Assembly: GCA_038078555.1 (NCBI GenBank)
Contig: JBBTYQ010000001.1
Coordinates: forward strand, 156,158 to 220,157
Length of the DNA: 64,000 bases
Origin: Patescibacteria group bacterium
Lineage (GTDB): Bacteria; Patescibacteriota; Minisyncoccia; UBA6257; UBA9933
Direction: 5' to 3'
A model generated the notes under the pieces. That model saw only the letters and a list, made by a program, of their open reading frames with translations, was not told the origin of the DNA and made no database searches. Positions 1 to 64,000 of this stretch are shown piece by piece. Both the position numbers and the translations under genes were made by a program. Numbering within the stretch: position 1 is the first letter of the stretch; each line of letters starts with the position of its first letter.

Positions 1-311
1 AGCTTTTAAAAGACACTGATTTTATGTCTATGCATCATTCGGTGGAAGTCCGGGTGCCGTTTTTAGATCATCCGCTTGTTGAATATTTAAGTTCATTGTC
101 ACCGAAATTAAAATTAAGCAATGATGTAAGCAAGCCGCTTTTAGTTGATTCGGTTCGAAATTTATTGCCAGCTGAAATTTTGTCGCGTAAAAAAATGGGT
201 TTTACATTTCCGTTTCAAAAATGGCTTTCGTCTGACGTTAAAGGTCAAATGTTAAATATTAAAACGCATTGGTCGCGTTATTGGGCAAAAGTAATCCTAG
301 AAAAATTTTAA
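1..311 (+). CDS. asparagine synthase (glutamine-hydrolysing), C-terminal fragment; 5' end outside window
   Basis: The frame is open from the window edge. The translation ...SMHHSVEVRVPFLDHPLVEY matches the conserved E-x-R-x-PFLD region of AsnB-type enzymes, which are common in glycan loci. Confidence 0.75.
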   Translation, partial: LLKDTDFMSMHHSVEVRVPFLDHPLVEYLSSLSPKLKLSNDVSKPLLVDSVRNLLPAEILSRKKMGFTFPFQKWLSSDVKGQMLNIKTHWSRYWAKVILEKF

Positions 312-316
312 ATATC

Positions 317-1366
317 GTGAAAATTTTATTTTTAACCGGCGATTTAAAAAAAATCGGAGGAATTCAAACTTATAATAAAGACGTTATTGGCGCTTTGAAT
401 GATTTAAGAATTGAGCTTCTTGTTGTTGAATATAAAAATAAAGGGATTATTAATAAAATTAGATTTATATTTTTATTTTTAAGTTCAGTTTTTAAATTTC
501 AACCGACTATAATTTTTTGTGGACATATTAATTTTTCTTTACCGGTTTATTTTGTAAAAAAATTAATGAATTATGATTATGTTGTTTTTACTTACGGCAT
601 AGACGTCTGGGAGATTAAAAGCAATTTAAAGATAAAATCTTTAGAAAACGCAAGAGTAGTAGTATCAATTTCCCGGTATACTGCCGAAAAATTAAAGCAA
701 CAGATGTCAACTTTAATAAGTAAAATTTATTTATTATCCAATGCGATAGACGGGAAAAAATTTTATCCCAAAAATAAATCAGCGGAAATACTTTCTAAAT
801 ATAAATTGTCTAGTAATAATAAAATAATTTTAACGGTTGCTCGGCTCTCATCAAGCGAAAAATATAAAGGATATGATAATGTGATTAAAGCCATGTCCAT
901 GATTTTGGAAGAAATACCGGAAGCAAGATACATGATAGTTGGATCAGGCGATGATTTAGAAAGAGTCAGAAACTTAATAAAAAAGTCTAATCTGGAAGAG
1001 TATGTTATTTTAGCCGGTAAAGTTGAAGAAATGGTTGATTATTATAATTTATGCGATGTTTTTGCTATGCCTTCCAAAGGAGAAGGTTTTGGATTTGTAT
1101 TTTTAGAAGCTTTGGCTTGCGGAAAGCCGGTTGTTGCCGGAAATGCCGACGGCTCAGTAGACGCTGTGTTAGACGGCAAAATCGGATTATTGGTTAATCC
1201 GGATAATTTAAACGAAATTAGCGGCGCTATTTTGGGAGTTTTAAAACACAAAATTGATTCTCGGCTGCTGGATAGAGAGTTTTTGCGCAAAGCAGTTTTG
1301 GATGCTTACGGTATTGATAAATTTAGGGAAAAAGTTGAAGATTTATTATATGAATTACAAAAATGA
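317..1366 (+). CDS. glycosyltransferase, GT-B fold (GT4-like)
   Basis: C-terminal signature PSKGEGFGFVFLEALACGKPVVAG. The ORF-track start at 269 overlaps the upstream gene. GTG at 317, just after that gene's stop, is the more likely start. Confidence 0.8.
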   Translation: MKILFLTGDLKKIGGIQTYNKDVIGALNDLRIELLVVEYKNKGIINKIRFIFLFLSSVFKFQPTIIFCGHINFSLPVYFVKKLMNYDYVVFTYGIDVWEIKSNLKIKSLENARVVVSISRYTAEKLKQQMSTLISKIYLLSNAIDGKKFYPKNKSAEILSKYKLSSNNKIILTVARLSSSEKYKGYDNVIKAMSMILEEIPEARYMIVGSGDDLERVRNLIKKSNLEEYVILAGKVEEMVDYYNLCDVFAMPSKGEGFGFVFLEALACGKPVVAGNADGSVDAVLDGKIGLLVNPDNLNEISGAILGVLKHKIDSRLLDREFLRKAVLDAYGIDKFREKVEDLLYELQK

Positions 1367-2072
1367 CCTTTATTCAAAATATGTTTCCAGCCAAACCGCT
1401 GAAATTTACGGTGAATTGAAATTGGACGATATAAAAAAACAGTTTTCGGCTTGGAATAGTTATTTCGGCAAATTTTTGCCAGAAAATAAAGATTGTAAAA
1501 TAATTGACCTAGGATGCGGAAGCGGAGGGTTCGTTTATTGGTTAAAAGAAAGCGGTTTTAAAAATATTGAAGGCGTTGATATTAGCAAGGAACAAATAGA
1601 GCTTGGTTTTAGTTTGGGAATTAAAAATATCATCCAGGGAGACATTAAAAGTTTTTTAGAGAATAAAAAAAACGAATACGATGTAATATTTTGCCGCGAT
1701 GTTTTTGAGCATTTTACAAAAAACGAATTGTTGGAAATAACTAGATTGATTTATGAGTCTTTAAAACATGGCGGTCTTTTGATTATTCAAACAGTTAACG
1801 CCGAGAATTTGTTTTGGGGCAGATTAAGGCATGGAGATTTTACTCATGAGCTTGCCTTTACTAAAGAAAGCATAAATCAAATTTTAAAGTTCATCGGTTT
1901 TAATAAGATAGAAATTTTTGGCCAAAATCCGGTTGCGCACGGATTAAAATCATTAGTTAGGGCTATTTCATGGAAAATTTTCAATTTAATATTTAAACTT
2001 TATATTTTGGCCGAAACCGGTTCTTCCAAGGGTATTTTCAGCCAAAATATCATAGTAGTTGCCAAAAAATAA
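1350..2072 (+). CDS. class I SAM-dependent methyltransferase
   Basis: Motif I IIDLGCGSGGFVYWL and motif post-I/II (DVIFCRDVFEHF). ATG at 1350 (MNYKND...) is preferred over the track start at 1254, which lies deep inside the upstream gene. Confidence 0.8.
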   Translation: MNYKNDLYSKYVSSQTAEIYGELKLDDIKKQFSAWNSYFGKFLPENKDCKIIDLGCGSGGFVYWLKESGFKNIEGVDISKEQIELGFSLGIKNIIQGDIKSFLENKKNEYDVIFCRDVFEHFTKNELLEITRLIYESLKHGGLLIIQTVNAENLFWGRLRHGDFTHELAFTKESINQILKFIGFNKIEIFGQNPVAHGLKSLVRAISWKIFNLIFKLYILAETGSSKGIFSQNIIVVAKK

Positions 2073-2081
2073 TACTAATTT

Positions 2082-3293
2082 ATGTTTATGAAGAAAAAAC
2101 TGGCCGTATTGGTTTCTCATCCAATACAATATCAAACTCCTCTTTTCAAAAAAATCGTTGAGCAACTGGAGATTGATTTAAAAGTTTATTTCTGCTGGGA
2201 TTTTGGAATTAAAGAGAAATATGACGCGGAATTTGGGAGAAAAATTAAATGGGATATACCTTTATTGGAAGGCTATGATTATAAATTTTTAAAAAATTAT
2301 TCTTTTAAGCCCTCAAGCGATTTTTGGGGGCAGATTAATCCCGGCATTATTTCCGAAATTTATAAAAATAAATACGACGCGGTTTTAATTTTCGGCTGGA
2401 ATTCATTGACTAATTGGCTGGCCTTTTTGACGGCTTTTATTATTGGGACACCGGTTTTTTTACGCGGCGAAAATCCTCTAAATCAGGAGATTTTAAAAGA
2501 TAGTTCTAAATTGGCGGTAAAAAGAGTTATTTTAGGATCGCTTTTTAAATTCATCAAAGCGTTTTTATATATTGGGCAGGAAAACAAGAAATTTTACCAG
2601 TATTACGGAGTTGCCGAAAAAAGATTGTTTTTTGCCCCCTATGCCATAGATAATGAGCGTTTTATGGAAGAAGCAAAAAAATTAAAAAAAGAAAAAGCTA
2701 AAACAAAAAAAGATTTAAAAATTGACGCCAAAAAATCCGTAATTCTTTTTATCGGCAAGCTTATTGATAAGAAAAGGCCGATGGATCTTTTGAAAGCTTA
2801 CGAAAAAACAAAAAACCGAAAAGTCAAGAAGTCAAAACAAATCGCTTTGATTTTTGTCGGAGACGGACATTTGCGCGAAGAACTGGAAAATTACACAAAA
2901 TCTAACAATATAAAAGACGTTTATTTTCTCGGCTTTAAAAACCAAACGGAAATAATGAAATATTATAGCATTGGAGATACTATAGTTTTGCCCTCTGGGA
3001 GTGGAGAAACTTGGGGGCTGGTTTTAAATGAGGCGATGTGTTTTGGTTTACCGTTGGTTATTTCTGATGCGGTTGGCGCCGGCCCCGACTTGGTTCAAAA
3101 CGATAAAAACGGCTTTATTTATCCGGTTGGCGATATAGAAAATCTTTATTTTTGCTTGAATTTTATTGATGATAAGAAAAAAATAGATTTTTTTGGAAAA
3201 AATTCTTTGAAAATCATAAAAAAATATAGTTTCGATAATGATGTAAAAGCAATTTTAGGGACATTAAAATCACTCAAAAATAATTTGAAATAA
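2082..3293 (+). CDS. glycosyltransferase, GT-B fold (GT4-like)
   Basis: C-terminal motif VLPSGSGETWGLVLNEAMCFGLPLVISD. Confidence 0.75.
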   Translation: MFMKKKLAVLVSHPIQYQTPLFKKIVEQLEIDLKVYFCWDFGIKEKYDAEFGRKIKWDIPLLEGYDYKFLKNYSFKPSSDFWGQINPGIISEIYKNKYDAVLIFGWNSLTNWLAFLTAFIIGTPVFLRGENPLNQEILKDSSKLAVKRVILGSLFKFIKAFLYIGQENKKFYQYYGVAEKRLFFAPYAIDNERFMEEAKKLKKEKAKTKKDLKIDAKKSVILFIGKLIDKKRPMDLLKAYEKTKNRKVKKSKQIALIFVGDGHLREELENYTKSNNIKDVYFLGFKNQTEIMKYYSIGDTIVLPSGSGETWGLVLNEAMCFGLPLVISDAVGAGPDLVQNDKNGFIYPVGDIENLYFCLNFIDDKKKIDFFGKNSLKIIKKYSFDNDVKAILGTLKSLKNNLK

Positions 3294-4348
3294 TGAAAAT
3301 ATTATTAGTAGGAGAAAATTATAATGGCACTGCGCTTGAGTCAATTTATAATAATTTAATTAAATTAAATATTGACACTGAAGTATTAAATACTCATGAA
3401 TTATTTAGGGCTTCCTTTACGAATCGTGTTTTAAATAAATTCTTAAAAGTTCCTTATTATTATGGCAGAGGAGTAAAAAATATAAACAAAATAGTGCTTA
3501 AAAAAGCGTCAGGAAAAGATTTTGATTTCGTTTTTTTTGTAAAACCGATTTTTATCTATCCAGGAACAATTTCTGAAATTAAAAAACATGCCAAAGTTGT
3601 CGGTTTTTACCTTGACCATATAGATTTCCCCAAATCAGGCAGCAATTATTTTTATAAATCTTTGTCTTTATTTGATTTATATTTTATGTCGATGCTTACC
3701 GTCAAAGAAGCGGCTGAAGCGACTGATAAATTCGGTTCCAAAATAATTTCTCTCCCTTTCCATAATGCCGATTCAGCGTGTTGTTATCCAATTATCGCGG
3801 CTGATGATAAGGAAAAATTAGGCGCGGACATAGTGTTTTTAGGGACGCATGCTAATGAGCGGCGGATGGAATATTCCGAAAGATTGTGCCGAGATGGTTA
3901 TGATATTAAAATTTACGGCAACGGCTGGAATTGGCACAAACTTCCGTGGAATTCGTGTTTGCGCCGTCAGAAGCGGATTATTCCGGGCAACAAACCCTGT
4001 GAAGAAATGGCAAAAATCATAAACTCCAGCAAGATAATTTTGGCTTTTATGAGGGATCATAATAATGAAGTTACTGCTTGGCGCACTTATGAAATACCTC
4101 TTTGTGGTGGATTTATGCTTCATCAAAGAACTAAAGAAGCTGAACAACTTTTGGCGCCGGACAAAGAAGCGGTTTTTTTCGGCTCCTATGATGAAATGAG
4201 AGATAAAATAGATTTTTATTTGCAGCATTCTGAATTAAGGGATAAAATAGCCAAAGCCGGACGCGAACGGATTTTAAATTGCGGGGCTTTAAATATTAAT
4301 CAAGTTAAAAAAATGGTAGAAATTCTAAAAAATGAATTCGGCGGATAA
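3293..4348 (+). CDS. CgeB-family glycosyltransferase-like protein
   Basis: C-terminal RTYEIPLCGGFMLHQRTKEAEQLL...FFGSYDEMRDKIDFYLQH...IAKAGRERIL resembles the CgeB/Glyco_trans_1_2 family. Its start overlaps the upstream stop (TAATG). Confidence 0.6.
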   Translation: MKILLVGENYNGTALESIYNNLIKLNIDTEVLNTHELFRASFTNRVLNKFLKVPYYYGRGVKNINKIVLKKASGKDFDFVFFVKPIFIYPGTISEIKKHAKVVGFYLDHIDFPKSGSNYFYKSLSLFDLYFMSMLTVKEAAEATDKFGSKIISLPFHNADSACCYPIIAADDKEKLGADIVFLGTHANERRMEYSERLCRDGYDIKIYGNGWNWHKLPWNSCLRRQKRIIPGNKPCEEMAKIINSSKIILAFMRDHNNEVTAWRTYEIPLCGGFMLHQRTKEAEQLLAPDKEAVFFGSYDEMRDKIDFYLQHSELRDKIAKAGRERILNCGALNINQVKKMVEILKNEFGG

Positions 4349-4357
4349 GCTTTATTT

Positions 4358-5377
4358 ATGAATAATAAAAAAATAAAAAATAATTCAGCGGATATTTTAT
4401 TAAGCGTAAGCATGCTTACATACAATAAACCGCAGGAGGTTAAAAGAGTTTTAAAAGAATTATTGCTTCAAATGGAGCCGGGAGCAGAAATTGTGATTAA
4501 TGATAATAGCACTGACGATAGGATTAAATCGATGATAGAAAAAGAATTTCAAAGTTCTTACATTCGTTATTTTAAAAATGAACAAAATGTGGGTTTTGAT
4601 AAAAACATTTTATTGTCCGTAGAACGGGCAAAGGGAAGATATGTTTGGTGGATGGGACATGACGATAATGTGGAAAAAGGAGTGATTAAAAAATTGTTGG
4701 AAATATTGAATGAACATCCGGACATTTCTTTTATATTTATTAATTTTTATATAGCTGATCAAGGGCCGGAGAATCCAATATTAAAAATCGGAGAAGATAA
4801 GTTTTTTAATGATAATAACCAGGTTTTGGAAGAAATTGCCAATGTGTTGGGATTTATGTCAGCCATTGTCGTAAAGAAGGAAAATGCCGTAAACGCCGAT
4901 AATAAAAACGTTTTGCCATTTGTGGGTTCCGGGTTCATGCATTTTTATTTGGCGCTTCATGTGCTTTCTCAGGTTGGAAAATTTTATTTTTTATCTTATC
5001 CATACGTGCGTTGTTATCCAACTCCGCCGGAAAAAGCTCCCAACGACGAATTTCTTACATTCGCGGTTAATTTTTTTAAAATAGCGGAGAATTTTAAAAA
5101 ATCTTTTTCAAAAAATTCATTAAAAAAAATAATGGCGAAAAATTTCGGCCATATTTGGAGAGGAGTATTGGTGGAAAACGTCAAAGGACGCGGCGTTCCG
5201 ATGAAGAGATTAAAAGTTTTATTTAAGCTATATTGGAATTTTCCGGAATTTTGGGTTGCTTTGCCCTTTTTCCTGATGCCGCGTTTTATAAACTTATTTT
5301 TTTATAAATTATATAAAAAAATCACGGAAAGCAATAAATATTTAAAACAAAGGGTATCTAAGGTGCCTTGGTTTTAA
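4358..5377 (+). CDS. glycosyltransferase family 2-like
   Basis: N-terminal LSVSMLTYNKPQEVKRVL...VINDNSTDD (GT-A fold, DxD-type region). Confidence 0.7.
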   Translation: MNNKKIKNNSADILLSVSMLTYNKPQEVKRVLKELLLQMEPGAEIVINDNSTDDRIKSMIEKEFQSSYIRYFKNEQNVGFDKNILLSVERAKGRYVWWMGHDDNVEKGVIKKLLEILNEHPDISFIFINFYIADQGPENPILKIGEDKFFNDNNQVLEEIANVLGFMSAIVVKKENAVNADNKNVLPFVGSGFMHFYLALHVLSQVGKFYFLSYPYVRCYPTPPEKAPNDEFLTFAVNFFKIAENFKKSFSKNSLKKIMAKNFGHIWRGVLVENVKGRGVPMKRLKVLFKLYWNFPEFWVALPFFLMPRFINLFFYKLYKKITESNKYLKQRVSKVPWF

Positions 5378-5387
5378 AAATTGAATT

Positions 5388-6569
5388 ATGAAAATAACAA
5401 TTTCAGTTGCCGGGAGATTTCATCTTTTTAATCTTGCCCAGCAGCTTTTAAAGAAAAATTATTTAGGGCAATTAATCACTTCTTATCCTAAATTTGAAGT
5501 TGTGAAATACGGTATTCCCAGAGAAAAAATAAACTCCGTAATTATAAAAGAAATTATTGAGCGTGGCTGGAGGAAATTACCTGGATTTTTAAGAAATATT
5601 TATAATCCTCAGTATTTTATTCATGAGATGTTTGACTTTATCGCTTCTTTTTATCTAAAAAAAGGGGCGGATATAGTTATCGTAAGCGGTTTGCGTACTT
5701 TAAAAAAAGCTAAAAAGCTGGGAGCCATAACTATTGGCGAACGAGGCAGTTCGCATATCTTGTATCAGGATAAAATTTTACGTGAAGAATACGAAAAATA
5801 TGGGATTAAGATAAGGCCGTTTATGCTACCACATCAAAAAATTATAAAAAATGAATTAAAAACTTATGAGGAGCTTGATTATATTTCTATTCCCTCTTCT
5901 TTTGTAAGGAGGACTTTTTTAGAATACGGAATACCGGAAAACAAGCTTATTCAAGTTCCTTATGGCGTTGACCTTTCTCAATTCCGGCAAATTCCCAAAA
6001 ATGACGATGTTTTCCGTGTTATTTTTGCCGGCGGAATGAGCTTGAGAAAAGGAGTGCATTATTTACTTCAGGCTTTCTCTGAAATAGATTTACCGAATTC
6101 GGAACTTGTTTTAATAGGTTCTTTAAATGAAGAAATTAAGCCGTTTTTTAAAAAATACTCCGTGTCCAGCGTTGAGCGCTTCGGTGCGCGGGAAGGAAAA
6201 ATAAAATATTTGGGGCATATCCCGCAAAAAGAGCTTTATAAATATTATTCGCAAGGCTCGGTTTTTGCTATTATGTCCATCGAAGAAGGCCTGGCTATGG
6301 TTCAGCCGCAAGTAATGGCTTGCGGATTGCCGGTAATATGCACAACAAATACCGGAGGAGAAGACATAGTAAGAGACGGCATAGATGGTTTTGTAATTCC
6401 CATTCGTGATATTGGAGCGTTGAAGGAAAAATTAATTTATTTTTATAAAAATCCGGAAATCTGCCGCCGGATGGGACAATCCGCAAAAGAACGCGTAAGA
6501 AATAACTTTACGTGGGATAAATATGGCGAAAAAATGATTGAAGAATATAAGCGGATATTAAAAATTTAA
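5388..6569 (+). CDS. glycosyltransferase, GT-B fold (GT4-like)
   Basis: MSIEEGLAMVQPQVMACGLPVICTTNTGGEDIV matches the E-x7-E type GT4 C-terminal signature. Confidence 0.75.
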   Translation: MKITISVAGRFHLFNLAQQLLKKNYLGQLITSYPKFEVVKYGIPREKINSVIIKEIIERGWRKLPGFLRNIYNPQYFIHEMFDFIASFYLKKGADIVIVSGLRTLKKAKKLGAITIGERGSSHILYQDKILREEYEKYGIKIRPFMLPHQKIIKNELKTYEELDYISIPSSFVRRTFLEYGIPENKLIQVPYGVDLSQFRQIPKNDDVFRVIFAGGMSLRKGVHYLLQAFSEIDLPNSELVLIGSLNEEIKPFFKKYSVSSVERFGAREGKIKYLGHIPQKELYKYYSQGSVFAIMSIEEGLAMVQPQVMACGLPVICTTNTGGEDIVRDGIDGFVIPIRDIGALKEKLIYFYKNPEICRRMGQSAKERVRNNFTWDKYGEKMIEEYKRILKI

Positions 6570-6682
6570 TGCAGAAAATGCGATTATTCCTATCACTTTT
6601 TAGTTTGTTGTATATCTAAAGAAATTTTCAAGGGCTATTGTTATTAGTTAAAAAGTGTATTATAAATTATTGAATAAACTTT

Positions 6683-7477
6683 ATGAAAACAATAATTCTT
6701 TGCGGCGGGCAAGGCACAAGAATGAAAGAAGAAACGGAGTTTAAGCCAAAGCCATTAGTTAATGTAGGCGGCAAGCCCATTTTATGGCATATAATGAAAA
6801 TATATGCTCATTATGGTTTTAATGATTTTATTTTAGCACTAGGTTATAAAGGGGACATGATAAAGCAGTATTTCTTGAATTGGCGGAGTTTGACCAATGA
6901 TTTTACGATGGAAACGAAAAACCATGAAATTGTTTTTCATAATAATGATTGTGATGATTTTAAAATTACTTTTGCCGAAACTGGCCTTGAAAGTTTGACT
7001 GGGGAACGAGTCAGGAGATTAAAGAAATATATTAATGGAGATGATTTTATGCTGACATACGGCGATGGAGTGGCAAATATTAATGTAAAAGATCTGGTTG
7101 ATTTTCATAAAAAACAAAATACATTGGGAACGGTTACGGGGATTAAGCCAACTACGCGTTTTGGCTTGTTGAATGTTGATCATCAAACAAAAAAAGTAAA
7201 GGAATTTTTTCAGCACAAAGTAACTGATTCCAATGAATTGCGTGATGGAGATGATAATTTGATAAATGGCGGATTTATGGTTTTTAAAAACGGTGTCCTA
7301 GATTTAATTCCAGAAAATAGTTTAATAGAAGAGATATTTCCGATTTTAACTAAAAACAATGAATTATCAATCTATGTACACCCGGGAAAATGGAAATGTA
7401 TGGATACTTATAAAGAAGTTGAAGAAATGAATGAACATTGGGAAAAAGATCCATTTTGGAAAGTTTGGGAAGCATAA
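6683..7477 (+). CDS. rfbF: glucose-1-phosphate cytidylyltransferase
   Basis: The N-terminus MKTIILCGGQGTRMKEETEFKPKPLVNVGGKPILWHIMKIYAHYGFNDFILALGYKG is characteristic of RfbF/DdhA. Confidence 0.9.
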   Translation: MKTIILCGGQGTRMKEETEFKPKPLVNVGGKPILWHIMKIYAHYGFNDFILALGYKGDMIKQYFLNWRSLTNDFTMETKNHEIVFHNNDCDDFKITFAETGLESLTGERVRRLKKYINGDDFMLTYGDGVANINVKDLVDFHKKQNTLGTVTGIKPTTRFGLLNVDHQTKKVKEFFQHKVTDSNELRDGDDNLINGGFMVFKNGVLDLIPENSLIEEIFPILTKNNELSIYVHPGKWKCMDTYKEVEEMNEHWEKDPFWKVWEA

Positions 7478-7493
7478 TTGAATTATTTTTTAT

Positions 7494-8453
7494 ATGAAAC
7501 ACGATTTAAAAGGAAAAAATGTTTTAGTGACCGGAGCAACCGGCCTTGTGGGCGGGCATCTTACCGAGAAATTGGTTGAAATGGGCGCCAATGTGCATAT
7601 CACTTACAGGTCATTCAATCCAAAATCATATTTTGCCGGAAAAAAACTCGATGAAAAAGTTATCAGAGCTATTTGCGATATTAAGGACTTTAACAGGGTT
7701 TTTGATGTTATTACCAGATACGAAATTGAATATATTTTTCATGTTGCCGCTCAGCCGATTGTGGGCGTTGCCTATCTTAATCCCAGAGAAACATTGGACG
7801 TTAATATTATGGGCACGGTGAATATTTTGGAAGCCGCAAGATTATCCCCGATAATTAAAGGAATCGTCATTGCTTCAAGCGATAAGGCATACGGGAAAAA
7901 ATGCAGTAATGCCAAAGAAACCGAGCCGATGGCCGGAGACCATCCGTATGATGTTTCAAAATCTTGCACTGATTTAATCGCGCGGACTTATGCCAATACT
8001 TATAATATGTCTTTGGCCGTAAGCCGTTTTGGAAATATTTACGGGCCGGGCGATTTTAATTTCAGCCGGATAGTGCCGGGCATTATGAAAGCGATTATAA
8101 AAAACGAGACGCTTGAAATAAGAAGCGACGGAGAATTTATCCGGGATTATGTTTATGTAAAAGACGTGGCTGACGGCTATATCGCGCTTATGGAAAATAT
8201 GGATAAAATCAAAGGCGAAGCGTTTAATTTCAGCACCGGATACAATTTTTCCGTTGTTGAAACAATCAGAAAAATTGAAAAAATTCTAGGCGAAAAATGC
8301 AATTATAAAATTTTAAATACCCAAAAAAATGAAATCCCTTTCCAAAGCTTGAATTTTGAGAAAGTTACAAAAGTTCTGGGATGGAAATCAAAATACACGA
8401 TTGAAGAAGGAATCGTGGAAACATTTAATTGGTATAAAGAATATTTTAAGTAA
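7494..8453 (+). CDS. NAD-dependent sugar 4,6-dehydratase/epimerase (CDP-glucose 4,6-dehydratase-like)
   Basis: Rossmann motif VTGATGLVGGHL and SDR catalytic motif PYDVSK. It lies directly after rfbF. Confidence 0.75.
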   Translation: MKHDLKGKNVLVTGATGLVGGHLTEKLVEMGANVHITYRSFNPKSYFAGKKLDEKVIRAICDIKDFNRVFDVITRYEIEYIFHVAAQPIVGVAYLNPRETLDVNIMGTVNILEAARLSPIIKGIVIASSDKAYGKKCSNAKETEPMAGDHPYDVSKSCTDLIARTYANTYNMSLAVSRFGNIYGPGDFNFSRIVPGIMKAIIKNETLEIRSDGEFIRDYVYVKDVADGYIALMENMDKIKGEAFNFSTGYNFSVVETIRKIEKILGEKCNYKILNTQKNEIPFQSLNFEKVTKVLGWKSKYTIEEGIVETFNWYKEYFK

Positions 8454-8476
8454 TTTTATCGGGTTTAAAGAAAATA

Positions 8477-8506
8477 AAAACCGCCAATAATGGCGGTTTT
8501 TATTTT
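8477..8506 (+). terminator. intrinsic terminator after the dehydratase gene
   Basis: ACCGCCA-ataa-TGGCGGT hairpin followed by a T-run. Confidence 0.8.
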
Positions 8507-8526
8507 TCAAGATATTTGATTATTAT

Positions 8527-8631
8527 TTGACTTTGTTAATTAAAATTGATATAAAATAAACAGAACACAAAAGCGCATTATGCGCTAAAAATAAAAATTC
8601 CACTTAACGGAATAAATATGGAGGTATATCG
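8527..8631 (+). promoter_or_regulatory. promoter + conserved leader, module copy 1
   Basis: TTGACT (8527-8532), 17-bp spacer, then TATAAA (8550-8555). Next come AGAACACAAAAGCG, the palindrome AGCGCATTATGCGCT (8572-8586), a weak second hairpin (8598-8612), the GGAGG SD and ATG at 8632. Confidence 0.75.
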
Positions 8632-10128
8632 ATGGATAGCGTAAAAAAGCTTTTCATTTTTGAAATGGCCAATAATCATATGGGAAGCGTGGAACACGGG
8701 CTAAAAATTATCAGGGATATTTATGAAGTAAGTAAACATTTTAATTCTGTATGCGCTTTTAAATTCCAATATCGGAATTTGGAAACTTTTATCCACCCTG
8801 ATTATAAAGAACGGATGGACTTAAAATACGTGAAGCGTTTCTCCGAAACCAAGCTTACAGAAGAAGAATCTTTAATACTAAAAAAAGAAGCGGAGGCACT
8901 TGGCTTTATTACCATATGCACGCCCTTTGATGAAGCGTCTGTGGATTTAGCGGTGCAGCATGGCTACGATGTTATAAAAGTAGCGAGCGCTTCTTGCACT
9001 GATTGGTCTTTACTCGAAAAAATCGCTTTAGTTGACAAGCCTATCATAATTTCTACCGGAGGAGTTAAGCTGGAAGATATCGATAAGGTGGTCAGTTTTT
9101 TTCAGCATCGCAATAAGCAATTTGTTTTAATGCATTGCGTTGGAGAATATCCAACCGCGCCTAATCGTTTGCAGTTAAATCAAATAGATTTATTCAGGGA
9201 GAGGTATTTAAAAATACCAATTGGATTTTCTACTCATGAAGACCCGAATAATTTCGACGCGATTAAAATAGCGATGGCAAAGGGAGCTGAAGTTTTTGAA
9301 AGGCACGTTAGCGTTAAATCGGATAAGTATGAGATGAACGCTTATTCATCAACGCCCGATCAAATTAAGAAATGGCTGGAATCCGCCAAAGAAGCCTACG
9401 AAATGTGCGGAGAAGCCGGTCAACGCGCCTATTTTTCAGAAAAAGAAATTGCGGATATCAGGCAATTTCAAAGAGGTGCGTTTGCTAAGCGCGACATAGA
9501 AAAAGGCGAGCGCGTTGATACTAGTAACACTTTCTCGGCTTTTCCTAATCAACCCGGACAGATATTGGCAAATGACTTGTCAAAATACACGGTTTTTATC
9601 GCGCTTGAAAAAATCGGTAAAAATTGTCCGGCGGTCAATGTAAGCAGGGTAGATACCAGAGACAAGGTTTATGATATAGTTCAGAAATCAAGAGCGCTTT
9701 TGGCTGAAGCCAAAATCTCAGTTTCCAACAAGCTGGAGCTTGAAATCAGCCATCACTACGGCATCGATAAGTTTTACGAATGCGGCGCGGTGATCATTAC
9801 CTGCGTGAACCGGGAATACACGAAAAAACTGATACTTGTTTTTCCCGGCCAGCAAAGACATCCTTTGCATTTCCATAAAAAAAAGGAAGAAACCTTCCAT
9901 GTCTTATATGGAGATGTAACTTTTGAGCTTGACGGCGCAAAACATGAAACCAAAGCCGGCGATATTGTTGTGGTAGAAAGAGGAGTCAAACATGGGTTCT
10001 CTTCAAAGAGCGGTGCGATTTTTGAAGAAATATCAACCACTCATTATAAAGACGACTCTTTTTATGAAGACCCCGCTATAAATGAAAATCCATTCAGAAA
10101 AACCAGATTGAGCTTCTGGGTTGATTAA
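8632..10128 (+). CDS. NeuB-family (sialic-acid-synthase-like) PEP-condensing enzyme fused to SAF and C-terminal cupin domains
   Basis: N-terminal FIFEMANNHMGS and HCVGEYPT...STHE motifs of NeuB/SpsE TIM barrels. SAF-like segment RGAFAKRDIEKGERV. C-terminal cupin segment HPLHFHKKKEETFHVLYGDV...GDIVVVERGVKHGF. Confidence 0.75.
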   Translation: MDSVKKLFIFEMANNHMGSVEHGLKIIRDIYEVSKHFNSVCAFKFQYRNLETFIHPDYKERMDLKYVKRFSETKLTEEESLILKKEAEALGFITICTPFDEASVDLAVQHGYDVIKVASASCTDWSLLEKIALVDKPIIISTGGVKLEDIDKVVSFFQHRNKQFVLMHCVGEYPTAPNRLQLNQIDLFRERYLKIPIGFSTHEDPNNFDAIKIAMAKGAEVFERHVSVKSDKYEMNAYSSTPDQIKKWLESAKEAYEMCGEAGQRAYFSEKEIADIRQFQRGAFAKRDIEKGERVDTSNTFSAFPNQPGQILANDLSKYTVFIALEKIGKNCPAVNVSRVDTRDKVYDIVQKSRALLAEAKISVSNKLELEISHHYGIDKFYECGAVIITCVNREYTKKLILVFPGQQRHPLHFHKKKEETFHVLYGDVTFELDGAKHETKAGDIVVVERGVKHGFSSKSGAIFEEISTTHYKDDSFYEDPAINENPFRKTRLSFWVD

Positions 10129-10159
10129 TTAATCAGCAATTAGTTGGTTATTTTATTCA

Positions 10160-10190
10160 GGAGGGCATATTCCACGCCCTCCTTTTTATT
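10160..10190 (+). terminator. intrinsic terminator
   Basis: GGAGGGC-9 nt-GCCCTCC followed by a T-run. Confidence 0.8.
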
Positions 10191-10193
10191 AAC

Positions 10194-10318
10194 TTGACTT
10201 TTGTTGTAAAAGATATTATAATGTATATAGAACACAAAAGCGTATTTATGTACGTTAAAAAACAAAAAAGATAGACAAGCCCATAAAACATCAAATTTTA
10301 GCTTAAGGAGGGACAGCG
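10194..10318 (+). promoter_or_regulatory. promoter + conserved leader, module copy 2
   Basis: TTGACT (10194-10199), 17-bp spacer, then TATAAT (10217-10222). Next come AGAACACAAAAGCG, a degenerate hairpin (10239-10256), a longer A-rich leader, the AGGAGGG SD and ATG at 10319. Confidence 0.7.
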
Positions 10319-10822
10319 ATGAGATACGAAAACGATAAAAAAGCGGCAGTTGAAGCATTGGCAAAGATTGATCCGTTCCAGCCTCTTGGAGCAGAGCTTT
10401 TTAATGCGATTTTTCGAGTATCAGTTGGCATCGCGATTGAGACAGTCGCGATTCGCCGGAATTCCGAAACTGGAAAAGTGGAAGTTTTTCTAACGTGGCG
10501 AAACGAAACAGCGCCTACTTATAAAAACACTTGGCATGTTCCGGGTTCATACATGAGACCCGGAGAAACAATTAAGAAAACGATTGAGCGTATCGCAAGG
10601 GATGAATTTAAGTGTTCTATTAAAGTGATTAAGGATGCTGGATGGAAAGACAATCCGACCGAAGAAAGAGGTAGTTGCGTCCATCTTGTATTTCTAGTCG
10701 GTATTGGCGAACCAAAAAATGGGAAATGGTTTCCGGTTAATGAATTACCATCAGAAACGATCGAACATCATCGCCACGTTGTAATCCCTATAGCAGTTGA
10801 AGCTTTTAAGAGCATTAGTTAA
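10319..10822 (+). CDS. Nudix-fold protein with partly degenerate Nudix box
   Basis: WHVPGSYMRPGETIKKTIERIARDEF aligns to GX5EX7REUXEEXGU with several catalytic positions changed. It is a paralogue of 19010..19471. Confidence 0.6.
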   Translation: MRYENDKKAAVEALAKIDPFQPLGAELFNAIFRVSVGIAIETVAIRRNSETGKVEVFLTWRNETAPTYKNTWHVPGSYMRPGETIKKTIERIARDEFKCSIKVIKDAGWKDNPTEERGSCVHLVFLVGIGEPKNGKWFPVNELPSETIEHHRHVVIPIAVEAFKSIS

Positions 10823-10848
10823 CAGAATTAATTTTCTGGTTTTAACCA

Positions 10849-10877
10849 AGGAGGGATTAATATCCCTCCTTTTTTTA
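10849..10877 (+). terminator. intrinsic terminator
   Basis: AGGAGGGAT-ttaa-ATCCCTCCT followed by a T-run. Confidence 0.85.
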
Positions 10878-10963
10878 TTGACTTTGCCGGCAAAAGCTAA
10901 TATAAAATAAGAAGAACATCAAATCCGCTTAGCGGAATAAAAAACAAATATGGAGGAATTGAA
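10878..10963 (+). promoter_or_regulatory. promoter + conserved leader, module copy 3
   Basis: TTGACT (10878-10883), 17-bp spacer, then TATAAA (10901-10906). Next come AGAACATCAAA, the hairpin TCCGC-TTA-GCGGA (10924-10936), the GGAGG SD and ATG at 10964. Confidence 0.7.
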
Positions 10964-11989
10964 ATGAATAAAGCTAGGGATTTGACCGGTCAAGCGCCGG
11001 GAGGACAGCGAATAAAACTGGCAGAAGCGCTTCCATTGAGCACTCCGCTGGTGGTGCAGATATTTCCTGTTTATGCCTGCAATTTTAAATGTAATTACTG
11101 TATTTTTCAGCTAGACAAGAAAGAAAGGGGTTTTATTTCGGACAAAGCCGTTATGAGCTTTGAGTTGTACAAGAAAGTTATAAAAGAGCTGGCTTTATTT
11201 CCTAATAAAATAAAAGTGTTGCGTTTTGTCGGAATAGGCGAGCCCTTGCTTCATCCGAGGATAACCAATATGGTTGATTACGCGGTTTTTAAAGGAGTGG
11301 CGGATAAAGTTGAAATTCTGACAAACGCTTCTCCTTTAACGAAGAATATGTCAGATGCGTTGATATCAGCCGGACTTTCAAGATTGGTTATTTCTCTTCA
11401 GGGCTTAACAGCAGAAAAGTACTGGGAAACAAGCAAAATCAAGATAAATTTCAAGGCCTTTATTGAGAATATCAAGTACTTTTTTCAAAATAAAGGCAAG
11501 GCGCATGTTTATATTAAAATAGTAGACAGCGCCTTAGACGGCAAAGAAGACGAAGCGAAATTTTACGAGATATTTGGGAAAATTTGCGATAGCTTGGCAA
11601 TTGAGCATATTGTTCCCATACATTCAGGCGTAGATTACGAAAAAGCGTTGAAAGGCAAAGATATTTCTCAAACTCAGTTTGGTTTGCCTGTTTCAGAGCT
11701 GAAAATTTGCCCCCAGCCATTTTTCCATATGCAGATTAACCCTGATGGAAAGGTAGTCTCGTGCTATTCCTGGGATTATCCGAAAATCATAGGGGATTGC
11801 AATAACGAATCTGTATTTGAAATATGGAGTGGTAAGAAATTTCAGCATTTTAGAAGAAAGATGCTAGATGGAAGAAAGAGCGTATGCAAGATTTGCGCGG
11901 AGTGCAAGATAAGCACCTATCGGATGTTTCCGGAAGATGTTATCAGCGACGAAGACGCAGAAAGACTTAAAAAGTTTTATAAATTTTAA
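10964..11989 (+). CDS. radical SAM enzyme with C-terminal Cys-rich (SPASM/twitch-like) extension
   Basis: CNFKCNYC is a CX3CX2C motif near the N-terminus. The C-terminal region has additional cysteines (CPQPF...VSCYSW...CKICAECK). Confidence 0.8.
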   Translation: MNKARDLTGQAPGGQRIKLAEALPLSTPLVVQIFPVYACNFKCNYCIFQLDKKERGFISDKAVMSFELYKKVIKELALFPNKIKVLRFVGIGEPLLHPRITNMVDYAVFKGVADKVEILTNASPLTKNMSDALISAGLSRLVISLQGLTAEKYWETSKIKINFKAFIENIKYFFQNKGKAHVYIKIVDSALDGKEDEAKFYEIFGKICDSLAIEHIVPIHSGVDYEKALKGKDISQTQFGLPVSELKICPQPFFHMQINPDGKVVSCYSWDYPKIIGDCNNESVFEIWSGKKFQHFRRKMLDGRKSVCKICAECKISTYRMFPEDVISDEDAERLKKFYKF

Positions 11990-11993
11990 TTTG

Positions 11994-12020
11994 GAGGGGA
12001 CTTGTTCCCCTCTTTTTATT
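11994..12020 (+). terminator. intrinsic terminator
   Basis: GAGGGGA-cttgt-TCCCCTC followed by a T-run. Confidence 0.85.
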
Positions 12021-12024
12021 TTAA

Positions 12025-12130
12025 TTGACTTTATTGGTAAAAATTACTATAAGTATAGCAGAACACCAAAGCGTATTTTACGCGCTAACAAATAATTCCC
12101 GCTTATCGGGATAAATAAGGGAGAATATCA
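12025..12130 (+). promoter_or_regulatory. promoter + conserved leader, module copy 4
   Basis: TTGACT (12025-12030), 17-bp spacer, then TATAAG (12048-12053). Next come AGAACACCAAAGCG, hairpin 1 (12070-12087), hairpin 2 TCCCG-CTTAT-CGGGA (12097-12111), the GGGAG SD and ATG at 12131. Confidence 0.75.
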
Positions 12131-13372
12131 ATGGTATGCATATTATCAAAACCATCAAAGCAGTCTTTATTGGATGAAATAAAAAGCAAAAAATTGCCTG
12201 TTGTAATAGCCGGAGCGGGCGTTGTGGGCAAGACTTTGCTGTCAATCTGTAAAGATAATGGGATTGAAGTGGAGTGTTTTTGCGATAACAGCAAGAAAGT
12301 GGCCGAAGTTAAAAAATTTTGCGGGTTGGAGGTAATTTATACTCCTGATTTAAAAAAGAAGTATAAAAACGCAATAGTTTTGATATCAGTTGCTTCAATA
12401 AAAGATACAGTTGACTTGCTTCACAATCTTGGATTTTTTAATTGGTATGCTGGCGGCTTGCTGCTTAAGGATTTTGATGTTTCTCAAAATTCAGATGACG
12501 CTTCTTTGGATTATGCCAAGTTTGCCATAGAAAATTGCATTCTATGCCACGATGGTTATTTGAATCCAGACAAGCTTTTTTTGAGAAGCATAGATGTTGT
12601 TATCACTGAATGCTGTTCCTTAAAATGCAAAGATTGTTCCAATCTTATGCAGTATTACGAAAATCCCAAGAATTGCGACATCGGTATGTTGCTTAAATCC
12701 TTAGATGCTTTTTGCGCAATTGTGGATGAGGTGATGGATTTTCGGGTGATCGGCGGAGAGCCGTTTGTAAATAAAGAGTGGTATTTGATAGTCAGGAGGT
12801 TAGTGGCTGAACCAAAAGCAAAAAGAGTGGTGATATATACGAATGGAACAATTGTGCCTGATAAAAAACACATTCCGCTTTTAAAGAACAAAAAAGTACT
12901 TGTGATAATTTCGGATTATGGAACTTTATCAAAGAAGTTATCCGAATTAAAGCAAGTGCTGGAGGAAAATAAAATCGCTCATCATGTTTTGAAAATAACC
13001 GAGTGGCTTGATTGCTCGGCTATAGCGGCTCATAATCGCGGTGTTCGGCAGAATAAGGAAATATTCCGAGTCTGTTGTGCCAAAAATATGGCCACTTTAT
13101 TTGATGGAAAGTTGTATAGGTGCCCCTATTCGGCAAATGCCGATAGATTAGCTGCGATTCCGGATTGTAAAAGCGATTATGTCGATATTATGCATGAGCC
13201 GATTAGCGCGAAAAACATTCGCGCAATCAAAAACAAAGTTAAGCGTTTTCTTTTGTATAAGGAGTATCTTAAGGCATGCGATTTTTGCAATGGAAGACCT
13301 TTGTCCGGCGTTGAAGTGCCGCCCAGCGCGCAGATAGAAAAACCTTTGAAGTATCGCAAATATTCCGAATAA
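12131..13372 (+). CDS. radical SAM enzyme with N-terminal Rossmann-like domain
   Basis: CSLKCKDC (CX3CX2C) at about aa 162-169. N-terminal VVIAGAGVVGKTLL is a glycine-rich loop. C-terminal cysteines are present (CCAKN...YRCPY...CDFCNG). Confidence 0.75.
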   Translation: MVCILSKPSKQSLLDEIKSKKLPVVIAGAGVVGKTLLSICKDNGIEVECFCDNSKKVAEVKKFCGLEVIYTPDLKKKYKNAIVLISVASIKDTVDLLHNLGFFNWYAGGLLLKDFDVSQNSDDASLDYAKFAIENCILCHDGYLNPDKLFLRSIDVVITECCSLKCKDCSNLMQYYENPKNCDIGMLLKSLDAFCAIVDEVMDFRVIGGEPFVNKEWYLIVRRLVAEPKAKRVVIYTNGTIVPDKKHIPLLKNKKVLVIISDYGTLSKKLSELKQVLEENKIAHHVLKITEWLDCSAIAAHNRGVRQNKEIFRVCCAKNMATLFDGKLYRCPYSANADRLAAIPDCKSDYVDIMHEPISAKNIRAIKNKVKRFLLYKEYLKACDFCNGRPLSGVEVPPSAQIEKPLKYRKYSE

Positions 13373-13393
13373 TGTCCGATTTTAAATTAACTC

Positions 13394-13429
13394 GACCCCT
13401 TGCAAAATATATTTTGCAAGGGGTTTTTA
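13394..13429 (+). terminator. intrinsic terminator
   Basis: CCCCTTGCAAAATA-TATTTTGCAAGGGG followed by a T-run. Confidence 0.85.
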
Positions 13430-13470
13430 TTGAATGCAGTATCACATTACTGTATATTAATACTTAATAA
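13396..13470 (+). repeat. direct repeat, copy 1 (terminator ... ATTAATACTTAATAA)
   Basis: It shares CCCCTTGC, AATATATTT, GGGG(C)TTTTTATTG and ATTAATACTTAATA with 14215..14317. Confidence 0.6.
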
Positions 13471-13485
13471 ATTTATAAAATACTC

Positions 13486-13513
13486 TTGACAATTACTGAT
13501 AATTTGATATAAT
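13486..13513 (+). promoter_or_regulatory. near-consensus sigma70-type promoter
   Basis: TTGACA (13486-13491), 16-bp spacer, then TGaTATAAT, an extended -10 (13505-13513). Confidence 0.7.
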
Positions 13514-13590
13514 TTCATCGTTCTTTGATAACTTAACTTATACGGCAAATACCAAATACCAAAAAATTCAGAATAGTAAAAGGAGGGAAA

Positions 13591-14169
13591 ATGAAAATAA
13601 CAAAAGAAAGGGAAATAAAAATCTCTTGGAGGAAAGATGAGGACGGGAGAGAAACACCAGTAAGGTTAAATGATAAGGAGGTAGCCGCCCTACGTCCTGA
13701 GCCAATATCAACTGAACCGCCGATACAAAAAGACATAAATACAAGCACGGATGCGAAAAGTAGCAACGAGGAAAATTTGCGTTATCCCGTCATGGAGGCG
13801 CTGACAAGCAATTATTTTGATATTTGTGCTGAAAAAGAAAAAGAGAATCTTCGTCTTAATAAGATAAGAAAAAGAGTAGAAATGTTGTCAGTTCTTGCCA
13901 ATGAAGGCCGGATAACTGCGCCCCAAAAAAAGAGATTTCTTTCAAAAAAAAGAGAATGTCCCAATTGCGGTAAGGAACTTCACAGAGAAATATTTGAAGA
14001 TGGCGGTTATCCAGATTATGGCGACAAGTATGATTATTGCGCTTGTAGCTGCGGTTACGAATATGGGATAATACCGTCTCAGTTTAAAGATATTTTTAAG
14101 GATGTGCTCATTATGACGTTTCTAATAGGAAGCGCTTTAGGTTTTATCATATTAGAATCATCATGGTAG
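13591..14169 (+). CDS. hypothetical protein; C-terminal zinc-ribbon-like Cys cluster and one C-terminal TM helix
   Basis: Strong SD (AAAGGAGGGAAAATG). CPNCGKE...CACSCGYEY cysteine cluster, then the hydrophobic tail LIMTFLIGSALGFIIL. It has its own promoter and terminator. Confidence 0.6.
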   Translation: MKITKEREIKISWRKDEDGRETPVRLNDKEVAALRPEPISTEPPIQKDINTSTDAKSSNEENLRYPVMEALTSNYFDICAEKEKENLRLNKIRKRVEMLSVLANEGRITAPQKKRFLSKKRECPNCGKELHREIFEDGGYPDYGDKYDYCACSCGYEYGIIPSQFKDIFKDVLIMTFLIGSALGFIILESSW

Positions 14170-14214
14170 CGCCCTATCTACGATAATCATTTTGTTTCTT
14201 AACAATAATTCTAG

Positions 14215-14317
14215 CCCCTTGCGGAATATATTTCTGCTCGGGGCTTTTTATTGTAAAAATTGATATATTTTAGTTTGTGTTATAATATACAAAAAATATA
14301 CAGATTAATACTTAATA
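14215..14317 (+). repeat. direct repeat, copy 2 (terminator ... ATTAATACTTAATA)
   Basis: See 13396..13470. The hairpin AGCCCC...GGGGCT plus T-run also terminates the 13591 gene. Confidence 0.6.
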
Positions 14318-15424
14318 ATGGGAAATAAAGATATTATAAGCGTAGTTGTGCCGGTATATAACGCCGAGAAGTTTTTAAAGCAATCAATTGGAAGCGTTAT
14401 TGGTCAAAGCTATCCGTATCTTGAATTGATACTTATTAATGACGGCTCAATAGATAATAGCGAGGCAATATGCAAAGAGTACGCTACTATAGATAAAAGG
14501 ATAAAAGTAATTTCTCAAAGAAACAGCGGACCGGCTGCGGCCAGAAATAACGGAATCAGTCATGCTACGGGAGCGTTTGTTTTTTTTCTGGATGCGGATG
14601 ATTTTATCGACAGCAAAACCTTTGAGATATTAATTGATAAATACAACGAGCATCAGCCCGACTTGGTTATGGGAAATTTTTGTAAGCTGGAAAATAACGG
14701 AAAAATTGTAAACCAAAGCGTTACCTTTAGTCCTGATGGCTCGCCGTTTACCGGAGAAATTAAAATTTTATCAAAAGAAGAGATTATTGATTTTATCAGG
14801 CATTTTTTAAAGCATCCAAGCAATCATTTGGTAAGTTATTGCTGGGCGAGATTGTATAAATTATCAGTGATTAAAAATAATAATATTTCCGCTAATGAGG
14901 ATATGAGGCTTTTTGAGGATTTTGTTTTCAATTTGGAATATTTAAAACACATTGATAAAATAGTGTTTGTTAATAAGCCATTATATACCTATGTAATGCC
15001 CAACAATCACGTGACAGCCAGTATGGCGATTATAAACAGCGAAAGCTTATTGCATGATATGAATTTATTCAAGCAAAAAACCGGAGATTTTTTTCAGCAA
15101 GTAAATTTTGGTTTTAAAAGCGCAATTAATATTAATAAAGAGATAGGACACACTCTTATCCACTATACGATTATTTTTTTGGTTCGTTCTTGTCGGCAAA
15201 TTGGCAAAAATAATAAAAAGTTGATTTATGATGAAATTAGAAAAATGGTTAATGCGCCGATTATTAAAGATAATTTGCGCTATTATTCTCCGCAAAAAGG
15301 AAACAGCAGAATTTTGCCGTTGTTGATGAAGCTTAAATTAATTAAATTAATAATTTATTTTTGCAAACATAAAGCTTATAAACGGTACGGAAAATTGAAA
15401 TTAATAGAAAAGACTTCAAAATGA
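14318..15424 (+). CDS. glycosyltransferase family 2
   Basis: ISVVVPVYNAEKFLKQSIGSVIGQSY...LINDGSIDNS and the DAD motif (FLDADDF). Confidence 0.85.
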   Translation: MGNKDIISVVVPVYNAEKFLKQSIGSVIGQSYPYLELILINDGSIDNSEAICKEYATIDKRIKVISQRNSGPAAARNNGISHATGAFVFFLDADDFIDSKTFEILIDKYNEHQPDLVMGNFCKLENNGKIVNQSVTFSPDGSPFTGEIKILSKEEIIDFIRHFLKHPSNHLVSYCWARLYKLSVIKNNNISANEDMRLFEDFVFNLEYLKHIDKIVFVNKPLYTYVMPNNHVTASMAIINSESLLHDMNLFKQKTGDFFQQVNFGFKSAININKEIGHTLIHYTIIFLVRSCRQIGKNNKKLIYDEIRKMVNAPIIKDNLRYYSPQKGNSRILPLLMKLKLIKLIIYFCKHKAYKRYGKLKLIEKTSK

Positions 15425-16377
15425 ACAAACAAAAAATCGCCATATTAGGCGCAACTTCCCATATTGCTAAAGGCCTTATAAGCAACTTCTTTCAAAGCGG
15501 CGATTTTGAAATGCATCTTTATATAAGGTCGTCTGACAAAATAAAAGATTTTCTTGAAAAAATAGGGCAATCTAAAAGCAAGGATTATGCCATTTGCGAA
15601 GGCTACGACGATTTTTTAAAACATCATTATGACGTTGTGATTAATTGCGTTGGAGTCGGAACATCGAACAAGCTTCAAGGCAATTATTCCAATTATTTTA
15701 CAGTAACCGAAGAATACGACAATTTAGTCATTAAATATTTGCAAAATATTAATCCTGACGCTCTTTATATAAGTTTTAGCAGCGGCGCGGTTTACGGCAG
15801 AGAATTAAAAGAATCGGCTGAAGAAAATTCTCTAAACTGCATAAAAGTGAACAATATTTTAAAAGAAGATTATTATTCTATTGTCAGGCTTAATGCCGAA
15901 ACCAAACACAGGACTTTTAACAATCTCAATATCGTTGATTTGAGATTATTTTCTTATTTCAGCAGATTTATCGATTTAACAGACGGTTATTTCATCACGG
16001 AATTGTTAAATAGTCTTTTAAGTAAAGAAACTTTTATGACAAACGACCAAAATATTATTCGCGACTACGTTCATCCGAAAGACCTTTTTTCAATAATTAA
16101 AAAATGCATTGAGGCAAAAAAAATTAACGCGGCATTTGATGTGATAAGCGCCAAACCGGTCGAGAAAAAGGAAATCTTGGATTATTTTTCCCGAGAGTAC
16201 GGTCTGAAATATAAAACAATCTCGTCTTTGGCCAATACGAGCGCAACGGGTTCAAAAAATATTTATTATTCAAAATATAATAACTCTTCAAGTATTGGTT
16301 ACAAACCGGAATTCAGCTCTCTAGATACGATTCAGCAAGAATCAAAATATATTTTAGGCAATTTAACTAAATTATAA
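15421..16377 (+). CDS. NAD(P)-dependent sugar epimerase/reductase (SDR-like)
   Basis: N-terminal IAILGATSHIAKGL Rossmann loop. The length and context fit a sugar-nucleotide SDR. Its start overlaps the upstream stop (ATGA). Confidence 0.55.
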   Translation: MNKQKIAILGATSHIAKGLISNFFQSGDFEMHLYIRSSDKIKDFLEKIGQSKSKDYAICEGYDDFLKHHYDVVINCVGVGTSNKLQGNYSNYFTVTEEYDNLVIKYLQNINPDALYISFSSGAVYGRELKESAEENSLNCIKVNNILKEDYYSIVRLNAETKHRTFNNLNIVDLRLFSYFSRFIDLTDGYFITELLNSLLSKETFMTNDQNIIRDYVHPKDLFSIIKKCIEAKKINAAFDVISAKPVEKKEILDYFSREYGLKYKTISSLANTSATGSKNIYYSKYNNSSSIGYKPEFSSLDTIQQESKYILGNLTKL

Positions 16378-16389
16378 AAACGGAATTTT

Positions 16390-17322
16390 ATGAACAACGG
16401 ATTTTCATTGCAAGACCACTTTGATTTAACGAAAAGAAAACTAGAGGAGGCAAAGCCTTTAGTAAAATTATTTGCTTTTGATTATGATGGAACCATTTAT
16501 GACGGTCTTGATTATAAACAGCCGGAAGTTATTGCTTTGGTGGAAAAAATTTTAGCCAAAGGCAAGTCGGTTTCTTTTATTACCGCCAGCGCGGCTTCGG
16601 CTTTGAAAACTTTTGTTCCTTTACTTAAGGAATTTCTTGTAAGCAATAACATAAATAAGCCTGTTTTTATTGGAGTAAGCAATGGAACTGTTTTATTTGA
16701 ATTAAAAAAAGGCGAATTAAAAAAAATATATAGCCACGGATTAAATTTTGAGGAAATCAATCAAATAATTAGCGGATGGAAAAAGATTTATGATAAGTTT
16801 AGCAATATTGATTTGGCGGAGAAGGGATTAAACACGTTTCAAAAATTCTTGGGCGAAAGTTGGGTTGGCTATATTTCCGATGAGATTTTAAATTTATGCC
16901 GGCCATACGAAGGAAAAATTTTTGCCGAAGAAGCCAAGGTTACTTTTGTTTTGCCAAGAAGTAAAGATTTTCATGAACAAATCATAAACGATATGAAAAA
17001 AGAGCTGGGAGAACAATATAGTATAGTTGCGGGAAACGAACTATTCTGCCATATTACAAAAAAACTTGAGGAAGACAGCAAGGCGGTAGCGGTCAAGGCA
17101 ATTTTGAAATTATTAAATTTAAAACTAACCGAAGTGGTAACTTTTGGAGATATGCCGACAGGCAATGACGAGGGACTTTTAAATTTTCCGTATAGTTTTA
17201 CTAATTTATCTGAATTGATTAGAATAAAAAGTAATTTACAGAAACCCCCTTATATTTTATTTGAACCGGAATTATCACCCGTTGCTAAAATTTATAAGGC
17301 CGTAGAATATTTAATTCTATGA
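16390..17322 (+). CDS. HAD-superfamily hydrolase (Cof-like phosphatase)
   Basis: Motif I FAFDYDGTIY and motif IV-like FGDMPTGNDEGLL. Confidence 0.7.
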   Translation: MNNGFSLQDHFDLTKRKLEEAKPLVKLFAFDYDGTIYDGLDYKQPEVIALVEKILAKGKSVSFITASAASALKTFVPLLKEFLVSNNINKPVFIGVSNGTVLFELKKGELKKIYSHGLNFEEINQIISGWKKIYDKFSNIDLAEKGLNTFQKFLGESWVGYISDEILNLCRPYEGKIFAEEAKVTFVLPRSKDFHEQIINDMKKELGEQYSIVAGNELFCHITKKLEEDSKAVAVKAILKLLNLKLTEVVTFGDMPTGNDEGLLNFPYSFTNLSELIRIKSNLQKPPYILFEPELSPVAKIYKAVEYLIL

Positions 17323-18992
17323 AACTAAGCGATTACGTAATTAAATTTATAAAAGAAGAAGTGGCTGATTCGGTTTTTTTATTGTCCGGCGGAGGCATTA
17401 TGCATTTAGTTGATTCTATCGGTAAATCCGGCATTAACGCTTATTGCTGCCATCATGAACAAGGCGCAACAATTGCCGCTGAAGGATATGGGAGAATAAA
17501 AAATCACCCCGGCGTGGCTGTAGTCACCACCGGACCAGGTGGAACAAACGCCATAACCGGCATTGCCGGAGCTTGGCTGGACAGTATTCCAATGCTCGTT
17601 ATTGCCGGACAAGTGAAGCGTGATAATATTACGCCGAGAAAAAATGGCGTTTTAACCGTAAGACAAATAGGGCTTCAAGAGTTAAATGTTATTGATACAG
17701 TGAAGCCGATTACCAAATATGCGGTAACCGTTGAAAACGAAAAAGAAATCCGCTATCACTTGGAAAAAGCGCTTTATCTGGCAACTCACGGCAGACCGGG
17801 CCCGGTTTTTGTGGAAATCCCCCTTGATGTCCAGGCAGCGGAAATAGAGGCAGACAACCTGAAGACTTTTAATAAATCGGAATTGGAAACAAAATCATTA
17901 AATATAGACGATGCTTTAATGGAAAAAGCGGTTAATTTATTAAAAGAAGCGAAGAAACCGTTGCTTATGGTTGGCAATGGCATTCGATTGGCAGGAGGAG
18001 AAAATATTTTAAGGAAAGTGATTAAAAAATTAAAAATTAACGTTGTTAGCGCGATTTTTACCGCGGACGATTTAGTCACTTATGAATATCCTTATTATTT
18101 GGGACGGCAAGGTATGGTGGGAAATAAAACGGCAAATTACGCCGTGGATAATTGTGATATATTGCTGGTGGTAGGCGAAAGACTGCAATTAACTCAAACT
18201 TCGTATGATTATGACAAGTTTGCCACGCAAGCAAAAAAAATAATGGTGGATATAGATGAGAACGAACTTTATAAAAAAACCGTTAAAATAGACATTCCGA
18301 TTAATTGCGATGCTAAAGTTTTTTTAGAGGAGCTTTATAAACAAGATATAAACTTAAAAAGATGGGACGTAAAAGTTGAGCCGATTAATCCTGATAATTA
18401 TTCCGGCGAGTCAAAATATCTTAATGTTTATAAATTTTTAGAAAAATTAAATAATTGGGCTGGTAAAATGGACGTTGCCACTTCGGACGGAATGGCGAGC
18501 GTTGCTCCGCACCAAGCTCTTAAAATATCAGGAAACCAAAGATTTATTACCAATGCCGGATTGGGCCATATGGGTTCCGGCCTTCCTTTGGCAATTGGCG
18601 CTTGTGTGGCTAATGGTAAGAAACCAGTTATTTGCTCAGAAGGAGACGGTTCAATCATGCTTTGTATTCAGGAATTGCAAACAGTTATTTATAATAAACT
18701 ACCCATAAAAATTTTTATTTTTAACAATAACGGTTACATTTCAATTAGAAATACTCATATGAAATTTTTTGGCAAAATTTTTGCCGCTGATCCGTCATCC
18801 GGCGTAAGCTTCCCAGATTTTTCAAAGCTTATTCCCGCTTGGGGATTGGCTTACGAGCGGATTAATAATAACGATGAATTGGATAAATTAGAGAAAGTCA
18901 TGGATCATCAAGGGCCGATAGTGTGTGAATTAATAATTAATCCTGCTCAACCAATGCTGGAGCGATGGTCAGCGGGAATGCTGAAGGAATAA
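17319..18992 (+). CDS. thiamine-diphosphate-dependent enzyme (acetolactate-synthase large-subunit-like; YerE-type candidate)
   Basis: N-terminal HEQGATIAAEGYGR...GPGGTNAITGIA. ThDP-binding motif GDGSIMLCIQELQT...FNNNGY. 557 aa. Confidence 0.8.
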   Translation: MKLSDYVIKFIKEEVADSVFLLSGGGIMHLVDSIGKSGINAYCCHHEQGATIAAEGYGRIKNHPGVAVVTTGPGGTNAITGIAGAWLDSIPMLVIAGQVKRDNITPRKNGVLTVRQIGLQELNVIDTVKPITKYAVTVENEKEIRYHLEKALYLATHGRPGPVFVEIPLDVQAAEIEADNLKTFNKSELETKSLNIDDALMEKAVNLLKEAKKPLLMVGNGIRLAGGENILRKVIKKLKINVVSAIFTADDLVTYEYPYYLGRQGMVGNKTANYAVDNCDILLVVGERLQLTQTSYDYDKFATQAKKIMVDIDENELYKKTVKIDIPINCDAKVFLEELYKQDINLKRWDVKVEPINPDNYSGESKYLNVYKFLEKLNNWAGKMDVATSDGMASVAPHQALKISGNQRFITNAGLGHMGSGLPLAIGACVANGKKPVICSEGDGSIMLCIQELQTVIYNKLPIKIFIFNNNGYISIRNTHMKFFGKIFAADPSSGVSFPDFSKLIPAWGLAYERINNNDELDKLEKVMDHQGPIVCELIINPAQPMLERWSAGMLKE

Positions 18993-19009
18993 TAAAACGA
19001 ATTTAAATC

Positions 19010-19471
19010 ATGCTCAATAAAAAAGAGTTTAAACAATTATCGTCATTACTGAAAAAAATAAAAAATCCGCACGAGGGTTTGCCTCAGCCGGTTTTTGACG
19101 CTCTGTTAAATGTCGTTCCTTTTTTTGCCTGTGAATTGGTTATTGTCGGCAAAAAAGGAATTTTACTTACCTGGCGCGAGGATAAGTGGTGGAAAGGTTG
19201 GCATTTTCCCGGCGGACTTTTGCGCTATCGCGAGAGCTTTGACGAGCGCATTGCCAAAGTGGCGTTTAACGAATTGGGTATTAATATAAAAAAAAGTAAA
19301 TTTTTATTTTTAAAAAATTATGACCAAGGCATTCGTTGTCATACGATTTCCGCAGTTTTTCTTTGTAAGACCGATATGACGCCCAAAGACGGAAAATTTT
19401 TCGAAAAAATGCCGAAAAATATTATAGAAGAGCATAAGGAGTTGTGGAAGATGGTAAAGAAATATTACTAA
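19010..19471 (+). CDS. Nudix-fold protein with degenerate Nudix box
   Basis: WHFPGGLLRYRESFDERIAKVAFNELGI aligns to the Nudix box, but the RE..EE glutamates are replaced (KVAFNE). It is a paralogue of 10319..10822. Confidence 0.6.
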   Translation: MLNKKEFKQLSSLLKKIKNPHEGLPQPVFDALLNVVPFFACELVIVGKKGILLTWREDKWWKGWHFPGGLLRYRESFDERIAKVAFNELGINIKKSKFLFLKNYDQGIRCHTISAVFLCKTDMTPKDGKFFEKMPKNIIEEHKELWKMVKKYY

Positions 19472-19566
19472 TTTTAGTTTGACATAATTTTTTAAAAAGG
19501 GTATTTTATACAGAGTTAAATAAAAATTTTGACAATTAAATAAGAATAAAAACAGGAGAAACCGCG

Positions 19567-21231
19567 ATGATAGAAGAAAGAAAAGAAAGAATTTTATTCA
19601 TAGTTCCGCCTTATTTGAGCTATGACAATTTTATGAATCCGGCTTTTAACGAGCGTACAGTGGTGAAGAAATCGGGCAGTTATGGAAGCGTGGTTACTGA
19701 TATGCCCATCGGCTTGATGTCCTTAAGTGCTTATCTGAAAAAACATTCCGAGACGGAAATAAAATTGATAGATTTTAATGTAATTTTGAATCAGATTGAA
19801 TCTTTTAAATACCACTCCTTTTTGGATTTTTTTGAAGATATCCTTACATTTAAGTTTAAGGATCTTGTTGATTACAAACCAACCATCGTAGCAATATCTA
19901 CTTTGTTTACGCCGTCTTATTACAATATGTTAATTGCTGCTTTTGCGGCGAAGAATATATTTGCCGATGCTTTGATAATCGCCGGCGGCGGTGTGCCAAC
20001 TAATATGTACAAGGAGATATTCAATGATACTGATTGTATTGACGCGCTTTGTTTTGGAGAAGCGGAAAAACCTTTGTTAGGGCTCGTGAAAGCAGATGAT
20101 AAAAACGAGTTTTTCAAAAATAATCCGTCATGGATTACAAAAGAAAAAGTTGAAAAACATCAGCTGTTTAAATACGACTTTATAGAGGACCTTGATGAAA
20201 TACCATTCTATGATTACAGCATTCTTGATCTATCTGGATATGGTTTGAGCCCGACCATAAGCTCGTATGCCTCTTTTGAAAAAAAGAGCATAATCTTCCA
20301 TGTTTCCACATCAAGAGGCTGTCCCTTTCGTTGTTGTTATTGCGCTTCTCATACTGTTCACGGCAGAAAGATGCGTTATCACAGTGTAGCTCGGATAAAA
20401 GAAGATTTAATGCGTCTTAAAGAACAGTACGGCGCAAATAGAATCGGTTTTCAGGATGACCAGTTTATGGCGGATAAAAAAAGAGCGCTTGAAATTATCA
20501 ACATCGCCAAGGAATTAAAAATGGAAATTTTCTTCCAAAGCGGACTGGCTCTTTATGCTTTAGACAGGAAAATGTTGGAAACCATTAAAGAGGCCGGACT
20601 TAGCCAGCTTGTTTTAGCCATAGAATCGGGCAGTAACAGGGTTTTGAAAGAAGTAATGCACAAACCGCTTAACTTATCCATAATAAAGCGGGTAATTGCC
20701 GATTGCCGGGAATTGGGATTAGATACAGACGCCAATATTCTTATTGGCCTTCCGGGAGAAACAAAGCAGGACATTGAGGATACACGGACGTTCTTGAAGA
20801 CACTAGATGCAACATGGTTCAGAATTTATATCGCAACTCCTCTTATTGGAAGCGAAATGTTCGATATTTGCCTTAAGAAAAATTATCTGAAAGGCAGCCA
20901 TATCGGCAGCGATTTCAAAAGAGCAGTTGTTGAAACGGAAGATTTCAATTCAGACTACATTCAAGAAAAAGCTTATGCTTTAAATCTTGAGCTTAATTTC
21001 GTGGGAAACAGCGATTTCCGATTGAAAAACTATGAAAAAGCTTTGCAAGGTTTTGAGAATACGATAAGAGTAAAAAGCGACCATGCTTTTGCGTATTACT
21101 ACGCCGCAAAGTGTTATGATATGCTTGGTGATACAGAAAAAGCGCAACGTTATATGAATACCGCAAAGCAGATTGTGAAAGAATATCCATTTTGGCGCAA
21201 TTACGCTAATATGTTTCGTGTCCCAATTTAG
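19567..21231 (+). CDS. B12-binding-domain (class B) radical SAM enzyme with C-terminal TPR-like tail
   Basis: The N-terminal roughly 200 aa have the layout of a cobalamin-binding domain. CPFRCCYC (CX3CX2C) lies at about aa 252. The C-terminal AFAYYYAAKCYDMLGDTEKAQRYM is TPR-like. Confidence 0.75.
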   Translation: MIEERKERILFIVPPYLSYDNFMNPAFNERTVVKKSGSYGSVVTDMPIGLMSLSAYLKKHSETEIKLIDFNVILNQIESFKYHSFLDFFEDILTFKFKDLVDYKPTIVAISTLFTPSYYNMLIAAFAAKNIFADALIIAGGGVPTNMYKEIFNDTDCIDALCFGEAEKPLLGLVKADDKNEFFKNNPSWITKEKVEKHQLFKYDFIEDLDEIPFYDYSILDLSGYGLSPTISSYASFEKKSIIFHVSTSRGCPFRCCYCASHTVHGRKMRYHSVARIKEDLMRLKEQYGANRIGFQDDQFMADKKRALEIINIAKELKMEIFFQSGLALYALDRKMLETIKEAGLSQLVLAIESGSNRVLKEVMHKPLNLSIIKRVIADCRELGLDTDANILIGLPGETKQDIEDTRTFLKTLDATWFRIYIATPLIGSEMFDICLKKNYLKGSHIGSDFKRAVVETEDFNSDYIQEKAYALNLELNFVGNSDFRLKNYEKALQGFENTIRVKSDHAFAYYYAAKCYDMLGDTEKAQRYMNTAKQIVKEYPFWRNYANMFRVPI

Positions 21232-21256
21232 TTATAAGGGACGATTATAGATTATA

Positions 21257-21284
21257 GGAGGGGATTTACGTCCCTCCTTTTTAA
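21257..21284 (+). terminator. intrinsic terminator
   Basis: GGAGGGGA-tttacg-TCCCTCC followed by a T-run. Confidence 0.8.
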
Positions 21285-21372
21285 TTGACTTTATTAATAA
21301 AAATTATTATAAGTATAGCAGAACACAAAAGCGCATAAATGCGCTAAAAACAATAAATAAGGAGAAAGTAAG
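21285..21372 (+). promoter_or_regulatory. promoter + conserved leader, module copy 5
   Basis: TTGACT (21285-21290), 17-bp spacer, then TATAAG (21308-21313). Next come AGAACACAAAAGCG, the perfect palindrome AGCGCATAAATGCGCT (21330-21345), the AGGAG SD and ATG at 21373. It is nearly identical to copy 4 over about 60 nt. Confidence 0.75.
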
Positions 21373-22467
21373 ATGAATGATATTAGCAAAACGGTAATAT
21401 CGGGAATAACACAAAGCGAATCAGAAAAAAGAGATAAACTAAAGAAAGAAAAGCCGCGCGTTTACGAGAAAATTTTAAGATACAAGGAGAAAGTGGCCAG
21501 AGGAGAAGCCATTCCCATAATTCAGTTTCAATACCGGTATCCGTGCAACTACACCTGCGAGCACTGTTCCATTAAAAGATTTCAAACCACGAAAAAAGAG
21601 GAAACTGAAGACACAAGACGGGTTTTCACCATTCCGGACGTAAAGGAGCTTTTTCGCCAAGCTGATGAAATGGGTCTTGCCAATATGACAATCACCGGCG
21701 GCGAGCCCTTGCTTTTTCCGGACTTTGACGAGCTTGTTGGAGCAATAGGTCCGGACAGGTTTTACATTGCCTGCGATACCAACGGCTGGTTGCTTAGTAA
21801 GGACTGGGCAAAACGCTTGAAGGCCCTTGGCGTTGATAAAGTTCAGCCAAGTCTTGATAGCTTTTACGAGCATGAGCACGACGAGTTCCGCCAAAAAAAA
21901 GGGTCTTACAAAAGAGTGATGGATGCGATTAATTTTTGCCTTGAAGAAGGGCTAAGCGTCATGTTGCAGACCGTGCTCACAAAACATCGGGCTAGTTCCA
22001 AGGAATTTCTGGAACTATTGGAATTTGCCAAATCCAAAGGCGTTGGCGTTTACGTATGTTATGCTAAGCCGGTTGGAGCTTATGAAGGAAATATGGATTG
22101 CTTAATTACCCAAGAAGATGCCGACCGAGTGCGGGAGCTTGAAAAAGAGTATAACGTTTTTACTCATATGACTCCTTCATACGGCCTTAATCTCGGCTGC
22201 ATTACGGTCAAGCGCATGGTGTCTGTTACCAGATACGGCGATGTTATGCCTTGCCCGTATATTCATGTATCGCTCGGCAATTTCTTTAGCGAGCCATTAA
22301 AAGACATTATCGAGCGGGGCATGCAAATTAAGTGGTTTGGAGAATATCACCCCGAATGCATCTTGGGCGAAAATATGGATTTCATCAAGCTTATCACCGA
22401 TAAGATTAAGGGAAAGCCGCTTCCGATACCTTATACGGAAGTGTTTAAGGAAGAAGATTTTATGTAA
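21373..22467 (+). CDS. radical SAM enzyme
   Basis: CNYTCEHC (CX3CX2C) at about aa 58-65. GGEPLL glycine-rich SAM motif. Confidence 0.8.
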   Translation: MNDISKTVISGITQSESEKRDKLKKEKPRVYEKILRYKEKVARGEAIPIIQFQYRYPCNYTCEHCSIKRFQTTKKEETEDTRRVFTIPDVKELFRQADEMGLANMTITGGEPLLFPDFDELVGAIGPDRFYIACDTNGWLLSKDWAKRLKALGVDKVQPSLDSFYEHEHDEFRQKKGSYKRVMDAINFCLEEGLSVMLQTVLTKHRASSKEFLELLEFAKSKGVGVYVCYAKPVGAYEGNMDCLITQEDADRVRELEKEYNVFTHMTPSYGLNLGCITVKRMVSVTRYGDVMPCPYIHVSLGNFFSEPLKDIIERGMQIKWFGEYHPECILGENMDFIKLITDKIKGKPLPIPYTEVFKEEDFM

Positions 22468-22490
22468 TAAAATGTTCGTTTAAATAAACC

Positions 22491-22518
22491 AAAAGCCTCG
22501 CTCTACGGGGCTTTTTTA
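22491..22518 (+). terminator. intrinsic terminator
   Basis: AGCCTCG-ctcta-CGGGGCT followed by a T-run. Confidence 0.8.
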
Positions 22519-22583
22519 TTTTAAAAAATAAAGTATACGAAAACTTGTAAAAATAAGAAAATAATTTATAATAGTCAGAAGTT

Positions 22584-23771
22584 ATGCGAATACCTTATGC
22601 TTTGGCCGTTTACGGCAAAAATGAAATAAAAGCGGTTAATGATGTTTTAAAAGAACACCGAAAGTTCGCTTCATGGACAAAAACCAGAGAATTTGAGAAA
22701 AAAATAGCGAAACTTTTCGGTAAAAAATACGGAATAATGGTTAATTCCGGCTCTTCGGCTAATTTATTAGCTTTTGAGCTATTAGATTTGCCAAAAGGTT
22801 CGGAAGTGATTACTCCGGTTTTAACTTTTTCCACAACCATTTCGCCTATTCTTAAAAAAGGATTAGTGCCTGTTTTTGTAGATGTGGAAAAGGGCTCATA
22901 TTTGATAGATGAGGACAAAATCGAAAAACTTATTACTCCCAAGACAAAAGCTTTGATGATTCCGTCTTTAATCGGAAATATTCCGAATTTAAAACAATTG
23001 CGCAAAATAGCTGACAAATACAAACTCTATTTAATAGAAGATTCTTGCGATACTTTGGGCGCGAAGTTTGATCGCCGGCCAACTGGAAAATATTCGGATA
23101 TATCGACAACCAGTTTTTACGGGTCTCATATCATAACTGCGGCTGGCGGCGGCGGAATGATTTGTGTTAATAGGCCGGAGTGGCATAAACGAGCTCTTGT
23201 TTTGCGCGGCTGGGGGAGGTCTTCGGCATTATTTTCGGAATCTGAAGATTTAAATAAGCGATTCAGTGAAAAAATTAACGGCATTCCGTATGATGGAAAA
23301 TTTATTTTTGGCGAAGCGGGTTATAATTTCCAGCCAATTGAGATTCAAGCCGCTTTTGGCCTTGAGCAATTAAAGCGCCTTAAAACATTTTCTGCTACTC
23401 GAGCGAGAAGCTTCAAAGCGTTGAATAAGTTTTTTGAGAAATACGATAAATATTTTATTTTACCAAAATCCACAAAAGGCGCAGATACAAATTGGCTTGC
23501 TTTTCCTCTTACAATAAAAGAAAATGCTCCATTTTCCCGCATGGAGATTGTTAAATATTTAGAAAAAAATGACATTCAAACACGGCCGATTTTTACCGGC
23601 AATATCTTAAGACAGCCCGGATTTAAAAAAATTGCCAAAACTCAAAATAAATATCCAGTAGCCGATTATGTTATGGCTAATTCTTTTTTAATAGGCTGTC
23701 ATCATGGTATGGAGAAAAAACATATCCAATATCTTAAAGAAAAATTTAATTCTTTTTTGGATAAAAAATAA
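22584..23771 (+). CDS. DegT/DnrJ/EryC1-family enzyme of the His-for-Lys type (nucleotide-sugar 4-keto-6-deoxyhexose 3-dehydratase, ColD/E1-like)
   Basis: VNSGSSANLLAF and SFYGSHIITAAGGGG are present. The position of the Schiff-base Lys of aminotransferases (SFHxxK..T.GEGG) is occupied by His, as in E1/ColD. No C-terminal Cys cluster is seen. Confidence 0.65.
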   Translation: MRIPYALAVYGKNEIKAVNDVLKEHRKFASWTKTREFEKKIAKLFGKKYGIMVNSGSSANLLAFELLDLPKGSEVITPVLTFSTTISPILKKGLVPVFVDVEKGSYLIDEDKIEKLITPKTKALMIPSLIGNIPNLKQLRKIADKYKLYLIEDSCDTLGAKFDRRPTGKYSDISTTSFYGSHIITAAGGGGMICVNRPEWHKRALVLRGWGRSSALFSESEDLNKRFSEKINGIPYDGKFIFGEAGYNFQPIEIQAAFGLEQLKRLKTFSATRARSFKALNKFFEKYDKYFILPKSTKGADTNWLAFPLTIKENAPFSRMEIVKYLEKNDIQTRPIFTGNILRQPGFKKIAKTQNKYPVADYVMANSFLIGCHHGMEKKHIQYLKEKFNSFLDKK

Positions 23772-23954
23772 TCTGTTTTATAAGATACTGATGATTAGAG
23801 GCGATTATATCGACAGAATGAATTAAAATTAATTGAAGTACTATGTCTTCCAGTCTCAAAATTATATTAAGCGCCCAGCATTAATATAATTAATTTTAGA
23901 AAACAAAAAAGGTTTTTTAATTATCTTGCTGAAAAAATAATAGCGACTAATACC

Positions 23955-25412
23955 ATGCTTTTAAGAATTAAAAATTTAATTTTTGAAAATACAACCGTTC
24001 GCCAAGCAGTCGCGAAAAATGCTTTCTGGCTTAGCATTGGCCGGTTCGGCAGCCAATTTATTAAGGCGGCGATTACTATTTACGCTGCAAGAATTTTAGG
24101 GACTTCAGAATACGGAATTCTATCCTATGTTTTAGGTTTTGTCGGATTTTTCACGATTTTTGCCGATGTCGGCATGAGCTCCATATTAACAAGAGAAATC
24201 TCTCAAAAACCGAAAGAAGAAGATCGTTATTTTTCCACTTTATTTAGAATTAAGATCGGACTTCTTTTATTTACAACTTTTCTTCTTATTTTTGTCGCCC
24301 CTTATTTTGCGAAAATAAAAGACGTGGCCGTAATAATCCCGTTTATTGCCTTATTGGTGTCTTTTGACGGTTTAAGAGATTTTATAGTCGCTTATTTCAG
24401 GGGAAAAGAAAAAATGGAATTAGAGGCGATTACTATGATTGGCATAAGCATAGCAACAGTCGTTTTTGGATTTGCGGCTTTATATATTTCTCCTACTTAT
24501 CAAGCGCTTATTATTGCCTACATTTTAAGTTCAGCTTGCGGATTTTTAATAGCCGTCTTTTTTTTAAAAAAAGGGTTAAAAAAAATTATAGGCAATTTTT
24601 CAAGAGATATTCTTCCGTATGTGGCAAAATCGGCTTGGCCCATAGCCGCAGGAGGTATTGTTAGCGCCTTTATGGTTAACGTTGACATAATCATGCTGGG
24701 CTGGTGGCGGACATCTTCTGAAGTAGGCCTTTATTCAGCCGCTCAGAAAATTGTCGGACTGGTATATATAGCGCCCGGTTTAATCAGTTCGGCTGTTTTT
24801 CCGCTTTATTCCCGTCTTGTTCATGAAAATGAAACGGAAAAATTAAAATTACTTACATCAAAAGTAGTCGTTTTTCTTTTTTTAATTACTATCCCGATTG
24901 TTATAGGAAGTATTATTGTGGGTAAAGATATTATAAGTTTTATTTTCGGCGATGAATACGCTTCGGCCAATATTGCTTTTGCCGTTCTTATGAGTTCAAT
25001 TCTCGTTATTTATCCGTTTACTATTTTAAATGTTTTCGTTTTTGCTCATGACAAGCATAAGAGTTTGTTTATTTATAATATTATCGCTTCTTTGAGCAAT
25101 GTAGCGTTAAATGTCTTGCTTATACCGTATTATGGCATGATTGGAGCTGCAGTCGCGACAGTGCTTTCTAATTCATTATATACTTTATTTGTCTGGAGAT
25201 TTGCCAAGAAATTAAATTATTTTACAGTTTTACCTTGGCTTTTTAAAATCATAATCGCCGCTTTAATAATGGGAATTTCGACATTTTTTATTGCAAAACT
25301 GGGAGTCAATGTAATTATCAATATAATTAGCTCTGGCGTAATATATTTTGCATCACTTTATTTGTTAAAAGAAGAGATGGTAAAAGAAATAAAATTATTT
25401 TTTCCGCGATAA
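23955..25412 (+). CDS. polysaccharide flippase (Wzx / MOP superfamily)
   Basis: 485 aa, multi-TM throughout, with the typical Wzx N-terminus. It is a paralogue of 30465..31922. Confidence 0.8.
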   Translation: MLLRIKNLIFENTTVRQAVAKNAFWLSIGRFGSQFIKAAITIYAARILGTSEYGILSYVLGFVGFFTIFADVGMSSILTREISQKPKEEDRYFSTLFRIKIGLLLFTTFLLIFVAPYFAKIKDVAVIIPFIALLVSFDGLRDFIVAYFRGKEKMELEAITMIGISIATVVFGFAALYISPTYQALIIAYILSSACGFLIAVFFLKKGLKKIIGNFSRDILPYVAKSAWPIAAGGIVSAFMVNVDIIMLGWWRTSSEVGLYSAAQKIVGLVYIAPGLISSAVFPLYSRLVHENETEKLKLLTSKVVVFLFLITIPIVIGSIIVGKDIISFIFGDEYASANIAFAVLMSSILVIYPFTILNVFVFAHDKHKSLFIYNIIASLSNVALNVLLIPYYGMIGAAVATVLSNSLYTLFVWRFAKKLNYFTVLPWLFKIIIAALIMGISTFFIAKLGVNVIINIISSGVIYFASLYLLKEEMVKEIKLFFPR

Positions 25413-25414
25413 AC

Positions 25415-26596
25415 ATGAAAATTCTCCATATTGTTCCGACTTATCTTCCGGCTTATCGCTACGGCGGACCCATAAAAACCGTCCATGAGCTGAATAAACG
25501 GCTGGTAAAAAATGGGGCGGAGGTTATTGTTTATACGACAAATATTGACGGCAAAGGAGTTTTGGATGTCCCTCTAGGAAAAGAAGTTATTATAGACGGC
25601 GTAAAAGTTTATTATTTTCCTATAACTTTTCGGCTTTGGCAATATTCGTATTTATTACATCGCATTTTGGCGAAGAACGTTAAAAATTTTGATTTAATTC
25701 ACATTACTTCTGTTTTCCTTTCGGCTTCAACTTTAGGCGCTTATTACGCTAAAAAATTCAACAAACCTTATATTATTTCTCCAAGAGGCAGTTTAATGAG
25801 AGAACCGCTTAAAAGAAAAAGCAGTTTTTTAAAGAGAGTTTATATTTATTTGATTGAAAAGAAAAATTTAGCTGGCGCGGCAGCGATTCATTTTACGGTT
25901 GAAATTGAAAAGGATGAATATTTAAAAAATAATTTTCCTTTTAAAAAAGCAATAATTATTCCAAATGGGCTTGATGCTGAAGAATTTGAAGAGAAAAGAA
26001 TTCCTTTGGGTTTTTTCAGAGAAAAATTCAATATTCCTTTTGATAAGAAAAATGTTCTTTTTTTAGGACGCTTAAGCTGGAAGAAAGGATTTGATACTTT
26101 AATTCCGGCTTTTAGTAAAGTCATCGAAAAAGAGCCGAAAACTATTTTGACTATTGCCGGCGGGGACGATGAAAATTATAAAAAAGAAATTGAAAAACTT
26201 ATAAAAAAATACAATATTAAAAATCAGGTTATTTTCACCGGAATGCTTTTGGGAGACGATAAAATTTCGGCGTATCAGGACAGCAATGTTTTCGTTTTGC
26301 CGTCTTACGCGGAAAATTTCGGTCAGGCAGTTGTTGAATCAATGGCTTGCGGTTTGGCGGTTGTTGTTACTAAAAATGTCGGCATCGCGCCAAATATTGA
26401 AAAAGCGGCTGCCGGTTTAGTAATCGAAAAAGGCGAAAAACAATTGACTGAAGCGATTTTAAAAATTTTAAGCAATCCTGAATTGGCCAAAAAAATTGGC
26501 GAAACCGCCAGGCAATTAGTTAAGATCGAATTTTCCTGGCCTAAAATTGCCAATAAATTTATAAAAGAATATAATAACTTAATAATTAAATCATGA
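25415..26596 (+). CDS. glycosyltransferase, GT-B fold (GT4-like)
   Basis: VLPSYAENFGQAVVESMACGLAVVVT signature. Confidence 0.8.
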   Translation: MKILHIVPTYLPAYRYGGPIKTVHELNKRLVKNGAEVIVYTTNIDGKGVLDVPLGKEVIIDGVKVYYFPITFRLWQYSYLLHRILAKNVKNFDLIHITSVFLSASTLGAYYAKKFNKPYIISPRGSLMREPLKRKSSFLKRVYIYLIEKKNLAGAAAIHFTVEIEKDEYLKNNFPFKKAIIIPNGLDAEEFEEKRIPLGFFREKFNIPFDKKNVLFLGRLSWKKGFDTLIPAFSKVIEKEPKTILTIAGGDDENYKKEIEKLIKKYNIKNQVIFTGMLLGDDKISAYQDSNVFVLPSYAENFGQAVVESMACGLAVVVTKNVGIAPNIEKAAAGLVIEKGEKQLTEAILKILSNPELAKKIGETARQLVKIEFSWPKIANKFIKEYNNLIIKS

Positions 26597-27444
26597 AACT
26601 TCCTCTTAGTGTTATTATTTTAACTTATAACGAAGAATTAAATATTGAAAATTGTCTTAAAAATATCGTCAATTGGGCAGAGGAGATTTTTATCGTTGAT
26701 TCTTATTCTGCGGATAAAACTTTAAAAATTGCGAAAAAATACGAAGCAAAAATTATTCAGCACTCTTTTGAAAATCAGGCGCAACAATTTAATTGGGCCT
26801 TGGATAATTTGGAAATTAAGAACGATTGGATTTTGCGGTTAGACGCGGATGAATATCTGACCGAAGAGCTAAAAAACGAAATAATCGGAAAACTTAAAAA
26901 CACAGCAGACGACATAAGCGGTTTTTATATTAAAAGAAGAGTTTATTTTATGGGCCGTTGGATTCGCCACGGCGGTTATTATCCAATATGGCTTTTGCGG
27001 TTATTTAGAAAAAATAAAGCCAAGTCGGAATTACGAGCAATGGATGAGCATATTGTTTTATTGAACGGCAAAGGGGAAAAATTAAAAAATGACTTTATTG
27101 ATGATAATAAAAAAGATTTAACCTGGTGGATTGAGAAACATAATAATTATGCTTCGCGCGAGGCAGGTGAAGTAATGAATTATGAATCAGGAATCATGAA
27201 TTATGGAGGAAAAATAGAAGGCCAAGTAGCGCGAAAACGATGGTTAAAAGAAAAATTCTATTATCGCTTGCCTATTTTTTTCAGAGCTTTCTTTTATTTT
27301 ATTTATCGTTATATTATTCGTTTTGGATTTCTTGACGGCGCAAAAGGATTGATATTTCACTTTTTGCAAGGATTTTGGTATCGTTTTCTAGTTGACTCAA
27401 AAATTTATGAAGCAGAAAAAAGACAATTATATTCTGGGGATTAA
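26593..27444 (+). CDS. glycosyltransferase family 2
   Basis: LSVIILTYNEELNIENCL...VDSYSADKT...LDADE. Confidence 0.8.
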   Translation: MKLPLSVIILTYNEELNIENCLKNIVNWAEEIFIVDSYSADKTLKIAKKYEAKIIQHSFENQAQQFNWALDNLEIKNDWILRLDADEYLTEELKNEIIGKLKNTADDISGFYIKRRVYFMGRWIRHGGYYPIWLLRLFRKNKAKSELRAMDEHIVLLNGKGEKLKNDFIDDNKKDLTWWIEKHNNYASREAGEVMNYESGIMNYGGKIEGQVARKRWLKEKFYYRLPIFFRAFFYFIYRYIIRFGFLDGAKGLIFHFLQGFWYRFLVDSKIYEAEKRQLYSGD

Positions 27445-29176
27445 TGCTTATCATGGTGATTCTTCTGCTTGTCTGATTAAAAACGGCGAATTAATGGCGG
27501 CCTTGGAGGAAGAAAGAATTAGAAGAGTTAAACATTGGGCCGGGCTTCCGACAGAGGCGATTAAATTTTGTCTTGAGCATGCCGGTATCAGTATAAAAGA
27601 CGTTGATTATATCGCTATCAACCGCGACCCCTTTGCCCGGTTTCATAAAAAAATTTTAAGAGTTATTCGTAAAGGGATTAGTATTTCTTTTATTAAAGAA
27701 AGGTTGGCAAATCTCAAAAAAGTAAAAGGCGCAAAAAAAAGTATCGCTGATTTTTTTGGCGTAAGCGTAAAAGAAATAAAAGCAAAAATTATAAATGTTG
27801 AGCATCATCGGGCGCATTTGGCGAGTTCGTTTTTTGTTTCGCCGCTTGATGAAGCTGCGGTTGTTTCAATCGATGGAATGGGCGATTTTGTTTCCATAAT
27901 GACCGGCATCGCGAAAGGCAATAAAATAAAAATTCTTGATCGTGTTGAATTTCCGCATTCTCTTGGTATTTTTTATACCGCTTTGACTCAATTTTTGGGT
28001 TTTTGGAATTACGGAGACGAATATAAAGTGATGGGTCTTTCGGCGTTTGGGCAACCTATTTATTTGGATAAGATGCGTCAAATCGTTAAATTAAAAAAAA
28101 ATGGATTTTTTGAGCTGGATACTTCTTATTTCCGGCACGACAGCGAAGGCGTGGAAATGACTTGGCTTAACGAAAAGCCGATAGTCGGCCGTTTATTTTC
28201 GGATAAATTAATAGAATTATTAGGAGAACCGCGCAAAGAAAACGAAGAATTAAGTCAAAGGTTTAAAGATATCGCCGTCAGTCTTCAGGTAATGTACGAA
28301 GAAGCCTTTTTTAATATTTTAAATCATTTGCATCAAAAAACAGGTTTAAAAAATATTGCCTTAGCAGGTGGCTGTTTGCAAAACAGTTTGGCGAACGGAA
28401 AGATTTACGCTAATACGCCTTTTGATAATGTTTATATTCCGCCAGCCGCTCATGACGCCGGCGGTGCTATTGGCGCGGCTTTTTATGTCTGGAATCAGTC
28501 ATTGGATAACAAAAGAGATTTTATAATGAGCTCATCTTTTTGGGGGCCGGAATATAGCGATGAATATATCAAAAACGAAATATTAAGCATCAAAAATGAA
28601 AATTTTAAAGTAAAGCGTTTGGAGGAAAACGATTTAATAAAAGAAACCGCTAGGTTTTTAGCCGATGGAAAAATCGTCGGATGGTTCGAGGGCCGGACCG
28701 AATGGGGGCCGCGAGCATTAGGTAACCGCAGTATTTTGGCTAGTCCGTGCTTGTTGGAAATGAAGGAAACTTTAAATATTAAAATAAAAAAACGCGAGCC
28801 GTTCAGGCCCTTTGCTCCGGCGGTTTTAGAAAGCGCGGTTGGCGATTATTTTCTGTCGCCCGACGGCAAAAAATTAGCTCCAGTTCCGTTTATGGAAAAA
28901 GTTTATACTATTAAGCCGGAAAAAAGGCGGGAAATTCCGGCAGTTGTCCACATTGACGGCACCGGCCGGCTGCAAACAGTTAGCGAAGAAAACAACCCGT
29001 TATATTTCAAATTGATTAAAAAATTCGGAGAATTTACCGGAACCCCAGTTTTAATTAACACTTCCTTTAATGAAAACGAGCCGATTGTTAATAAGCCCCG
29101 GGAGGCAATTGATTGTTTTTTAAGAACGAAAATGGATGTAATCATCCTCGGAAATTATTTGATTACAAGGACATAA
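27407..29176 (+). CDS. carbamoyltransferase (NodU/CmcH family)
   Basis: [36 protein letters not shown] and GWFQG-like [18 protein letters not shown]. ATG at 27407 is preferred to the TTG track start at 27392. Confidence 0.85.
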   Translation: [589 protein letters not shown]

Positions 29177-29214
29177 AAACAGCAAAAAATTTTTTCCGTT
29201 TTTTTAATACTTTT

Positions 29215-29967
29215 ATGAAAATTTCTATCATCACGGTTTCTTATAATAGCGCAGCAACAATTGAGGATACGATTGAAAGCGTTTTGTCGCAAAGCTATAA
29301 AGATATTGAATATATTATTATTGACGGCGGTTCAACAGATGGAACGCTGGAAATAATCAATAAATATAAAGGCAAAATCGCTAAATTTATTTCTGAACCA
29401 GATAAGGGTCTTTATGATGCCATGAATAAAGGCATTAAATTAACCACCGGCGCGATTATCGGCACTTTAAATTCCGACGATGTTTATGCCGATGAAAAAG
29501 TGATTGAGCTGGTTGTTGAAAATATGAAGATTAAAGAAGCAGATGTTTTATGGGGAAATTTGATTTATGTGGATAAATTTAACCTGAATAAAATTATTCG
29601 ATATTGGAAATCTTCGAATTATCAAGAAGCAAAGTTTAAAATTGGTTGGCATCCGCCTCATCCGACTTTTTTTGTCAAAAAAAGTATTTACGAAAAATAC
29701 GGCGTTTTTAATCTGGATTTCAAAATTGCGGCTGATTATGAATTAATGTTAAGATTTTTGGAAAAATACAAAATTAAATCTTGCTATTTTGATAAAGTTT
29801 TGGTAAAAATGAGGGAGGGCGGAATAAGCAATAAAAGTATTTATAATATTATTAAGGCGAATATTGAAGTAGCTAATGCATGGAAAATAAATAATTTAAA
29901 AGGCGGAATCTTGGCGTCATTTTTAAAACCAGTTCTTAAAATCAGTCAGTTTTTTAAATCTAAATAA
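29215..29967 (+). CDS. glycosyltransferase family 2
   Basis: ISIITVSYNSAATIEDTIESVLSQSYKDIEYIIIDGGSTDGT. ATG at 29215 is preferred to the track start at 29113, which overlaps the upstream gene. Confidence 0.85.
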   Translation: MKISIITVSYNSAATIEDTIESVLSQSYKDIEYIIIDGGSTDGTLEIINKYKGKIAKFISEPDKGLYDAMNKGIKLTTGAIIGTLNSDDVYADEKVIELVVENMKIKEADVLWGNLIYVDKFNLNKIIRYWKSSNYQEAKFKIGWHPPHPTFFVKKSIYEKYGVFNLDFKIAADYELMLRFLEKYKIKSCYFDKVLVKMREGGISNKSIYNIIKANIEVANAWKINNLKGGILASFLKPVLKISQFFKSK

Positions 29968-29972
29968 CTTAA

Positions 29973-30422
29973 ATGACTCAGTGGATAGATGAAAATTTTT
30001 ATAAAGAAATTTTAAACGCAGTTCCGATTGTCTGCGTTGATTTAATTTTAATCAGAGAAAATAAATTTCTTCTTGGCCAACGGCTTAATGAACCGGCAAA
30101 GAGCCAATGGTTTTTTGCCGGCGGAAGAGTTTTTAAAAATGAACCTCTTAAAGATGCCGCTCTTAGAAAAGCTAAAGAAGAATTAGGGGTTGAAATAACC
30201 TATTCAGACCTTAAATTATTAGGCGTTGGCGAGACAATTTTTCAAGAATCTAATAGACACACCGTCAATACTGTTTTTACTGTTAATTTTAACAATACTT
30301 TAGCTATTAATTTTGATAAAACACAACATTCAAAAATTGAGTGGTTTTCCAGTATTGATGAAAATTGGCATCCTTATGTCAAAGAAATGCTGGAATTGGC
30401 GGGTTTCGGTAAAATTAATTAA
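29973..30422 (+). CDS. Nudix hydrolase (GDP-mannose mannosyl hydrolase/WcaH-like)
   Basis: Intact Nudix box GGRVFKNEPLKDAALRKAKEELGV. The glycan-locus context fits. Confidence 0.7.
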   Translation: MTQWIDENFYKEILNAVPIVCVDLILIRENKFLLGQRLNEPAKSQWFFAGGRVFKNEPLKDAALRKAKEELGVEITYSDLKLLGVGETIFQESNRHTVNTVFTVNFNNTLAINFDKTQHSKIEWFSSIDENWHPYVKEMLELAGFGKIN

Positions 30423-30464
30423 AATTTTACCTCATTGACAGAAAATAATTTTATTTCTTCAGTT

Positions 30465-31922
30465 TTATTTTATTTTTAAAATAGTTAGAATTTCCTCTAA
30501 AATTTTTTCTTTAAGCAAATAAAGCGTTCCGAAATAAATTCCGGCCGAAATAATTATATTAATAATTACATTTATATTAGATTCATTTAAAATAAATGCT
30601 ATTACTCCCATAATAATAGCGGCAATAATAGCTTTTGATAACTGGCGAAAGCTAAAAAAATCATTTATTTTTTTGGCTATTCTCCATGTGAGGCTGGTAT
30701 TTAAAAATTGGGCAATAACCGTGGCGATAGAACAGCCGACAATTCCGTAAGGCGGTATAAGCAAAACATTTAAAATAATATTGCTTATTGCTCCCAACCC
30801 GACAGGAAATTTCAATTCCTTTTGTCGGTTGTGCGCCAAGATGAAATTACCCAAAAGTATCTGAGGAAAAATAAAAAAGGGAGTAAAGAGAAGTATTTGG
30901 AAGGATAATGTTGCCGGCAAATATTCCTTTCCGTATAGCAATCCTATAATCGGTTTGGCTAAAATTACACCGCCTAAAAATACGGGCATAGCTATTGAAA
31001 ATATTATAACCATGCCTTTTTTCATAAGATTTTTAACTCTTTCGTTTTCTTGATTATTTACAAACCGCGACATAGAAGGAAAAATGCTGGTTGCCAAGAT
31101 TGCCGGTAAAGTATAAAGCAGCTGAATTATTTTCTGGCCGGCTGAATAGTATCCGATTTCTTTAGGAGTTTTCCACCAGCCGAGCATTATCATATCAGTA
31201 TTAAGCATAAAAGCGCCGAAAAAACTTAAAAGTGCTATCGGATAAGCAGAATAAAGAATCGGTTTAATCAGGCTTTTGTCAAAACAATTTAAAATTTTTT
31301 TAAAATGTTCTCTTAAGATTATAAAACCAACAAAAAATCCGATCATTGTGCTGAAGGCGTAGGCCAGTGTCAGAGATTTTGAAGTTGGCGCAAAATAAAG
31401 GGCGATTAATCCGAACGTCGTAATGGCAATGTTGGTTAATATTGAAATCAGCGCCTCAAACTCCATTTTTTCAAATGCACGAAATGAAGCTAAAGAAAAT
31501 TCTCGCAAGCCGTCAAAAATGACGATTAAAGCGATAAAAACCATTAAATTTTTTGCCGCCTCTAATTTGGAAAAATAAGGAGCCGCAAAAATAATTAAAA
31601 GAACCGTTATTGCGAGGATGAAAATCTTTATCCAGAAAGCAGTGGAAAAATATCGGTCTTTTTGACCCTGCTTTTGCACCATCTCTCTTGTCAGTATCTG
31701 GCTTATGCCAATATCAGAGAAAATCGTAAAAAATCCTGCTAGTCCCAAAGCGTAAGAAAAAATTCCGTAATCAGCCGCTCCTAAAGCGCGGGCAGCGTAA
31801 ATTATAATAATTGCTCTGATTAGTCGACTGCCTATTTGAGAAAAACTAAGCCAAAAAACATTTTTAGCGACAGTTTGGCGGATATTTCTATTTTGGAAAA
31901 GGAGCGATTTTAATTTATTCAT
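30465..31922 (-). CDS. polysaccharide flippase (Wzx / MOP superfamily), second copy
   Basis: 485 aa and collinear with 23955..25412. Compare NIRQTVAKNVFWLSFSQIGSRLIRAIIIIYAARALG with TVRQAVAKNAFWLSIGRFGSQFIKAAITIYAARILG. Confidence 0.8.
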   Translation of the reverse strand: MNKLKSLLFQNRNIRQTVAKNVFWLSFSQIGSRLIRAIIIIYAARALGAADYGIFSYALGLAGFFTIFSDIGISQILTREMVQKQGQKDRYFSTAFWIKIFILAITVLLIIFAAPYFSKLEAAKNLMVFIALIVIFDGLREFSLASFRAFEKMEFEALISILTNIAITTFGLIALYFAPTSKSLTLAYAFSTMIGFFVGFIILREHFKKILNCFDKSLIKPILYSAYPIALLSFFGAFMLNTDMIMLGWWKTPKEIGYYSAGQKIIQLLYTLPAILATSIFPSMSRFVNNQENERVKNLMKKGMVIIFSIAMPVFLGGVILAKPIIGLLYGKEYLPATLSFQILLFTPFFIFPQILLGNFILAHNRQKELKFPVGLGAISNIILNVLLIPPYGIVGCSIATVIAQFLNTSLTWRIAKKINDFFSFRQLSKAIIAAIIMGVIAFILNESNINVIINIIISAGIYFGTLYLLKEKILEEILTILKIK

Positions 31923-33247
31923 CAGCTATGCGAGATGAAAATATATTTAATAGTTTTTAAAATTATCAGAAAATCCAAAAAAAGCGAGCGATTTTTTATG
32001 TAAAATATATCGTATCGGAGTTTTTCATGAGCTTCTTCAACTGAAGCGCTGGGTTTGTAATTTAACTGCGCCCAGCCGGTCAGTCCCGGTTTGATAATAT
32101 GGCGCATCTCGTAAAAAGGCAGTTTTTTGTATATTTGAACAAGCTCCGAGCGTTCTGGCCGCGGTCCGATAAAAGAAATATTGCCTCTTAGGATATTGTA
32201 AAGCTGAGGCAATTCGTCCAAGTGGCTGTAGCGCAAAATTTTTCCCAAAGGCGTAAGCCGGTCGTCATTTTTAATAGTCCAAAGAGGCCCGTTCTGATTT
32301 GTTCTCATCGTTCTGAATTTGTAAAGAATAAACGCTTTTTCGTTTTTTCCGGTTCTAACTTGCTTGTAAATTATTGGTCCTTTTGAGGAAGCTTTAATTA
32401 ATCCCGAGATAACAATTATCAAAGGCAGAAAAATTATGCCCGAAATCAGCGAAAATAAAACATCAAAGATTCTTTTAAAAATATCGTAAAATTTTCGATA
32501 AGCAGTGATTTCTTCTATAAACCAGCTTTCCTCAAGATCTTCCAAAGGAAGTTTTTGGAAAATCATTTCGTAAAAATCCGAAAAGTAAAGAATTTTCATT
32601 TTTAGCGGTAAAAGTTTGTAGATTAATTTATTGGCAGAAGGATTATTTTTTAACTTATTTTCAATAACAACTATTTCAATGTTAGTTTCATTGATTTTTT
32701 CGATTAAATCGGAAAGATTTTCTTCAGTCGGTTCTTTTATCCATGAGTTTGCTCCGTATCCTGCTTGAGGATTATTTTTTAGATATTCAATAAGATGTAT
32801 TGTATTTGGCGAGCTTCCGGTTAGAAGCACTTGTTTTTTCCAGCCGCTGGAAATAAATATTTTTATGAGTATTATCCGCCAGGAATAATCAATTAATCCG
32901 AAAACAATTCCGAAAATCAGCAAGTTTGTTTTTGGCGTAAGCTGGAAAAACGGTTCAAAAGCGTAAAAAAGAATTATTGATATTACAATGCTTACGATTA
33001 TGGAAATTATAAAAACTCTGATTGCTTCTAGGTTGTGCCTAAAAAACTTGTTTTTATAAAGGTCAGATAGATAAAAAATAAGCACCCAAACGATAAAAAT
33101 AACCGAAAACGGCTTTAAATGGTCTTGCAGAGGATATTGAAATGTGTCCGAACCGTAGCGGATTAGCATGGTTAGCGCGAGCGAGCCGTATAAAATGATA
33201 ATATCTCCGATGATTATGAGGGCTGTTTTCAGTTTTGAGGCAAACAT
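31922..33247 (-). CDS. initiating polyprenyl-phosphate sugar phosphotransferase (WbaP/bacterial sugar transferase family)
   Basis: N-terminal TM helices. C-terminal KRIFDVLFSLISG...GPIIYKQVRTGKNEKAFILYKFRTMR...DELPQLYNILRGNISFIGPRPER. Confidence 0.85.
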   Translation of the reverse strand: MFASKLKTALIIIGDIIILYGSLALTMLIRYGSDTFQYPLQDHLKPFSVIFIVWVLIFYLSDLYKNKFFRHNLEAIRVFIISIIVSIVISIILFYAFEPFFQLTPKTNLLIFGIVFGLIDYSWRIILIKIFISSGWKKQVLLTGSSPNTIHLIEYLKNNPQAGYGANSWIKEPTEENLSDLIEKINETNIEIVVIENKLKNNPSANKLIYKLLPLKMKILYFSDFYEMIFQKLPLEDLEESWFIEEITAYRKFYDIFKRIFDVLFSLISGIIFLPLIIVISGLIKASSKGPIIYKQVRTGKNEKAFILYKFRTMRTNQNGPLWTIKNDDRLTPLGKILRYSHLDELPQLYNILRGNISFIGPRPERSELVQIYKKLPFYEMRHIIKPGLTGWAQLNYKPSASVEEAHEKLRYDIFYIKNRSLFLDFLIILKTIKYIFISHS

Positions 33248-33290
33248 TTAATTTAATATCTTAGCATATTTAAAGTCATAATTTCAAACC

Positions 33291-33318
33291 TTGACAAAGT
33301 CTATATGCGCGGTATAAT
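33291..33318 (+). promoter_or_regulatory. near-consensus promoter upstream of the small zinc-ribbon gene
   Basis: TTGACA (33291-33296), 16-bp spacer, then TATAAT (33313-33318). This implies a 5' UTR of about 125 nt. Confidence 0.65.
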
Positions 33319-33451
33319 GCAATAAGATTAGTAGAAGACAAAGTGAATTAGGTTTTTAGCCAAAACCATTTTGCCTTAGACTAAGACTAATAAAAAGGGA
33401 CGAAATTAAGTAATTGGATTGCAAATCAGCAGTCCATAAATATAAGGCAAA

Positions 33452-33661
33452 ATGGCTTATTCCGATAATCAGGGTTTTGAAAGGAAGATGTATTCCGGCA
33501 ACTGGCAGTGTTCAAAGTGCCAAGCCGCGATCAACGAACTTCCTTTTGAGCCTGATCCTCAAAGATTAGACCAACTTCTTTGCCGAGATTGTCATCGTCA
33601 AAGACGACAGTCATTCGGTGGCGGCGGCGGAGGAGGTGGTAAGAGATTTTTCAGGAAATAA
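33452..33661 (+). CDS. small zinc-ribbon protein (CxxC...CxxC) with Gly-run and basic tail
   Basis: WQCSKCQAAINELPFEPD...LLCRDCHRQRRQSFGGGGGGGGKRFFRK. A strong terminator follows at 33666-33707. Confidence 0.7.
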   Translation: MAYSDNQGFERKMYSGNWQCSKCQAAINELPFEPDPQRLDQLLCRDCHRQRRQSFGGGGGGGGKRFFRK

Positions 33662-33789
33662 TAACAAACCGCCCTTCACATTGTGTGGGGCGGTTTTGTT
33701 TTTTTATGATTATGATATAATTTAAGAAAGGTCGTAATTATTCCTTCAATATTTGCAAAGATTTTTTGCAGCCATTGAATTGATAACTT

Positions 33790-33996
33790 ATGAATATGAA
33801 TATGAGTTCGTTGCTTAATTGGGTTAATTTAGTATTGGGAGTTTGGATTTTAATTTCGCCGTGGGTTCTGGGATTCTCCGGTTTTGCTCCTGCCTTGTGG
33901 AGCAATATTATCGTCGGCGTTCTTATAGCGATTTTTGCATTATGGGCGCTGTTCGGTAGCAAGTCAGTTTCCTCGATGATGCCGCCGCAACAATAA
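33790..33996 (+). CDS. SPW-repeat-like small membrane protein
   Basis: Two TM helices with ILISPWVLGF...ALWSNIIVG. It is preferred over the overlapping 109-aa minus-strand ORF. Confidence 0.55.
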   Translation: MNMNMSSLLNWVNLVLGVWILISPWVLGFSGFAPALWSNIIVGVLIAIFALWALFGSKSVSSMMPPQQ

Positions 33997-34069
33997 TTTT
34001 TTAAGTCATGTATTGGTTGTGTCAGCTCGAATCTAGGCAGGCACAACCAATGCGCGATTTTATTCAAAA

Positions 34070-34297
34070 ATGGTTAAAATTTATTCAACATCAACCTGTC
34101 CCTATTGTGTGATGGCTAAAGATTATTTCAAAAAAATCGGGGAGTCTTTCGAGGAATATAACGTTTCCGAAGACGAAAACGCTCGCGAAGAAATGATTAA
34201 TAAGTCCCATCAAATGGGTGTGCCGGTAATTGATATCGACGGTACGATTATTGTCGGATTTAATCGGTCGGAGATAGATAAGGCGCTAAAAAAATAA
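34070..34297 (+). CDS. glutaredoxin/NrdH-like thiol-disulfide protein
   Basis: YSTSTCPYCVMAKDYF is a CPYC active site in a 75-aa thioredoxin-fold-sized protein. Confidence 0.8.
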   Translation: MVKIYSTSTCPYCVMAKDYFKKIGESFEEYNVSEDENAREEMINKSHQMGVPVIDIDGTIIVGFNRSEIDKALKK

Positions 34298-34364
34298 TTG
34301 TAATTGACTGACAACTTACGACTAGTAGCAAAAGTTATAATTTTAAACCAATTATTAGTTGTTG

Positions 34365-34404
34365 GCTTCGACGATTCTGTCGAAGCTCCGACTTTGCGTC
34401 GGAG
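34365..34404 (+). repeat. GC-rich twin-hairpin element in the trxB leader
   Basis: GCTTCGAC-gattct-GTCGAAGC directly followed by TCCGAC-tttgc-GTCGGA. It has the same architecture as 53621..53663. Confidence 0.7.
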
Positions 34405-34426
34405 TTGTAGGTTGTGAGTTAAATCT

Positions 34427-35347
34427 ATGTACGATTTAATAATTATCGGAGGCGGTCCGGCTGGAGTGGCTGCTGGAATTTACGCCGCCAGAAAAAAACT
34501 TAAAACCCTGCTTATTGCCGAAAGTATCGGCGGCCAGCCAGTTATTGCTTCAGAAATAAATAATTTTATAGGCTTTAAATCGCTTAGCGGTGTTCAATTA
34601 AAACAGGCTCTTGAAGAGCACCTGAAGTCTTACCCCAATATTGAAATAGAAGAAGGGCAAAAAGTTTTAAAAATAGAAAAAACCAGCGACTTTTTCGCAA
34701 TCTCGACTAATAAAGGCAACTCTTACGAAGCTAAAACCATTTTAATTTCTGTCGGTTCAAGTCCTCGCCGACTTAATATTTTGGGCGAAGACAAATTTGA
34801 AGGCAAAGGCGTTTTTTATTGTTCAATTTGCGATGCGCCGCTTATGAAAAATAAGGTTGTGGCGGTTATTGGCGGAGGCAATTCCGGTTTTTATTCTATT
34901 TTGGATTTGCTTCCCTACGCCTCAAAAATTTATGTTTTGGAATATGGAGATGTTTTAAGAGCCGACCCTATTTATATTGAAAAAGCCAAAAATTCCGGAA
35001 AGGTGGAAATAATAAAAATGGCTGAAATGAAAGAAGTTGTGGGCAATAATTTTGTTTCCGGTATTAAATATCAAGATCGGACAGGCGGAGAGCTTAAAGA
35101 AATTGAACTTCAAGGCGTTTTTGTCGCGATTGGCTATCAATCTAACAGCGCCTTAGCTCAAGGATTGGTGGAGATAAATGAAAAAGGGAAAATAACGGTT
35201 AATCATCAAACGCAGGCAACTTCAATTGAAGGCGTTTGGGCAGCCGGCGACGTCACCGATGTTTTATATAATCAAATAAATATTGCCATAGGCGATGCGG
35301 TCAAAGCGGTTCTAAATATCTACGATTACTTGCAGAAAAAGCAATAG
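34427..35347 (+). CDS. trxB: thioredoxin-disulfide reductase
   Basis: IIGGGPAG FAD motif, redox-active CSICDA, a second GGGNSG dinucleotide motif, and C-terminal GVWAAGDV. Confidence 0.9.
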   Translation: MYDLIIIGGGPAGVAAGIYAARKKLKTLLIAESIGGQPVIASEINNFIGFKSLSGVQLKQALEEHLKSYPNIEIEEGQKVLKIEKTSDFFAISTNKGNSYEAKTILISVGSSPRRLNILGEDKFEGKGVFYCSICDAPLMKNKVVAVIGGGNSGFYSILDLLPYASKIYVLEYGDVLRADPIYIEKAKNSGKVEIIKMAEMKEVVGNNFVSGIKYQDRTGGELKEIELQGVFVAIGYQSNSALAQGLVEINEKGKITVNHQTQATSIEGVWAAGDVTDVLYNQINIAIGDAVKAVLNIYDYLQKKQ

Positions 35348-35351
35348 TAAT

Positions 35352-36563
35352 ATGGAGGAAAAAAATCAAAACAGCGAAAAACCCCCTCAATCTTATTGGA
35401 AATTTTTCGGAATGTTTTTAGGAATTATTTTTTTGATTGTCGGAGGAGTTTATTTGGGATTTTTTAAAATTGATATTGATAAAAATTTATTCGGCAAAGT
35501 TTTCAGCGATGATTTTGAACTTATCAGCCAGATTAATTTAAATTCTCAGAAGAAATCAGAAGAAAAATCATTTTCTTCGGACAATAATACTCAACCCCAA
35601 ACTATTAAAAGCAAAAAAGCATCAACACAAGCAAAGAAAACTCAAAAAATCGATAAATCTCCGCAAAATAAATCCATTGTCGAATTAAAAACAAGCTCTC
35701 AAAATTTTTCCGGAATTGCGCCTCATACTTCTTCGTCAATTTCGGTTTTAACGCCGACTAATCCTTTAATAATCAATAATCAGGCGGGAGCTGCTTTACC
35801 CGCAGCATCAACAACTTTGCTTGTCTCAGCTCCGCTGAATTATTTATTAAAAGTGTCAAAATCAGGCGATGGGCAAGGTCTGATTACCGCTAACTCCGGT
35901 AATATTAATTGCGGAAGCGTTTGTGAGGATGAATATACCGGCGGAAGCTCGATTATTATTTTTGCCAAGCCGGATAGTAATTCTTCTTTTGGCGGTTGGT
36001 CCGGAGCTTGCAGTGGCTTAGGAAATTGCGAAGCATTGATTAACAGCGATATTTTAGCAACTGGCGCATTTTATTTATTGCCATCTGTCGCATCTCCTTC
36101 TTCTCAATCTCAGCCAGTTATAAACCATATTTTAATAAGTGAAATTATGGCTGGTAGTGACGCAAATTCTAATGACGAATTTATAGAACTTTATAATCCA
36201 ACGTCGAATCCGATTGATTTAACCGGCTGGTCTATCAAGAAAAAAAGCTCAAGCGGAAGCGAATCAACGCTTGTATCTTCCAGTCGGCTTGAAGGAAAAG
36301 TAATTTTTCCCAATAAATATCTTTTACTCGCTAATGAAGGCGGTTATAGCGGTTCGGTTTTCGCGGATATTTTTTGGCCAAAGTCATATAGTTTGGCTTA
36401 TGCCAATAATGCAATAGTTATTTATAATAGCCTCGGAGAAACAATTGAAGAAGCTAGCTGGACGGAAATTCCGAAAAATCAGAGCTATGAGCGCGTTTCT
36501 TGGGGCAATAGCCAATTTCAAGCTCAAGTCAATCCCAGTCCGCAGAACTCCAACAGCGATTAA
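35352..36563 (+). CDS. secreted/anchored protein with C-terminal lamin-tail domain
   Basis: N-terminal TM helix. The C-terminal ISEIMAGSDANSNDEFIELYNPTSNPIDLTGWSIKKKS is an LTD signature. Confidence 0.7.
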   Translation: MEEKNQNSEKPPQSYWKFFGMFLGIIFLIVGGVYLGFFKIDIDKNLFGKVFSDDFELISQINLNSQKKSEEKSFSSDNNTQPQTIKSKKASTQAKKTQKIDKSPQNKSIVELKTSSQNFSGIAPHTSSSISVLTPTNPLIINNQAGAALPAASTTLLVSAPLNYLLKVSKSGDGQGLITANSGNINCGSVCEDEYTGGSSIIIFAKPDSNSSFGGWSGACSGLGNCEALINSDILATGAFYLLPSVASPSSQSQPVINHILISEIMAGSDANSNDEFIELYNPTSNPIDLTGWSIKKKSSSGSESTLVSSSRLEGKVIFPNKYLLLANEGGYSGSVFADIFWPKSYSLAYANNAIVIYNSLGETIEEASWTEIPKNQSYERVSWGNSQFQAQVNPSPQNSNSD

Positions 36564-36573
36564 TTTAATATTA

Positions 36574-36602
36574 TTGAAGTATTGGGTGGACTATTATATA
36601 AT
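36574..36602 (+). promoter_or_regulatory. predicted promoter
   Basis: TTGAAG, 17-bp spacer, then TATAAT. Confidence 0.55.
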
Positions 36603-36657
36603 AACAGCAGTTGATTTCAAAAAATAATAAGTCTGAAAACTAAAAAGGAGGCGCGCA

Positions 36658-37041
36658 ATGGTAAAAGGAATCTTCAACAGCCTTGATTTTTGGCTTATGA
36701 ACGACCTGATATTTTTCGAAAGCTTGATAATTATTTTAATAAGTATCAAAATAGTTGAATATCTATCAATAAGAAAAGATTTGATATTGATAAATTGCGA
36801 CCAGATGCCGCTTGCGCTAACTCTTCAGTTTTATTTTTTATTAATGCTTTTACTGATATTAGGAATTTTTGATATGTCTGAAGCGATTGTTATTGTTTCG
36901 GCGGTTATTATGATTTTATTTTTAATTTTGGAGCACCAACTTGAAGCTTGGAAAAGATTTATTGAATTTCGTGTAGCGATTGGCTATTTTGATGGTCATC
37001 CGGAAAATCAGGTGTTAATACTGGATGTAAAAAGAAAATAA
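36658..37041 (+). CDS. hypothetical membrane protein (3-4 TM)
   Basis: Strong SD (AAAAGGAGG), hydrophobic segments, and a terminator at about 37064-37090. Confidence 0.55.
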   Translation: MVKGIFNSLDFWLMNDLIFFESLIIILISIKIVEYLSIRKDLILINCDQMPLALTLQFYFLLMLLLILGIFDMSEAIVIVSAVIMILFLILEHQLEAWKRFIEFRVAIGYFDGHPENQVLILDVKRK

Positions 37042-37117
37042 TTTATGAGTTTTTATTGAGGCAGGACCAATATCCTGCCTTTTTATTTTATGCTGGAAAA
37101 TGATATAATTTTATCAA

Positions 37118-37438
37118 ATGAACTATCAATTGCTCCTCGGCGTAATTCTTTCCATTATTTTAGTTTTTTTAATTTGGCGAAAGCCGGAATATGAAAATAT
37201 CGGTCTTAGCCAATACCGGAAAGAAATTAATTTTCTTAAAGAAAAGCGCAAGTACAAGATTATCAGTCTTTTGAGGGAAAAAAGTGAAATTACCAATAAC
37301 GATGTTGAAAAATTGCTGGATGTTTCCGATGCCACTGCCACTCGTTATCTTGATGAGCTTGAAGCAAAAGGCATAATTGAAGCTCTTGGAGAAACCCGAG
37401 GCATCAAATATCGTTTTAAAAAATCGGCTCATCGTTAA
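37118..37438 (+). CDS. membrane-anchored winged-helix DNA-binding protein
   Basis: N-terminal TM helix. [31 protein letters not shown] is HTH-like. Confidence 0.55.
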
Positions 37439-37577
37439 ATCTTGGATGAGCCGATTTTTGTCTATATTTAACAAGGGTTTTTTAATTATCGGCTCACCTC
37501 GAAATTCAATAATTCATCAAAAAAAGATAAAAAAAAAGCCCGTTGCAGTCTAGATTAGACTGCAACGGGCTTGGCTC

Positions 37578-37943
37578 TTATTTATTGGGATGTTTATTTA
37601 AATAATTAATTGATTCTTGAGCAGAACTTTTTTTTGGAGTCAGGATATTAGGCGGTTTATTTATATTTTCAGAATTTACGGCGTTATCATACGCCTTGAA
37701 AATTGCTTTTTCCAAAACTTCTTTGGTTTGTTTGTTATTAGGGAAAAGAATATCTCTATTTAAACCTCTGGAGTCAATTCTTTGGGGCATAGCAAGATAT
37801 AGCTTATTTCCAATTTTAATAATTCTTATTCCGGTAATTCCTATCTGAATATTTCCTCCATTAATGGCAAAAGAGGCATATGCTATGCAATTGTCTCTGG
37901 TTGGCTTGGTGATTAAATGGATTCTTATGTTTGAAATTTCCAT
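37578..37943 (-). CDS. spoVG: SpoVG-family protein
   Basis: MEISNIRIHLI...AYASFAING...GIRIIKIGNKLYLAMPQR is collinear with SpoVG. GGAGG SD. Confidence 0.75.
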   Translation of the reverse strand: MEISNIRIHLITKPTRDNCIAYASFAINGGNIQIGITGIRIIKIGNKLYLAMPQRIDSRGLNRDILFPNNKQTKEVLEKAIFKAYDNAVNSENINKPPNILTPKKSSAQESINYLNKHPNK

Positions 37944-38092
37944 TTTATTCGCCTCCTCGTGATTTATAAGTTATAGGAATAACCACAGTTAAAACATCCC
38001 TTTTATTTATTAATGATGCAATGAGTTAAAGATCTAATTAAAGCATATTGTTTTTTATTTTTAGAGTCAAGTTTAGATGGTATAATGTTTAG

Positions 38093-38587
38093 ATGGTGGT
38101 CATTCTTCATAATATAAGAAGCTTGTATAATGTCGGCGCTATTTTTAGGACTGCGGACGCGGCAGGAATTGAAAAAATTTATTTATGCGGCATTACTCCT
38201 AAACCGATTGATGAATTAAGCCGGCCGCGAAGCCAATTAACTAAAGTTTCTTTAGGTGCGGAAAAATATATGAAATGGGAATATGTAAAAAACACTACTA
38301 GTCTGATTGATAAACTCAAAAAAGAAAAATACAAAATATTCGCTATTGAGCAAAGCAAAAAATCAATTCCGTACTATAAGAAGATAAAACGTAAAAACTT
38401 AAAAACTAAAAAATTAAAGATAGCATTGGTTTTGGGTGGTGAAATTAAAGGTTTGCCGCCGTCAATTCTGAACCGCGCGGATAAAATTTTGGAAATCCCG
38501 ATGAAAGGCAGGAAGGAATCGTTGAATGTAAGCGTAGCTTTCGGAATAGTTGTTTTTAATTTAGTTAATTTGTATAATAAAAATTAA
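38093..38587 (+). CDS. TrmH/SpoU-family RNA 2'-O-methyltransferase
   Basis: LHNIRSLYNVGAIFRTADAAG and C-terminal LNVSVAFGIVVF SPOUT motifs. Confidence 0.8.
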   Translation: MVVILHNIRSLYNVGAIFRTADAAGIEKIYLCGITPKPIDELSRPRSQLTKVSLGAEKYMKWEYVKNTTSLIDKLKKEKYKIFAIEQSKKSIPYYKKIKRKNLKTKKLKIALVLGGEIKGLPPSILNRADKILEIPMKGRKESLNVSVAFGIVVFNLVNLYNKN

Positions 38588-38588
38588 T

Positions 38589-39629
38589 ATGACAAAGATT
38601 GCAATCAACGGTTTTGGCAGAATCGGCCGGTTATTTTTTCGGCAGATTTTCGATGAAAAATCCGCCAGCCGGCGGATTGAAATTACCGCTGTTAATGATT
38701 TAGGCGACGCGGAAAACCTTGCTTATTTATTGAAATATGATTCGGTTTACCGAGCTTATCCCGGAGAAATATCTATTAAAAAATCAAGCGACAAAAATTA
38801 TCTTGTAATTAACGGCAAGGAAATTTTATTTTTGCAGGAAAAAGATCCGACTAAACTCCCCTGGAAAGATTTAGGCATTGATATTGTTGTTGAGTCAACC
38901 GGAGTATATGAATCATACGATAAAGCTAAAGCTCATCTGGAAGCCGGCGCTAAAAGAGTGGTAATGACCGCTCCGGCAAAAGATGCTGATGGCGAACTTG
39001 GACAGACCGTGCTGGTTGGTATAAATGAGGGTAATTTGAAAACTTGTAAAATTTCTTCCAATGCATCGTGTACAACTAATGCCGCTTCGCCGGTAATATC
39101 GGTATTAATGGAAAATCCCGGAATCGAAAAAGCGGTTTTAAATACGGTTCATGCTTATACTAATACTCAAACAATCGTGGATAGCTCGGTAAAGGGCTTG
39201 GATTTTCGGCGGGGCAGAGCCGGAGCGCAAAATATAATTCCCTCAAGCACCGGGGCGGCTCTTGCCGTATCCAGAGTTATAAAAGAACTGGAAAATAAGT
39301 TTGACGGCATTGCTATTAGAGTTCCTGCGGTGACTGGTTCAATTGCGGATATTACTTTTGTAAGCAAAAGAAAGACCTCGGTCGAAGAAATTAATAATAT
39401 CTTAAAAGAAGCGGCTAAGTCAGACCGTTGGCAGGGAATTTTAAAAGTAGTTGACGATCAGGTTGTTTCTTCTGATATAATCGGCGAGCCGTACGGCGCG
39501 ATTGTTGATTTAAAATTTACCAAAGTTATTGACGGCGATTTAGTAAAAGTGTTGAGCTGGTATGACAATGAATGGGGTTATGCGGCAATGCTCGTTAAAC
39601 ATGTTTTAAAAGTCGCGGAAAACCTGTAA
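38589..39629 (+). CDS. gap: glyceraldehyde-3-phosphate dehydrogenase
   Basis: INGFGRIGR, the active-site SNASCTTN, and WYDNEWGY. Confidence 0.95.
   Translation: MTKIAINGFGRIGRLFFRQIFDEKSASRRIEITAVNDLGDAENLAYLLKYDSVYRAYPGEISIKKSSDKNYLVINGKEILFLQEKDPTKLPWKDLGIDIVVESTGVYESYDKAKAHLEAGAKRVVMTAPAKDADGELGQTVLVGINEGNLKTCKISSNASCTTNAASPVISVLMENPGIEKAVLNTVHAYTNTQTIVDSSVKGLDFRRGRAGAQNIIPSSTGAALAVSRVIKELENKFDGIAIRVPAVTGSIADITFVSKRKTSVEEINNILKEAAKSDRWQGILKVVDDQVVSSDIIGEPYGAIVDLKFTKVIDGDLVKVLSWYDNEWGYAAMLVKHVLKVAENL
38659..38678 (+). repeat. GC-rich perfect hairpin inside gap coding sequence
   Basis: AATCCGCC-agcc-GGCGGATT, encoding the extra ...KSASRRI... segment. Confidence 0.65.
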
Positions 39630-39639
39630 AATAAAAATT

Positions 39640-39975
39640 ATGAACCAACAACTTCTTGATTACATAAAATATCAGCTTCAAGAGGGCATAAAGCCCGTTG
39701 ATATAAAAAATATTTTAGTTTCTAAAGGCTGGATAGATGAAGACGTAAGCGATGCGATGAATGTGGCAATCAGGCAGATGGGACTGCCTTCAAAAGAAGC
39801 CGGCGCGCCTTTAAGTAAAAATTCAGATAATTTTCCGCCCAAAAGCCATAAGTGGATTTTTATAATTCTTATTTTAATAATTATTTTAGTTGTTTCCGCG
39901 GGATTAATTTTCTTCTTGATTCCGGAAATTTTCTATTCATTTTTAGATTCTGTTTATCGGTCAATAGTTAGTTAA
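39640..39975 (+). CDS. hypothetical protein with C-terminal TM helix
   Basis: The ORF has a hydrophobic segment WIFIILILIIILVVSAGLIFFLI. No family was recognised. Confidence 0.5.
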   Translation: MNQQLLDYIKYQLQEGIKPVDIKNILVSKGWIDEDVSDAMNVAIRQMGLPSKEAGAPLSKNSDNFPPKSHKWIFIILILIIILVVSAGLIFFLIPEIFYSFLDSVYRSIVS

Positions 39976-40015
39976 TTTGCGTTAATTTGTAGAACCAAGT
40001 TATTTTATAAATTTT

Positions 40016-40909
40016 ATGATTAAATTGATTTTAATTATAGCTGGAATTTCACTTGCGTCTTCTGGTCTTTTTGCCGGCGCTGTTTCCAGTCTTTCCCCGA
40101 TTGATATTGCCATTACGCCGGACAACCCTTTTTATTTTTTCAAAAGCTGGAAAGAATCAGCTGAAACATTTTTCTCTTTTGGCGCGGAAAATAAGGCCAA
40201 GCAGTATCTTCATTTGGCGGAAATTCGGCTGGCTGAATATTCTAAATTGATGGATAAAGGCAAAATTGAATCCGCGGAACGCACTTTGCAAAAATATCAG
40301 GACCAGCTTAACCGAGCTCTTCAAAAGATCGAAGAGTTGAAACAGAAAGGCGAGGATATAAAAGATCTAAGCCAGCAAATTGAAGAAACCACTTCAAGAC
40401 ACATTGAAGCTTTGCAACAAAATCTGGAAAAAATCCCGGAAACCGGTAAAAAAAGTCTGGAAAACGCTATTGAAAATTCGCAAAAAGCGATAGAAAAAAT
40501 TTTTGAAAAAAATAATCAAAAGATTAATTCTGGTCCCTGTACTATATTAGGAGACAAAAGAGGATGCGCAAGAACTGATTTCAACCTTATTGAGCCAAAC
40601 GGCGGGGAAAAATTTTGTATGGGAGACGATATGAATATTAAATGGGAAGTTCCCAAGGAATATTTTGACGTAATTAATGTTACATTAAGAGGAGGAGGTG
40701 ATTATTTAAAAGAAATTAAGATAGGAAGCTTTCCTTCAAGTTATAATGAATCAGGAGAAATTAATGGAAAAGGAGATATGCTATGGAAAATTCCATTAGG
40801 AATTAACGAAAGTCAGGTTTATGAATTATGGATTAATGGAATTTATAGTGGTTCTTATGTTAATGATGTTAGCGATGGATTAATTTCAATAAGAAATTGT
40901 CAGGGATAA
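40016..40909 (+). CDS. secreted DUF5667-like protein
   Basis: Signal/TM N-terminus followed by PDNPFYFFKSWKE and a helical repeat region, as in CPR DUF5667 proteins. Confidence 0.55.
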   Translation: MIKLILIIAGISLASSGLFAGAVSSLSPIDIAITPDNPFYFFKSWKESAETFFSFGAENKAKQYLHLAEIRLAEYSKLMDKGKIESAERTLQKYQDQLNRALQKIEELKQKGEDIKDLSQQIEETTSRHIEALQQNLEKIPETGKKSLENAIENSQKAIEKIFEKNNQKINSGPCTILGDKRGCARTDFNLIEPNGGEKFCMGDDMNIKWEVPKEYFDVINVTLRGGGDYLKEIKIGSFPSSYNESGEINGKGDMLWKIPLGINESQVYELWINGIYSGSYVNDVSDGLISIRNCQG

Positions 40910-40995
40910 CAGGATTTTTTTAAATTTATTAATTTTAAATATTACCCCCCCCTCCTATCGGGGGAAATTTTTTAGCTTTATGTTATAATTTTTAA

Positions 40996-42045
40996 ATGGT
41001 GCGCTATTTTTATTTTGCAATTTTAATCGGTATTTTAGGCGGTTTATCCTTTGCCTTTTTTAATATTAATAGCCGGATTGTTAATTTGTCCAGCACGGCA
41101 GTTTCCTCCAGTTTACAGGCGAATTTAATTGCCACTCAATTTCAGGTTATCAGCCGAATTATAGATTTCAAAAAACAAGAGCCGATAACTTTGATATTTG
41201 TCGGAGATATTATGCTTGACCGAGGCGTGGCTAATCAAATAAAAAAGAACAGCGATTATTATTTCCCTTTTTTAAAAACCGCGGAAATTTTGCGCTCTGC
41301 TGATTTAACTTTCGGTAATTTAGAGGGTCCTATTTCAAGTAGCGGAAGAAATCAGGGCAGTATTTATTCATTCAGAGCCGAACCAAGCGTTGTTGAGGGT
41401 TTGAGATTTGCCGGCTTTGATGTTTTATCCGTTGCCAATAATCATATTATGGATTGGGGCAGGGAAGCGCTTGAAGATACAGTTGATATTTTAGAGGCAA
41501 ACGGCATAAAATCGATAGGCGCTGGAAAAAATTTTTTTGAAGCCAATAATTTTACGATAAAAGAAATAAAAGGAACAAAAGTCGCGTTTTTTGCCTTTAC
41601 CGATTTGTATCCAAAAAGCTTGGAAGCTGATGTTAATTCAGCCGGTATCAGCTCGTTTGACGCAGAAAGAGTTAAAAATGAAATTTGGCTTATAAAAAAT
41701 TTAAAAGTTGCGGATATTGTCGTTGTTTCATTCCATTGGGGCAAAGAATATGAGACGCGTTCAAATTCTTTTCAGCAGAAAATAGGCCGAGATTTAATAA
41801 ATAGCGGAGCCGATATAATTATCGGCCATCATCCTCACGTAGTTCAGGAAATTGAGCGTTATAAAAGCGGCTGGATTGCTTATAGTTTGGGCAATTTTGT
41901 TTTTGACCAGAATTTTTCCGATGGTACCAAAGAAGGCTTGGCGCTTTTTGCGGAAATAAGGGATAAAAAAATAATCTCTTTTAATCCGCTGGAAATAAAA
42001 ATAAACCCTTATTTTCAGCCGGAAATTGTTTCTAATCATCAATAA
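40996..42045 (+). CDS. CapA-family (poly-gamma-glutamate synthesis/metallophosphatase-like) protein
   Basis: FVGDIMLDRGV...FGNLEGPIS...VANNHIMDWG...SFHWGKEY...IIGHHPHVVQ. Confidence 0.8.
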   Translation: MVRYFYFAILIGILGGLSFAFFNINSRIVNLSSTAVSSSLQANLIATQFQVISRIIDFKKQEPITLIFVGDIMLDRGVANQIKKNSDYYFPFLKTAEILRSADLTFGNLEGPISSSGRNQGSIYSFRAEPSVVEGLRFAGFDVLSVANNHIMDWGREALEDTVDILEANGIKSIGAGKNFFEANNFTIKEIKGTKVAFFAFTDLYPKSLEADVNSAGISSFDAERVKNEIWLIKNLKVADIVVVSFHWGKEYETRSNSFQQKIGRDLINSGADIIIGHHPHVVQEIERYKSGWIAYSLGNFVFDQNFSDGTKEGLALFAEIRDKKIISFNPLEIKINPYFQPEIVSNHQ

Positions 42046-42095
42046 TATCGGCGGTAAATTTGATTTTTTAATTTATTTATGATAAAAATAAAATT

Positions 42096-42716
42096 ATGGA
42101 AGAAAACATGGATAATTTTGAATATATGACTTTAATACCAACAGTAATAGAAAAATCACAATACGGCGAACGGGCCTATGACATTTATTCCCGGCTTTTA
42201 AAAGATCGGATTATTTTTCTTGGCGGACCGGTTACCGATTCGGTGGCAAATAGCATTATTGCCCAATTGCTGTTTTTGGAGCACGAAGACCCTAAAAAAG
42301 ACATTACGCTTTACATTAACAGCCCGGGTGGAGTGGTAACTGCCGGACTCGCGATTTATGACACTATGCAACACATTAAGCCCGATGTCTCTACTATTTG
42401 CCTCGGCATGGCGGCATCTATGGGCGCAGTTCTTTTAACAGCCGGCAAGAAAGGCAAAAGGTTTATCTTGCCCAATTCCGAAGTTTTGCTCCATCAAGTA
42501 ATGGGCGAGGCCGGCGGTCAGGCAGTGGAAATCGAAATAACCGCTCGTCAGATTTTAAAAATCAAAGAAAGATTAAATCAGATTTTGGCTAAACACACCG
42601 GTCAGTCGCTTGCCAGAATTGAAAAAGACACTGACCGCGATTTTTATCTTTCGGCTACTGACGCTAAGGAATACGGCGTGATAGATGAAATCATAAAAGG
42701 AAAGAATAATAAATAA
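42096..42716 (+). CDS. clpP: ATP-dependent Clp protease proteolytic subunit
   Basis: [20 protein letters not shown]. The catalytic Ser lies in GMAASMGA, His in LLHQ, and Asp in DTDRDF. Confidence 0.95.
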
Positions 42717-42897
42717 AAAAAACCCCCCGCAAAGCGGGGGGTTTTTTAATTTAGATTTTTTCGCTGGCGGATTTTTAACAATCACAGTTAACAATAATTT
42801 ATTCGTTTGGTTTTATCGATAATCTAACATAAGCAGCCTAATATTTTTTTAGATAATTATTTGATTTAATCGGATAAAATTATTATAATTAACATTA

Positions 42898-43914
42898 ATG
42901 GCTAAAATTCATTTTTTTGAAATAGAAGACTGGGAAGCTGATTATGTTAAAAAACAGCTGCCTGGTTTTGAATTATTTTTCAGTAAGGAAAAATTAAACA
43001 AAGATAATTTGCCGCAAGACAAAAACGCCGATATTATCTCTGTTTTTGTCGGCTCGGAAGTCAAAAAAGAAGTTATTGACAGTCTGCCTGATCTCAAGTT
43101 AATAACAACGCGCTCCACAGGTTTTGACCATATAGATTTAAGCATTGTTAAAGAAAAAGGCATTAAAACTGCTTATGTGCCGGGCTATGGCGACAATACA
43201 GTGGCGGAATTCGCTTTTGGATTAATTTTAAGCCTGTCTCGAAAGATTTATGAAGCTTTTGATCGGTTAAAAGAATCCGGCCAGTTTTCTTTTGACGGAT
43301 TAAGAGGCTTTGACCTTAACGGAAAGACAATCGGCGTTGTTGGTACGGGCCGAATCGGCAAGCACAGTATAAAAATAGCCAAAGGATTTGGAATGAATGT
43401 TTTGGCTTATGATGCTTACCCGAGCGAAGAATTGTCCAAAGAACTTGATTTTAAATACGCGCCTTTTGAAGAATTACTATCGCAGTCAGATGTCATAACT
43501 CTTCATATTCCTTATAGCCAATCAACTCATCATATAATTAATAGCGATAGCATAAAGAAAATAAAAAAAGGGGCAATTTTGATAAACACCGCGCGCGGCG
43601 GCTTGGTTGAAACCGAAGCTTTGGTTAAAGCCTTAAATGACGGGATTTTAAGCGGTTACGGAGCCGATGTTTTGGAGGAAGAAGGGGTAATTAAAGATGA
43701 AAGAGCATTTTTGCTTTATGGTCATCCGGAGGAGCATAATTTAAAAACCGCTTTAGCTAACCATGTTTTAATTGATACGCCTAATGTTATTATTACGCCT
43801 CATAATGCATTTAACACAACCGAAGCACTTCAGCGTATTTTAAATACAGATGTTGAAAATATAAAAAGCTTCATTGAGAAAGGAGAAGTAAAATACCCGA
43901 TTCCAATGAAATAG
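42898..43914 (+). CDS. D-isomer-specific 2-hydroxyacid dehydrogenase (D-lactate dehydrogenase-like)
   Basis: GVVGTGRIGK NAD motif, LINTARGGLV, and the ITPHNAF catalytic His region. Confidence 0.85.
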   Translation: MAKIHFFEIEDWEADYVKKQLPGFELFFSKEKLNKDNLPQDKNADIISVFVGSEVKKEVIDSLPDLKLITTRSTGFDHIDLSIVKEKGIKTAYVPGYGDNTVAEFAFGLILSLSRKIYEAFDRLKESGQFSFDGLRGFDLNGKTIGVVGTGRIGKHSIKIAKGFGMNVLAYDAYPSEELSKELDFKYAPFEELLSQSDVITLHIPYSQSTHHIINSDSIKKIKKGAILINTARGGLVETEALVKALNDGILSGYGADVLEEEGVIKDERAFLLYGHPEEHNLKTALANHVLIDTPNVIITPHNAFNTTEALQRILNTDVENIKSFIEKGEVKYPIPMK

Positions 43915-43993
43915 TTTTTTAACTTAATTAGCTTCTTTGGTCTATTAAAGTTAAAAAATTAACAAGCTAACAAGCTGATAAACTAACAAGCTA

Positions 43994-44335
43994 ATGAAGT
44001 TAATCTCTTATCTTTTTAAACATTTTTTTTATCGTATCAAAGAATTTTTTCGCCATTGGTACATTAAAAGTTTTTTTATCTATTCAAATTTTGTGGTTTC
44101 TTTATTGGAGCGCTTGGATAGATTTTTTGCCTTAAAAATTACATTTCGCTTTATTTTTCAGCCGCTTTATTCCGATAGAAGCGTTATCGGCTATATATTA
44201 GGCTTTATTTTTCGGCTGGCGAGATTGATTATTGCGTCAATGGTTTATCTTTCGGTTATCTTAATCGCAGTTTTTTTATATTTAGTTTGGCTGACCATTC
44301 CGATTTATCTGATAATAAAAATTTTTATAGGTTGA
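43994..44335 (+). CDS. small membrane protein, first gene of the Clp-like operon
   Basis: Hydrophobic C-terminal helices. Its stop lies 7 nt before the next start. Confidence 0.5.
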   Translation: MKLISYLFKHFFYRIKEFFRHWYIKSFFIYSNFVVSLLERLDRFFALKITFRFIFQPLYSDRSVIGYILGFIFRLARLIIASMVYLSVILIAVFLYLVWLTIPIYLIIKIFIG

Positions 44336-44342
44336 GAATCAA

Positions 44343-46895
44343 ATGTTTGAATTAAAATTGCAAAATTTATATTTTGACGAACCGCGCCTTAAAATGGGGC
44401 ATTCTTCGCGTTTCTTCTCGCGGCTGATTATCTATTCTTTTTACGTGATTTTATTTGTTGGTGACATTACTTTTTTGCTTTCGAGCGCCCGGCAGTTATT
44501 TTTTGTCGGATTATTGATTTCTTTATTTTTAACCGACCGTTTGATTCACTTTGGCCAGGCGGAAAGATCATTAGTTGGTTTAATCCGTTATTTACCAAGG
44601 CTTAGCCGTCGAGGCAAATCATCCGATCCGGGTAGAATCAATGTTGCTAATTTTTTTACGCCGAAAAGTTTTTATATTTTAGAAAAATCTTTCGAAAAAG
44701 CTTTATTTTTAGGCGGAAATTTTCATCTTTATTTACTGGAAAATATTTTATCTCAAGCGGAAATTCAAAAGGGATTTTTGCGACTGGATGTTTCTTTGAA
44801 AGATGTTAATCAGAAGCTTAGAGAGTTTATAAAAGAAGCCGGAGATAAGAAATGCAACCCCTTAGAACTGTGGAGCAAATTAGACATGCTGGCAAAATCA
44901 GCTTTTGTTTTTGCTTTTTACAATAAAAATCGGTTTGTTGCTCCGTGGGATTTATTTTCCGCTTTGGCAAATATCGAAGATCCCTTAATTAGCCGCTTTT
45001 TTGGCATATTTGCAATTGACGCGTCTGATTTGGAAAAGACCATGATTTTTTCCCGATTCGACAAAAAAATTGATTTTTTTAGGAGAGCGCCGAAAGTGTT
45101 AGGCGGATTTGTCCGAAAACCGTTCCGATTGCGTCATCGGGTGATAAATCGGGCTTGGACCAGCCAGCCGACTCCTGTTCTCGATAAATATAGCGTTGAT
45201 TTTACTGATTTGGCGCGCGCTGGCGGTCTTGGTTTTTTGATCGGCCATCAACAAGAATATGATCGCTTAGTAGATGTTGTTTCAAGGCTTAGCAAACCCA
45301 ATGCCTTGCTTGTTGGCGATCCGGGCAGCGGTAAAGAGGCAATTGTTTCAGCCTTGGCTTTTGGAATTGTTAAAGACGAAGTGCCGGAAGCGATTTTCGA
45401 TAAGCGATTGGTTTCTTTGGAAATTGGCAATCTTATTTCCGGAGCGCCGCAAGAGGAAATTTCCAAAAGAATTAATAAAATTGTTGAGGAAATAATTTTA
45501 TCCGATAATATTATTCTTTATATTCCAGATATTCATAATTTGGTTAAAACATCAGGGCAAGGCCTTATGAGCGCGTCGGATATTTTAATGCCGATTATCA
45601 GTAATGATGCGTTTCCGGTAATCGGCGCCACATATTCCCGAGAATTTAAGCAATTTATAGAGCCCTTGAGCGATTTTTCCAATAATTTTGAAATAATCCG
45701 AGTAGAGGAAATTTCTGAAGAAGAAGCAATGAGAGTTTTGGTTTATGAAAGCTTGATTTTAGAAAAACAGTATAAAATAACTATAAGTTTTAAGGCAGTT
45801 AAACAAGCGGTAATTTTAGCTCATAAGCATTTTCATCAGAAGCTCTTGCCTTCAAGCGCTGAAGATATTTTAAAAGAATCTTTGACGAGCGCTTACAAAA
45901 ATGGAAATAAAATTTTGCGAGCCGATGATGTGACGGAAATTGCTCAGCGAAAAATCAATGTGCCTTTGCAGACGGCTGAAAAAGGCGAAGCGGAAAAACT
46001 TTTAAATCTTGAAGAATTTATTCATAAAAAATTTGTTGACCAAAAAGAGGCCGTCAGCGTAGTCTCTCGAGCCTTAAGAGAGTATCGCAGCGGCCTTTCA
46101 AGAAAATCCGGACCAATTGCCAGTTTTTTATTTGTCGGGCCGACCGGCGTAGGAAAGACAGAACTTTCTAAAATTTTGTCAGAAATTCAATTTGGTTCAG
46201 AATCTCAGATGGTTCGTTTTGATATGTCTGAATATCAGGCCAAAGAAAGCATTTTTAGGTTTATTGGTTCAGTTGACGGAAAGATTTCCGGCACTTTGAC
46301 CGAATCGGTGCTTAACAAGCCGTATTGTTTGATTTTGCTGGATGAGTTTGAAAAAGCCCATCCCGATATCTTGAATCTTTTTTTGGCAGTTTTTGATGAC
46401 GGCCGATTGACTGATTCCACGGGAAGAACTGTTAATTTTAATAATACTATTATAATTGCCACCTCAAACGCTCATTCCCATTTTATTAAAGAAAAAATCG
46501 AAGCCGGCGAAGCTATTGGAAAAATCAACGAAGAGCTAAAGAAAAAATTAACCGAGTATTTCCGGCCGGAACTGCTTAACCGGTTTTCCGGCATAATTGC
46601 TTTTAAAAATCTTTCGCCGGCGGATATTAAGGCAATTGCCGAATTTCAGCTGAAATCATTGGCAAAATCTGTCGAAGGAAGCCATGGCATCAGTCTTAAT
46701 TTTAATCAGGCGGTTATCGGGAGAATCGCCGAACTTGGTTATGATCCGGCTTTTGGCGCTCGGCCGCTTCGCGGCGTGATATCCGATAAAATTAAAAGCG
46801 TCATGGCAGAAAAAATTTTAAGAGGTGAAATTAATCGGGGCAATATCGTGGAGTTGAATTTAGAGAATAATGAGGTAAAATTCTTAATAAGATGA
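44343..46895 (+). CDS. membrane-anchored Clp/Hsp100-family AAA+ ATPase (degenerate D1, intact D2)
   Basis: N-terminal TM helices and Clp_N-like repeats. D1 has GDPGSGKEAIV / ILYIPDIH in place of GxPGVGKT / ILFIDEIH. D2 has the canonical GPTGVGKTEL and LILLDEFEKAH, plus GARPLRGVI. Confidence 0.8.
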   Translation: MFELKLQNLYFDEPRLKMGHSSRFFSRLIIYSFYVILFVGDITFLLSSARQLFFVGLLISLFLTDRLIHFGQAERSLVGLIRYLPRLSRRGKSSDPGRINVANFFTPKSFYILEKSFEKALFLGGNFHLYLLENILSQAEIQKGFLRLDVSLKDVNQKLREFIKEAGDKKCNPLELWSKLDMLAKSAFVFAFYNKNRFVAPWDLFSALANIEDPLISRFFGIFAIDASDLEKTMIFSRFDKKIDFFRRAPKVLGGFVRKPFRLRHRVINRAWTSQPTPVLDKYSVDFTDLARAGGLGFLIGHQQEYDRLVDVVSRLSKPNALLVGDPGSGKEAIVSALAFGIVKDEVPEAIFDKRLVSLEIGNLISGAPQEEISKRINKIVEEIILSDNIILYIPDIHNLVKTSGQGLMSASDILMPIISNDAFPVIGATYSREFKQFIEPLSDFSNNFEIIRVEEISEEEAMRVLVYESLILEKQYKITISFKAVKQAVILAHKHFHQKLLPSSAEDILKESLTSAYKNGNKILRADDVTEIAQRKINVPLQTAEKGEAEKLLNLEEFIHKKFVDQKEAVSVVSRALREYRSGLSRKSGPIASFLFVGPTGVGKTELSKILSEIQFGSESQMVRFDMSEYQAKESIFRFIGSVDGKISGTLTESVLNKPYCLILLDEFEKAHPDILNLFLAVFDDGRLTDSTGRTVNFNNTIIIATSNAHSHFIKEKIEAGEAIGKINEELKKKLTEYFRPELLNRFSGIIAFKNLSPADIKAIAEFQLKSLAKSVEGSHGISLNFNQAVIGRIAELGYDPAFGARPLRGVISDKIKSVMAEKILRGEINRGNIVELNLENNEVKFLIR

Positions 46896-47548
46896 TTTCT
46901 TTTGTTAAAAGCATAAAATCAGGCGCCTGGTTTAATAGGGTTGTTAAGTATTTTGTTATCAGCGACTTATTGCTTTGGACCGGCTGGGGCGTTATTGACC
47001 CGATTTTTTCTGTTTTTATTGTCAGTAAAATTGTCGGCGCCACTCTTCTTTCAGTCGGGCTCATGGCAACCATATATTGGCTTACGCGGGCCGTTTTTCA
47101 GATTCCCATCTCGCTTTATCTTGATAAAAACGACGGAGAAAAAGACGATTTTTATATTTTGATTATTGGCATTATAATTGTCGGAATCAGCGCTTTAGGC
47201 TTAGTTTTTTCCAAAGAATTATGGCAGATTTATTTGATTCAATTTGTAAAAGGCGCTGGATTTGCGCTTTATCTTCCTTCTTGGCTGGCGATTTTTTCCC
47301 GGCACTTGGATAAAAATCATACTGCCTTGGATTGGGCAATCAATAGCAGCGCGGTAAGCTTGGGCGTTGGTTTGGCTGGAATTATCGGAGGCACAGTCGC
47401 CACTTTGTTTGGCTTTAAGCTTGTTTTTTTAAGCGCGTCTGTATTTGCCATACTAAGCGCGATAGTATTGCTTTTGGTTTCCAATTCAATAATGCCGAGA
47501 GATAAGGCAAAAGTTGCCTTAGAAAAACAATTATTAAGAAACCAATAA
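46892..47548 (+). CDS. six-TM membrane protein (MFS-like half-size)
   Basis: Six hydrophobic segments. ATGA overlap with the upstream gene. Confidence 0.5.
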   Translation: MISFVKSIKSGAWFNRVVKYFVISDLLLWTGWGVIDPIFSVFIVSKIVGATLLSVGLMATIYWLTRAVFQIPISLYLDKNDGEKDDFYILIIGIIIVGISALGLVFSKELWQIYLIQFVKGAGFALYLPSWLAIFSRHLDKNHTALDWAINSSAVSLGVGLAGIIGGTVATLFGFKLVFLSASVFAILSAIVLLLVSNSIMPRDKAKVALEKQLLRNQ

Positions 47549-47614
47549 AAGTTGATTTTTTGAAATGTTTATTTATTATTAATTAAGACCTTCAATAATT
47601 TAAAGGAGGATATT

Positions 47615-47719
47615 ATGGCAAACGTAGAGAGAGTCGGTAGCCTGCGTCGGAAGAGAATTAAAAAGCTCAAAAAGCTAAAATCTAAAAAAAGAAAAGAGAT
47701 AACGCCCCGGCAGAAATAG
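47615..47719 (+). CDS. 34-aa highly basic peptide (not in ORF track)
   Basis: AAAGGAGGatattATG SD. The translation is MANVERVGSLRRKRIKKLKKLKSKKRKEITPRQK. The CCCCGGC-agaaata-GCCGGGG terminator plus T-run spans its stop codon. Confidence 0.5.
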   Translation: MANVERVGSLRRKRIKKLKKLKSKKRKEITPRQK

Positions 47720-47794
47720 CCGGGGTTTTTTATTTAACAATATCGTAAAATGACAGATTAAAATCTGTAAGCTATAATTATTTTAAACAAAATC

Positions 47795-49528
47795 ATGTCC
47801 AACAAAGAAATAGCCAAAATTTTTCATAATATGGCGCTTTATCTGGAGGTGGAGGGCGTGATTTTTAAGCCGCAGGCTTATGAGCGGGCGGCGATGAGTT
47901 TTGATGTTTTATCAGAAGATATTCGCGAAATTTATAAAAAAGAAGGCATCAAAGGAATAAGAAAAATTTCAGGAGTGGGCGAGAGTATGGCCGATAAAAT
48001 TGTTGAATATTTGGAAAAGGGGAAAATTAAAGAATACGAAAATTTTAAGCGGAAAATACCCATTGATATTGAAGAACTTATAGCGGTTGAGGGAGTGGGC
48101 CCGAAAATGATAAAAACTCTTTATCAAAAATTAAAAATAAAAAATCTTCAAGACCTGGAAAAAGCCGCTAAGTCCGGGAAAATCAGAAATTTGCCTAAAT
48201 TTGGAGAAAAAAAAGAGCAAAATATTTTGCAAAGCATTGAGTTTTTAAAGCGCGCCAAAGGAAGGTATTTATTAGGCGATATTTTGCCGACTGTTAAAGA
48301 AGTAATCATAGGATTAAAAAATATAAAAGATGTTAAGGAGGCGCATGTAGTTGGCTCTTTGCGCCGAATGAAAGAAACTATCGGTGATGTGGATGTTTTA
48401 GTTGTTGCCGAAAAACCTCAAAAGGTGATGGATTATTTTGTTTCAATGCCGGGAATTGAAAAAATCTTGGCTAAAGGCGCGACTAAATCTTCGGTTAGGA
48501 TGAGCGCTGGTTTTGATATTGACATAAGAGTGGTTTCTGAAAAAAGCTATGGTTCGGCTTTGCAGTATTTTTCCGGCTCAAAGGAGCATAATATCGCTTT
48601 AAGAAAAATAGCGATCAGTAAGGGATTAAAATTAAACGAATACGGCTTGTTTGAAGGAGTAAAAATGATTGCTGGAAAATCCGAAGAAGAAATATATGAA
48701 AAATTGGGTATGGCGTGGATTCCGGCGGAACTTCGAGAAAATAGCGGCGAAATTGAACTAGCCCAGAAAAATAAATTACCCGAACTTATTAAAGTCAGTG
48801 ATATTAAAGGCGATTTGCATGTCCATTCTGATTGGGATGGAGGCGAAAATTCAATTTTAGAGCTCGTTGAGTCAGCAATTAAAATGGATTATCAATATCT
48901 TGGCATAGCTGACCATACAAAATTTTTACGCATTGAAAATGGTCTTGACGAGAAACGCCTTCGCGAAAGAAATAAAGAAATTGATAAATTAAATTTTCGC
49001 CTTCGCCAAGGCTTCGGCGGGCAAGCAAAATTCCGGATTTTGAAGGGCTGCGAAGCAAATATTATGGTTGACGGCTCGATTGATATTGATGATCAAGCGC
49101 TTAAAGAGCTTGATTTTTTGATTGCCGGAATTCATTCTCAGCTAAAAATGAAAAAAAAAGAAATGACAAGTAGGATTATTAAAGCGATGCAGAATCCGCA
49201 TGTTGATATAATTTCTCATCCCACCGGAAGAATTTTGCAAAAGCGAGACGAATATGAAATGGACTTTGACAGAATTTTAAGAGTCGCTAAAGAAACAAAA
49301 ACTGTTTTAGAAATTAATTCTTTTCCGTTGAGGCTTGATCTAAAAGACATAAATATTAAAAAAGCCAAAAAAGCAGGCGTTAAAATGGTTATTAATACCG
49401 ATGCTCACCATAAAGATTCTCTGCGTCTTATGGAATACGGTGTTTCTCAGGCGCGCCGTGGCTGGGCGGAAAGGACTGATATTGTAAATTGCTGGCCAGC
49501 GGAGAAAATGTTAAAAATGTTAAAATAA
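47795..49528 (+). CDS. polX: DNA polymerase X family protein with C-terminal PHP domain
   Basis: HhH motifs (ISGVGESMADKI, VEGVGPKMIKTL). GSLRRMKETIGDVDVLV polymerase-beta nucleotidyltransferase motif. GDLHVHSDWDGG PHP motif. Confidence 0.9.
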   Translation: MSNKEIAKIFHNMALYLEVEGVIFKPQAYERAAMSFDVLSEDIREIYKKEGIKGIRKISGVGESMADKIVEYLEKGKIKEYENFKRKIPIDIEELIAVEGVGPKMIKTLYQKLKIKNLQDLEKAAKSGKIRNLPKFGEKKEQNILQSIEFLKRAKGRYLLGDILPTVKEVIIGLKNIKDVKEAHVVGSLRRMKETIGDVDVLVVAEKPQKVMDYFVSMPGIEKILAKGATKSSVRMSAGFDIDIRVVSEKSYGSALQYFSGSKEHNIALRKIAISKGLKLNEYGLFEGVKMIAGKSEEEIYEKLGMAWIPAELRENSGEIELAQKNKLPELIKVSDIKGDLHVHSDWDGGENSILELVESAIKMDYQYLGIADHTKFLRIENGLDEKRLRERNKEIDKLNFRLRQGFGGQAKFRILKGCEANIMVDGSIDIDDQALKELDFLIAGIHSQLKMKKKEMTSRIIKAMQNPHVDIISHPTGRILQKRDEYEMDFDRILRVAKETKTVLEINSFPLRLDLKDINIKKAKKAGVKMVINTDAHHKDSLRLMEYGVSQARRGWAERTDIVNCWPAEKMLKMLK

Positions 49529-49532
49529 TTTT

Positions 49533-49994
49533 ATGAGAGAAATTTCAGCGGGAATAATTATTTATCGAAAAACCAAAGACGGACTAAAATTCTTATTGCT
49601 CTATCATCGAGGCAGTTATTGGAATTTTCCTAAGGGGAAAATAGAAAAAGAGGAGCGCAGTTTTCAGACGGCAATTCGAGAAATTAGGGAAGAAACCGGA
49701 TTAGGCAGAAGCGATTTAAAATTCAGCGATTATTTCAAGGCTTACGAGCGTTTTGTTTTTTGGCGGAAAATAACCGATAAAAATGTCAAAGTATTTAAAA
49801 CAGTCATTTTTTATTTAGCAGAAACCGAAGAAAACCAGATAAAAATTTCCAAAGAACATGAAGGCTATGGCTGGTTTGATTATAAAGAAGCTATGAAGAT
49901 ACTTTCTAAATATAAAGACAGCCAAAGAATTTTAGCTCAAGCTTACGAGTTTTTGAATAAAAGAAGCGTGCGTCAAGTTAGGCCGTTAAAGTGA
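49533..49994 (+). CDS. Nudix hydrolase
   Basis: Intact Nudix box GKIEKEERSFQTAIREIREETGL. Confidence 0.85.
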   Translation: MREISAGIIIYRKTKDGLKFLLLYHRGSYWNFPKGKIEKEERSFQTAIREIREETGLGRSDLKFSDYFKAYERFVFWRKITDKNVKVFKTVIFYLAETEENQIKISKEHEGYGWFDYKEAMKILSKYKDSQRILAQAYEFLNKRSVRQVRPLK

Positions 49995-50124
49995 AGCTCT
50001 GTTAACAGGAGTTGGCGGCTTCTCTTGGAAGCCGGTGCGGAGCGAAACCCCGCACCGAAAGCCTCCGGCTTGACACCTCCATCCCCAAGCAGAGATAGGG
50101 GCTTTCTGGTGCGTGGGTAAGTAT
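49995..50124. other. GC-rich multi-hairpin element (candidate small RNA, 3'-UTR structure, or cluster of palindromic repeats)
   Basis: Consecutive hairpins: GGCTTC-tcttg-GAAGCC, GGTGCGG-agcgaaacc-CCGCACC, AAGCC-tcc-GGCTT and CCCC-aagcagagata-GGGG. The element is non-coding in all frames and much more GC-rich than its surroundings by eye. Confidence 0.35.
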
Positions 50125-50127
50125 CTT

Positions 50128-50159
50128 AAAAAAAATCCCCGGCAAACCGGGGATTTTTT
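50128..50159. terminator. bidirectional intrinsic terminator (Nudix/element on +, rplT on -)
   Basis: A-run, ATCCCCGG-caaa-CCGGGGAT, then a T-run. Confidence 0.85.
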
Positions 50160-50502
50160 ATTTTACTTTCTCTACAATTTTTTCGAATACCAGTGGTTCA
50201 TTTTTGGCTAAATCCGCTAAAATTTTTCTATCCAAAATAATGTTTTGTTTTTTAAGACCAGCAATTAGTTTGCTGTAGGTTAGGTCATGCGCTCTTACAC
50301 CCGCGTTAATTTGAACCTGCCATAAGGCGCGATAATTTCTTTTTTTCTCTTTTCTGCCTTTGAAACTGCGGCTCCAAGCGTGAAGTAATGCTTCTTTAGC
50401 CGCTCTTTCCTTAGATTTTCTGCCCCAGCGGAATCCTTTGGTATATTTTAATATTTTTTTTCTTTTTCTTGTGGCATTTTTGCCTCGTTTTACTCTGGTC
50501 AT
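50158..50502 (-). CDS. rplT: 50S ribosomal protein L20
   Basis: MTRVKRGKNATRKRKKILKYTKGFRWGR...YRALWQVQINAGVR. Confidence 0.95.
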   Translation of the reverse strand: MTRVKRGKNATRKRKKILKYTKGFRWGRKSKERAAKEALLHAWSRSFKGRKEKKRNYRALWQVQINAGVRAHDLTYSKLIAGLKKQNIILDRKILADLAKNEPLVFEKIVEKVK

Positions 50503-50571
50503 ATTATTAGTATTTTAGTGATTGGTATTTAGTGAATAGGTTTTTTATTAAATACTAATCACTATCCACTA

Positions 50572-50745
50572 TTATAAATATTTCTTAATAAGTTTTTTGC
50601 TTAAGTCGTCAATTGATCTGGTTATTTTTTTTCTTTTTATTTGTGAACTGCTTTTTTTGGCGCGAAAATGGCACAGACCCATCGCTCTTCTTAAAACCTT
50701 TCCCGTTCTTGTAACTCTTATTCTTTTAGAAACAGTTTTTCTCAT
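50572..50745 (-). CDS. rpmI: 50S ribosomal protein L35 (57 aa, below ORF-track cutoff)
   Basis: Hand translation gives MRKTVSKRIRVTRTGKVLRRAMGLCHFRAKKSSSQIKRKKITRSIDDLSKKLIKKYL. It occupies the canonical position between infC and rplT. Confidence 0.85.
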   Translation of the reverse strand: MRKTVSKRIRVTRTGKVLRRAMGLCHFRAKKSSSQIKRKKITRSIDDLSKKLIKKYL

Positions 50746-50757
50746 ATTTTGCGTAAT

Positions 50758-51258
50758 TTATTTTTTTATGATTTGCATTACCAATCCCTTTCCTCCGAAT
50801 CTCGGCTCCATAGTTATTTTTATATCAGAGGTTATCATTTTTATAAATTCATCAAGTTTATGTCTTGCCCAGTCTCTGTTATATTTTTCTCTGCCTTTTA
50901 GTATTAGCATGATTTCCACCTTATGCCCTGCCTCTAAAAATTCTTGAATTTTTTTAGCTCTTATCTCTAAATCGTTTTTAGCGGCTCTTGCGCTGATACG
51001 CACTTGTTTGAGCCCGCTGACTTTTTGGCTGGCCTTTTGTTTTTTTAGTTCTTTTTCTTTTTGATAGCGGAATTTGTCAAAGCTGATTATCTTGGCAATC
51101 GGCGGTTTTGCCGTAGCGGTTATCTCCACTAAATCCAATCCTTTTTCTTCTGCAAGTTTTAATGCCTCCTCGCGAGACATGACTCCTAAATTTGTGCCGT
51201 CTTCGTTAATTACTCTCAGCTCCGGAGCAGTTATTTGATTGTTGATTCGATAGTTAAT
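50758..51258 (-). CDS. infC: translation initiation factor IF-3, non-ATG (ATT) start
   Basis: The track ORF starts at an internal Met (51180). The frame stays open upstream and encodes I(I)NYRINNQITAPELRVINEDGTNLGVMSREEAL, the conserved IF-3 N-terminus. Tandem ATT codons lie at 51258 and 51261. An ATT start is the known autoregulatory feature of infC. Confidence 0.85.
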   Translation of the reverse strand: MNYRINNQITAPELRVINEDGTNLGVMSREEALKLAEEKGLDLVEITATAKPPIAKIISFDKFRYQKEKELKKQKASQKVSGLKQVRISARAAKNDLEIRAKKIQEFLEAGHKVEIMLILKGREKYNRDWARHKLDEFIKMITSDIKITMEPRFGGKGLVMQIIKK

Positions 51259-51353
51259 AATTTTTAGAAATTTAAAAAATTCAATGGCAACGCGGATGCA
51301 ATTGCGTATCCATTGATTTGCTGTTGAATTACAATTAAATTCTAATTGTAATT

Positions 51354-51717
51354 TGGTGGAAATGGCGGGAATTGAACCCGCGTCTGGCAGTGAATTTATA
51401 AAATATCTACAAGCTTAGCCTAATTTAAATTTAGAATTAAGAATTATGAATTAGGCAAAACATTCTCAATTCTTTGCCGTTATTGTCTTCCGATTTCCGG
51501 CAGGAGCGGAACAAGCTCAAATTATTACACCCGAAACCCTCAAATTGAGCGTTTAAGGACGGATGCTGCATTAAGCAAAAGCTAACGCAGGAGTCCCGCT
51601 CAGCGGGACTAATCTGTTTTTGGCAGATATTTTGTTTAATCCGATGATTTATGAGGTGACGAATTGTCCTCAGCTTGCTGTTTTATAAATGTGCCGCCAT
51701 CAAATCCAATCATTCCC
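51354..51717 (-). ncRNA. ssrA: tmRNA (SsrA)
   Basis: The 5' end GGGAATGATTGGATTTGATGG pairs with the 3' end ...CATTTCCACCA, including the G3:U pair. T-arm GCGGGTTCAATTCCCGC. The internal tag ORF GCC AAA AAC AGA TTA GTC CCG CTG AGC GGG ACT CCT GCG TTA GCT TTT GCT TAA encodes AKNRLVPLSGTPALAFA. It is adjacent to smpB. Confidence 0.9.
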
Positions 51718-51726
51718 ATTTGCTGA

Positions 51727-52170
51727 TTACTCTCGCAGTTTTTCCCGAATTTTCGCTTCAATGTCTCTTTTTTTAATAAGCTCTCTTTTATCGGTTTTTT
51801 TCCTGCTTTTTCCCAATCCGATATCTATCTTAATCAGGCGATTTTTAGTATAAATCTTTAAAGGCACTAAAGTCAAGCCTTTTTCCGCTACTTTACCGAT
51901 TAAGTTTTTTATCTCAGATTTTCTTAAGAGCAGTTTACGGTTGCGTTTTGAGTCGTAATCAATCGGCGCGTTTTTGGGCTGATAAGCAGGAATATCGGCG
52001 TTGATAAGCCAGGCTTCGTTTTGCCTGATTATTGCATAAGATCCCGCAAGATTAATTCTGCCGTTTTTTATTGATTTTGCCTCAAAGCCTTTCAATTCCA
52101 AACCCGCCTCAAAAGTTTCAAGGATATTGTAATCAAAGTATGCGCGTTTGTTGGTGGTGATCATTGGCAT
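51727..52170 (-). CDS. smpB: SsrA-binding protein
   Basis: NKRAYFDYNILETFEAGLELKGFEAKSI...GSYAII...RKLLLRKSEI...LVPLKIY. Confidence 0.95.
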   Translation of the reverse strand: MPMITTNKRAYFDYNILETFEAGLELKGFEAKSIKNGRINLAGSYAIIRQNEAWLINADIPAYQPKNAPIDYDSKRNRKLLLRKSEIKNLIGKVAEKGLTLVPLKIYTKNRLIKIDIGLGKSRKKTDKRELIKKRDIEAKIREKLRE

Positions 52171-52214
52171 AATTAGAGTATAAAACGATTATCGAATTAA
52201 ATAAATAATCTAAG

Positions 52215-52250
52215 TAAAAAAATGGACCATCTGTTTTGCACAAATGGCCC
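52215..52250 (-). terminator. intrinsic terminator after the 63-aa zinc-ribbon gene
   Basis: The minus strand reads GGGCCATTTGTG-caaaa-CAGATGGTCC (imperfect) followed by T7. Confidence 0.6.
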
Positions 52251-52274
52251 AAAGCGGATACTTTAAATTGCAAC

Positions 52275-52466
52275 TTACAAGCTATTTGCCATTTTTTCTA
52301 TATTCTTAAAATATTTTCGGCAACTCGGACAAAGAACGTAATCTTTGCCGTTCACCATATTTTTTAAAGCCAGCCATTCTTTCGTAACATCAGGAGCAAG
52401 AACTTCTTTCCCGCAATCATTGCATTTGTAGCTCATAATTACTCCGGCAATGTATTTTATCGGCAT
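52275..52466 (-). CDS. small zinc-ribbon protein (63 aa)
   Basis: AAAGGAGGattttATG SD. KCNDCGKE...LCPSCRKY. It resembles the N-terminal half of the upstream 111-aa protein. Confidence 0.65.
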   Translation of the reverse strand: MPIKYIAGVIMSYKCNDCGKEVLAPDVTKEWLALKNMVNGKDYVLCPSCRKYFKNIEKMANSL

Positions 52467-52478
52467 AAAATCCTCCTT

Positions 52479-52814
52479 TTATTTTTTTTCAGATCGCACC
52501 ATATGATAAATTTTTAAGCCACGACTATTTATCAAAGGTCTGTTGTTTTCGTAAAACAGTCCGCAGAAATAACAGTGATAAGCTACTCTTGCTTGATTTT
52601 TTATTTTTTCTACATGCGGATCATTAAAAGCAACTAACCCTCCGCATTCCACGCACCTTTTTGCTAAGCAGTCAAAACATATTATGTATTCAGCTTTTTT
52701 GGCATATATTTTCCAGTTTTTTATTTTGACATCGGAATAAGGAGCCGTAAACTCTTTCTTTCCGCAAAAATCGCATTTAAACAAATGAAATTTAAGCGAG
52801 CGGATTATCGGCAT
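52479..52814 (-). CDS. small double zinc-ribbon protein (111 aa)
   Basis: AAAGGAGGGGTTATG SD. Four CxxC pairs (CDFC, CFDC, CVEC, CYFC). Confidence 0.65.
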   Translation of the reverse strand: MPIIRSLKFHLFKCDFCGKKEFTAPYSDVKIKNWKIYAKKAEYIICFDCLAKRCVECGGLVAFNDPHVEKIKNQARVAYHCYFCGLFYENNRPLINSRGLKIYHMVRSEKK

Positions 52815-52892
52815 AACCCCTCCTTTTTATTAAGTTGTAAAGCTATCTTATTATAGTAAATCATATTTTTTGATAATTGTCAATCAAATTGT

Positions 52893-52923
52893 TTTAAAAT
52901 AAAAAGGAGCAGAATCGCTCCTT
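52893..52923 (-). terminator. intrinsic terminator after the 87-aa Cys-rich gene
   Basis: The minus strand reads AAGGAGC-gattct-GCTCCTT followed by TTTTATTTT. Confidence 0.75.
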
Positions 52924-53187
52924 TTAATAAAAATTTTTAGATTTATAGGCTCGAAAGATAAGAATTCTCTCTTTTTCGGGAAAACAATCTATTTTTATTT
53001 TAGCGTTACAACACAGACAACGGAGATAGGTAAGTTCGCTGTTTTTATCATAAATAGGCTTAATATCTGATATTTTTTCGCCACAGCTGTGGCGGTGTTT
53101 TTTCTTGATTGGCTGGCAAAGATGGCGTACCAAGCCGATGCCCGCTACTGGCCATTCCTCGGCGATGATTGCTGGCAATTTGCCCAT
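52924..53187 (-). CDS. small Cys/His-rich protein (87 aa)
   Basis: AAAGGAGtagggtcATG SD. HRHSCGEK...LRCLCCNAKIKIDC. Confidence 0.55.
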   Translation of the reverse strand: MGKLPAIIAEEWPVAGIGLVRHLCQPIKKKHRHSCGEKISDIKPIYDKNSELTYLRCLCCNAKIKIDCFPEKERILIFRAYKSKNFY

Positions 53188-53214
53188 GACCCTACTCCTT
53201 TTGCTTTTCGGTTT

Positions 53215-53376
53215 TCAATCCTTTTCTTTTTTATCTGTAAATTGGGGTGGCGGCGAATAGGCAAATTTATCTTTCAGTTCTTTTTGCGCGCGTTCTTCGG
53301 CATAGTTGATAAGATTTTCGTCCACCGGAATAATAGTGACTATTCCGGATTTCATTTTTCCGCACTTCTCGCACAT
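53215..53376 (-). CDS. 53-aa protein starting MCEKCGK (not in ORF track)
   Basis: Hand translation gives MCEKCGKMKSGIVTIIPVDENLINYAEERAQKELKDKFAYSPPPQFTDKKEKD. Strong SD AAGGAGGAGTAAAAATG. Its stop lies 27 nt before the next gene's start. Confidence 0.55.
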   Translation of the reverse strand: MCEKCGKMKSGIVTIIPVDENLINYAEERAQKELKDKFAYSPPPQFTDKKEKD

Positions 53377-53423
53377 TTTTACTCCTCCTTTTTAATTTTG
53401 AATTTGATGCTTTCTAAATTATA

Positions 53424-55070
53424 ATGAAACTAATGATTAAATCAATAATTGAAAATTATCTTAAAAAAATTATTAAAGAGCCGGTAGCAATAGAAGTTTT
53501 TGCGCCAGAACAGGAACAATTCGGACACTATTCAACCAGCGTTGCTTTAAAGTTAGCAAAAGAAAAAAAGCAAAGCCCGATGGAAATCGCAAATAAAATA
53601 GTGTCAGGTGTTAAAGGTCAGCCTCGACGTCAAAGAGTCGGGGCTCCGACCGAAACATCGGAGATGTCAGATATCGTGAGTAAGATTGAAGTTGTTCCGC
53701 CCGGCTTTATAAATTTTTGGATTTCTCCAGAAGCTTTGCAGGATGAGCTTAAAGAAATTTTGAAGAAAAAAGAAAAATATGGCAGGTTGAATGTCAAAGG
53801 TAAAATCTCAAAGGTTCAACTAGAATATGTCTCCGCCAATCCAACAGGACCTTTGACTTTAGCTAACGGCCGAGGCGGATTTTTTGGCGATGTTTTAAGC
53901 AATATTTTGGAATTTTCCGGCTGTAAAATTGAGCGGGAATATTATGTTAATGATACCGGCAATCAGATATTCACTTTAGGCCGGTCGATTTTGGCTCTAA
54001 GGGGATTAATTGACTCTGAAGAAAAATTTTATAAAGGGCAATATTTGAAAAAATGGGCGGAGGGAAAATCTGCTTTAATAAAAAGATTTGCCAATAATCC
54101 CTTGAAGTTAGGCCAATTAGCAGCCAAAGATTTTCTGGCGGAAATAAAAAAAGTTTTAAACAAAGGCGCTGATATATGTTTTGACAGGTGGACTTCGGAA
54201 GATAAGCATATTCATAAAAAAAGTTTTATCACAAAAACAATGGAAGTTTTTAATCGTACCGGTTTAGTTTATGAAAAAGAAGGAGCGGTTTGGCTAAAAA
54301 CTTCAAAATACGGCGATGATAAAGATAGAGTATTAATTACCAGCGATGGTTTGCCTACTTATTTTTTAGCAGATGCCGGCCATTTTTTGGAAACCAAGTC
54401 CCGCGGTTTTAATTCGAAAATAATGATTTTAGGCCCCGATCACTATGGCTATGTCAAAAGAATTCAAGCAGCCGCTAAAATCATTGGCCTGGAAAAATTA
54501 GAAATTATTATTACTCAAGCCGTTAGGTTAATCAAAGATAATCAGGAAGTTAAAATGTCCAAGCGGAAAGGCGAATTTGTTGCTTTTGAAGAATTATTGA
54601 AAGAAGTAGGAAAAGACATCGCTAGATTTTTCTTTTTAATGCATTCTCCGGACAGCCATATGGATTTTGACCTTTCATTAGCCAAAGAGCAATCGATGAA
54701 AAATCCGGTTTATTATTTGCAATATGCGGCAGTAAGGGCGCAAAGTATTTTAAATAAATCAAATGTCAAAAATAAGATGTCAAATGCCAATTTAAACCTA
54801 TTAAATACTCCTGAAGATATAAATTTAATGCGTTTGCTTGCGCGGTTTCCCGAAAGCGTTGAAGAATCAAGAAATAAATACAGTCCGCAAATTTTAGCGC
54901 GTTATTCTCTGGATTTAGCGAGAGAGTTTCATAATTTTTATGAGCGGGAGCGCATTATTGGGGAGGCGCCAGAACTTGCGGTAGCGAGGCTTCAATTAAT
55001 TAAAGCAGTCAGAATAGTTTTTGGAAATTTGTTTAATTTATTGGATGTCAGCTATCCAAAAAAAATGTGA
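53424..55070 (+). CDS. argS: arginine--tRNA ligase
   Basis: PPGFINFW, SANPTGPLTLANGRGG (HIGH-region equivalent), GPDHYGYV and MSKRKGEFV (KMSKS-like). The start may be the second ATG at 53433. Confidence 0.95.
   Translation: MKLMIKSIIENYLKKIIKEPVAIEVFAPEQEQFGHYSTSVALKLAKEKKQSPMEIANKIVSGVKGQPRRQRVGAPTETSEMSDIVSKIEVVPPGFINFWISPEALQDELKEILKKKEKYGRLNVKGKISKVQLEYVSANPTGPLTLANGRGGFFGDVLSNILEFSGCKIEREYYVNDTGNQIFTLGRSILALRGLIDSEEKFYKGQYLKKWAEGKSALIKRFANNPLKLGQLAAKDFLAEIKKVLNKGADICFDRWTSEDKHIHKKSFITKTMEVFNRTGLVYEKEGAVWLKTSKYGDDKDRVLITSDGLPTYFLADAGHFLETKSRGFNSKIMILGPDHYGYVKRIQAAAKIIGLEKLEIIITQAVRLIKDNQEVKMSKRKGEFVAFEELLKEVGKDIARFFFLMHSPDSHMDFDLSLAKEQSMKNPVYYLQYAAVRAQSILNKSNVKNKMSNANLNLLNTPEDINLMRLLARFPESVEESRNKYSPQILARYSLDLAREFHNFYERERIIGEAPELAVARLQLIKAVRIVFGNLFNLLDVSYPKKM
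53621..53663 (+). repeat. GC-rich twin-hairpin element in frame inside argS
   Basis: GCCTCGAC-gtcaaaga-GTCGGGGC directly followed by TCCGAC-cgaaaca-TCGGAG. It encodes part of the extra ...GQPRRQRVGAPTETSEM... segment. Confidence 0.7.
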
Positions 55071-55209
55071 AAACGGCTCAAAAATAATTCAATTGACCGA
55101 TGAGCCGTTTTCCAGCTATATTTTATGATGGTTTTTAAAGAATCGCCTGCCTGCCTGCAGGCAGGGTCCATGTCGTTTTTAGCGATTTTTAATATTTTAG
55201 AAAAAATTT

Positions 55210-55614
55210 ATGGCAAAACTGGAAAAACTCGCGCTTATTCTTATCGGCCTTATCGCCGGAATTGTTTTGATTTTTTTGGGCAAGCCGCAAGTCGGCGATA
55301 ATGCCTCAAAAATTACTTTAATTATTGAAGGCAAGGAATATGCATTGCTTAAAGCCGAGACTTCTCTTGAAAAAATGCGCGGCCTTTCCGGAATTACCGA
55401 ACTTAAAAACGCCGATGGCATGATTTTTTATTTTAAGCCGGCGCAAAAAGTTTCTTTTTGGAACAAAAATACTCATTTTGATTTGGAACTTATCTGGATG
55501 AAAGATAGTAGGGTTGTCGGCCGTGATTTTCTGCCGTCGGAAGAAAGGACTGGATTAGTTATAAAAAATTCTCCGGTTGAAGTTGATTGGGTTGTGGAAT
55601 TAATAAAATCTTGA
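55210..55614 (+). CDS. DUF192-family protein with N-terminal TM/signal
   Basis: EKMRGLSG...ADGMIFYF...SFWNKNTHFDLELIWM matches the pattern typical of DUF192. Confidence 0.7.
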   Translation: MAKLEKLALILIGLIAGIVLIFLGKPQVGDNASKITLIIEGKEYALLKAETSLEKMRGLSGITELKNADGMIFYFKPAQKVSFWNKNTHFDLELIWMKDSRVVGRDFLPSEERTGLVIKNSPVEVDWVVELIKS

Positions 55615-55717
55615 CTTTTATTGACTAAAACGATAATAGCTATTATTCTAAGTTTAGATTTTTAAAATATAGCAAGATATATTTAAAGCCATACACAAAG
55701 AAAAGGGAGGTGGGGCT

Positions 55718-56065
55718 ATGAAAAAAGCAATAAGAAAAATATTAGCTTTTTTATTATGCTGGATTTTATGGATTATGCCGGCAATCAAAGATTTAAAAGA
55801 GTCGGGATTTGAGTATGGCGGAATAACCTGTCTTTTTCTTTCCCTTGCAACAAATGCGTTAATTCTTCCTTTTATATTCTCAGGGATTCATCTTTTGGTT
55901 GTTACAGAAATAAATCCAAATATTCCGCTTGTCATATTTGATTTTCTTCCTTTTACTTTTCCAGTAGGGTTGTCAATTTATCTGATAGCAGGAATCATTT
56001 ATCACCTTACTGTAAAAGAATACGGTGGTGCTTCGTGGTACGTAATTTATAAGAATATATCCTAG
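55718..56065 (+). CDS. hypothetical membrane protein (4 TM)
   Basis: AAAGGGAGGTGGGGCTATG SD. Hydrophobic segments. A terminator lies at about 56078-56115. Confidence 0.55.
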   Translation: MKKAIRKILAFLLCWILWIMPAIKDLKESGFEYGGITCLFLSLATNALILPFIFSGIHLLVVTEINPNIPLVIFDFLPFTFPVGLSIYLIAGIIYHLTVKEYGGASWYVIYKNIS

Positions 56066-56152
56066 ATTTTTGTTTAATTACGGGCTTGGTTTATTTAAAA
56101 TCAAGCCCTTTTTTATTAAAAATTTTGTGATAAAATTAATTATATTTATATT

Positions 56153-59100
56153 ATGCTTAAAAATCTTAAACACTTAACGCCTGCGGAAACCGAAGAAGAA
56201 GTATTAAAATTTTGGCAAAAAGACAAAACTTTTGAAAAATCCCTTCAGCAAGCTCAGGGCAAGTCTTTAGATAAAAAAACGTCCAAGGGCGATTTTGTTT
56301 TCTATGACGGTCCGCCTTTTGCCACTGGCTTGCCGCATTACGGCCATATTTTAACCAGTATTTTGAAAGATGTTATTCCTCGATATCAAACAATGAAAGG
56401 CAAAATTGTGCCGCGCCGTTGGGGCTGGGATTGCCATGGTTTGCCCATTGAAAACGAAATTGAGAAAAAACTTGGCTTAAAAACCAAAAAAGACATTGAA
56501 AATATCGGAATAGGAGTATTTAACGAATCAGCTCGAGATAATGTTTTGCAATATGCCGACGAATGGAAAAAAATCATTCCCAGAGTAGGCCGCTGGGTTG
56601 ATATGGAGCGGGATTATAAAACAATGGATTCGAATTATACAGAATCGGTCTGGTGGGTTTTTAAATCGCTTTTTGATAAGGGCTTGGTATACGAAGGCAA
56701 TAAATCAATGCATGTTTGTCCGAGGTGCGAAACTCCTTTGGCAAATTTTGAGCTTAATCAGCCCGGCGCGTATCGTGATATTACCGATATTTCAATCACT
56801 GTAAAATTTGAACTTCTGGAAGAAAAAAATACTTATATTTTAGCTTGGACCACTACGCCTTGGACTTTACCGGGCAATGTGGCGCTCGCAATTAATCCAA
56901 AAATAGATTATGTAAAAGTTTCTAAAGGCAGTGAAAATTTAATTTTAGCAAAAAGCCGGTTGGCTATAATTGAAGGTGAATATAAAATTTTAGAAACTTT
57001 TAAAGGTAAAAATTTAATCGGAAAAAAATATCAGCCGGTTTTTGATTATTATTCTTCTGCCGGCGGACAATTAAAAAACAGGGAAAACGGCTGGAAAATT
57101 TATCCTGCTGATTTCGTTTCAATCGAAGAAGGCACCGGCATTGTCCATATTGCTCCGGCTTTTGGCGAAGATGATATGAAGTTGGGCAATAAATTTAATC
57201 TGCCTTTTGTCCAGCATGTTTCAACAAGCGGAAAATTTAAGCCCGAAGTAAAAGATTTTGCCGGCATGGATGTTAAGCCGAAAGAAAATCACCAAATAAC
57301 CGACATTGAAATTATTAAATGGCTTGCCAAAGAAAATAAGCTTTTCAGCAAACAAAAAATTGTTCATTCTTATCCTCATTGTTGGCGTTGTGATACTCCG
57401 CTTCTAAACTATGCCAGCACTTCGTGGTTTGTTAAGGCGACGGATATCAAGAAAAAACTCATTGAGAATAATAAAAAAATAAACTGGATTCCAGGCCATA
57501 TTAAAGAAGGCCGCTTTGGCAAATGGTTGGAAGAAGTTCGCGATTGGGCGATTTCCCGCACTCGCTTTTGGGGCGCGCCGCTTCCGGTTTGGCAATGCAA
57601 CAAATGCGATAAAAGAGAAATTATCGGTTCATTGGAAGAACTTAAAAATAAAATTGAGAAATCAGGCAATAAATATTTTGTTATGCGCCATGGCGAAGCT
57701 CAAAGTAATGTTAAAAATATTGCCAGCTGCAATGTAAAAAATAGCCATCATCTTACGGAAAAAGGGAAAAAGCAGGCGATTGCCGCGGGCAGTAAATTAA
57801 AAAAAGAGAAAATAGATTTGATATTTGCTTCCGATTATTTGCGCACTAAAGAAACTGCCGAAATTGTTGCCGATAAACTGGAAATTTCAAAAAAAGATTT
57901 AATTTTTGACCAAAGGTTGCGCGAAATTAATGTTGGCATATTTGACGGCCAATCAGCCGGAGAATATCACAAATATTTTTCTTCGCTTGAAGAAAAATTT
58001 TACAAAAATCCGCCAAAAGGAGAAAATTTAACAGAGTTGAAAAATAGGGTTTCAGAATTTTTATACGAAATAGATAAAAAATATTCTTGTAAGAATATTT
58101 TAATTGTTTCTCATGAATATTCTATCTGGCAGATGTTTGCCGGAGCTCTTGGCGCCAATCCCAAAAAAGCGGTTGAAATAAAGTATAAGGATGATTTCAT
58201 AAAAACCGCTGAAATTAAAAAACTTGATTTTATCCCCATTCCTCATAATAAAAATTATGAGCTTGATTTTCATCGGCCTTATATTGATGAGATGGTTTTC
58301 CCTTGTTCCAATTCAGCAGGTTCAGGGAAAGCTTGTGGCGGAGAAATGACGCGCATTAAAGATGTTTTTGATTGCTGGTTTGAGTCAGGCTCAATGCCTT
58401 ATAGCCAAATTCATTATCCGTTTGAGAATAAAAAATGGTTTGAGGATAATTTTCCGGCGGAATTTATCGCTGAAGGCATCGATCAGACTCGCGGTTGGTT
58501 TTACACGCTTTTGGTTTTATCCACTGCTTTGTTTAATAAGCCGGCTTATAAAAATGTGATTGTAAGCGGCATTGTTTTAGCCCAAGACGGCCAAAAAATG
58601 AGCAAGCGCTTAAAAAATTATCCTGACCCGATGGAAATTGTAAATAAATACGGCGCGGATGCTCTAAGGCTTTATTTGCTTTCTTCGCCATTGGTGCGCG
58701 GTGAAAATCTGAATTTTTCCGGCCATGGCGTTGACGAAGTTTATAAGAAAGTCATTTTGCGTTTCTGGAATACTTATAAATTTTATGAGCTATATAACAA
58801 TCAAATTTCTAGTTCTAAAAACAAAATTCCAAATCCAAATAATGTTTTGGACAAATGGATTATTGCGCGCCTTAAGGAGTTAGTAAGCGAAACTTCAAAA
58901 TTTTTGGATAGCTATGAATTAGACCGCGCCAGCCGGCCGATATTTGATTTTGTCGACGATCTTTCCACCTGGTATATCAGAAGATCGCGTGAAAGGTTTA
59001 AGGGGGACAGCAAAGATAAAAAATCTGTCGCAACTGTCACTAGTTTTGTGCTTATTGAATTTAGTAAGGTCACTGCGCCTTTTATGCCTTTTATTAGCGA

Positions 59101-59692
59101 AGGTATTTATAAGTCATTGACTAGCGGAAGAAGCGTTCATTTGGAAAATTGGCCTAAAGCCGCTAAATTAACTCCTCAAGACAATAAGATAATTGAAAAT
59201 ATGAAAAGCGCGCGGCAAGTCGCTTCTTCGGCGCTTCAGGCCCGGGCTAAAAACGGCATTAAAGTCAGACAGCCGCTGGCCAGCTTAAAAATAAAAAATG
59301 AAAAATTAGAAATTCGAGATCAGAGCGATTTTTTGAATTTAATTAAAGACGAGATTAATGTTAAAGAAATTATTTTTGATAAAGATATTAAAGAAGAAAT
59401 CGAGCTTGATTTAAAAATCACCGCCGAGCTAAGGCAGGAGGGAATAGTAAGAGATATAAGCAGAATGGTTCAGGAATTAAGGCAGGATGCGGGGTGTAAG
59501 CCTCAACATAAAATCGATTTGCATATTGAAGTGCCCGAGGAAATTAAAAACGCGCTCTTGAATTACATCAATGAATTAAAAGAAAAAGTAGGCGCAAAAA
59601 ATATAGAATTTCGCCGTAATGATAAATTTGACGCGGAAATTGAAACAAAAATCGATGATTCCAAAATTTGGATAGGAATAAAGAAATTATAA
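56153..59692 (+). CDS. ileS: isoleucine--tRNA ligase (type 2) with nested histidine-phosphatase domain
   Basis: PPFATGLPHYGHIL (HIGH), the CP1 editing region (TTTPWTLPGN), KMSKRLKNYPDP (KMSKS), and Cys pairs CWRC, CNKC and C..C.GEM. Residues of about 507-702 are RHG-type histidine phosphatase (FVMRHGEAQSN...ASDYLRTKETA...LIVSHE). Confidence 0.9.
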   Translation: MLKNLKHLTPAETEEEVLKFWQKDKTFEKSLQQAQGKSLDKKTSKGDFVFYDGPPFATGLPHYGHILTSILKDVIPRYQTMKGKIVPRRWGWDCHGLPIENEIEKKLGLKTKKDIENIGIGVFNESARDNVLQYADEWKKIIPRVGRWVDMERDYKTMDSNYTESVWWVFKSLFDKGLVYEGNKSMHVCPRCETPLANFELNQPGAYRDITDISITVKFELLEEKNTYILAWTTTPWTLPGNVALAINPKIDYVKVSKGSENLILAKSRLAIIEGEYKILETFKGKNLIGKKYQPVFDYYSSAGGQLKNRENGWKIYPADFVSIEEGTGIVHIAPAFGEDDMKLGNKFNLPFVQHVSTSGKFKPEVKDFAGMDVKPKENHQITDIEIIKWLAKENKLFSKQKIVHSYPHCWRCDTPLLNYASTSWFVKATDIKKKLIENNKKINWIPGHIKEGRFGKWLEEVRDWAISRTRFWGAPLPVWQCNKCDKREIIGSLEELKNKIEKSGNKYFVMRHGEAQSNVKNIASCNVKNSHHLTEKGKKQAIAAGSKLKKEKIDLIFASDYLRTKETAEIVADKLEISKKDLIFDQRLREINVGIFDGQSAGEYHKYFSSLEEKFYKNPPKGENLTELKNRVSEFLYEIDKKYSCKNILIVSHEYSIWQMFAGALGANPKKAVEIKYKDDFIKTAEIKKLDFIPIPHNKNYELDFHRPYIDEMVFPCSNSAGSGKACGGEMTRIKDVFDCWFESGSMPYSQIHYPFENKKWFEDNFPAEFIAEGIDQTRGWFYTLLVLSTALFNKPAYKNVIVSGIVLAQDGQKMSKRLKNYPDPMEIVNKYGADALRLYLLSSPLVRGENLNFSGHGVDEVYKKVILRFWNTYKFYELYNNQISSSKNKIPNPNNVLDKWIIARLKELVSETSKFLDSYELDRASRPIFDFVDDLSTWYIRRSRERFKGDSKDKKSVATVTSFVLIEFSKVTAPFMPFISEGIYKSLTSGRSVHLENWPKAAKLTPQDNKIIENMKSARQVASSALQARAKNGIKVRQPLASLKIKNEKLEIRDQSDFLNLIKDEINVKEIIFDKDIKEEIELDLKITAELRQEGIVRDISRMVQELRQDAGCKPQHKIDLHIEVPEEIKNALLNYINELKEKVGAKNIEFRRNDKFDAEIETKIDDSKIWIGIKKL

Positions 59693-59695
59693 AAA

Positions 59696-60028
59696 ATGGC
59701 AACAATAGAAGATTTTCAAAAACTTGATATTAGAGTTGGGAAAATAATAAGCGTGGAAGATTTTCCGGAAGCGAAAAAGCCGATGTATAAGTTAAAAATT
59801 GATTTTGGCGCGGAAATTGGCGTTAAACAATCTTGCGCGCAATTAACGCAGAATTATACAAAAGAACAGCTTATAGGAAAGCAAATTTTAGGGGTGGTTA
59901 ATTTTCCGCCGCGCAAAATTGGCCCGGAAATATCAGAGGTTTTAACGCTTGGCGTTGCCGATGAAAACGGCAATTGTGTTTTAGCGGTGCCGGATAAAGA
60001 TGTTCGGGCAGGAGCAAGATTATATTAA
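59696..60028 (+). CDS. stand-alone tRNA-binding domain protein (CsaA/Trbp111-like)
   Basis: FQKLDIRVGKIISVEDFPEAKKPMYKLKIDFG...LIGKQILGVVNFPPRKIG. Confidence 0.85.
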   Translation: MATIEDFQKLDIRVGKIISVEDFPEAKKPMYKLKIDFGAEIGVKQSCAQLTQNYTKEQLIGKQILGVVNFPPRKIGPEISEVLTLGVADENGNCVLAVPDKDVRAGARLY

Positions 60029-60057
60029 GATTTGAAAACGGAAAAAGTTTTAAATTT

Positions 60058-60651
60058 TTGAAAAATTTTAATTTTGGTAATTTAAAAGTTGGCGTTGGCG
60101 ATGTTGGGTTGGGGATTTTTTCAGCAATTTTTATAAGTTCAATTTTGAAAATCGAACTTAATTTTTGGGTATTTTTTATTTCAGTTATTTTTACTTTATT
60201 ACCAGATATTGATTTTTTATTTCACTTGATAAGAAATAAGCCGAGTCAGGAAGATTATCGGCATCGTGATATTTCGCATTATCCTCTTATTTATATACCA
60301 ATAGGAATGTTAGTTTTACTATTTATTGGCAAAGAATGGAGTTTTTTATTTTGGATAACGTCTTTTTTGCATTTTATTCACGATAGTATTGGTATTGGTC
60401 GTGGCGTAAAATGGTTATTCCCATTCTCAAAAAACTCATTCGCTTTCTTCTATTTATACTCAAGAGTTGTTAAAATTGGGCTTTGGCAATGGGTATTTAT
60501 TTTTAATGACAAAAATTTAGATAAATGGGACAATGAACATGGTGATGAAAATTGGATAAAAAATATCTACGATAAATGGCATCCAATTTTCGTTATTGAA
60601 TTTTTAATTTTTATCATTTCAATAATTTCACTAATTATTTATGTCAGATAA
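60058..60651 (+). CDS. membrane-bound metal-dependent hydrolase-like protein (YdjM/DUF457-like)
   Basis: Multi-TM with RHRDISHYP and HFIHDSIG His motifs. The track start is TTG, so the true start is uncertain. Confidence 0.5.
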   Translation: MKNFNFGNLKVGVGDVGLGIFSAIFISSILKIELNFWVFFISVIFTLLPDIDFLFHLIRNKPSQEDYRHRDISHYPLIYIPIGMLVLLFIGKEWSFLFWITSFLHFIHDSIGIGRGVKWLFPFSKNSFAFFYLYSRVVKIGLWQWVFIFNDKNLDKWDNEHGDENWIKNIYDKWHPIFVIEFLIFIISIISLIIYVR

Positions 60652-61918
60652 AATTCAATTTCCAAAAGGATTTTATTGGGGGGCGGCGACCTCGGCACAT
60701 CAAGTTGAAGGGAATAATCATAATGATTGGAGCGAGTGGGAAAAAGAAAATGCCGAGCGATTAGCAAGGGAAGCAAAGAATAAATGGCAAAAATGGCAGC
60801 AAGAGAAATTTCCAGAGATGTTTGAACCAGAGAATTATATTTCCGACCGCGCTTGCGATCATTACAACCGCTATGAGGAAGATTTTGATATTGCCAAATC
60901 TTTGGGTCATAACGCGCACCGCTTTTCTATTGAATGGAGCCGGATTGAGCCGGAGGAAGGAAAATTTAACGAGGACGAAATTGAGCATTATCGAAAAGTT
61001 ATAAAAGCTTTAAGAGAGCGTGGCATTGAACCGTTCGTTACGTTGTGGCATTGGACGATTCCGTTGTGGGTAAGGGATAAAGGCGGGGTAGCAAATAAAT
61101 ATTTCTCGGAATATTTTTCGAGGTATGCCGAGCGAATGGCTCAAAAATTGGCGGATATAAAATTTTGGATAACTTTAAATGAGCCAACAGCGGTAATCGC
61201 AATGGCATATACAAAAGGAGATTGGCCGCCGCAAAAACGAAATCCTATTACGGCGCTGAAAGTCTATAAAACGCTTGCGCAGGCGCATAATGAGGCATAT
61301 AAAAAAATTCACGCCGTCTCTCCGGAAGCGAGAGTTGGGTTTGTAAATATATTATCGTATATTGAGCCGCATAATAAAAATTCGCTGTTTGATAAACTTA
61401 CGGCGCGCATCGCGAAATATTTTTCAAATGAGAAATTTCTTAATTTAACAAATAACAACAATGATTTTTTAGCAATAGATTATTATTTTCATAATCGCTT
61501 AAAATTTCCCGGAAAATTAAAAAATGAAAAAAAAGAAGTTTCAGATATGGGATGGGAATTATATCCAGAAGGCATATTTCATGTTTTAAGCGATTTGAAA
61601 AAATATAAAAAACCGATATATATTACAGAAAATGGACTTGCGGATGCGGAAGACGCTCGTCGTGAATGGTTCATCAAGGAGTCACTAAGGAATGTATTTA
61701 GGGCAATTTCCGAAGGCGTAGACGTGCGTGGATATTTGTATTGGTCGCTTTTAGATAATTTTGAATGGGACAAAGGCTTTTGGCCTCGGTTTGGCTTGGT
61801 GGAAATAGATTATTCCGCCAAAGGCGAATCCGCCTCAGGCGGAAAAATGATGGAACGCAAAATCAGACCCAGCGCTTATGAATATGCTAAAATATGTAAA
61901 AATAACGGGCTAGATTAA
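60641..61918 (+). CDS. glycoside hydrolase family 1 (beta-glucosidase-like)
   Basis: FPKGFYWGAATSAHQVEG, the acid/base TLNEP, and the nucleophile YITENG. Confidence 0.9.
   Translation: MSDKIQFPKGFYWGAATSAHQVEGNNHNDWSEWEKENAERLAREAKNKWQKWQQEKFPEMFEPENYISDRACDHYNRYEEDFDIAKSLGHNAHRFSIEWSRIEPEEGKFNEDEIEHYRKVIKALRERGIEPFVTLWHWTIPLWVRDKGGVANKYFSEYFSRYAERMAQKLADIKFWITLNEPTAVIAMAYTKGDWPPQKRNPITALKVYKTLAQAHNEAYKKIHAVSPEARVGFVNILSYIEPHNKNSLFDKLTARIAKYFSNEKFLNLTNNNNDFLAIDYYFHNRLKFPGKLKNEKKEVSDMGWELYPEGIFHVLSDLKKYKKPIYITENGLADAEDARREWFIKESLRNVFRAISEGVDVRGYLYWSLLDNFEWDKGFWPRFGLVEIDYSAKGESASGGKMMERKIRPSAYEYAKICKNNGLD
61813..61843 (+). repeat. tandem 15-nt GC-rich hairpin units in frame inside the GH1 gene
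   Basis: TCCGCCAAAGGCGAA followed by TCCGCCTCAGGCGGA. Each is self-complementary, and together they encode SAKGE-SASGG. Confidence 0.65.
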
Positions 61919-61923
61919 TATCT

Positions 61924-63774
61924 ATGAATTGGCTTTATCTTGCGATTTTATCTCATTTTTTATTTGCCGTTGTTTTTGCGCTGGACAAAGTTTTAATAAA
62001 AAAAATTATTTCTCCGCTTAAATATGCGCTGATAGTTGGAGCGTTCGAGGGATTAGTTGTAGTACTGATTCCTTTTGTTGATTTTGTCCTGCCCCAAAAT
62101 TCAATAATTCTTCTGGCTCTTTTAAGCGGCCTTTGTCTTGGCGTAGGACTTTATTTTTATTTTAAAACACTTTTAAATAACGAAGCCAGCTGGGTGGCGC
62201 CGTTTCTTTTCGGGGCTTTAATACCGATTGCCACTTATATTTTCAGTCGGATTTTTCTAAATGAAGTGTTGACGCTTTTTCAGGCTTTTGCGTTTATTCT
62301 TTTATTGGCTGGCGGTTTTGTAATTTCATTCAGCCGGCAATATAAATTAAGTTCAATTTTTTATCTTATTGTCTCCGCTGTTTTTGTTTCTCTCGGATTT
62401 GTATTTTTAAAAATTGTATTTAACAATACCAATTTTATTTCCGGTTATATTTTATCAAGATTGGGAGGATTTTTAGTGGCCACCATTATTTATTTTGTTG
62501 TTTATGGGCGCGGATTAAAGTTTAAACAAATTTTTGAAGCAAAAAGCCGTTTTGAAAAAGGCAAAAAATTCATTTGGGAATTTATTTGGAATCAGTTAAG
62601 CGGCCTTGTTGCGTTGAAGCAATTTTTGGCTTTTGTCGCCAATATTATTTTACTTTATGCGGTTTCTATCGGAAATTTAACTTTAATAAATGGTTTGGGT
62701 GGAATTAGATACGCATTTTTAATAATTTTAGCCGCTTTTATGGCCAGAAAATGGCCGAATTTAATGGATGAAAAATTATCCTTTTGGATGATTTTAAGAA
62801 AATCAATCGCGGTTTTGTTGATAATTATTGGCGTCTTGATTTTATTGATTAAGCCGTCGCAAACTACGGGCGCAAAAATTTGGGGTGCGGATTTTTCTTC
62901 TTTGTACGCCAATCAATTAGGGCTAGACAGCCGGCAGGCTTTGCTGGAAATTATCGATGATTTAAAGATTAGAGATTTTCGCCTTAACGCTCATTGGTCG
63001 GAAATTGAAAAAAATGAAAATAATTATGATTTTTCCGAGCTTGATTTTCAGATAGATGAAATTGAAGCGTCGGGCGGCAAAATTATTTTAGCAGTTGGCA
63101 AAAGGTTGCCAAGATGGCCGGAATGCCACGAGCCCGAATGGGTTAAAAATTATGAAACAGAAAATAAGAATAGTGCATTATTAAAATATATTGAAATAAC
63201 CATTGATCGCTATAAAAACAGAAAAGCGATTTGGGCATGGCAGGTGGAAAATGAGCCGTTTTTGTGGGGTTTTGGCGAATGTCCGAGAACTGATGATGAA
63301 TTTTTTGATAAAGAAATTTCTTTAGTTAAAGGATTAGATAATACAAGGCCAATTATTATTACCGATAGCGGAGAATTTGGTTTCTGGCACAGAGCTTACA
63401 AGCGGGCTGATATTTTTGGGACAACAATGTATAGGGTAGTTTATTCAAATCTATTAGGCGATTATTTGAAGTATCCGATTGGACCCGATTATTTTAAAAC
63501 AAAAGCGGCTATAATGGAAAATTTATTCGGTAAAAAAGAAATTATTAATATTGAGCTTCAGGCCGAGCCGTGGCTTCAAAAACGGCCGCCCGACGTGCCG
63601 CTTGAAGAACAACTGAAAGTTTTTAGTTTAAGCCAGCTTCAAGAGAACATTGAATACGCCAAAGCTGTGGGATTTGAAAAAAATTATCTCTGGGGTATTG
63701 AATGGGCTTACTGGATGAAGGAAAAACAAAATCATCCGGAGTTTTGGGAGGAGGCGAAGAAATTATTTGATTGA
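61924..63774 (+). CDS. fusion of a ~10-TM EamA-like membrane domain with a C-terminal TIM-barrel glycoside-hydrolase-like domain
   Basis: The first roughly 300 aa are hydrophobic repeats. The C-terminal half has WAWQVENEP (a GH clan-A acid/base-like motif) and a later E in IELQAEPW. Confidence 0.6.
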   Translation: MNWLYLAILSHFLFAVVFALDKVLIKKIISPLKYALIVGAFEGLVVVLIPFVDFVLPQNSIILLALLSGLCLGVGLYFYFKTLLNNEASWVAPFLFGALIPIATYIFSRIFLNEVLTLFQAFAFILLLAGGFVISFSRQYKLSSIFYLIVSAVFVSLGFVFLKIVFNNTNFISGYILSRLGGFLVATIIYFVVYGRGLKFKQIFEAKSRFEKGKKFIWEFIWNQLSGLVALKQFLAFVANIILLYAVSIGNLTLINGLGGIRYAFLIILAAFMARKWPNLMDEKLSFWMILRKSIAVLLIIIGVLILLIKPSQTTGAKIWGADFSSLYANQLGLDSRQALLEIIDDLKIRDFRLNAHWSEIEKNENNYDFSELDFQIDEIEASGGKIILAVGKRLPRWPECHEPEWVKNYETENKNSALLKYIEITIDRYKNRKAIWAWQVENEPFLWGFGECPRTDDEFFDKEISLVKGLDNTRPIIITDSGEFGFWHRAYKRADIFGTTMYRVVYSNLLGDYLKYPIGPDYFKTKAAIMENLFGKKEIINIELQAEPWLQKRPPDVPLEEQLKVFSLSQLQENIEYAKAVGFEKNYLWGIEWAYWMKEKQNHPEFWEEAKKLFD

Positions 63775-63838
63775 CAATAAGTTAATCAAGGGTTAATTTA
63801 GTAAAAGAAAATCAAAAAAAAATAGAGGGAGATTGTGT

Positions 63839-64000
63839 ATGAAAAAGTTTACTCTGTGCATAATCTATAAAAGCGATAAAGTGTTGTTGGGGTTAAAAAA
63901 GCGTGGGTTTGGAGAAGGCATATGGAATGGTTTTGGCGGAAAAGTAGAAGAAGGGGAATCTGAAGAAAATGCCGTAAAAAGGGAAATTAAAGAAGAAACT
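63839..64000 (+). CDS. Nudix hydrolase (MutT-like), 3' end outside window
   Basis: GAGGGAGattgtgtATG SD. The translation MKKFTLCIIYKSDKVLLGLKKRGFGEGIWNGFGGKVEEGESEENAVKREIKEET contains an intact Nudix box. Confidence 0.8.
   Translation, partial: MKKFTLCIIYKSDKVLLGLKKRGFGEGIWNGFGGKVEEGESEENAVKREIKEET

Follow-up and report, generated by a model that had tools for sequence, protein, structure and literature searches.

The window, by which the whole 64,000-nucleotide stretch of DNA is meant, carries ileS, the gene for a type-2 isoleucyl-tRNA synthetase (IleRS) of 1179 aa. The frame, reported as continuous in the sequence-only reading, is open without interruption from 56153 to 59692. An argS gene is the conserved upstream neighbour of ileS, and a tRNA_bind ORF that starts 4 nt past the ileS stop is probably co-transcribed with it. 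A search for a T-box or other RNA leader 5' of ileS found none, a tmRNA being the sole match there. The features of the locus and of the synthetase body are as follows.

53424..55070, + strand: argS (ORF), conserved neighbour upstream of ileS
56153..59692, + strand: ileS, type-2 IleRS with nested phosphatase, a single continuous ORF of 1179 aa
56336..56347, + strand: HYGH (HIGH) signature, aa 62-65; H62, Y63 and G64 invariant, H65 at least 90% conserved (118 homologs)
56849..56866, + strand: TTTPWT, CP1 editing-site motif, aa 233-238; T233, T234, T235, W237 and T238 invariant
57596..57607, + strand: first Cys pair of the CP3 zinc knuckle (C482, C485), at least 90% kept; the CxxC is also present in insert-free relatives
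58304..58336, + strand: second Cys pair of the CP3 zinc knuckle (C718...C728); C718 at least 90% kept, aligned to the C..C of insert-free IleRS
58595..58609, + strand: KMSKR (KMSKS) signature, aa 815-819; K815 and K818 invariant, M816 and S817 at least 90% conserved
59696..60028, + strand: tRNA_bind (Trbp111/CsaA-like) ORF, 110 aa (PF01588, E 1.3e-17)

All of the IleRS landmarks named in the sequence-only reading, from HYGH through the CP1 motif and KMSKR to the zinc-knuckle Cys pairs, were located. The protein scores 879.9 bits against the ileS equivalog TIGR00392 (cut-off 621.4) and combines the HIGH and KMSKS signatures with the CP1 editing motif of a type-2 enzyme. Its nearest sequence and fold matches in the PDB are IleRS2 and the yeast, human and T. 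thermophilus IleRS, not type-1 enzymes. The C-terminus matches DUF5915, giving the type-2 (eukaryote-like) body with its C-terminal domain, and the full-length AF2 model has a pLDDT of 90.9 and a pTM of 0.85. Since the TTTPWT residues are invariant, the editing site is taken to be intact; H332 and D341 are likewise invariant or nearly so, as are HIGH and KMSKS. The sequence thus identifies the ORF as the housekeeping IleRS of a Parcubacteria-type Patescibacterium, with both synthetic and editing motifs intact. Aminoacylation of tRNA-Ile by its product is to be expected from these motifs and from the orthologous synteny with insert-free ileS genes.

A histidine phosphatase nested in the CP3 subdomain

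Between the two Cys pairs lies a segment that is missing from shorter IleRS. Its boundaries were set by alignment with five insert-free Parcubacteria IleRS, in which ...EELGRKMK runs directly into DLHRPMID... at the equivalent site. The sequence-only reading had placed the extra residues at 57671-58258, which is exactly aa 507-702; the alignment widens the segment to about aa 503-703. Against solved IleRS, residue 499 corresponds to chain residue 490 and residue 705 to chain residue 498. The insert is located in the CP3 subdomain, inside the zinc knuckle (CP3 placement: PMC7191050). CP3 is structurally variable among IleRSs and carries a Zn motif in the T. thermophilus enzyme (PMC7191050). Correspondence with the position of the leucine-specific domain of LeuRS was considered and dropped, as that domain lies just before KMSKS. 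The features of the insert are as follows, with counts from 120 IleRS homologs.

57659..58261, + strand: inserted segment, aa ~503-703, a PhoE/PspA-like histidine phosphatase with a linker of ~11 aa (FIPIPHNKNYE)
57677..58186, + strand: His_Phos_1 (PF00300) core, aa 509-678 (E 1.5e-33)
57686..57694, + strand: RHG motif (R512, nucleophile H513, G514); R in 119/120, H in 120/120, G in 112/120
57842..57844, + strand: R564, second phosphate-binding Arg, in 120/120; aligned to the RT motif of PspA and TIGAR
57923..57925, + strand: E591, putative proton donor, E in 116 and D in 4 of 120; aligned to the E of PspA 'IIEIDHG'
58112..58114, + strand: H654, second catalytic His (SHE), in 119/120; aligned to the SH of PspA

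The match to PF00300 is strong: with the cut-off at 21.7 bits, the full-length protein scores 116.6 and the isolated insert sequence 121.7, and profile positions 2-171 of 194 are covered. The insert is collinear over its length with a complete free phosphatase of ~190 aa that is encoded upstream of ileS in relatives. In the alignment to PspA (4IJ5), R512 and H513 fall on R8 and H9 (H9 is mutated in 4IJ6), and the motifs RT..TA, E...G and SH are in register. N519, present in 118/120 homologs, aligns with N15 of PspA, and the catalytic set is also in register with the TIGAR sequence. All of the histidine-phosphatase motifs quoted in the sequence-only reading are present.

The AF2 model agrees with this assignment. 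Its pLDDT is in the range 92-97 over the insert (92.3 for the His_Phos_1 core), with the RHG motif directly after a modelled strand at 507-512. Foldseek comparison of the insert with PspA, PhoE, Rv2419c and CobC gave TM scores of 0.76-0.80, that for PspA being 0.76, and rmsd values of 2.2-3.0; matches to 4IJ5, 1H2E, 4QIH and 6E4B have E values of ~1e-13 and show the alpha/beta fold of the superfamily. Profile, RHG motif, second Arg, acid, second His and fold together place the insert among the branch-1 histidine phosphatases. The linker at 693-705 is conserved among homologs and modelled with a pLDDT of 94-95, which suggests a rigid integration rather than a floppy tether. Alignment, profile and model therefore indicate that CP3 houses a complete histidine phosphatase of ~190 aa, of the PhoE/PspA/CobC kind, and the conservation of its residues suggests that it is catalytically active, as had been proposed from the sequence.

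A narrower assignment within the superfamily is not supported by the curated families. A cofactor-dependent phosphoglycerate mutase is rejected (dPGM_arch 85-90 bits, cut-off 225), as are mutases of the gpmA type (at most 49 bits in all models, cut-offs 305-421). Mutases have 'ERHYG' and 'HGNS' at their signature positions, where the insert reads 'REINVG' and 'SHEYS'; 'E...G...G' is typical of phosphatases. Equivalog status was likewise rejected for CobC (alpha-ribazole phosphatase; 78-83 bits, cut-off 162.9), PspA (phosphoserine phosphatase; 70-74 bits, cut-off 350) and SixA (about 44-51 bits, cut-off 74.5). The free form P0013 is similarly far below the cut-offs for dPGM_arch, CobC, PspA, SixA and RNase H/acid phosphatase. 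With nested and free forms both far below every NCBIfam equivalog cut-off, these models point to no particular substrate.

Free, nested and ValRS-associated phosphatases

In related Parcubacteria the same protein family is found as a free gene. In each of the 8 cases examined, the free homolog directly precedes an ileS without insert, which encodes 946-975 aa, with spacings from an 11-bp overlap to a 25-bp gap. The gene order argS-HisPhos-ileS is seen in loci L001-L009 and L092-L094. By sequence, the family therefore occurs either as a free gene that abuts or overlaps the start of ileS or as a domain nested in IleRS, and on the evidence of the free copies (8/8) the whole family appears limited to positions beside or within synthetases. 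In a set of 1.84 billion representative proteins, nearly all of its closest relatives are either IleRS-nested or short free forms.

The phosphatase domain is present in all 120 of the closest IleRS clusters and is nested in ileS in 80/80 of the best reference-species loci, which are labelled as Wolfe-, Nomura-, Kaiser- and Zambryskibacteria, Paceibacterota and others. No second, free copy was found within ~7 kb of the nested ileS among these best 80 loci. Judged by sequence, the nested architecture is the standard IleRS of many Parcubacteria lineages. A single ORF of at least 1000 aa is kept in 61/65 complete loci. The catalytic residues are 96-100% conserved among the 120 homologs, and the mean identity of the insert is 58%, close to the 60-67% of the synthetase body. 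Near-invariant catalytic residues and an identity near that of the body indicate purifying selection on the insert.

The sequence-only reading had counted a common and already annotated architecture as grounds against it, and this holds in part. The architecture is indeed common. An identical protein is already in NCBI (P0121), and proteins with this layout have been in public databases since about 2015 with their Pfam domains precomputed. Their source names, however, go no further than 'isoleucine-tRNA ligase' or 'class I tRNA ligase family protein', without reference to the phosphatase. A literature search for phosphatase-bearing IleRS or other aminoacyl-tRNA synthetases found no description, although most subscription journals were beyond its reach and this absence is not proof.

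Phosphatases of a sister clade are nested at the homologous CP3 loop of the valyl-tRNA synthetase (ValRS) of Gracilibacteria and Peregrinibacteria. Of 120 ValRS relatives, 71 have a nested phosphatase, in 1-4 copies each; 63 copies follow WGxRIP at the homologous site, and 83/87 copies retain RHG. The ValRS copies form their own clade in the phosphatase tree, which points to a second, separate association with a paralogous synthetase. No free phosphatase was found beside valS at the two loci examined. Relatives also have further phosphatase insertion sites in IleRS, and the sites S1, S2 and S3 each lie beside the KMSKS-bearing second half of the Rossmann fold. Unrelated domains are nested in these synthetases as well (GNAT, AAA_18, Y1_Tnp, DUF559 and HU), and in the relative P0324 a GNAT domain occurs together with the phosphatase. 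The kinase-like AAA_18 domain of P0367 has only weak matches, to APS kinase, shikimate kinase and Pnkp1 (E 0.02-0.06). A PADLOC defence search gave no match for the phosphatase or GNAT, and only a marginal one for the kinase-like domain.

Possible roles and known systems

It is moderately probable that the PhoE/PspA-like phosphatase is active and functionally coupled to IleRS, whatever its substrate. Catalysis would proceed via a phospho-His513 intermediate, with phosphate bound by R512, R564 and H654 and with E591 acting as the acid. The phosphatase would be a dedicated partner of the synthetase, supplying an accessory hydrolytic site in trans from the operon or in cis when nested, a duality that would parallel the free YbaK and the nested INS editing domain of ProRS. 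Speculatively, the module may strip a phosphomonoester from something that the synthetase handles. The roles suggested in the sequence-only reading are likewise speculative, and the data weigh neither for nor against dephosphorylation of tRNA ends. The adjacency of all 8 free copies to ileS, the nesting in 80/80 best loci and the nesting in ValRS are counted in favour of coupling. The Foldseek neighbours of the insert, all of them small-molecule phosphatases, are counted against it, as is the fact that conserved synteny inside one phylum can persist without functional coupling.

If the two are coupled, chances are about even that the substrate is a nucleotide-type ligand, which could, with roughly equal weight, be either a 2'/3'-phosphorylated or pyrophosphorylated, unchargeable tRNA acceptor end or an adenine-nucleotide product. 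Some other small molecule is a lesser, still substantial, prospect, and the phosphorylated KMSKS region of IleRS itself a distinctly unlikely one. Damaged tRNA ends could stem from tRNase toxins or from pyrophosphokinases of the toxSAS/CapRel type. We know of no member of the histidine phosphatase superfamily that acts on RNA ends, and it is considered improbable that the nested phosphatase is a synthetase-resident site for the healing or detoxification of tRNA ends. Were this the case, it would be a third catalytic activity of class Ia synthetases beside synthesis and editing and the first RNA-directed member of its superfamily, and the neighbouring AAA_18 and GNAT domains would represent further countermeasures directed at the acceptor end or adenylate. 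The tandem arrangement of 2-4 apparently active copies in ValRS is a poor fit to one cis site per bound tRNA and a better fit to a dosage or general-phosphatase role.

This last observation favours the main alternative, in which an independent housekeeping phosphatase, its chemistry unrelated to aminoacylation, has been transferred from the adjacent gene to a surface loop that tolerates insertions. Its substrates might be sugar, glycerate or amino-acid phosphates, or it might serve nucleotide salvage, and it would be retained only because both functions are needed, through genome streamlining, co-expression or constructive neutral evolution. The free gene close to ileS offers a simple route for relocation, and the variable CP3 of IleRSs is plausibly permissive (PMC7191050). 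The nesting of unrelated domains in the same synthetases suggests that these may simply tolerate insertions, and both the sequence and structural neighbours of the insert are small-molecule phosphatases. A housekeeping role is nonetheless rather unlikely. The same family has been recruited twice: in another lineage a paralogous synthetase bears it in the homologous loop, and it has entered further sites as well; it appears confined beside or inside synthetases, and its linker is conserved and confidently modelled.

A built-in protein phosphatase that removes an inhibitory phosphate from the synthetase, for example from a KMSKS-loop serine, is very unlikely. HipA-family toxin kinases phosphorylate this kind of site in GltX and TrpS, and the histidine phosphatase superfamily includes the protein phosphatases SixA, PGAM5 and Sts. 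Such a role would account for the cis tether and the restriction to particular synthetases, and the insertion sites S1, S2 and S3 are placed suitably around the KMSKS-bearing half of the Rossmann fold. The similarity to SixA is however weak and under the cut-off, the nearest structures are small-molecule enzymes, no kinase partner was seen in the gene neighbourhoods examined, and the PADLOC search gave no defence or toxin matches for the phosphatase.

Slighter still is the likelihood of a non-catalytic module, a structural, tRNA-binding or metabolite-sensing appendage that retains the phosphatase fold. Domains nested in synthetases often serve binding, and the 201-aa insert is positively charged (net +8), but this charge is unremarkable in a lysine-rich proteome in which the IleRS body itself is at +17. 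Pseudo-enzymes usually lose their catalytic residues; here the nucleophile His and the phosphate-binding residues are kept, both in IleRS and, for RHG, in the ValRS copies.

That the nested domain is an artefact, whether of chimeric assembly or as a mobile or intein-like element still to be removed, can practically be dismissed: the architecture recurs in >100 independent assemblies (NCBI, JGI, ENA and Logan) with continuous ORFs, which excludes a chimera, and the domain is conserved to the same degree as its host. An intein would have a HINT fold, start with C/S at the N-junction and end in HN before a C/S/T at the C-junction; the insert has a His_Phos fold instead of a HINT fold, and together with the junctions KSGN/KYF and PHN/KNYELD this excludes a self-splicing element. 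The insert is somewhat AT-richer than the remaining gene (GC 32.5% against 38.0%, GC3 28% against 36%), probably a reflection of its lysine-rich sequence. A recent horizontal insertion was rejected in spite of this composition, as the insert is common to at least 80 species and conserved like its host, and is therefore ancient.

The preferred reading, an active phosphatase coupled to IleRS, bears on enzymes that are among the best studied, and in which editing (deacylation) is essentially the only extra chemistry known to be built in. In much of the Patescibacteria, two class Ia synthetases are here linked to another predicted hydrolytic chemistry, unrelated to editing. Three independent lines of genomic evidence make this link: the tight pairing of the free gene with ileS in an operon, the nesting of the domain in IleRS, and its separate insertion into the corresponding loop of ValRS. 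Should the coupling be functional, the aminoacylation cycle of these organisms would hold a phosphorylated species absent from textbook schemes, which could be a tRNA end damaged or modified by a toxin, a product of nucleotide type or an enzyme in phosphorylated form. If it is not, these synthetases would be among the clearest natural cases of an essential enzyme that tolerates insertions of whole enzymes, up to 4 in tandem, in a loop of its catalytic core, a tolerance useful for protein engineering and for understanding how functions are packed in genome-reduced bacteria. There is a consequence for annotation as well: many of these proteins go under the PGAP name 'class I tRNA ligase family protein' alone, and reconstructions of metabolism could overlook the embedded phosphatase or count it wrongly.

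Among known enzymes, PspA (4IJ5), PhoE/YhfR (1H2E, 1EBB), Rv2419c GpgP, CobC and TIGAR share with the insert the fold, the RHG, N, R, E and H set and a size of ~190 aa. Unlike enzymes of the PspA/PhoE/CobC type, the insert is inside another enzyme without free termini, and its subfamily is genomically tied to class Ia synthetases. In the Rv2228c-type RNase H/acid phosphatase (NF005567), among the top sub-threshold matches of the insert (80-84 bits, cut-off 326), a CobC-like His_Phos domain is fused to a nucleic-acid enzyme; there, however, it is RNase H instead of a synthetase that carries the domain, and as a terminal fusion rather than a nested one. For an IleRS with an extra nested enzyme domain there is a curated precedent in NF040702, 'ileS_w_GNAT', which carries an N-acetyltransferase. 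The protein described here scores 310.5 bits against its cut-off of 1999 and has no GNAT Pfam match, and the profile offsets suggest that the GNAT domain of that family is at a different position from the phosphatase.

The ProRS INS domain and free YbaK/ProXp, and the AlaRS editing domain and AlaX, show the same pattern of an accessory hydrolase that is either nested or separate. Those domains are aminoacyl-ester deacylases of other folds with a proven editing role, whereas phosphomonoester hydrolysis is predicted for the IleRS phosphatase and a link to editing is not part of the claim. The CP1 editing domain of IleRS, ValRS and LeuRS is likewise hydrolytic and nested in the Rossmann fold as a connective peptide. 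CP1 is universal and ancient and acts on mischarged tRNA; the phosphatase lies in CP3, has a different fold and is restricted by lineage to the Patescibacteria.

The synthetase and its insert

Features of the synthetase gene
56153–59692, +: ileS ORF, 1179 aa, uninterrupted (ORF call)
57671–58258, +: insert as delimited in the sequence-only reading, exactly aa 507–702
57659–58261, +: insert with refined boundaries, aa ~503–703 (alignment with five insert-free Parcubacteria IleRS)

The isoleucyl-tRNA synthetase (IleRS), recognised in the sequence-only reading as a 1179 aa product with a continuous frame, is encoded by a single uninterrupted ORF and contains all of the motifs that had been listed for it. 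It passes the NCBI ileS equivalog TIGR00392 (879.9 bits; cut-off 621.4) and has the Pfam domains tRNA-synt_1 (two halves), Anticodon_1, DUF5915 and His_Phos_1. NCBI already has an identical protein (P0121), named 'class I tRNA ligase family protein [Patescibacteria group bacterium]'. In the homolog alignment the HIGH and KMSKS landmarks and the residues for CP1 editing show little or no variation, and by this motif conservation the synthetase looks fully functional. The full-length AlphaFold model has a pLDDT of 90.9 and a pTM of 0.85; superposition of the predicted body on type-2 IleRS structures gives target-normalised TM of 0.82–0.90.

The earlier claim of about 196 extra residues at aa ~507–702 is borne out by alignment to solved IleRS, where residues 499 and 705 correspond to chain residues 490 and 498, so that ~200 residues are present where other IleRS have ~7. 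The boundaries were placed at ~503–703 because '...EELGRKMK' is followed directly by 'DLHRPMID...' in five insert-free Parcubacteria IleRS (36–52% identity to the query body). The insertion point is between the zinc-knuckle Cys pairs C482/C485 and C718/C728. Alignment to the C. albicans IleRS, with the domain map published for it (CP3, residues 473–534), locates it in the CP3 subdomain. The connecting segment FIPIPHNKNYE-LD is conserved (F693, P697, H698, E703, L704 and D705 at no less than 90%) and confidently modelled (pLDDT 94–95 in the full-length model), which argues for a fixed rather than floppy attachment of the phosphatase.

The match of the insert to His_Phos_1 (PF00300) is significant (aa 509–678, E 1.5e-33) and lies between the two tRNA-synt_1 halves. 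A phmmer search of the PDB aligns R512/H513 with R8/H9 of phosphoserine phosphatase PspA, H9 being the residue mutated in PDB entry 4IJ6; N519 pairs with N15, and the motifs RT..TA, E...G and SH likewise line up. With these catalytic residues 96–100% kept, the original description of a complete, probably active nested histidine phosphatase stands, activity being predicted.

Conservation of insert residues in 120 nested homologs
R512: 119/120
H513: 120/120
N519: 118/120
R564: 120/120
E591: 116 E and 4 D
H654: 119/120

Mean identity over these homologs is 58% for the insert versus 60–67% for the synthetase body. Blocks of the insert are at pLDDT 94–97 in the full-length model. Modelled alone, the insert has a pLDDT of 92.3, and superposition of its model on PspA, PhoE, Rv2419c, CobC and TIGAR gives TM of 0.76–0.80. 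The insert reaches the cut-off of no functional subfamily model.

Subfamily profile scores of the insert
dPGM_arch: 85–90, cut-off 225
CobC: 78–83, cut-off 163
PspA: 70–74, cut-off 350
SixA: 45–51, cut-off 74.5

Its motifs resemble the phosphatase subgroup of the superfamily rather than the mutase subgroup.

Distribution of nested phosphatases

The best 120 IleRS clusters, from NCBI, JGI, ENA and Logan assemblies, are 56–69% identical to the query and all 120 have PF00300 with the IleRS domains. Scanning one genome per species gave at least 425 relatives; in the best 80 of these, all species representatives, the phosphatase is nested between two ileS halves at every locus. In 61 of the 65 loci uncut by contig ends, the phosphatase lies within one ORF of 1000 aa or more (median 1189 aa). 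Chimeric assembly, named in the sequence-only reading as a possible refutation, is excluded by recurrence of the architecture, with continuous ORFs, in more than 100 independent assemblies. The histidine phosphatase of this IleRS is whole and, judging by its residues, catalytically intact; it is an ancient and integral component of the enzyme.

The ileS frame is broken in or near the phosphatase domain at loci L019, L037, L082 and L084 and in proteins P0011, P0094, P0002 and P0069. These are short gene calls on long contigs, in a few genomes, and are probably sequencing frameshifts; split or pseudogenised ileS is the less likely alternative. One nested-ileS contig (L024) carries a Spirochaetia label, and many others are named 'uncultured Candidatus Saccharibacteria' (TPA), but the IleRS they encode is of Parcubacteria type; mis-binning or generic naming of the MAGs is the probable cause.

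Of the long proteins among the best matches from 1.84 billion representatives, almost all are IleRS, or fragments, with the phosphatase at the CP3 site, which accounts for 78 of 95 mapped domains. One long match is a ValRS with four phosphatase copies, and in 71 of the 120 proteins closest to it there are one to four nested copies (P0300, P0391, P0395, P0416, P0422 and others; up to 1626 aa). Where source names are given, these are Gracilibacteria or Peregrinibacteria. The copies are at the homologous site after WGxRIP (63) or after a QWF motif (8), and RHG is kept in 83/87. A rough NJ tree places the ValRS-nested clade apart from one of IleRS-nested and free phosphatases; no free phosphatase neighbour was found at two valS loci examined.

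Rarer extra IleRS insertion sites are located between WFESG...YPF and FPADFIAEG-DQTRGWF, and after KMSKS. Copies are found at two or three different sites in P0278 and P0325. At a second site P0367 has a nested AAA_18 P-loop kinase-like domain and P0324 a GNAT, the latter protein also having an IS200-like Y1_Tnp inside CP1. Y1_Tnp is also found as a free gene, together with a HIT gene, near argS-HisPhos-ileS at two loci (L004, L005). Pfam lists PF04480 (DUF559, endonuclease-like) or PF00216 (HU DNA-binding) in the ValRS relatives P0412, P0447 and P0421, which points to yet more inserted domains in these enzymes.

The free phosphatase and the ileS neighbourhood

Searching with the insert alone found ~190-aa stand-alone Patescibacteria proteins of 40–51% identity. 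All eight examined on contigs are encoded immediately ahead of a type-2 ileS that has no insert (product 946–975 aa), on the same strand; the two genes overlap by up to 11 bp or are up to 25 bp apart, in the conserved order smpB / argS - HisPhos - ileS - (x) - recO. From its first strand to its C-terminus, the free protein aligns collinearly with residues 505–692 of the insert. Nesting and operon pairing are therefore two forms taken by the same gene pair, in the manner of a Rosetta stone. The window has the backbone of the free-form loci (tmRNA, argS, then ileS); no free phosphatase was found in its whole 64 kb, nor a second copy within ~7 kb at any of the 80 loci with nesting. Three kinds of genomic evidence link the phosphatase family to class Ia synthetases: operon pairing, nesting in IleRS and separate nesting in ValRS.

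Features surrounding ileS
44343–46895, +: 850-aa ORF, ClpB-like D2 AAA_2 and D2-small domains at aa 591–837
51354–51717, −: tmRNA gene upstream of argS (Rfam 149.9 bits; tag peptide AKNRLVPLSGTPALAFA)
53424–55070, +: argS, ahead of ileS
55210–55614, +: DUF192 (PF02643) ORF upstream of ileS (Pfam)
56082–56108, +: terminator-like hairpin with T-tail, between a 115-aa ORF and ileS (consensus match only)
56125–56154, +: promoter-like hexamers after the hairpin (consensus match only)
59696–60028, +: tRNA_bind ORF (Trbp111/CsaA-like, PF01588), 110 aa, E 1.3e-17, starting 4 nt past the ileS stop

Given the hairpin and promoter-like hexamers, ileS may be transcribed separately, from a start of its own. 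A search for an RNA leader found none. The tRNA_bind protein may assist this IleRS in trans by binding tRNA. Small unannotated ORFs occupy its position in insert-free relatives. DUF192 is also directly upstream of valS at two Gracilibacteria-type loci (L090, 495–962; L091, 4492–4953), one valS with a nested phosphatase and one without; this recurrence may be due to chance, or DUF192 may be another gene that repeatedly accompanies synthetases. In related loci smpB lies in the neighbourhood that corresponds to that of the tmRNA gene. The first ~590 residues of the 850-aa ORF have no Pfam match at E≤1e-5.

Possible function of the association

The nested phosphatase is real, widespread and uncharacterised, and the comparative evidence for its functional coupling is unusually strong. 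The nested domain is rather likely to be a working phosphomonoesterase whose function is coupled to that of the synthetase; its action would be in trans as the free gene partner, or in cis when nested. Candidate substrates are a tRNA acceptor end carrying a phosphate, as originally suggested, or a pyrophosphate (unlikely overall), adenine-nucleotide products, an unrelated metabolite, or a phosphorylated KMSKS region of IleRS itself, by analogy with the targets of HipA/HipT.

A hitch-hiking housekeeping phosphatase, the main rival, is unlikely, yet retains some weight: the structural neighbours of the insert are all small-molecule enzymes, the tandem, apparently active ValRS copies suggest dosage, and the same synthetases tolerate unrelated inserts. 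These points stand against a tRNA-directed role. No similarity to a known defence system was found.

IleRS with a nested phosphatase entered public databases with the GW2011 Wolfebacteria genomes, and UniRef includes them (P0130). Their Pfam domains are precomputed, and the architecture is therefore visible in databases. The concern that it might be common and already annotated holds to that extent, but no paper mentioning it was found in full-text searches that covered subscription journals only in part. Enzymes nested in IleRS have a precedent, since NCBIfam NF040702 curates an IleRS-with-GNAT family. The trans and cis relation proposed for the free and nested phosphatase would be like that of YbaK and the INS domain of ProRS.
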